Virus record (IMG/VR): IMGVR_UViG_2579778797_000017 | From: a virus | Taxonomy: Duplodnaviria > Heunggongvirae > Uroviricota > Caudoviricetes | DNA: 25,683 bases | Reading direction: 5' to 3' (one strand) | Shown: one piece after another, positions 1 to 25,683 of the stretch | Layout of the letters: each line of letters opens with the position of its first letter | How positions within the stretch are numbered: position 1 is the stretch's first letter | The notes under the pieces: generated by a model | Told to the model about the DNA's origin: nothing | The model's input: the letters and a program-made list of their open reading frames with translations, nothing else | The model's database searches: none | Made by a program: the position numbers and the translations under genes

Positions 1-1284
1 TTACAGACTTCTGGAAGGTTGCGCAGCTCTTACAACACGCGGTTGATCTTCCGCAGCGTCTTCCAGCGCACTTAAATCACGGTCTTTCACCTCTGGCATT
101 TTCAGCGCAGAGATTAAACCAATCACTGAATATGCCATGATCATAATGGCGATCGGATACCAGGATTCCGTCATGGTGCAGAAAATACCCGCCAGGATAG
201 GACCAAAACCGGAAGCGATAAGACCACCAATTTCTTTAGAAATAGCCATCCGGGTAAAGCGGTTTTTACAGCCGAACATTTCTGCCATGGTAATGTTTTC
301 CAGAGCAAATAATCCCAGCACCGCACAGTTATGAATCACAATCAGTGCAACCATAATGGTGCTCGGGGCATAGCTTTTATCTACAATGATAGAAAGCATT
401 GGCCATGCCAGCACAATCGCGGAGGTATTCATAATAATATACGGGATCCGGCGACCAATTTTATCGGATAACCAACCAAGGAACGGAATGGTCATAAAGC
501 CGAGAATCGAACTGATCATCAATGCATCTGTTGGAATTGCTTTGTTAAACAATAACGTCTGCACTAAATAGCCTGCAAGGAAAGTCTGAATTAACCCGGA
601 GTTACCCGCCTGACCAAAACGCAGCCCTGTTGCCAGCCAGAAGGATTTGCTCTGGAACATGCTACCAGCAGGTGCAGGTTTTGCTGTCGGTTGGTTACTG
701 TCGTTAACCTTCTCAAAGACCGGGCTTTCTTTCAGATTCATACGCAACCAGATAGCAAAGACCATCACGACAACGCTCGCCAGGAACGGTATACGCCATC
801 CCCACGCCAGCAGTTCCTCTTTACTGAGAATGAAGAACATAAAGGCCCAGATTGCCGTTGCGCTCAAGGTTCCGCAGTTAGTTCCCATAGCCACAAATGA
901 GGAGATAATTCCGCGCTTACCTTTTGGCGCATATTCCGCCAGCATCGTACCGGCACCGGAAATTTCCGCACCTGCACCCAACCCCTGAATAATACGCAAC
1001 GTCACCAGCAAGATGGGTGCAAAAACACCAATCTGTGCATAGGTCGGTAACACACCAATTAAGGTGGTACAGATCCCCATCATGGTGATGGTAATAAAGA
1101 GCACTTTTTTACGCCCTATTCTGTCGCCCATTTTGCCGAAAATAAATGCTCCGACAATACGCGCCACATAACCTGCACCGTAGGTTCCCATTGCCAGAAT
1201 TAACGCCATTGCCGTTGATGATTCAGGAAAAAATATTTCATGAAACACTAACGCTGCGCCGAGCGAATATAACTGGAAATCCAT
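1..1284 (-). CDS. ydfJ: MFS (metabolite:H+ symporter-type) inner-membrane transporter, probably N-terminally truncated host gene
   Basis: 427-aa ORF with ATG at 1284 and TAA at 1..3. Multiple hydrophobic helices and the MFS loop motif G-x-x-x-D-R-x-G-R-K-K (GKMGDRIGRKK) only about 50 residues from the start, so little room for a normal N-terminus and first helix. Gene neighbourhood (ydfK, pin, tfa, stf) matches the Qin prophage border of E. coli K-12 as I recall it. Confidence 0.8.
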   Translation of the reverse strand: MDFQLYSLGAALVFHEIFFPESSTAMALILAMGTYGAGYVARIVGAFIFGKMGDRIGRKKVLFITITMMGICTTLIGVLPTYAQIGVFAPILLVTLRIIQGLGAGAEISGAGTMLAEYAPKGKRGIISSFVAMGTNCGTLSATAIWAFMFFILSKEELLAWGWRIPFLASVVVMVFAIWLRMNLKESPVFEKVNDSNQPTAKPAPAGSMFQSKSFWLATGLRFGQAGNSGLIQTFLAGYLVQTLLFNKAIPTDALMISSILGFMTIPFLGWLSDKIGRRIPYIIMNTSAIVLAWPMLSIIVDKSYAPSTIMVALIVIHNCAVLGLFALENITMAEMFGCKNRFTRMAISKEIGGLIASGFGPILAGIFCTMTESWYPIAIMIMAYSVIGLISALKMPEVKDRDLSALEDAAEDQPRVVRAAQPSRSL

Positions 1285-1530
1285 AATTCACAGGTGTTTT
1301 TTCCCATCCTGTGGTTTCCTTGGCGTTTTCTAGGTTTTTTCAGATAGTTGCATTTTTTAAAAAGCATCCTAAGTTCGATCTCAGTGTCTATCTGGGGCCT
1401 ATTTCTGTCCCATATATGCCCCAAAAAAAACTCCCCAACAGATAAGTAGTTTTTTCATGGATTTATGCGTAAAATCAAGAACGGCTGGAAATCATTCAAT
1501 ACTCACACTATCGAAAAATTTACCAGCCAA

Positions 1531-1569
1531 CCGCAGCACGTTCTTGCATAAGGCGTGTCTGCGGTTTTT
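1531..1569 (+). terminator. Candidate intrinsic terminator (plus strand) in the prophage-end intergenic region
   Basis: Imperfect GC-rich inverted repeat CCGCAGCACG (1531-1540) / CGTG(T)CTGCGG (1554-1564), about 10 bp with one bulge, followed by TTTTT (1565-1569). No annotated plus-strand gene ends here. Confidence 0.3.
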
Positions 1570-1888
1570 CAACTATTCAGATACATCACTCCCATCACAT
1601 TCATTCCTCCGCATCAAAGGCATATAGGCTATATCACCTTGATATTTTTATTTTTCAGATAAAAACTGTTATCTATGTATACTTTTAAACCCAATCCGTG
1701 TAGAGTCTCTGCATAAGATAGTTTGCAGTTGCCGCTTCAGCTTGCGCCATAAACCGCCTGATTTTTGCTGCCACCTGTTAGCATTCCTGTATACCTGAAA
1801 CGACAATGTTTATCTACGAACTTTAAGAACACCCAAGATAAAAATTGTCAACTATATCATATATAACACATTACTAATTCGAGGCTAT

Positions 1889-2002
1889 ATGAACAGCATA
1901 CTGATAATCACATCTCTCCTTATCATATTCAGCATTTTTAGTTATGCCCTAATAAAATTAGGGATTGGCATATCCAATAACCCAGACAAAACCGATGTAT
2001 AA
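1889..2002 (+). CDS. Hypothetical 37-aa small hydrophobic (single transmembrane helix) peptide
   Basis: ATG at 1889 preceded by GAGG (1881-1884); translation [37 protein letters not shown], stop TAA at 2000-2002. Below the 60-aa cutoff of the ORF track. Lies just upstream of ydfK. Confidence 0.3.
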
Positions 2003-2070
2003 GTCAACATATCCTGAATCAGACATACAATATCGCAATGAAAATCAATAATATTTTAAGGAATATCTTC

Positions 2071-2304
2071 ATGAAATCAAAAGACACCCTAAAGTGGTTC
2101 CCTGCGCAGCTTCCTGAAGTAAGAATTATCCTAGGGGATGCTGTAGTGGAAGTAGCAAAACAGGGAAGACCTATCAATACCAGAACATTGCTTGATTACA
2201 TTGAAGGAAACATAAAGAAAAAATCATGGCTGGATAACAAAGAATTATTACAAACAGCGATATCAGTTCTTAAAGACAACCAAAATTTAAATGGTAAAAT
2301 GTAA
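2071..2304 (+). CDS. ydfK: YdfK/YnaE-family prophage cold-shock protein (77 aa)
   Basis: ORF 2038..2304; the internal ATG at 2071 (MKSKDTLKWFPAQLPEV...) is preceded by AAGGAA at 2057-2062 and gives 77 aa. Sequence recognised from memory as the Qin/Rac ydfK/ynaE family; position next to pin/tfa/stf matches K-12 Qin. Confidence 0.75.
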   Translation: MKSKDTLKWFPAQLPEVRIILGDAVVEVAKQGRPINTRTLLDYIEGNIKKKSWLDNKELLQTAISVLKDNQNLNGKM

Positions 2305-2621
2305 TATAATAAACTTACTTTTTTATCATTTTTCCACTTTAACAACATTTTGCTCCACTTTTCCACGACCAAACAACTTGAAATCTGGTTAAAATAACAC
2401 GCAACACTATTCTTCTTCCTTGAGTCCGCCCGGAACTCGAAAAACAAACCGAGTTAAAGCCATTTTTCACAAAATCGATTTTGGGTCTCACCAAAATTAC
2501 GGGGTTGCATACGCATTCGTTTATTTTCGAACGTGTACATACAAATATGCACAAAAATAATCAAAATTATTTTCTGAGATGCATTATGATATGAACACTC
2601 AATTTCGTATAGAGTCTCACT

Positions 2622-3212
2622 ATGTCTCGAATTTTTGCTTACTGTCGGATATCAACGCTGGATCAGACCACCGAAAATCAACGCCGGGAAATCGAAAGTG
2701 CAGGTTTTAAAATCAAACCTCAGCAAATAATCGAAGAACACATTAGCGGCTCAGCAGCAACCAGTGAGCGTCCTGGTTTTAACCGGTTGCTTGCTCGCCT
2801 GAAATGTGGTGATCAATTGATTGTGACAAAACTGGATCGCCTTGGTTGTAATGCAATGGATATCAGGAAAACAGTGGAACAACTGACCGAAACAGGTATC
2901 AGAGTGCATTGCTTAGCATTGGGGGGCATTGACCTGACCAGTCCAACAGGAAAAATGATGATGCAAGTAATTTCAGCAGTCGCTGAATTTGAACGAGACC
3001 TTTTACTTGAACGCACTCATTCCGGGATAGTAAGAGCCCGGGGCGCAGGGAAACGTTTTGGTCGACCACCTGTGTTAAATGAAGAACAGAAACAGGTGGT
3101 ATTCGAACGAATTAAGTCAGGTGTAAGTATAAGTGCCATTGCCCGGGAATTCAAAACCTCGCGGCAAACCATTTTAAGAGCCAAAGCAAAACTTCAGACA
3201 CCTGACATATAA
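2622..3212 (+). CDS. pinQ: Serine recombinase (resolvase/invertase family), PinQ/PinR-like
   Basis: 196 aa; N-terminal catalytic region with the expected Ser in YCRISTLDQ, resolvase-type core ([10 protein letters not shown]), C-terminal helix-turn-helix ([10 protein letters not shown]). ATG at 2622, TAA at 3210-3212. Synteny with tfa/stf as in Qin and Rac. Confidence 0.85.
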
Positions 3213-3309
3213 AAAATAATCTCGGTGTGAGATGCTTTACGTCTTCCAAGCCACCTTCCTTGCCGTAAATGGAAAGATACATCTAATTATAGAATTTATA
3301 TGTTTTACC

Positions 3310-3885
3310 CTACGGCAGTGCTGGCCATTCAATATCCTGTGCAGTTGACGTATCAACACGGTTCAGCAATACCCGATACTTTTTCCATGCTTCCAGCAAC
3401 GAGATTTCTTCCTCCGTTGCAATTTCCAGATCTGCAGCATCCTGAAGCGGCGCAATATGCTCACTGGCTACCTGCATCAGGCTGTTTTTTGTTTCTTCCG
3501 CCTCCCGGATCCGGAACAGTTTTTCTGCTTCCGTATCCTTCACCCAGGCTGTGCCGTTCCACTTCTGATATTCCCCTCCCGGCGATAACCAGGTAACATT
3601 TTCCGGTAACGGACCGAGTTCAGAAATAAATAACGCGTCGCCGGAAGCCACGTCATAAACCGTTTTACCCCGATGATCTTCAACGAGATGCCACGATGCC
3701 TCATCACTGTTGAAAACAGCCACGAAGCCTGCCGGAATATCTGGCGGTGCAATATCGATACTGTTTGCTGGCAGACCTGTATGAGGCGGAATATATGCGT
3801 CACCTTCACCAATAAATTCATTAGTTCCGGCCAGCAGATTATAAATTTTTATGGTCCGTGGTTGTTCACTCATTCTGAATGCCAT
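3310..3885 (-). CDS. tfa: Tail fibre assembly protein (lambda Tfa-like)
   Basis: 191 aa beginning [39 protein letters not shown], near-identical to the lambda Tfa N-terminus as I recall it. Its ATG at 3885 shares one nucleotide with the stf TAA stop. Confidence 0.9.
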
Positions 3886-6800
3886 TATGCAAGCCTCACA
3901 ATATAGTTAAATGCGATGTTTTTGACGGTGTTTTCCGCGTTACCAGCAGCGTTAACGGTGATGGTATGTCCATGTGAACCAATCGCAACGGAGTGCGTAT
4001 GAGCACCAATACCGACAGTATGTGCGTGTGCACCTGCGCTTGCAGCAGTACCCGATACAGAGTGCGTATGAGCGCCTGCAGAAGAAGTGTTAACACTGTA
4101 TTTAGAATAATCAGGTGATCCACTTCCCGGAGCACCACTGGAACCACCTGAAACAAATGTCATCGAATGGGTATGTGCACCGGCTGAAGCAGCCGTACCG
4201 CTAACACTATGGGTATGCGCACCAGTGTTATTCGTGGATTTAGTGCCGTAATCAAACGACGATGTGGTTTTCGTCCCCAAATCCGTACTGGATACGCTGG
4301 CGCTGTGGGTGTGTGATTTAATGCCGTCCTGTTCCTGAGACAATACGGCTCGATCACTGGCGGGCTTGCCCTTAATCGTCCAGCCACGCATATCAGGGAT
4401 CACGCCTGACGGATAAGCGGCTGCAAGTTTCGGGTAAGCAGATTTGTCAAAAGTCTGCCCCTGCATCAGGGCATAACCAGACGGAACGGTATCTGATGGC
4501 CACGGGATTGGTGCACCGACTGGATAAAACTCTGCAGGAGGATGAGCCGAGGTGTAAAGCTGCGCCCACGGCGACCAGTTTGCGTCGGTCGTATCCCGTC
4601 GTGAACGAATAAATGCCGGAGCATGAGCACCGCTTGTACCACTCCAGCCGATGAGTAACTCACCTTCGCCAACGGCTGTCATCCCTTTCAGGTGAATGAT
4701 ATTTCCATACGCTGTTGGATATCCGTTGTTATACACCTCGTATAACTCAAGACCTGTTGCCCCCTGCGTATTGTCTGTCAGCGCGGTTACCCGACCTTTT
4801 GAAGACAGATTAACTGATGATACTGCTGTTCCACCTGACGGTAACGCCCCGATCTCTGATGCCGTTGGCTTATTTCTGGAGTTATAGTCCCTTCGCCAGC
4901 CAGGTGAATAATCTGTTCCGTGATTAATATAGGTAAACTGGGCGTTAGTTGTTCCACCACCAGTGGAGGTGGTCGGTGTGGTAATGCGGATCGTCATCGC
5001 TGACTTTATCCCCATTACTTCAATGACAGCTCCGGCGAGATGAATATTACCGCAGCCAGTATCAGTAATGATTTTATTATTGCCATAAGACCAGGAACCC
5101 TTGCACATCCAGTATGGATGGTTAAATGCTCCCTGAGAATCCAGCCACTCGATAAACTGTGCAGTCGTCCAGTTTCCTGTTGTTGTGCTTACTGACCCAC
5201 CGAAGGCACGGCAGGCACCAATATTTTTCGTAAAGGTGTCTTTGCCAGGGATATCCGCACCGTTCTGATCTTTCTGCAGACGTTTCTCAGCATTGTCATT
5301 GGCTGCTTTTACTGCCTTTGGCGTTGCCGCCAGCGTTTCAGACGTGCTGTTGGTCGCGCTGCTTAGCTGGATTATCCCTTTCTGTGCTGTCGTTGCATCC
5401 TGTGCGGTGTATTTCCCGTTAGCCAGGTCATACGCGGCCTTAACGGCTTTTGGCGTTGCCGCCAGTGACTCGGAAGTGCTGTTGGTCGCACTGCTGAGCT
5501 GTACTATCCCCTTTTTCGTCGTGCTCGCATCCTCAAGCGCCACGGCGGATGCAATATCCTCTGCCCGTTTTGCCGCTGTCTCAGCGCGCGTTGCTGCAGA
5601 TTCCGCCGTACTTTTGCTCTGAGCTGCTGCCGTCGCACTGCCAGCTGCCTCTGTCGCCTTCGTGGATGCCGTCGTGGCGCTACCCTTCGCTGCTGACGCT
5701 TGTCTGGTCGCCTCATCTTTTGAAGCAGACGCCGATGATGCCGATGACGCCGCCGAACTGGCTGACGATGCGGCAGCCGTTTTTGAGGATTCTGCGCTGG
5801 TTTCCGACGCTTTCGCGTTCGTTTCGGATGTCTTCGCTGCGGAAGCTGACCTCGCTGCTGCCGTGGCCTGTTCAGTGGCTTCGCCAGCCTTCGTTGTGGC
5901 TGTTGAAGCGGATGATGCGGCGCTTTCTGCCGACTTTCCGGCAGCGGTGGCACTGGCTGAGGCCTGCCCGGCACTTGTTGACGCGGCACTGGCAGACGAC
6001 GCAGCCGCTGTTTTTGAGCCTGCCGCAGCCGAGGCGCTCTGTCCCGCTGCCGTTTCAGAAGACCTGGCGTTCGTCTCGGACGTTTTTGCCGCCTTCGCGG
6101 AATTTCCTGCCGCCGTTGCCGAGGAAGCTGCACTACTGGCGCTTGATGATGCGTTCGTTTCTGATGATTTTGCCGCCTCTTTTGAAGCCGACGCATCTCT
6201 GGCTGAGGTGGCAGCTTCTGACGCTTTCGTGGTCGCGGTGGATGCAGAAGTGGCGGCTGATTGTTGTGACGCTGAAGCATTCGTTTCTGACGTTTTCGCC
6301 GCACCGGCACTGGTGGCCGCCGCGCTTTTTGAGGACTCTGCAGCGGCAGCACTTTTTTCCGCTTCAGTGGCCTTTGTTGATGCCGTTCCTGCGCTGGAAG
6401 ACGCTGACTGAGCCGACGAAGCGGCCTGTCCGGCTGACGTGCTGGCTGCGCGTGCTGAGCCTGCAGCATCAGTCGCATGGGTTGCCGCCTCACGGGCTGA
6501 TGTGCCGGCATCGCTGGCTGACTTCTTCGCGGCTGCCGTGTTCTGTGCCACCGCGGACGCGTTACGCGCCACCTCTTCCACCATCAGTTCAAAACGGCGC
6601 AGTGCCTCCGGACGGGCATCATCCTCCGTCATGGCACCGAGAAAATCATTCAGCGTACCGGGTCGGGAATCTTCATACACGGTGATGGTCCCGGCATGTG
6701 ACGGCGGGAATCCTTCCACCAACAGAATAACGCTGTACTGACCGTACTCAACGTCCATGCTGTAACGCCCGGCTTCATCCGGATTTTCTGAGGCCAGCGT

Positions 6801-6908
6801 GTTCACCACCACCGTGGTGCTGTTACGTTTTGCTTTCAGCTGGATTGTGCAGTTCTGTACCGGTTTTCCTGTGCCGTCTTTCAGTACACCTGAAATCTTT
6901 ACTGCCAT
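3885..6908 (-). CDS. stf: Side tail fibre protein (lambda Stf-like, T4 gp37-related)
   Basis: Track ORF starts at GTG 6914; the ATG at 6908 gives [49 protein letters not shown], matching the lambda Stf N-terminus. Long Ala/Ser/Thr-rich repeat region (KTSETNA motifs), two copies of a tail-fibre repeat (GI(V/I)[11 protein letters not shown](S/T)[11 protein letters not shown]), and C-terminal His-x-His repeats (GAHTHS). Confidence 0.9.
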
Positions 6909-6919
6909 ATTCACCCCAC

Positions 6920-6946
6920 AAAAAAGCCCGCCTGAACCGGCGGGCT
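6920..6946 (-). terminator. Intrinsic terminator downstream of lom, immediately upstream of stf
   Basis: On the minus strand: 7-bp GC stem GCCCGCC / GGCGGGC (plus 6926-6932 and 6939-6945), 6-nt loop, then TTTTTT (complement of 6920-6925), then GTGGGGTGAAT-ATG of stf. Confidence 0.6.
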
Positions 6947-6972
6947 GTCATAACACTGTGTTACCTGGCTAA

Positions 6973-7572
6973 TCAGAATTTATAACCGACACCCACGATG
7001 AAACCGTCAGTGCGCCAGTCACCACTGCCGGAACCTTCATAAGCAATATCAATGGCCACGGATTCGGTCGGGTTAAACTGCACGCCAGCCCCCCACGCCA
7101 GAGACGTGTTGCTGTGGCGACCGTCATCACTTCCGGTCAGCACATCGTGCGTTTTCCCCTTGTTGTCAGTTACGCGGAGATAATCCCCGGAGAAAGTCGA
7201 CACGCGGCTGTAAGCCACACCCGCCATCGCATACGCGCTGAACCATTCATTCACGCGCACAGACGGCCCCGCCATCACGCTGAACCAGCGGTTACGCGCG
7301 GAATCTTCATGCCAGCGGGTATCGCTGTAACGGGTAAGCTGGCGATTCTTGTCTCCTGCATAGCTGAATGACGTCACCATTCCCAGCGTGTCCGTAAACT
7401 CATAACGGTATTTCACGTTAATCCCGTTCAGATCATCGCTGCCGGAAACGTTCGTCCGGGCATGAAGATAGCCCGCGCTCAGCGTGGACTGATGTTCAGA
7501 CGCCCATGCAGGCGCACCGGATACGGCCAGACAAATGGCTGCGGACAAAATGGCGGCATAAAGTTTACGCAT
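6973..7572 (-). CDS. lom: Lom outer-membrane protein (Ail/Lom/OmpX/PagC beta-barrel family)
   Basis: 199 aa with signal peptide [24 protein letters not shown] and a C-terminal aromatic residue (GVGYKF) typical of outer-membrane barrels. Sits between J and stf as in lambda. ATG at 7572 preceded by AGAGGG. Confidence 0.9.
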
Positions 7573-7596
7573 AATTCCCTCTCGCTTTTCTGCAAT

Positions 7597-7620
7597 AAAA
7601 AAGGCGTCATTTCTGACGCC
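7597..7620 (-). terminator. Intrinsic terminator downstream of J, upstream of lom
   Basis: On the minus strand: stem GGCGTCA / TGACGCC (plus 7603-7609 and 7614-7620), 4-nt loop, then TTTTTT (complement of 7597-7602). Confidence 0.55.
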
Positions 7621-7638
7621 CGTTCTGGGTTATAAAAT

Positions 7639-11040
<3,402 letters not shown>

Positions 11041-11060
11041 TCATGCTCCATAAACGACAA

Positions 11061-11078
11061 AACCGCCCGCAGGCGGTT
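11061..11078 (-). terminator. Hairpin / weak terminator-like element between I and J
   Basis: 7-bp stem AACCGCC / GGCGGTT with a 4-nt loop; on the minus strand followed by TTGTCGTTTA, a U-rich but interrupted tail, then the J SD and start. Confidence 0.3.
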
Positions 11079-11097
11079 TCACATAAAACATTTTGCA

Positions 11098-11745
11098 TCA
11101 GCGGCCAATCACCACAACCTGACCACCGTCCCCTTCATCTGCCGTGCTGATCTCCTGAGAAACCACACGAGACCCCACACGCATTTCACCGTACAGAACA
11201 GGCAGAACATTGCCCTGGGCAACCATGTTATCCAGTGACGAGAAATACGTGTTCTGTTTGCCGTTATCTGTACTGGCTGCCGTGGGCGTCCTGGCTTTCG
11301 GTGCCAGCATCTGCGCCACACCACCCAGGATCATACTGGCCCCTGCTGCATACAGACCCGATACAGCCGCGGCCCCCAGCCAGCCAACAGGGTTCCACCA
11401 TGCCACCGCAATCAGCGCCGCACCCAGCACCGCCTGAAACACACCGCCACTTTTGGCACCCGCCAGACGCGGAACGACGTGGATCACGGCACCATTTGCC
11501 AGCGGTTCATTAAGACGGGCAGATAATTCATTTTCGCCTGCATCACGCCCGGAAATGCGCACCTGATACCAGCCCTCATTCAGTTTCTGGCGAAACGACG
11601 GAAGCTGTGTGGCCAGCGCCCGGATGGCTTCAGCCCCCGTTTTCACACGAAGGTCGATGCGGCGGCCAAATCGTTGTAAATCCCCGTAAAGGCAGATGCG
11701 TGCCATGCCCGGTGACGCCAGAGGGAGTGTGTGCGTCGCTGCCAT
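11098..11745 (-). CDS. I: Tail tip assembly protein I
   Basis: 215 aa beginning MAATHTLPLASPGMARICLYGDLQRFGRRIDLRVKTGAEAIRALATQLP, matching lambda gpI as recalled; hydrophobic Gly/Ala-rich middle and conserved C-terminus NGKQNTYFSSLDNMVAQGNVLPVLYGEMRVGSRVV. Confidence 0.9.
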   Translation of the reverse strand: MAATHTLPLASPGMARICLYGDLQRFGRRIDLRVKTGAEAIRALATQLPSFRQKLNEGWYQVRISGRDAGENELSARLNEPLANGAVIHVVPRLAGAKSGGVFQAVLGAALIAVAWWNPVGWLGAAAVSGLYAAGASMILGGVAQMLAPKARTPTAASTDNGKQNTYFSSLDNMVAQGNVLPVLYGEMRVGSRVVSQEISTADEGDGGQVVVIGR

Positions 11746-12386
11746 TTGTCGGTATACCTCTCTCGTTTGCTCAGTTGTTCAGGAATATGGTGCAGCAGCT
11801 CGCCGTCACCACAGTAAATGGCGGCATGATTCGGCACCGATGAACCAAAACAGCACAGCAGCACATCGCCCGGCTGCGCCGCTGACAACGGCACCTGATA
11901 CAGCCCTGTGGCCTCCAGATTATCCAGATAGAGATTCTGACCGTGACGCCACCAGTCATCCTCGCGATGAAAATCCGGCATCTCAATCCCCGCCAGATGA
12001 TAAGCATCCCGGAACAGCGTGTAACAGTCCGTCACCCCGTGCTCAAAGCGCCGCCCGGTGAGATGCGGCACACAGCGGAACTTATGAATCGTCCCCCGGC
12101 AGACCAGCCACCACGGCAAATCACTCTGCACCTGCAGCCGCCGGTCGGCCTCACTCAGCCAGGGCAGACCACCGGGGTGGCTGTGGACCAGCGCCACAAT
12201 CTCACCCTGCATTTCTGCCTGCAGCCAGTCTTCCGGCGACATACGGAAATACGCCTCCGGCTCACCGGAGATATTCACGCAGGGAAAATATCTTTCCCCC
12301 TCCGGCGCTCTCACCACGAAGCCGCACGACTCCGCTGGCGCACATCGCCGGGCGTGCGCCAGAATCGCTGATTCTGTCTCTGTCAT
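11643..12386 (-). CDS. K: Tail assembly protein K (JAMM/MPN+ metalloprotease plus NlpC/P60 domains)
   Basis: Track ORF begins at TTG 12428; the ATG at 12386 gives MTETESAILAHARRCAPAESCGFVV. JAMM motif H-x-H-x7-S-x2-D present (HSHPGGLPWLSEAD); NlpC/P60-like Cys (VTDCYTLF) and His (NHAAIY). Overlaps the I start by about 100 nt. Confidence 0.9.
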   Translation of the reverse strand: MTETESAILAHARRCAPAESCGFVVRAPEGERYFPCVNISGEPEAYFRMSPEDWLQAEMQGEIVALVHSHPGGLPWLSEADRRLQVQSDLPWWLVCRGTIHKFRCVPHLTGRRFEHGVTDCYTLFRDAYHLAGIEMPDFHREDDWWRHGQNLYLDNLEATGLYQVPLSAAQPGDVLLCCFGSSVPNHAAIYCGDGELLHHIPEQLSKRERYTDKWQRRTHSLWRHRAWHASAFTGIYNDLAAASTFV

Positions 12387-12390
12387 GGGA

Positions 12391-13089
12391 TTACTGCGAA
12401 AGTTTGTTAATGGAAAGGAAGCCGCCAAAGTTGCCGACGTTATTGCGAAACTTACAGCCGCTCAGGCATTTGCTGCATTTATCCTTCGTGATATCGGACG
12501 TCGGCTGGTCATATTCATCCGCGACCGCCGGACCGCTATAACCGCACTCATCGCCGCGATAGGTCCAGGTGCAGGTGTTGGCCAGCATGATACGCCCCGG
12601 AAAAACAGAGCCATCCGTTTCAGTCGGTGTGGACAGTACAAAAGAGACACTGACCGCGCTCAGTTCGCTGCACTGCTCGATGCGCCAGCGGCTGATCACC
12701 TCCTGCTCCGGATCGGCTTCGCTGTTTCCGTTGACGAAGTTCACCGCATCCAGAAAACGGGCGTAAACCTTACGCCTGACCACCGTTCCGCCGACCAGAC
12801 TCTGCAGGTCTTCCGCCATCCCGGTGACCATGCCGTGCAGGTTAGAGACCGTCAGTGTCGGACGGGCAGCACTGCCCTTACCGTTCAGTTCAAATCCCGT
12901 CCCCTGAATGGGATACGGCTGATACTGCCACCCCTGCCAGGTGACCGGCTCACCTTTTTCGTTCTGCTCATTACAGAAAAAATAACGTTCACCACCGACC
13001 TCTGTCAGATCGATTTCCCAGAGCACCACCTGGGCTGACTGAGTGAGGCGTGTCGTCTCATGATGTGTTTCCTGTGGAATATCCTGCAT
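12391..13089 (-). CDS. L: Minor tail protein L
   Basis: 232 aa, the length I recall for lambda gpL; Cys-rich C-terminus (DKCSKCLSGCKF). ATG at 13089 preceded by AGGAGG at 6-nt spacing. Confidence 0.9.
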   Translation of the reverse strand: MQDIPQETHHETTRLTQSAQVVLWEIDLTEVGGERYFFCNEQNEKGEPVTWQGWQYQPYPIQGTGFELNGKGSAARPTLTVSNLHGMVTGMAEDLQSLVGGTVVRRKVYARFLDAVNFVNGNSEADPEQEVISRWRIEQCSELSAVSVSFVLSTPTETDGSVFPGRIMLANTCTWTYRGDECGYSGPAVADEYDQPTSDITKDKCSKCLSGCKFRNNVGNFGGFLSINKLSQ

Positions 13090-13098
13090 CAGAGCCTC

Positions 13099-13428
13099 CT
13101 ATGCCACGACCTGTTCAAAATCTGCCGTTATGGTTACCCACAGCGCCCCTACGCTTGCCGACCATTTACGACAAACCACCCTGATCGGCTTCCAGTCATA
13201 AGGTGGCGTCCACTGAAATGCGCGGACGCCACCGTGCCGTTCCAGAAAGGCTTTTAAAGATGGGTGTTCACATTTACGAACACGTATCGTCACGCTGTAA
13301 GTCGACAACTGGTTATTCAGTCCCGCCGCACGACGCTGTTCATAACCATCGCCCAGCTTCACTGTCACCACTTTCGGCTCTGATACCACATTCATATCCG
13401 GGCGCACTTTCCAGTGAAACGTCTCCAT
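13099..13428 (-). CDS. M: Minor tail protein M
   Basis: 109 aa, the length I recall for lambda gpM. Its ATG at 13428 shares one nucleotide with the H stop TAA (13428-13430). Confidence 0.9.
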   Translation of the reverse strand: METFHWKVRPDMNVVSEPKVVTVKLGDGYEQRRAAGLNNQLSTYSVTIRVRKCEHPSLKAFLERHGGVRAFQWTPPYDWKPIRVVCRKWSASVGALWVTITADFEQVVA

Positions 13429-16400
13429 TACCGATATGCTCCACTTAACCGACCACCATCACGGGCCTGCTGTTGCATAAAGTCCGCTGCCGCTTTTTTC
13501 CCAAGGTCATAAACCACCTTCAGGGCAGCCGGACCTATCTGCCCGTTCGTGCCATCGTTATTGATCTCGATGTTGTACTGCGGGGCAAACATCGCCATAC
13601 CTGAACCACCAATATCCGCCACAACCCCCAGCTTACCGTCAGCACCACGACGCAGAGGCAGAATGGCTTCAGGTCCCGCTTCACCCATCACACCCGCGCC
13701 TTTTGCAAAAGCAAAAAACGTCGGACGGTTAACCACCGTGCCACTGTAACGACTCAAATCAGCAGACTGATAAATCCCCCCATTGGCATTCAGGGAAAGG
13801 CTGCTGAGATCAAATCCCAGTACACTGCCAATCCCTTTTATCGATTTCATCATGGTTGCCTGCGCCAGGATTTTCGCCATATCTGACAGCACAGAAGAGG
13901 TGAAGGATTTGAAATTGAGTTTGCCGGTAGTGACAAAAGTTGCCAGGCCATTTCCCATGTTGCTGAAGGCTGACGAGAACCCCTGTTCTGCTGTTCCTGC
14001 CGTATTATCTGCATCCACGGTAAAATCCTGAAATGCACGCAGGACTCCGTTTTTCCAGTTACCCTGCACAACTTCAAGCTGTTGCCAGTAACGGCGATTC
14101 TCATTCAGTTGTCGGTTCAGGCTCTCCGTCAGCGCCTGCTCGGCCTTTCTGTAGTCATCCGTGTTATATGTCCCTTTCTGCTCACTATCCCGCCTCAACT
14201 GCTCCAGCTGTTGCTGGTATTTCTGGCGAAGACTCAGTTGTACCTGATATCGCTGCCGCTGCTGATCACCCATACCCACCGTGGCGATATCCAGGTCATG
14301 TTGCTGACGCTGAGCGCGCTCTTCTTCAGCCAGTTGACTGGTCAGCTGAATTGTTTTTTTCTTCAGATCGTTGAGTGCCGTCTGTTTCTGAAGCTCCTGC
14401 TGTTTTACATCCAGCAGCGTCAGTGCCTGAATCAGTTCATCTTTACGGGCCAGCACACTCTTTTCATCTGCCGTCAGTTTTTTCCCGTCCAGATCGCTGA
14501 TGCGCTGCTGCAGAGCCAGAAGCTGTTTATGCGCTTCTGTCATCTTTTCAGTGGCAATGCCTGCTGACTGTCTTGCAGCAGCAATCTGTCCTTCCACCTG
14601 TGCCTGTTGCTGACTGTACTGCAGCAATAACCGGGTGGCCTCATCATTACGGGTTTCGCGTGTTTTTTTCTTACCGGATGCCAGGGCTTTCTCGTAACGT
14701 TCATTTTCACGTTGTATCGCTGCATCCCTGACAGCCTGATCGGCGTACTGCATGGAATTAATACGCGCAATTTCACGCTGATGTCGTGCTGCTTCCGTTT
14801 CATTCATCCGGTTCAGTGCAGCATTTTCAGCATTACGTCGTTTCTGTTGCTCCTGATAATTCCGCTCTGCCTGCTCTTTTGCATCCTGCAAATCCTTCTG
14901 GCGTTTTTTCTCCTGAAGATCGTTAAGACGCTGCTGATCGTATTCAACCTGAGAAGATGATGCCGTCCAGGGGAGTCTTTTCGCCCGCGACACTTTCTCC
15001 TGTAAAGCGGCAATCTGTTCATCCAGCGAGTCTTCACGACCAATATTCATGGCCGCATCCCAGAAACGACTCCACAAATCAGACAGATACTTCAGCGTAC
15101 TGCCAAGCGCATTGAGGTTATTATCAATATCCGCAGTACGCCGACCGGTTTCCTCTGCCAGTGCAGACATGGCTATCCGTGCAGCATCACTGGACCGTCC
15201 CTGATCCCCAAGGACACGTATCTGCTCAAGCTGAGTGGCAGTAAGAAAATGCAGCTCATTGTCCAGAGCCTTCGCGGCATTTACAGGATCATCCTTCAGC
15301 CGCTTAAACTGATTTATGGTATCGCTGACCGACTGGCCAACCGATCGCTCCATCTGTGCGGCAGCTCTCGCCACCATACCGATATCGTTTCCACGAAATG
15401 CACCACTCCCCACCACCTGAGCCAGCGCACCGGCTGCAGCATGTTGCGTGATACCATTCCCGGAAATAGCACGACTGAGCGTCCACAGCTGCCCGGCAGT
15501 GACTCCGGCATAATGCCCCGTCAGCGACAACTGGCGGTTAAATTCTTCCCCCTCCTTCTGACCGTCATACCAGGCTTTACCCAGACCATAGACGGACGCG
15601 GCAATACCGCCAATAACCCCGCCAAGCATCATGCCTTTCGGTGACATCAGAGTGTCTATCCATCCGGCACGGTTAGCCAGCGTTATCCCGGATCCCCTCA
15701 GCGCCCCTAAATTGCCGCGGGCCAGTTCACCTATCAGAACGCCTATCTCCTGGCGGGCCGCTGCACTTTTCAGACCCAGCGAATGCGTGGCTTTTCCTGC
15801 CTGCTCCATTTTGCGGATATACACTTCTGCAGCACTGCTTACCCCCAGCTGGGCAGCCTTAGCACGAAGCAACTCAGAAGAAGAAAGATTCTGGCGGGTT
15901 GCCTGCTCTTTAAGCTGACGGATAAACGCCACTTTCTGTCGGGTAGCCTCTTCCTCAGCCTGCGTAAGAACACGGGTTTTCGCCGTAACCTCAGAAATCA
16001 GCGCCAGATAATCCTGCTGACCAATCCCGCCACTGTTTCTGGCCTGTCGGATCTGCTGCTGAATACGCTGTAATTCCTGCAGCCCCGCACTGGCCTGTTT
16101 CACACTGTCAATCTGACGATAAAACGCGGCAGCCGCTTTATCCTGAGCCTCCGCCAGAGCCATGGCCTGCGCCTGTTCCTCGCGCATTTTCTGGCTCAGT
16201 GCCTCCATACGCTGGCGGGTTTGCTCCACCTCGCGGGCCATGCGTTCATGAGCCTGTGCGCTCTTCTCCACCGTCTGCGCATGGACGGATGCGGCTGTTG
16301 CAGCCGAAGAAGCCGCCTGCATTGTCTGCCGGGCGGCCTGAGTCTGACGCTCCATAAAACGCTGCATACGGGCAGAAGACCGTTCTGCATCGCTGGCTGC

Positions 16401-16493
16401 ACCATTCAGAAGGTTTTTGATACGGGGAATTTCATTTTTAAACTCTGCCGCATCAATCCCCAAATCAATGACCAGGTTGGCTATCTGGTCCAT
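13428..16493 (-). CDS. H: Tail tape measure protein H
   Basis: Track ORF starts at TTG 16523; the ATG at 16493 is preceded by GGAGGTG and gives MDQIANLVIDLGIDAAEF. 1021 aa, long coiled-coil-like Q/E/R/K-rich centre; C-terminus (...NNDGTNGQIGPAALKVVYD...DGGRLSGAYR) resembles lambda gpH. Confidence 0.9.
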   Translation of the reverse strand: MDQIANLVIDLGIDAAEFKNEIPRIKNLLNGAASDAERSSARMQRFMERQTQAARQTMQAASSAATAASVHAQTVEKSAQAHERMAREVEQTRQRMEALSQKMREEQAQAMALAEAQDKAAAAFYRQIDSVKQASAGLQELQRIQQQIRQARNSGGIGQQDYLALISEVTAKTRVLTQAEEEATRQKVAFIRQLKEQATRQNLSSSELLRAKAAQLGVSSAAEVYIRKMEQAGKATHSLGLKSAAARQEIGVLIGELARGNLGALRGSGITLANRAGWIDTLMSPKGMMLGGVIGGIAASVYGLGKAWYDGQKEGEEFNRQLSLTGHYAGVTAGQLWTLSRAISGNGITQHAAAGALAQVVGSGAFRGNDIGMVARAAAQMERSVGQSVSDTINQFKRLKDDPVNAAKALDNELHFLTATQLEQIRVLGDQGRSSDAARIAMSALAEETGRRTADIDNNLNALGSTLKYLSDLWSRFWDAAMNIGREDSLDEQIAALQEKVSRAKRLPWTASSSQVEYDQQRLNDLQEKKRQKDLQDAKEQAERNYQEQQKRRNAENAALNRMNETEAARHQREIARINSMQYADQAVRDAAIQRENERYEKALASGKKKTRETRNDEATRLLLQYSQQQAQVEGQIAAARQSAGIATEKMTEAHKQLLALQQRISDLDGKKLTADEKSVLARKDELIQALTLLDVKQQELQKQTALNDLKKKTIQLTSQLAEEERAQRQQHDLDIATVGMGDQQRQRYQVQLSLRQKYQQQLEQLRRDSEQKGTYNTDDYRKAEQALTESLNRQLNENRRYWQQLEVVQGNWKNGVLRAFQDFTVDADNTAGTAEQGFSSAFSNMGNGLATFVTTGKLNFKSFTSSVLSDMAKILAQATMMKSIKGIGSVLGFDLSSLSLNANGGIYQSADLSRYSGTVVNRPTFFAFAKGAGVMGEAGPEAILPLRRGADGKLGVVADIGGSGMAMFAPQYNIEINNDGTNGQIGPAALKVVYDLGKKAAADFMQQQARDGGRLSGAYR

Positions 16494-17189
16494 AACGCAC
16501 ACCTCCGGAAATACCTTCCCCAAGATGCATCAGTTCTTCGTCCGTTCGCTCCGGTATCCCGTTCTCTTCCGGTAAAAGGCTGAAATCAGCCACCGCAGCA
16601 TCACTGCTACCGGACACCATTCTCACGATCAATGCCTTCAGCGAGGCAAACTGCGCATCCATCCACACATCACTGAAGCTCTGCATCCGGAAATAATCGC
16701 CCCACTCACCAAGCTCAGTGGCCGACATTTCCGACAGCATCCGCCGCCAGTCTGCCCGCCGGAACTCCCGGGCAAGCCGCATGACAAACTGCATTTCCCG
16801 CGTCAGGACTTTTCCGGCGTCAGCACCTCATGCTCCAAATCCCCGGCATTCTCAATGACTCCCATACCGCTCAGCGACAGAACCATCTCCGCCCCCGCTC
16901 CCAGGGCATCATACGACCATGTTGTAATAACGGATGCGCAAAGCGTCTCAACATCCTGAGACTGTTCCGCATTCCACAGTGAGCGGGAAACCAGCCAGGC
17001 ATTGATATCCATCCCCATCCGCAGAAAAGCAATCTGTCGTTCAGCCTCCGGCAGTTCTCCCTCTTCGGCATCAAACTTTGCCGTTCGCTGCTGAACAAAC
17101 GCCAGATATTCAATTCTCTGCAGCCCGGACAGCTCACTGAGCACCACGGACTGCTTTTCATAATTAAACGTGCCCTGTTTCAGAAACAT
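16465..17189 (-). CDS. GT: Tail assembly chaperone G-T fusion, made by programmed -1 ribosomal frameshift near the end of G
   Basis: The T frame (track ORF 16465..16794) is open upstream to a TGA at 16828-16830 and overlaps the last 22 nt of G in the -1 frame. The only possible shift window contains GGAAAAG (complement of 16809-16815). Same arrangement as lambda G/G-T. Confidence 0.7.
16803..17189 (-). CDS. G: Tail assembly chaperone G
   Basis: Track ORF begins at TTG 17231; tandem ATGs at 17192 and 17189 follow GGAG (complement of 17196-17199) and give M(M)FLKQGTFNYEKQ. The C-terminal part (...EMVLSLSGMGVIE...) matches lambda gpG as recalled. Ends ...LTPEKS, TGA at 16803-16805. Confidence 0.85.
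   Translation of the reverse strand: MFLKQGTFNYEKQSVVLSELSGLQRIEYLAFVQQRTAKFDAEEGELPEAERQIAFLRMGMDINAWLVSRSLWNAEQSQDVETLCASVITTWSYDALGAGAEMVLSLSGMGVIENAGDLEHEVLTPEKS
16809..16815 (-). other. Candidate -1 frameshift slippery heptamer G GAA AAG
   Basis: Minus-strand sequence ...CCG GAA AAG TCC TGA in the G frame; after a -1 slip reads GGA AAA GTC CTG... in the T frame. One base different from the lambda heptamer G GGA AAG as I recall it. Confidence 0.55.
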
Positions 17190-17205
17190 CATGTTCTCCA
17201 CCTGC

Positions 17206-17229
17206 AAAAAAGCCCCGGATAACCGGGGC
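17206..17229 (-). terminator. Intrinsic terminator between major tail gene V and chaperone gene G
   Basis: On the minus strand: stem GCCCCGG / CCGGGGC (plus 17212-17218 and 17223-17229), 4-nt loop, then TTTTTT (complement of 17206-17211), followed by GCAGGTGGAGAAC and the G start. Confidence 0.55.
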
Positions 17230-17249
17230 AAATGATGAGTATCGTCCTG

Positions 17250-17993
17250 TTAACCTGCGGCGCTGACAGCCACCGCAGCCACTGCCACAAAATCGCCGTC
17301 AGAAGTCATGCCCACAATGCTGACACTGCCCTGCTTCACGCCTTTCACCGTGGCCACAAGCCCGTTCAGGGTCACCGTGGCAGTCTGTGGATCTGTCGAA
17401 TGCACACTGATCGCTTTGTCACTGGCTCCGTCAGGTTTTACTGTAAAGGTCAGCGTGGTGGTTGCTCCCACTTTTACACTGGCAGATGCCGGTGCCACCG
17501 TCAGCCCGGTAACGCTCACTGTTTCAGTGCCTTCCTCTGCCAGATACGGACGCCCCACACCGCTGATTTTCACTGTGCGGGTCATCACGTCTTTTGAGGC
17601 AATGGTTTTACCCAGTGAGCTCAGCCAGCCACGGAAAACATCAACAGTGCCGTTGGGATATTTGATACGAAACGCGCAGACTTCACCGGAGTCGAACAAC
17701 TGAACCAGTTTTTTCTGCCCGCTGTCACCCGGACGCCAGGCCAGCGTCGCCGAAGTATCACCGACGGATTTCTGCCCCTGGGTTGTCGTTTTCCAGTCTG
17801 CATCTTCATCATCGAGATAAGTGTCATCTTCTGCATCAGCGGTCATTTCGCCAGGTTGCAGATCCTTCACCATCGCAAGACGCAGCCAGTCAGTGTCCGA
17901 TAAAGGGTTCGCAAACGCATCGCCCTTGCCGGTGTACATCCAGAACGTCGTTCCCGCACCTTTCGTTTTTGCCAGTGGATTTGGTGTGGTCAT
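17250..17993 (-). CDS. V: Major tail protein V with C-terminal Ig-like domain
   Basis: Track ORF starts at GTG 17999; the ATG at 17993 is preceded by AAGGAGGTG and gives MTTPNPLAKTKGAGTTFWMYTGKGDAFANPLSD, aligning with lambda gpV (M-x-x-PNP...KGAGTT). C-terminal roughly 90 aa are Ig-like (TVTGLTVAPASASVKVGATTTLTFTVKP...). Confidence 0.9.
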   Translation of the reverse strand: MTTPNPLAKTKGAGTTFWMYTGKGDAFANPLSDTDWLRLAMVKDLQPGEMTADAEDDTYLDDEDADWKTTTQGQKSVGDTSATLAWRPGDSGQKKLVQLFDSGEVCAFRIKYPNGTVDVFRGWLSSLGKTIASKDVMTRTVKISGVGRPYLAEEGTETVSVTGLTVAPASASVKVGATTTLTFTVKPDGASDKAISVHSTDPQTATVTLNGLVATVKGVKQGSVSIVGMTSDGDFVAVAAVAVSAAG

Positions 17994-18004
17994 TGCCACC
18001 TCCT

Positions 18005-18406
18005 TTAATTCGTGTACGTGATCTGGTACGTGATTTCCGCCATCGCCCAGGTGGCCATCTCATTATCACGTTGATAGTTAAAACCGAGAGGGATCAGGGT
18101 GTCGATGAGTCCGGAAAGTGCCGGTATATCATTCAGGGCCGGGAAAATGGTGCTCTCCATCCACATATCCAGCTCTGAATCCGGTGCCTGTGCCCGGATG
18201 AAGACAGCAATATGCAGAACAGCCTGCCAGTCATCTTCATCCGTCATTTTTCCGGTGTACTGAGCATCACTCAGCCACACCGCCACGGCAGGCAGTTCCT
18301 GCGCATCAATAAATGCCGGAAGCCCGTCAAAAAACGTGGCGCTGTCTCCACACTGTTCCCGAAGGCGTGCCAGTACGGCCTGGCGGATTTGTGTATGTCG
18401 GTTCAT
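18005..18406 (-). CDS. U: Tail terminator protein U
   Basis: Track ORF starts at 18418; the ATG at 18406 overlaps the Z stop as ATGA (translational coupling) and gives about 133 aa (MNRHTQIRQAVLARL...), close to the 131 aa I recall for lambda gpU. Shares the ATFFDG...PAVAV...DSELD.WMES motifs. Confidence 0.85.
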   Translation of the reverse strand: MNRHTQIRQAVLARLREQCGDSATFFDGLPAFIDAQELPAVAVWLSDAQYTGKMTDEDDWQAVLHIAVFIRAQAPDSELDMWMESTIFPALNDIPALSGLIDTLIPLGFNYQRDNEMATWAMAEITYQITYTN

Positions 18407-18981
18407 CGGGTCAGCCATAACCTCAGTTGTTGTTTCAGTGCATACCCCAGCTGTTTCGGCATTTCCGCAGCAATAATGCGGTCGCGGGCATCTTCAAATG
18501 CCTGTGTCAGCTGTCCGGACAGCGGGACTTTCACCACATCAATGGGGTAACGATTTTTGCCATCAATACGCCGCATCACATGCCAGCGACCATTCGCCAG
18601 TTGCTGAATAAACGCATCCCGGAAAAGATATTTACCCACCTTCAGCACACTGCCACGGTACTGCAGTTTTCCACCACGCCGGGCCAGTCTGACCCGGGCT
18701 GTCCCCAGCTTAATAGCGGGCAGATTGCCCCGGTTAACGCGGATCCTGGCCGTCATTTTTCCTGACGGACTGGCTTTAAACACCCGGACACGCTGACGTA
18801 CCAGTTTCAGGGGGATCCCTTTCACCTGGTTATCTCCCGCAACGGTATTCCCGGCAACCTGCCGGGTGGCGACCGAGACCGCTTTCTGTGCCACACGGTT
18901 TATCGCCCATGCGCTGGCCTGTGGCACCATACGGGTATCAAGGCTGTTCAGATTACGGATGGCATTCTCAAGCCCCTTCAT
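18403..18981 (-). CDS. Z: Tail completion protein Z
   Basis: 192 aa, the length I recall for lambda gpZ. ATG at 18981 preceded by AGAGGTG at 5-nt spacing. Confidence 0.9.
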   Translation of the reverse strand: MKGLENAIRNLNSLDTRMVPQASAWAINRVAQKAVSVATRQVAGNTVAGDNQVKGIPLKLVRQRVRVFKASPSGKMTARIRVNRGNLPAIKLGTARVRLARRGGKLQYRGSVLKVGKYLFRDAFIQQLANGRWHVMRRIDGKNRYPIDVVKVPLSGQLTQAFEDARDRIIAAEMPKQLGYALKQQLRLWLTR

Positions 18982-18992
18982 CCCACACCTCT

Positions 18993-19268
18993 TTACTCAA
19001 TAAAGATCATTGGCTTACCGTTAAAACGTTCATGCCGTGTGACCGTCCATTGTTGTCCGTCATAAACAACGCGATCCCCGCGCCGTGGGCGGTATCCCGA
19101 AGAAAACACCACCAGAGAGACCGCAGGTCCTGACAGAGCATTCAGCTCTGCCAGTGTTTCTCCCGGGATCACAGTCATATCGACATCATTAATCGAGGCT
19201 GTCTTTCCCATCTTTCTAACCGTGATAGCATCCATACGCGCTGCCAGCCGGGAAAAGGGATCAGACAT
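18993..19268 (-). CDS. Hypothetical 91-aa virion protein at the FI/FII position (candidate head-tail adaptor / head completion protein)
   Basis: ATG at 19268; lies between the decoration-like gene and Z, tightly packed (11 nt before the Z start). No confident similarity to lambda FI or FII from memory; assignment is by position only. Confidence 0.45.
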   Translation of the reverse strand: MSDPFSRLAARMDAITVRKMGKTASINDVDMTVIPGETLAELNALSGPAVSLVVFSSGYRPRRGDRVVYDGQQWTVTRHERFNGKPMIFIE

Positions 19269-19584
19269 TGAGTTTTACCGGCACTTCTTCTGCACTGGTT
19301 CCGGCATCTGCCCAGACAACCCCGACCAGCGGATCAGAGCCGCTGTTAGTCAGCTGAACTTTTCCGGACTTCAGATAAACCTTCTTACCCGTTTTCATGT
19401 CATCCGTTTTCAGCTTAGGCAGCATAAACACACCTTCGGTCATGCCGTCGCCTGTTTCACCCTGTGGAATATCGGTCAGCGCCACCGCAAAAACATCGCC
19501 CACCTGCACCAGATCTCCGCTGCTGATGGCTGCACTGGCAACAATCGCCACCGTTTTTCCTTCTTCTACAAAATTCTTTGCCAT
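19261..19584 (-). CDS. Small head-decoration-like protein (DUF2190-like), 107 aa
   Basis: Track ORF starts at TTG 19629; the ATG at 19584 is preceded by GGAG at 7-nt spacing and gives MAKNFVEEGKTVAIVASAAISSGDLVQVGD... Immediately downstream of the capsid gene. Family assignment is from memory of the sequence pattern and is tentative. Confidence 0.5.
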   Translation of the reverse strand: MAKNFVEEGKTVAIVASAAISSGDLVQVGDVFAVALTDIPQGETGDGMTEGVFMLPKLKTDDMKTGKKVYLKSGKVQLTNSGSDPLVGVVWADAGTSAEEVPVKLNV

Positions 19585-19627
19585 AACTGTCTCCGCACAG
19601 CCCCGTTCAGGGGCTGATTTCAGGTAC

Positions 19628-19646
19628 AAAAAAAGCCCTTACGGGC
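19628..19646 (-). terminator. Short GC hairpin with GNRA tetraloop plus U7: candidate attenuator/terminator after the capsid gene
   Basis: On the minus strand: GCCC-GTAA-GGGC (complement of 19635-19646) followed by TTTTTTT (complement of 19628-19634). A second 7-bp hairpin CAGCCCC/GGGGCTG (19598-19616) lies just upstream of the decoration-gene SD. Confidence 0.35.
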
Positions 19647-19670
19647 CATCAGAGTTGTTGTCTGCGACGT

Positions 19671-21629
19671 TTACGCCGTACATTTCACCAGACCGCGGTG
19701 ATCAACTGGCGCGACACCGGCGTCAATACGCACTTTCGTTGTCACGCCATCCACACTGAAGCCCTCCATCTGATCAATATATGGCGTATCCACACCGTTG
19801 AGATAAGCCACTTCAATCGTATCGGAGCCTTTTGACGCAGCCAGGTAGAAGGTGGTCTGGCTGTTATCATCAAGACGAGGCTCTGCAATAACGGTCGCAA
19901 AATCTTTCACCGGGTTAATAATACCGGCGTTAATGTCAGCCCCCTTGACACTTGAGGAGCGAATGACCTGGTTAGCAACAGACTCCATCGCCGTCGGTAC
20001 CAGTACGAACGCAGGACGAATATTCAGATGACGCTCCCCCTCTTTCTGAACGCGCATCAACTGGCGGGCTTTATCCAGCGATGCCACGTCCATTGCAGCG
20101 CTCTCCAGTACGTTTGCATGTTTCGCTTTATCGAACAGACTTACATTATCTGTGGAGATTTTCGGGTTAGACGTCAGAATGGCATAAACCAGATCGGCAA
20201 TAGTGGATTTCGCCGCACGGCCCAGTTTCATCGGGACATCGGTCAGCATATTCAGATCATCATTGATAATGGCCTGACGGGTGATACTGAACAGCTCGCC
20301 ATAGGTCGCCAGTGCAATAGTGGCCTGTTTATCTCCGGTGGTGACGTATTTATATTCCGCCCCTTCACGCACCTGACGCAGAGCACTGAAGCCCCCCATA
20401 CCCACACGATGGGCAATTTTAAAATCAGACAACTGACCTTTCCGCGTCCACTGTTCATAGGTTTCAGGGGCATCTTCCCAGCCCTGCAGAATGGCTTTGT
20501 TCGCAACATCCAGCAGAATATTACCGAAGTCAGACGTACTGTGTGTGAACGCCGCACCGACCATCTGCATCGGGTTATAACCGGAAACCCCAATACCCCG
20601 TTCAGTTAGTGACATACGGGCATATTCACGCAGGGTCATCCCGTTGTAGACATTATCACGTTCGGTTTTTTCAAATCCGGCACGCGCCATCAGCGCCTGG
20701 CGAATCCCGTCCCCCACAAAATTACCGTTACCGGCATAAATATGAGCCGGGGTATTTTTATTGGATGGCGTGGACTCGCGCCCCATCTCGTTCAACAGCT
20801 TTTCACGGGCCTGCTCCAGCGAACATTCAGGATCGGCAAGACACTGGGCCTGCAGCGTCTGATAACGCCCGCCAAACATGGCAAACAGATCATTAATACC
20901 GTTTACACGCGCTTTTTGCTCTGCCAGTACCTGCGCACGGATACTGTTTTCATCCACCACGGGTGCTGCTGCCTGCACTGGCGTCCGGGAGGCTGCAGGT
21001 TCATCATCCTGTACGCGTGGAGCACTGTTGCGTGGCGGAGTAATCATGTTTCGAATGGATTCCGGCATCTTTTTAAATTCCTCTGTACGTTTTGACTGAA
21101 TACATGCCATTGCCTTAACGGCTGGTGTCACCTGATCAGCAAATCCCTGTGCCAGACATTCGGCACCGGACATCCAGGTCTCATCCGCCAGCATGGCAGC
21201 AATTTCATCGGTGGTTTTCCCGGTTTTCTGTGCATAAGCGGGTAACAGAACCGCCTCAACTTTATCGAGCAGGTCGGCATAGGTGCGCATGTCCTCCGCA
21301 TCACCGCCCGTAAAGCCAAATGGTTTATGAATCATCATGAAGGAGTTTTCCGGCATAATGACCGGGTTTCCCACCATCGCAATGACCGACGCCATTGACG
21401 CCGCCACACCGTCGACATAAACGGTAATGGACGCACCATGTGTTTTCAGTGCATTAAAAATGGCGATGCCTTCAAAGACATCGCCACCCGGTGAATTAAT
21501 ATGGAGATTAATGTGGGTGATATCGCCCAGTGCATTCAGATCACTGATAAACTGCTTCGCTGTAACACCCCAGAAACCAATCTCGTCATAAATATAAATA
21601 TCCGCGTCACTCTGGTGACCTGCCTGCAT
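19671..21629 (-). CDS. Fused prohead protease (ClpP-like) - scaffold-like linker - major capsid protein (HK97 fold), about 652 aa
   Basis: Continuous ORF (track 19671..21890, 739 aa). The N-terminal part has ClpP-type motifs INSPGG, catalytic Ser in GVAASMASV and His in MIHKP; the middle is a charged, helical Q/E/R-rich stretch; the C-terminal roughly 320 aa look like a major capsid domain. Start moved to the ATG at 21629 (MQAGHQSDADIYIYDEIG), 13 nt after the portal stop; the track start would overlap the portal by about 250 nt. Confidence 0.8.
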   Translation of the reverse strand: MQAGHQSDADIYIYDEIGFWGVTAKQFISDLNALGDITHINLHINSPGGDVFEGIAIFNALKTHGASITVYVDGVAASMASVIAMVGNPVIMPENSFMMIHKPFGFTGGDAEDMRTYADLLDKVEAVLLPAYAQKTGKTTDEIAAMLADETWMSGAECLAQGFADQVTPAVKAMACIQSKRTEEFKKMPESIRNMITPPRNSAPRVQDDEPAASRTPVQAAAPVVDENSIRAQVLAEQKARVNGINDLFAMFGGRYQTLQAQCLADPECSLEQAREKLLNEMGRESTPSNKNTPAHIYAGNGNFVGDGIRQALMARAGFEKTERDNVYNGMTLREYARMSLTERGIGVSGYNPMQMVGAAFTHSTSDFGNILLDVANKAILQGWEDAPETYEQWTRKGQLSDFKIAHRVGMGGFSALRQVREGAEYKYVTTGDKQATIALATYGELFSITRQAIINDDLNMLTDVPMKLGRAAKSTIADLVYAILTSNPKISTDNVSLFDKAKHANVLESAAMDVASLDKARQLMRVQKEGERHLNIRPAFVLVPTAMESVANQVIRSSSVKGADINAGIINPVKDFATVIAEPRLDDNSQTTFYLAASKGSDTIEVAYLNGVDTPYIDQMEGFSVDGVTTKVRIDAGVAPVDHRGLVKCTA

Positions 21630-21642
21630 CCTGAACCAGGAA

Positions 21643-23151
21643 TTATTCTTCGGACTGGTCGTCGGTGTGCTGCGGCTCCTGTCGTTTCGTTGCGGCACTG
21701 CTGCCTCCTTTATCACTGGCCGGATCGGTATCAAATACCAGATCCAGCTTGCGGTTTTCATCAATTTCGGCCTTGCGCCGACGTTTGACATCATCCGGAT
21801 TACGACCACCTGCACGTACCCAGTCTGATTCTGTCGCCGCTCCACCACGAATCTGAATTTTCCAGGCCTCAGCCTCCTTAACAGGGTCAATCCACGGCAT
21901 CACCGGTCCGGAATACACCGCGGTATACAGTGAAGAACGATCAAGATCGCGGGGTAGCCTGATAACACCGGATGCCACAGCCTGTTTCAGCCAGGCACGA
22001 TACATCGGGCGGGTGACGGCACCAATAAACCAGTCCTGCAGGATCAGGTAGCCATCAGTGGATTCAACCAGCTCCTGACGCTGGGCGCTGTAAGTGCCGT
22101 TATAGTTGCGTGCCGTACTGGAAAAACTCAGACGACTGCCCGCCGCCACGGCACGCAACTGACCATTACGAAAAGTTTCAAGGTTAGGATTGGGACGATC
22201 CGACTTCACCATTCCGATTTCTTCGCCGGGTTTCAGATCGTCGTAAATAATGCCTGGCTGAATGGTAAGCTCGCGTTCATTCTCCTTGCTGCCATTACCA
22301 TCCGGTTCATAGCTCTGCCCGTCGCCTTTCCGGATGTACATCCCCAGAGCAGCGGCGATCCTTGCTGCAGTCAGCTCAGAATCTTCATACTCTTTCAGGG
22401 CACTGAGGCGGATCAGCACACCGGACAACAAAGACGTCCCGCGCATCTGGTGCAGACGGCGAACAAATTTAAGATGCAGCATTCGCTCTGCATCCACTTC
22501 TTTGGTTTCCATCTGCCGCCCGGATACGGGACGGCTTTTATACACCAGATATTTTTCGGGACGCCCCCAGTCATCAACAAACACGCCCTGATTCAGCCTG
22601 TTGCTCTCATCACTGGTCATGGGAATAAAGTCCGGCTCGAGCGCCTCCAGCCAGAAATGAACACCGGCAGAAGGCGTCAGGCTGTTTATGCGCCCGGAAA
22701 CCATCTGGGCAAACACCTCACCATCGCGCAGCCAGGTACGCAGCATCAGACGTTCCAGCATCGGACGGGTAAACTGCCCGGTGACTTCCGGACTGACAGA
22801 CCATTCACTCCATCGGGTGCGTATCTCCGCTGCCAGATCACGGGCAATGGCCCCATTGCGTAATACCGGATGTGGCTCGACAATAATCCCGTTTTTCCCC
22901 ACCACCCGTTCTTCCAGCTTGTCAAATACACCAATAACCAGATCGTGGTTGTTATCAAGGTAACGGGCCTGCTCACGTAACGACACGGCCCCGTACTGGC
23001 TTAACTGGTCGGCAGTTCGGTTTTCCCGCCGGGCTTTGTGTGTCCGTGTCGTTTTTACGGCCTCATAAGCCTGGATCACCGCACGGGAACGCAGCCTTGC
23101 CGCTTTCCATCCTGGTGAAAAAACGCCAATCACATCATCAAGAATTGCCAT
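21643..23151 (-). CDS. Portal protein (lambda gpB-like family)
   Basis: Track ORF 21643..23223; the ATG at 23151 (MAILDDVIGVFSPGWKAARLR...) is preceded by GAGGG and shares one nucleotide with the W stop, giving 502 aa. Acidic C-terminal tail. Sits between W and the protease/capsid gene. Confidence 0.85.
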   Translation of the reverse strand: MAILDDVIGVFSPGWKAARLRSRAVIQAYEAVKTTRTHKARRENRTADQLSQYGAVSLREQARYLDNNHDLVIGVFDKLEERVVGKNGIIVEPHPVLRNGAIARDLAAEIRTRWSEWSVSPEVTGQFTRPMLERLMLRTWLRDGEVFAQMVSGRINSLTPSAGVHFWLEALEPDFIPMTSDESNRLNQGVFVDDWGRPEKYLVYKSRPVSGRQMETKEVDAERMLHLKFVRRLHQMRGTSLLSGVLIRLSALKEYEDSELTAARIAAALGMYIRKGDGQSYEPDGNGSKENERELTIQPGIIYDDLKPGEEIGMVKSDRPNPNLETFRNGQLRAVAAGSRLSFSSTARNYNGTYSAQRQELVESTDGYLILQDWFIGAVTRPMYRAWLKQAVASGVIRLPRDLDRSSLYTAVYSGPVMPWIDPVKEAEAWKIQIRGGAATESDWVRAGGRNPDDVKRRRKAEIDENRKLDLVFDTDPASDKGGSSAATKRQEPQHTDDQSEE

Positions 23152-23363
23152 CAGACCCTCGCCAGCCGGTACCCGGGATGCCCCCGTCGTCGTGTAATCA
23201 GAGCCGCAAGGCGGCGCTCCCACTCCTGCCGTCCCTGCCGGATCTCAGATAAGTTTTCCATGGTCATCTGCTGACCATTAAAAGTGACGGATTTTCCGTC
23301 CAGCACCGCCATTTCAGCTTCCGTATAACGCTGAATCATGGCTTCGATATCATTCTGGTTCAT
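23151..23363 (-). CDS. W: Head-tail joining protein W-like (gpW family), 70 aa
   Basis: Track ORF starts at 23369; the ATG at 23363 is preceded by GGAGG at 6-nt spacing and overlaps the terminase stop as ATGA. Small size and position between terminase and portal match lambda gpW; C-terminal RRRGHPGY resembles the lambda W C-terminus RRRGPAGF as recalled. Confidence 0.75.
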   Translation of the reverse strand: MNQNDIEAMIQRYTEAEMAVLDGKSVTFNGQQMTMENLSEIRQGRQEWERRLAALITRRRGHPGYRLARV

Positions 23364-25168
23364 AACCATCCTCCGGAAGTCAGCCAGGGGTTAACATCGT
23401 CAGTTACTGTTTTCTTCCGTTTTTGTTTTTTAACAGGCGTGGATACCGGTTCCGGTGAGGATGACGGTTCAGTACTGTCCTGGACACACTCCAGCCAGGT
23501 TTCCCGGCTCGCCCACTCCGGTGCATCCGGCCAGCGGATCTTTTCGTATCCATGCAGAATGACCAGAGCCTCGGCATACACCATCAGGTCAAAAGCTTCG
23601 TTGGCACCGCGACCCGGCTTACTCCATTTCCCGTCACTGCTCCGCTCTTCATACGTCAGTTCGTCGTAAAACCAGCTCCCCAGCCAGTCAGGGAAATGCA
23701 CATAGCCTGGACCTGGCGAGTCACGCCATAACGCGTTATTCACCCGGTCTTTCAGGGCATCCGTCTGAAGAAGCCAGAGCGGCACATCACCTGCGGCCTG
23801 CGCCCGGCGGCCCGTTCGTCCGGTGTTATCAGGGAATGTACGGCTGATCAGTTTTGCGCGCCGGATGCTGTCACCCTTAAACAGGTAAATACGTTTACCA
23901 AGGCCATCACGACGGCAACGACGCCAGAATTTATAGGCATTATCAGTGACCCCGTCTTCACCGCCGGAGTCCACCGCCATTGCCATCAGTCGCATTTGTT
24001 GAGAAGGATCGGAGGCCAGCGGCCAGCTTTTATGAAAAACATCCGTCAGCAGGACATCCCAGTCTTCCGGATAGCTGGCCGGATCAATTCGCTGGCTCTC
24101 CCCGTCGCAGTCACTGCGCAATGACTGCGTGATGTTGTAACGATCAATAATCCAGCGTTCGCCACGACTGCCATAGCCCGTTACCTGAACCACAAAACGG
24201 CGATGACGTCCCGCCTGCACATCCACTGTCGCCACAAGGAAATTAATGCCATCCGGCACACTGCGGGAAGGAACTGGCTCTGCCCGCTGCTCAAGCAGTT
24301 CACTTTTTCGTTGCTCCATGCTGGCACGAGGAAGATAAGGCAATCCCCAGTCGGTGTTGATAACCGCCCTGAGTGTTTCTTCGCTTCCTGTCGCTTCATA
24401 CTCCTGTTCTGCAGTCAGTAATTTGTAAACCAGTTGCGCCCAGGTCTGATACGCAGCAGCTGGCCCTTCCATCCAGAAACTGGCGATACGGGAGCGGCGC
24501 GGTTCACCGGAAACGTTGCCGTTACGATCAATGACCTGACCTTCACGCAACCAGACTCCTGCACTATTGAGCTCACGCTTTTTCTCCGCAGTGATAATGC
24601 CGCTGCAGTGCGGGCAAAGTAGATACGCCGCCTCACTGGCTTTAAAGGGATCCGGTTCATTACGGTAGCCGGTCATGGCATCCATGGCTGGCTGAAAATA
24701 TTCACCGCAGTGCGGACATGACCAGTACCAGCGGCGGCGGTCACCACGATTGTAAAGGGAAAGAATACCAGTCGTCGGTGGCGCTTCATGAGGCGACTTA
24801 CGTCGCCATTTGCTGTCGCAGATGTCACGTCCCGGCGAGCTCTCCACCAGAGTCATCCCGGCGGACATAAATGTGGTGGTACGTTTTGAGGCCAGGGAGA
24901 AACCATCACCCTCGCTGTCGATATTCTCCGGAAAACGGTCGTAATCGGTTAAGGCGACAAACCGGTAATCCGACGACGACATAATGTTGACCGAGGGCCA
25001 ACCAATTTTAAGGAACGAGCCATCCCTGAACGTCTTATCATGGACATTATTGTCGTTACGACGTGGACTCATTCTTTTCTTTACCGCCGCACTGCTTCTG
25101 AACGTTCTGTCGAGGCGCTTTTTAGAATGCTCGCGGGCCTTATCTTCGGTCATCTGCACAACGAGCAT
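23360..25168 (-). pseudogene. A: Terminase large subunit (lambda gpA-like), 5'-truncated; N-terminal ATPase P-loop region missing
   Basis: 602-aa ORF. Cys/His cluster WYWSCPHCGEYF...LLCPHCSG resembles the lambda gpA region FHVACPHCGEE...YLCEHNAC as recalled, with a nuclease-domain-like C-terminus. No Walker A / P-loop anywhere in the ORF; the ORF begins 27 bp from the terminus of an IS3-family element, about 100 residues short of a full gpA by my alignment. Confidence 0.7.
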
Positions 25169-25194
25169 GTCCGAAGGATCGCAAACGATGGTAT

Positions 25195-25683
<489 letters not shown>

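Follow-up and report, generated by a model that had tools for sequence, protein, structure and literature searches.

Does the short reading frame that begins with the ATG at position 1889, close to one end of a lambdoid prophage and immediately upstream of the cold-shock gene ydfK, encode a real protein, and if so, what might that protein do for the prophage or its host? All coordinates given here are positions in the window, by which we mean the whole 25,683-nt stretch of DNA that was analysed. This stretch covers one end of a complete lambdoid prophage that sits within ydfJ. On its - strand, the late operon runs from terminase to the tail genes, J and lom and then to stf and tfa; ynfT, ydfK and pinQ lie on the + strand and are read from the attR end, with ynfT about 600 nt inside attR. 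An earlier note, made from the letters alone, had placed the frame in the accessory region of a prophage, close to the attachment site and upstream of ydfK and pinQ, and this location is borne out. Within the late operon, the side tail-fibre gene (3885-6914, -) is intact and encodes about 1,009 aa, with a very long Ala/Ser/Thr-rich repeat region. The features on which the following argument depends are these:

1529-1570, + strand: intrinsic terminator (hairpin and U-run), -20.7 kcal/mol, z = -4.45, more stable than any of 200 shuffles, with UUUUU after the hairpin
1571-1880, + strand: upstream non-coding region, the predicted promoter and 5' UTR of ynfT; its fold is not unusual (z = -0.56)
1881-1884, + strand: Shine-Dalgarno sequence GAGG, 4 nt before the ATG of ynfT
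1889-2002, + strand: ynfT coding sequence, 37 aa, YnaM/YnfT family, Y19 allele, WP_122985608.1
2003-2070, + strand: ynfT-ydfK spacer, 68 nt, with the ydfK Shine-Dalgarno sequence AAGGAA at 2058-2063
2071-2304, + strand: ydfK, 77 aa, cold-shock-induced, Pfam PF27475

The frame itself is unambiguous. Both the list of ORFs and the sequence give 37 codons on the + strand from the ATG at 1889 to a stop ending at 2002, and the earlier description of a GAGG Shine-Dalgarno sequence, 37 amino acids and one hydrophobic helix followed by a polar tail corresponds exactly to what is there. The most hydrophobic 19-residue window of the peptide (residues 4-22) reaches 2.62 on the Kyte-Doolittle scale, a level that, in the six frames of the whole window, just 2 of all 92 ATG ORFs between 30 and 60 aa long attain. 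AlphaFold2 predicts a single helix over residues 2-30 with a less ordered tail (mean pLDDT 88). A second hydrophobic ORF of this kind, 59 aa from an ATG at 14781-14960 (+) with a Kyte-Doolittle value of 3.09, lies antisense to the tape-measure gene (13429-16494, -) and is probably spurious.

Who, then, is this peptide? The ORF is an already known, named and annotated E. coli prophage gene, ynfT. The peptide passes the curated cutoffs of both family models over their full length: it scores 62.2 bits against a cutoff of 35 with NCBIfam NF041477 (profile positions 1-34 of 34) and 92.6 bits against a cutoff of 27 with Pfam PF23676, YnaM-like (positions 1-37 of 37). It also matches PHROG 35882, which is labelled 'unknown function'. 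In strain CV839-06, whose equivalent stretch is 100 % identical over the ynfT region and has coinciding gene coordinates across 25.7 kb, RefSeq/PGAP places ynfT (WP_122985608.1) at exactly 1889-2002. The ORF had been noted earlier as unannotated and had not been recognised as a named gene; neither point holds, as the NCBIfam and Pfam models exist, RefSeq/PGAP calls the gene at precisely these positions, and its K-12 counterpart carries the name ynfT and the number b4748. Its position, too, fits the family, with ydfK/ynaE and pin downstream of it and the att end of a Qin/Rac-type lambdoid prophage close by. We therefore hold with high confidence that the ORF at 1889-2002 (+) is ynfT, encoding a 37-residue, predicted single-pass membrane protein, and that it is the first gene of a ynfT-ydfK cassette.

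The gene is widespread in one species. When positions 1600-2400 were compared by megablast with 5,426 complete E. coli genomes, the region was found in 2,809; the ynfT ORF itself is present in 2,804 of the 5,426, in one to three copies each; all of the matches listed were annotated as 'ynfT: YnaM/YnfT family protein' and 'ydfK: cold shock protein YdfK'. The annotation of K-12 MG1655 contains two copies, b4748 (ynfT, in the Qin prophage) and b4744 (ynaM, in the Rac prophage), which are identical paralogues. The K-12 protein has the same length as that of the window and shares 36 of its 37 residues and the GAGG-N4-ATG start, and its genes are likewise placed upstream of ydfK/ynaE and pinQ/pinR. 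The one difference is at residue 19, which is tyrosine in the window and in the orthologue from a Salmonella phage but histidine in K-12. The prophages also differ, since that of the window has a complete structural module whereas Qin of K-12 is annotated as cryptic. Readers of the literature should be aware of a trap in naming: the table in PMC6001520 lists the ORF between ydfJ and ydfK (1632890-1633003) under the provisional name 'ynfQ', and this is ynfT in current RefSeq.

In AT-rich DNA with as many short ORFs as this region has, a fortuitous frame might be suspected. This suspicion is refuted by conservation and selection, by the annotation and by the tagging data described below, which leave a chance ORF in AT-rich intergenic DNA with a vanishingly small probability. 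We compared 93 related loci drawn from species-representative genomes, IMG/VR viral contigs and phage records. The 37-codon frame is intact in every one of them, the 12 DNA alleles encode no more than 4 protein variants, and GAGG-N4-ATG is invariant throughout, including in the Salmonella phage, although the neighbouring bases differ there. The most distant orthologue, gp034 of Salmonella phage 118970_sal3, shows 81 % amino-acid identity; the two genes are separated by 15 synonymous and 7 non-synonymous differences (binomial P = 5e-6), corresponding to dS 1.27, dN 0.086 and dN/dS 0.07. The dN/dS of ydfK is 0.08, which is the same constraint as that on ynfT, and across all comparisons with synonymous change the ynfT ratio lies between 0.06 and 0.28. 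Among E. coli alleles of ynfT, 9 of the 11 polymorphic sites are synonymous (P = 5e-5). DNA identity between E. coli and the Salmonella phage follows the genes: it is 82-83 % in the ynfT and ydfK ORFs, 66 % in the spacer, 55 % in the nearest 53 nt upstream and 47 % further upstream.

Constraint is also unevenly distributed along the peptide. In all, the versions from E. coli and from the Salmonella phage agree at 28 of 37 positions, with invariant stretches at the C-terminal G25-D36 (12 residues) and in the core (S9-F17), and position 19 toggles between H and Y. The YnfT peptide is thus under strong purifying selection at the amino-acid level. The earlier note had proposed conservation of the frame and Ka/Ks as a check, and had named tolerated frameshifts or stops in homologous regions as what would speak against the ORF; no such disruption occurs in any of the 93 loci. 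Its reading of the ORF as a small membrane protein is upheld as well, with conservation, dN/dS and the AlphaFold2 model all indicating a real coding gene for a single-pass hydrophobic peptide.

The family is tiny. An exhaustive HMMER search of 1.84 billion cluster representatives returned 4 clusters, all at least 81 % identical to the YnfT query, and since there are no distant relatives, homology offers no clue to function. Among species-representative genomes, ynfT was found only in Escherichia and Shigella and on three metagenome-assembled contigs labelled as unrelated taxa; the ORF on these contigs is identical to the common E. coli allele, and they are probably mis-binned. The gene was seen exclusively on phage or prophage DNA, namely in Escherichia and Shigella prophages and in one Salmonella phage. 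Note that the phage collection was compared by a DNA search, as tblastn could align no more than residues 23-37, the low-complexity filter having probably masked the hydrophobic part.

Is the protein made? For the K-12 alleles, the literature shows that it is, in normal culture. VanOrsdel et al. 2018 (PMC6001520) SPA-tagged the two K-12 genes on the chromosome and could detect each of the proteins, so that the tagging experiment proposed in the earlier note had already been performed in 2018, on alleles with 36 of 37 identical residues. The same study notes that both copies had come up as positives in a tetracycline ribosome-profiling screen, and the expression it describes took place in uninduced cells whose prophages are defective. 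For the allele of the window, the dN/dS of 0.07 given above lends indirect support to translation. Weaver et al. (bioRxiv 10.1101/511675) reported that YnaM-SPA exceeds most newly found small proteins in abundance in ordinary LB, and that YnaM showed no start-codon peak with Onc112 or retapamulin. Ribosome profiling, which the earlier note had also suggested, had already been applied to the K-12 copies as well. We infer that the absent peak is probably a mapping artefact of the 2019 initiation-profiling study, which mapped unique reads only, because ynaM and ynfT are near-identical duplicates in K-12. In addition, one RNA-seq study (PMC13058169) saw ynfT increase along with deaD and rhlE.

If the protein is real and is produced, the question becomes what it does. 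Our search of the literature found no paper that gives YnfT or YnaM a function, and ynfT is listed among the uncharacterised Qin genes in PMC11551758. It would be tempting to assign it to the type I toxins, hydrophobic peptides that depolarise the membrane and are normally silenced by an antisense RNA, and the earlier note had pointed to this resemblance. The size of YnfT, its one hydrophobic helix and its short charged tail do resemble toxins of the Ldr/Fst type, there is a very weak match to PepG1 (E = 0.028), and a single promoter-like site on the minus strand (2080-2053) points into ynfT. However, the PepG1 match reaches 14 bits where the cutoff is 70, no toxin family in Pfam or NCBIfam was matched, and the HMMER search of cluster representatives recovered near-identical YnfT proteins only. 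Promoter-like sites are no commoner than in shuffled sequence, and the minus strand carries no terminator-like site. No Rfam family was matched, neither strand folds unusually well (z = +0.41 for the antisense strand), and no ncRNA is annotated in K-12 at either the ynfT or the ynaM locus. The antisense RNA that the earlier note had proposed to look for thus left no trace in Rfam matches, minus-strand terminator-like sites or unusual folding, in a computation that an unstructured transcript could escape. Furthermore, type I toxins are tightly repressed, whereas the protein tagged on the chromosome builds up in LB; one to three intact copies of the gene persist in more than half of E. coli genomes; and its constant neighbour is the protein-coding ydfK rather than an antitoxin RNA gene. 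We found no report in the literature that tested the toxicity of YnfT. With no toxin family, antisense signal or unusual fold, and with the protein accumulating in normal growth, the toxin reading appears highly improbable.

The DNA around the gene gives a second line of evidence. The terminator at 1529-1570 lies about 320 nt upstream of ynfT and isolates the cassette from upstream transcription on the + strand, so that ynfT needs a promoter of its own within 1571-1880. Positions 1445-1570 match a stretch that, in phages 2H10 and mEp460 and in many Stx phages, comes immediately after dinI; no dinI is annotated in the window, and this segment looks like a deletion remnant of an upstream dinI-type gene. 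A full-length Rfam match to CssrB, a Shigella chromosomal sRNA, spans 1532-1669 (-) with 24.4 bits against a gathering threshold of 76 (E = 0.019); below threshold and overlapping the terminator remnant, it is probably due to chance. The sole sigma-70-like candidate for the ynfT promoter, TTCAGA-N18-TATACT at 1654-1683, is also conserved in phage 2H10. The promoter scan gave 7 sites against 5.1 +/- 2.0 expected from shuffled sequence, which is not significant by itself, and the site at 1654-1683 therefore stays a candidate only. Of two other sites considered, TTCCCA-16-GATAAT, which PMC3946193 gives as a ydfK promoter, was rejected for ynfT because it falls within ydfJ (window position 882); for TTGTCA at 1845-1850, picked by eye as a possible -35 element in the 53 nt that can be aligned with the Salmonella phage, no -10 element was seen at a workable spacing. 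The interval 1571-1880 also contains a 33-aa TTG ORF (1765-1866, +) that is called as a gene in phage HannyBb. The differences between this ORF and its 2H10 counterpart are mostly non-synonymous, and the segment is probably non-coding, serving as 5' UTR or promoter DNA of ynfT.

Downstream, the arrangement is more rigid. In all 93 loci ydfK directly follows ynfT, and the spacer between them measures 68 nt in 92 of these and 74 nt in the Salmonella phage. No terminator-like site was found in the spacer (2003-2070), and its fold is unremarkable (z = +0.79). A perfect 7-bp hairpin inside ynfT (1949-1965) was considered as a terminator and discarded, as it lacks a U-run and is not conserved in the Salmonella phage. 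To judge from the fixed spacer and the absent terminator, ynfT and ydfK are likely to be co-transcribed. The two genes form an accessory cassette, with the tail-fibre/pin genes on one side of it and the attachment site on the other, that is transcribed in the direction opposite to the late operon of the phage.

This arrangement suggests another explanation, in which ynfT acts in cis as an upstream ORF, its translation mainly controlling the transcription or translation of ydfK. The frame lies on the same strand as ydfK, 68 nt upstream and at a fixed spacing, and short 5'-leader transcripts of ydfK and ynaE copurify with Hfq according to PMC5089854 and PMC4152368, which cite Raghavan 2011 and present them as prematurely terminated, riboswitch-like RNAs; on the cis-acting account, they would be the attenuated product. 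However, a leader peptide is expected to vary largely freely in sequence except at a few regulatory codons, and most positions of YnfT are invariant. The low dN/dS extends over the whole peptide, including its 12 invariant C-terminal residues, which implies that the peptide sequence itself, and not merely its translation, is selected. Moreover, the tagged protein is stable and fairly abundant, and neither a terminator nor alternative hairpins are seen between ynfT and ydfK. A mainly cis-acting role thus seems to us a long shot. The Hfq-bound leader RNAs are probably the ynfT and ynaM mRNAs themselves, although the overlap is one that we infer.

What is known of YdfK bears on the role of its partner. 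AlphaFold2 models YdfK as three helices (pLDDT 81). The best, and the one convincing, PDB match to this model is YmgB/AriR (2OXL), with a Foldseek probability of 1.00, TM-scores of 0.66/0.81 and an rmsd of 2.0 A over 59 columns. Weak but concordant profile alignments place the 'LGxAVxEvxKxGRxIN' stretch of YdfK against YcgZ, AriR and YmgA (NCBIfam E = 0.012; hhalign E = 0.0014-0.027). In the K-12 annotation, YcgZ, AriR and YmgA are putative two-component connector proteins whose genes adjoin the 'blue light- and temperature-regulated' bluF. Taken together, the modelled fold and the weak sequence matches suggest that YdfK may belong, as a distant relative, to the connector group of YcgZ, YmgA and AriR. 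As for regulation, ydfK and ynaE belong to a cold-shock transcript group (PMC7430671) and have been described as Fur-activated, with a 17-bit cluster of Fur boxes centred at +8 from the start codon (PMC2189734). The minus-strand promoter-like site mentioned above, TTGATT-N16-TAAAAT at 2080-2053, lies in AT-rich DNA over the ribosome-binding and start region of ydfK and coincides with the Fur-box cluster reported in PMC2189734.

YdfK also occurs on its own. Distant homologues (PF27475, 55-64 % identity) are found in Enterobacter, Erwinia, Limnobaculum and some E. coli, outside prophage tail modules; these loci often lie beside a 2,860-aa GH94 gene and a divergent ynfU-like (PF23499) gene for a small zinc protein, with a GnsAB-family gene nearby. 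No hydrophobic small ORF was found upstream of ydfK in these Enterobacter, E. coli, Erwinia and Limnobaculum loci, apart from one TTG ORF 400 nt away at a single locus. It follows that YdfK does not require YnfT, and that ynfT is an addition specific to the phage-borne lineage.

Within that lineage the cassette is probably mobile. In the isolated temperate phages mEp460_ev081, HannyBb, Tritos, Turner, Kati, 2H10 and the PhiR series, the module is flanked by the tail-fibre genes on one side and int/att on the other, a classical site for accessory genes; Salmonella phage 118970_sal3 has it there too, without pin. The whole ynfT-ydfK-pin stretch is present at 99.6 % identity in mEp460_ev081 (LR597641.1); in the parental mEp460 (NC_019716.1) only the 126 nt flanking dinI were matched. 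This suggests that the stf/tfa/pin block takes the cassette along during recombination between phages and Rac/Qin-type prophages.

Accessory genes beside tail-fibre genes can exclude other phages, as Cor of phi80 and N15 and gp15 of HK97 do, and YnfT, alone or with YdfK, might similarly be a protective factor that blocks DNA entry or excludes superinfecting phages. In support of this idea, the cassette occupies such an accessory (moron) position by stf/tfa/pin and near att in several temperate phages, it is found only on phage or prophage DNA, and defective prophages express it without induction (PMC6001520). However, no PADLOC defence model was matched and no similarity to known exclusion proteins was seen, YdfK homologues also occur in non-phage chromosomal contexts, and the reported regulation is by cold shock and Fur rather than by phage infection. 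We consider a role in exclusion unlikely, though worth bearing in mind.

Instead, we tentatively propose, at somewhat less than even chances and granting that the gene is real, that YnfT inserts in the inner membrane and modulates a larger membrane protein, and that it is co-produced with YdfK. YnfT would enter the inner membrane as a single helix, with a predicted N-out/C-in topology because both lysines (K23 and K34) are on the C-terminal side. This helix would pack against a larger membrane protein and thereby modulate it, the likely determinants being the invariant small-xxx-small face G25xxxS29 and the NNPDKTD tail. Its production would go together, under control of the cold-shock type, with that of YdfK, the cold-shock-induced soluble protein that resembles AriR and YcgZ. 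The modulator mechanism is suggested by analogy with other small membrane proteins. YcgZ, YmgA and AriR act on the Rcs system, and we might speculate further that YnfT is the membrane anchor or receptor for YdfK, that the pair is a prophage-borne, cold-induced module tuning a host envelope sensor kinase (e.g. Rcs) in lysogens, and that the so-called 5' leader RNA is the ynfT/ynaM mRNA. This fuller scheme has only a slim chance of being correct in all its parts.

How much does the finding matter? Since ynfT is already present in RefSeq, Pfam and NCBIfam, the correct recognition by eye of a real small gene adds nothing new, and the evidence points to nothing beyond the known class of small membrane proteins. 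Yet roughly one in two complete E. coli genomes carries ynfT/ynaM, purifying selection on the gene is strong, and its function, once known, would explain why lambdoid prophages keep the ynfT-ydfK cassette.

Three groups of known systems can be set beside YnfT. The type I toxins Ldr, Fst/PepG1, Hok, TisB and Ibs are often carried on mobile elements and share with it a short hydrophobic helix and a polar tail; YnfT differs from them in matching none of their families, in showing no evidence of an antisense RNA, in being expressed during normal growth and in having a protein-coding partner. With the phage genes lom, bor, cor and HK97 gp15, ynfT shares a place between the tail-fibre genes and att, a transcription unit of its own opposing the late operon, and expression from the prophage, but no homology. 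AcrZ, MgrB, MgtS and KdpF are bacterial small inner-membrane regulators. YnfT has no sequence relationship to them and, unlike them, is phage-borne; however, like them it has fewer than 50 aa, has one transmembrane helix (predicted in YnfT), is detectable only by tagging and is encoded beside or with a functionally related gene, a relation that in the case of YnfT is putative. By this analogy, YnfT most plausibly works in the manner of the small inner-membrane regulators.

What the first reader, a model, noticed from the sequence alone, without database searches (positions are those of the whole stretch)
16806..16830. G/G-T programmed -1 frameshift conserved, but with a variant slippery heptamer GGAAAAG
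The T-frame ORF overlaps the end of G in the -1 frame, and the T frame is closed by a TGA only 22 nt upstream of the G stop, so any shift must occur in that window. The only slippery candidate is G GAA AAG, where lambda has G GGA AAG as I recall it. The A-site Lys codon AAG to AAA re-pairing is preserved; the P-site codon is GAA (Glu) instead of GGA (Gly), so re-pairing would need a G:U-type mismatch. The G:G-T ratio is thought to matter for tail assembly, so a changed heptamer may mean a different frameshift efficiency.
Basis: partly seen in the sequence, partly recalled or inferred. Interest (0 to 1): 0.5.

Follow-up and report, generated by a model that had tools for sequence, protein, structure and literature searches.

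The report
Known lambda-type G-T tail frameshift site
This is the usual ribosomal -1 frameshift site that fuses the two tail-assembly chaperone genes G and T of a lambda-like E. coli prophage; its GGAAAAG signal differs from lambda's GGGAAAG but is already annotated in other phages and is the commonest form in this gene family, so the finding is correct but ordinary.

Summary
On the minus strand, gene G (Pfam Phage_TAC_2) ends at TGA 16805-16803. The T frame (Pfam Phage_tail_T) is the -1 frame and is closed upstream by TGA 16830-16828. The only shift-prone motif in the 22 nt between is G GAA AAG (16815-16809). Lambda has G GGA AAG at the homologous position, and the predicted fusion proteins align colinearly across the junction.

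The motif is not new or rare. GenBank records of phages N15 and LLS annotate GGAAAAG as the -1 slippery sequence. phi80, HK225, mEp460, Gifsy-1, Gifsy-2 and Fels-1 carry it too. In 32 sequence clusters of G-T loci from Enterobacterales, 26 have GGAAAAG and 3 have GGGAAAG.

The first G is invariant in 32/32 clusters although it is the third base of a variable codon. This argues that P-site tRNA-Glu re-pairs GAA to GGA with a middle G·U pair. No conserved downstream RNA structure was found. An SD-like GAGGTG lies 8 nt upstream here but is not family-wide. In vitro, G GAA AAG is less slippery than G GGA AAG, so a lower G-T yield is plausible but untested.

This exact allele occurs in 1,848 of 5,426 complete E. 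coli genomes.

Verdict: already known, low interest.

The parts
16803..17192 (-). Gene G, tail assembly chaperone (129 aa from ATG 17192; PGAP starts it one codon later, at ATG 17189). Stop codon TGA at 16805-16803.
   Evidence: Pfam PF06894 Phage_TAC_2, E = 7e-40. ORF and translation. PGAP product name 'phage tail assembly chaperone G' on an identical copy.
16809..16815 (-). Shift site G GAA AAG, written in the G frame. In the -1 frame it reads GGA AAA G. It is positionally homologous to lambda's G GGA AAG.
   Evidence: Heptamer positions 1, 2, 4, 5 and 6 are invariant in 32 of 32 clusters. The same string is annotated as the slippery sequence in N15 and LLS.
16465..16809 (-). T part of the predicted G-T fusion, read in the -1 frame from the re-read G at 16809 (…PEK|VLTREMQF…) to the stop at 16467-16465. 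The predicted fusion protein is 242 aa.
   Evidence: Pfam PF06223 Phage_tail_T, E = 5e-15. Fusion translation. Colinear alignment with the lambda, Gifsy-1, Gifsy-2 and Fels-1 fusions.
16828..16830 (-). TGA that closes the T frame upstream. It sets the 5' limit of the 22-nt window in which the shift must occur.
16824..16829 (-). SD-like GAGGTG, 8 nt upstream of the heptamer. It is a possible lineage-specific stimulator of the shift.
   Evidence: Six-base match to the SD consensus. Anti-SD duplex energy -9.3 kcal/mol, in the top 6% of positions in the same G gene. It reads GAGGCG in the mEp460 subgroup and is absent in the N15 and phi80 types.
16792..16794 (-). ATG that PGAP uses as an independent start for T. 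It is not conserved and is probably only an internal Met of the fusion protein.
   Evidence: One search shows the PGAP model. In the 32-cluster alignment these columns are ATG in only 2 clusters and mostly CTG or CGC elsewhere.
17206..17229 (-). Terminator-like hairpin with a T-run between V and G (GCCCCGG-TTAT-CCGGGGC-TTTTTT). It is context for G/T/H expression, not part of the shift signal.
   Evidence: Annotated as a terminator in Ayreon and mEp460, and as a stem-loop in N15.

Best explanation
This is the programmed -1 ribosomal frameshift site of the lambda-type tail assembly chaperone pair G/G-T, in a lambdoid E. coli prophage of the mEp460/cdtI/Ayreon type. Most ribosomes read ...CCG GAA AAG TCC TGA and release the 129-aa protein G. 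A small fraction slip back one base while tRNA-Glu (on GAA) and tRNA-Lys (on AAG) occupy the P and A sites. tRNA-Lys re-pairs perfectly with AAA. tRNA-Glu re-pairs with GGA through G:C, a middle G·U pair, and A:U. Translation then continues with GTC CTG ACG... and yields a 242-aa G-T fusion (...TPEK-VLTREMQF...). By analogy with lambda, the G part of the fusion binds the tape measure protein and the T part recruits the major tail protein. Shown here: the gene identities, the frame geometry, homology to the lambda shift site, conservation of the heptamer including its synonymous first G, and the absence of a conserved T start or RNA structure. Inferred: that the fusion is made, that two tRNAs slip together rather than one, and the efficiency of the shift. 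Efficiency is probably at or below lambda's roughly 4%, and may be raised in this allele by the upstream GAGGUG.
For: The gene order U-V-G-T-H is backed by strong Pfam hits.

The T frame is the -1 frame and is open only 22 nt before the G stop, with a single slip-capable motif in that stretch.

The fusion proteins of the window, Gifsy-1, Gifsy-2, Fels-1 and lambda align without a gap at the junction, with the Lys invariant.

GGAAAAG is kept in relatives that are only 67-70% identical at the DNA level. It is also kept in loci from about 20 genera at 37-66% protein identity.

By cluster the counts are 26 GGAAAAG, 3 GGGAAAG, 2 GGCAAAA and 1 GGGAAAA.

Heptamer positions 1, 2, 4, 5 and 6 are invariant. 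Position 1 is the third base of a codon that varies (CCG, GCG, CTG, TTG, GTG, ACG, ATG). G-ending codons for those amino acids make up only 33-57% in the same genes, and adjacent synonymous sites have 1.8-2.0 bits of entropy.

The ATG at 16794 is not conserved.

Curated records annotate the same string as the slippery site and join the CDS there: N15 AF064539 and LLS PQ299149. The Gifsy-1 and Gifsy-2 records call T part of a frameshift product.

Phages carrying this very allele are viable isolates, including mEp460, cdtI, Ayreon and Tritos.

Lambda's G/G-T frameshift and the importance of its ratio are established (Levin 1993 and Xu 2013/2014, as summarised in PMC5009743 and PMC3296357).
Against: There is no direct protein evidence for a G-T fusion from this allele.

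The motif is not a canonical X_XXY_YYZ heptamer. In a reconstituted E. coli system, AUG GAA AAG gave mainly 0-frame product at all EF-G concentrations and was described as unfavourable for slippage (PMC6924986).

A bare A_AAG is barely above background in vivo without a stimulator: 0.15% against 0.11% (PMC4066793).

No conserved downstream structure was found, and the SD-like element is not family-wide.

How a useful level of frameshifting is reached is therefore not explained.
Confidence: 0.9

Rival explanations
1. The same programmed -1 frameshift occurs, but only tRNA-Lys slips (A_AAG, an NNA_AAG 'hexanucleotide' motif). The P-site tRNA-Glu does not re-pair, so the first G of the heptamer plays no part.
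For: NNA_AAG motifs such as CGA_AAG and CAA_AAG support low-level -1 shifts in bacteria (Licznar 2003, as summarised in PMC5009743). [quoted passage not shown] The rare family variant G GCA AAA has poor P-site re-pairing potential.
Against: Heptamer positions 1 and 2 are GG in 32 of 32 clusters. Position 1 is a synonymous site of a variable codon, where only 33-57% G would be expected. That constraint has no explanation if the P-site tRNA does not re-pair. A_AAG alone is nearly inert without a strong stimulator, and none is conserved here.
Confidence: 0.3
2. T is translated on its own from ATG 16794, as PGAP annotates it, and no frameshift is needed.
For: An in-frame ATG exists 12 nt after the G stop. 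RefSeq calls T a separate CDS starting from it.
Against: That ATG is present in only 2 of 32 clusters, and most have CTG or CGC there. No good SD precedes it (GCGGGAAATG). T-frame protein conservation (K-V/A-L-x-x-E) begins at the heptamer, upstream of the ATG. In lambda, T is reported as made through the frameshift (Levin 1993, as cited in PMC3296357; that it is made only this way is my recollection). The N15, LLS and Gifsy records annotate a frameshift product.
Confidence: 0.05
3. The G-T fusion comes from transcriptional slippage: RNA polymerase drops one A in the A-run.
For: The motif contains a run of four A.
Against: From general knowledge, productive transcriptional slippage needs homopolymer runs of about 8-9 or more, and four A is too short. 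Conservation of GG before the run and of G/A after it fits tRNA re-pairing rather than polymerase slippage.
Confidence: 0.01

Closest known systems
Bacteriophage lambda G / G-T programmed -1 frameshift (slippery sequence G GGA AAG; Levin, Hendrix & Casjens 1993; Xu, Hendrix & Duda 2004, 2013, 2014)
   Same: Homologous G and T proteins, the same gene order V-G-T-H, the same -1 geometry, and the same Lys codon AAG to AAA in the A site. The shift site is at the homologous position of the protein alignment.
   Different: The P-site codon is GAA (Glu) rather than GGA (Gly), so the heptamer is G_GAA_AAG and not a canonical X_XXY_YYZ. Re-pairing has a G·U pair in the middle position rather than at the wobble position. 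The G stop lies 3 nt after the heptamer rather than 15 nt. T is shorter, at about 113 aa after the shift against 139 in lambda.
Phage N15 genes 14/15 (GenBank AF064539), phage LLS genes 11/12 (PQ299149), and phi80, HK225, Gifsy-1, Gifsy-2 and Fels-1
   Same: The identical heptamer GGAAAAG sits at the homologous place. N15 and LLS explicitly annotate it as the -1 slippery sequence. Gifsy-1 and Gifsy-2 annotate T as part of a frameshift product.
   Different: These proteins are only 36-60% identical to the window's. In the N15 and phi80 types the G stop is 15 nt downstream and there is no SD-like element upstream.
NNA_AAG hexanucleotide and A_AAG tetranucleotide -1 shift motifs of bacteria (IS3, IS1222, B. 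subtilis cdd; Licznar 2003; Sharma 2014)
   Same: The shift-prone core is tRNA-Lys moving from AAG to AAA, after a codon that ends in A.
   Different: Those sites rely on pseudoknots, hairpins or SD elements, and no conserved structure is found here. Here the base before the GAA codon is invariably G, which points to partial P-site re-pairing.
E. coli dnaX frameshift signal (A AAA AAG with an upstream SD and a downstream hairpin)
   Same: The A-site codon AAG is decoded by the single tRNA-Lys. In this allele an SD-like GAGGUG lies upstream within the 6-17 nt range used for such stimulators.
   Different: There is no downstream hairpin, the P-site codon is not AAA, and the expected efficiency is far lower than dnaX's.

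Membership tests
Lambda-type G/G-T tail assembly chaperone frameshift | Two overlapping ORFs located between the major tail protein gene and the tape measure gene | tested here: met
   V (PF16461), G, T and H (PF06791, PF09718) lie in that order on the minus strand.
Lambda-type G/G-T tail assembly chaperone frameshift | The upstream ORF is a gpG homologue and the downstream ORF a gpT homologue | tested here: met
   PF06894 with E = 7e-40 and PF06223 with E = 5e-15.
Lambda-type G/G-T tail assembly chaperone frameshift | The downstream ORF is in the -1 frame and has no conserved initiation site of its own | tested here: met
   Frame check. The ATG at 16794 is present in only 2 of 32 clusters.
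Lambda-type G/G-T tail assembly chaperone frameshift | A conserved slippery sequence in the overlap, in the G frame | tested here: met
   G GAA AAG lies at the position homologous to lambda's G GGA AAG. Five of its seven positions are invariant in 32 clusters.
Lambda-type G/G-T tail assembly chaperone frameshift | A G-T fusion protein is made at a low fixed ratio to G and is needed for tail assembly | not testable with these tools
   This needs protein analysis or genetics. The only indirect support is that phages with this allele are viable isolates.
Canonical X_XXY_YYZ tandem-slippage heptamer | XXX are three identical bases, giving cognate or wobble P-site re-pairing | tested here: not met
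   X_XX is G_GA. Re-pairing of tRNA-Glu to GGA needs a G·U pair in the second position (PMC6924986).
Canonical X_XXY_YYZ tandem-slippage heptamer | YYY are three identical bases and Z allows A-site re-pairing | tested here: met
   A_AAG: tRNA-Lys pairs with both AAG and AAA (PMC4066793).
A_AAG / NNA_AAG single-tRNA slippage motif | An AAG codon preceded by A in the 0 frame | tested here: met
   GAA AAG in the G frame.
A_AAG / NNA_AAG single-tRNA slippage motif | Identity of the base two positions further 5' is irrelevant, because the P-site tRNA does not re-pair | tested here: not met
   That base is G in 32 of 32 clusters although it sits at a synonymous position of a variable codon.
dnaX / IS-type stimulated frameshift signal | A conserved downstream hairpin or pseudoknot | tested here: not met
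   The window's fold has z = -0.68 against shuffles. RNAalifold on 32 sequences gives -1.4 kcal/mol and 0 compensatory pairs. There is no Rfam hit.
dnaX / IS-type stimulated frameshift signal | An SD-like sequence 6-17 nt upstream | tested here: inconclusive
   This allele has one: GAGGTG with 8 nt spacing and -9.3 kcal/mol. It is absent in the N15 and phi80 types. Family-wide enrichment is weak (Wilcoxon p = 0.02 on non-independent data).

The most novel reading that the evidence does not exclude
G_GAA_AAG would be a genuine selected two-tRNA slippage heptamer and the ancestral, majority signal of enterobacterial lambda-type G/T genes. It would work without any RNA stimulator, through a middle-position G·U re-pairing of tRNA-Glu that in vitro work classes as unfavourable. 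Both slipping tRNAs (Glu and Lys) carry mnm5s2U34. The G:G-T ratio of these phages would then be set differently from lambda's and would depend doubly on the host Tus/MnmA thiolation pathway. Lambda's GGGAAAG would be a derived, more slippery version.
Probability: 0.3. Interest if true: 0.35.

Novelty: already known. Interest (0 to 1): 0.15.

Why it matters
The practical value is mostly for annotation. RefSeq/PGAP calls G and T as two separate genes for this allele, starting T at a non-conserved ATG. The allele is present in about a third of complete E. coli genomes, so the 242-aa G-T fusion is missing from those protein sets.

Scientifically, the survey shows that the textbook lambda heptamer is the minority form of its own family. 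The common form, G_GAA_AAG, is not a canonical X_XXY_YYZ motif, yet its first G is under strong constraint. That makes a clean natural test case for how much P-site mispairing bacterial ribosomes tolerate, and for how the chaperone ratio is tuned. None of this changes what is known about how tails are assembled.

Tried and rejected
Downstream stimulatory RNA structure. The window's 116 nt starting at the heptamer fold no better than shuffles (z = -0.68). The consensus fold of 32 diverged sequences is -1.4 kcal/mol with no compensatory pairs. T-frame third positions downstream stay variable. Rejected.

Known RNA families. Rfam at E up to 10 returns only chance hits far below their gathering scores.

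A family-wide upstream SD stimulator. Enrichment is weak, and the element is absent in the N15 and phi80 lineages. I keep it only as a possible lineage-specific helper in this allele.

A stop codon next to the site as a general stimulator. The G stop lies 0, 3 or 15 nt after the heptamer in different clades, so this is not a common feature.

Independent T initiation and transcriptional slippage. Both are rejected, as set out under the rival explanations.

Literature. Licznar 2003 (which I recall measured NNA_AAG motifs, probably including GAA_AAG) could not be opened. I did not try to open Xu 2004. A full-text search for GGAAAAG together with 'slippery' found nothing. I therefore could not find an in vivo efficiency for G_GAA_AAG, and could not check whether Xu 2004 lists it.

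Significance of the bare heptamer. It is not enriched in the window.

Full report
**1. The observation**

I read the minus strand from 17400 to 16300 and translated all frames. Gene G ends ...ACG CCG GAA AAG TCC TGA, with the stop at 16805-16803. The frame one base back carries TGA at 16830-16828. It is then open for 120 codons, to the stop at 16467-16465. A ribosome moving from G into that frame must therefore shift within the 22 nt from 16827 to 16806.

The G-frame codons in that stretch are GTG, CTG, ACG, CCG, GAA, AAG and TCC. Only AAG can re-pair one base back, to AAA. The ATG at 16794 is there. Lambda's G GGA AAG was checked in NC_001416 rather than taken from memory. As a bare string GGAAAAG is unremarkable: it occurs 6 times in the window against 3.7 expected. 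Its meaning comes from its frame, its position and its conservation.

**2. What the genes are**

Pfam gives Phage_tail_U for 18005-18418. For 17250-17999 it gives the lambda tail tube protein plus a Big_2 domain. G matches Phage_TAC_2 (gpG) at E = 7e-40. The -1 frame ORF matches Phage_tail_T at E = 5e-15. The 1021-aa ORF that follows has tape-measure domains. This is the lambda tail module in the order U-V-G-T-H.

An identical copy in E. coli 504838 is annotated by PGAP as portal, ClpP-protease/capsid fusion..., 'phage tail assembly chaperone G', 'phage tail assembly protein T', and tape measure. G and T are separate CDSs, and T starts at the ATG.

The same G-T DNA, at 97% identity or more, occurs in the isolated phages Ayreon, phi458, cdtI, mEp460, Tritos, HannyBb and others. 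It also occurs in 1,848 of 5,426 complete E. coli genomes.

**3. Homology of the shift site**

I built the predicted fusion protein (G through Lys AAG, then the -1 frame) for the window, Gifsy-1, Gifsy-2, Fels-1 and lambda. They align colinearly, with no gap at the junction and with the Lys invariant...TPEK|VLTREMQF... here against ...SAGK|VFDGELSF... in lambda. The site is therefore the positional homologue of lambda's and differs by a single G-to-A change.

**4. Does GGAAAAG recur?**

It does, very widely. Gifsy-1, Gifsy-2 and Fels-1 are 67-70% identical in DNA and all carry CCGGAAAAG followed by one codon and TGA.

I scanned one genome per bacterial species with the alignment (69 loci) and the IMG/VR viral contigs (80 loci). 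I then parsed the overlap of every locus. With the phage records added, 150 loci collapse into 32 clusters at 90% identity. Of these, 26 carry GGAAAAG, 3 GGGAAAG, 2 GGCAAAA and 1 GGGAAAA.

The GGAAAAG clusters come from Escherichia, Salmonella, Citrobacter, Kosakonia, Kluyvera, Leclercia, Atlantibacter, Enterobacter, Trabulsiella, Phytobacter, Pluralibacter, Superficieibacter, Providencia, Sodalis, Symbiopectobacterium and others.

On a quick neighbour-joining tree of the fusion proteins, GGAAAAG is found in every major clade. GGGAAAG appears at least twice: in lambda plus E. albertii, nested among GGAAAAG lineages, and separately in Edwardsiella. So lambda's heptamer looks derived.

Three caveats apply. 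The tree has no bootstrap support. The clusters are not independent. The scan patterns came from my own five-sequence alignment.

By raw copy number within E. coli, the lambda-type allele is the more abundant one: 6,793 places in 3,704 genomes, against 2,030 places for the window's allele and 38 for the phi80 type. I did not check the heptamer in every one of those places.

**5. It is already annotated**

The N15 record (AF064539) has a misc_feature 'slippery sequence for -1 translational frameshift' at 10027-10033, and that sequence is GGAAAAG. The phage LLS record (PQ299149) has a joined CDS and a misc_feature 'minus-one programmed translational frameshift site GGAAAAG'. phi80, HK225 and mEp460 carry the same string in the overlap. 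The Gifsy-1 and Gifsy-2 records describe T as part of a frameshift product. The motif is therefore public knowledge, even though the records for this particular allele (Ayreon, mEp460, RefSeq E. coli) do not join the CDS.

**6. Mechanism: one tRNA or two?**

Anchoring the 32 clusters on the heptamer gives zero entropy at positions 1, 2, 4, 5 and 6. Position 3 is A in 26 clusters, G in 4 and C in 2. Position 7 is G in 29 and A in 3.

Position 1 is the third base of the preceding G-frame codon. That codon varies over CCG (10 clusters), GCG (12), CTG (6), TTG, GTG, ACG and ATG, which is six amino acids, yet it always ends in G. In the same G genes, G-ending codons make up only 41% (Pro), 36% (Ala), 57% (Leu), 39% (Val) and 33% (Thr) of usage. 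The neighbouring third positions at -3, -6 and -9 have 1.8-2.0 bits of entropy.

Even if each of the five amino-acid states with synonymous alternatives (Met has none) is counted only once, the chance that all use a G-ending codon is about 0.01. This constraint is what one expects if the P-site tRNA, whose first-position partner is C36 for every GNA codon, must re-pair with a codon that begins with that G.

For tRNA-Glu (anticodon UUC, mnm5s2U34) on GGA, the pairs would be G:C, G·U and A:U. I therefore favour a tandem slip with near-cognate P-site re-pairing over a pure A_AAG slip. The alternative is not excluded.

**7. Efficiency and stimulators**

The literature points to low intrinsic slipperiness. 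In E. coli a bare A_AAG is barely above background (0.15% against 0.11%) and reaches 5.6% only with the IS3 pseudoknot, whereas G_GGA_AAG is among the three best heptamers (PMC4066793).

In a reconstituted E. coli system, AUG GAA AAG was chosen as the 'unfavourable' comparison. It gave mainly 0-frame product at every EF-G concentration, while G GGA AAG slipped readily (PMC6924986).

Lambda's site gives about 4% (Levin 1993, as cited in PMC3296357). The roughly 30:1 ratio of G to G-T matters for tail assembly (PMC5009743).

I looked for compensating stimulators:

- **Downstream structure.** None. The window's fold has z = -0.68. The consensus fold of the 32 clusters is -1.4 kcal/mol with no compensatory pairs. 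Rfam finds nothing.
- **Upstream SD.** This allele has GAGGTG (16829-16824) 8 nt before the heptamer, with a predicted anti-SD duplex of -9.3 kcal/mol, in the top 6% of its own gene. The mEp460 subgroup has GAGGCG there. The N15 and phi80 types have nothing. Family-wide enrichment is weak: mean -4.4 against -3.2 kcal/mol, Wilcoxon p = 0.02 on non-independent data.
- **Position of the G stop.** It lies 0, 3 or 15 nt after the heptamer, depending on the clade.

No general stimulator is therefore evident. I could not open Licznar 2003, which I recall measured NNA_AAG motifs and probably GAA_AAG among them.

**8. A further inference**

Host 2-thiolation of U34 (the Tus/MnmA pathway) modifies tRNA-Lys, tRNA-Glu and tRNA-Gln. 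Its loss raises lambda G-T frameshifting and impairs the phage (PMC3296357). With G GAA AAG, both slipping tRNAs are substrates of that pathway. In lambda only the A-site tRNA is: to my knowledge tRNA-Gly(UCC) lacks s2. This predicts a stronger dependence on thiolation for GGAAAAG phages. It is speculation and was not tested.

**9. Rivals**

Independent initiation of T at ATG 16794 is unlikely for three reasons. The ATG is present in 2 of 32 clusters. It has no convincing SD. Conservation of the T-frame protein starts at the heptamer, upstream of the ATG. Transcriptional slippage on four A is implausible on general knowledge.

**10. Verdict**

The feature is the well-known G/G-T frameshift. 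Its heptamer is the family's common form and is already annotated in N15 and LLS. Novelty: already known. Interest is low (0.15). What remains of interest is that the majority signal of this family is a non-canonical heptamer with a strongly constrained first G and no detectable stimulator.

Noticed in passing
window 17206-17229 (minus strand): A strong terminator-like hairpin with a T-run (GCCCCGG-TTAT-CCGGGGC-TTTTTT) sits between the V stop and the G start. It is annotated as a terminator in Ayreon and mEp460 and as a stem-loop in N15. It may lower G/T/H transcription relative to V.
   Followed up: partly
window 16465-16794 (minus strand); L160 6438-6767: PGAP/RefSeq annotates T as a stand-alone CDS starting at a non-conserved ATG and does not join it to G. 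The G-T fusion protein is therefore missing from the annotation of an allele found in 1,848 complete E. coli genomes.
   Followed up: yes
L047-L058 and L066-L068 (genome-contig hits): G-T sequence identical to lambda's turns up in assemblies labelled Neobacillus, Oceanobacillus, Kitasatospora, Shewanella, Pseudomonas, Leeuwenhoekiella, Chromatium, Pseudoxanthomonas, Psychrobacter and others, often on short low-coverage contigs. This looks like lambda DNA contamination of those assemblies.
   Followed up: no
L006, L012, L039: Enterobacterial prophage G-T loci (E. coli-type in L006 and L012 at 93-98% identity, phi80/Enterobacter-type in L039) occur in MAGs labelled Bacillota, 'Proteobacteria' and Geobacteraceae. 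Mis-binning or contamination is the likely cause.
   Followed up: no
L014, L016, L027, L044, L060: One clade (Kluyvera genomosp. 1, Ewingella, three Providencia species) has the G stop codon immediately after the heptamer: GGCAAAA TAG, GGAAAAG TAG and GGGAAAA TAG. The G GCA AAA version has poor P-site re-pairing potential. A slip with a stop codon in the A site may operate there.
   Followed up: partly
window 16809-16829 (minus strand) and homologous positions in all 32 clusters: Just before the shift site, G ends in a conserved peptide E-x-[VL]-[TS]-[PA]-[EG]-K. The Glu codon GAR at -14 to -12 is present in at least 29 of 32 clusters (position -14 is G in 31, position -13 is A in 30). The acidic linker upstream of it is highly variable in both length and sequence. 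Whether this conservation reflects protein function or part of the frameshift signal is unknown.
   Followed up: no
window 19671-21890 (minus strand): There is a 739-aa ORF (ORF listing, first start codon TTG) for a ClpP-like prohead protease fused to the major capsid protein; PGAP annotates a 675-aa fusion protein at the homologous place on an identical copy. This is typical of this group of lambdoid prophages.
   Followed up: no
L159 802-819 (mEp460 record), roughly window 16574-16591: The mEp460 GenBank record annotates a rho-independent terminator inside gene T. My scan of the window found no terminator-like site there.
   Followed up: partly
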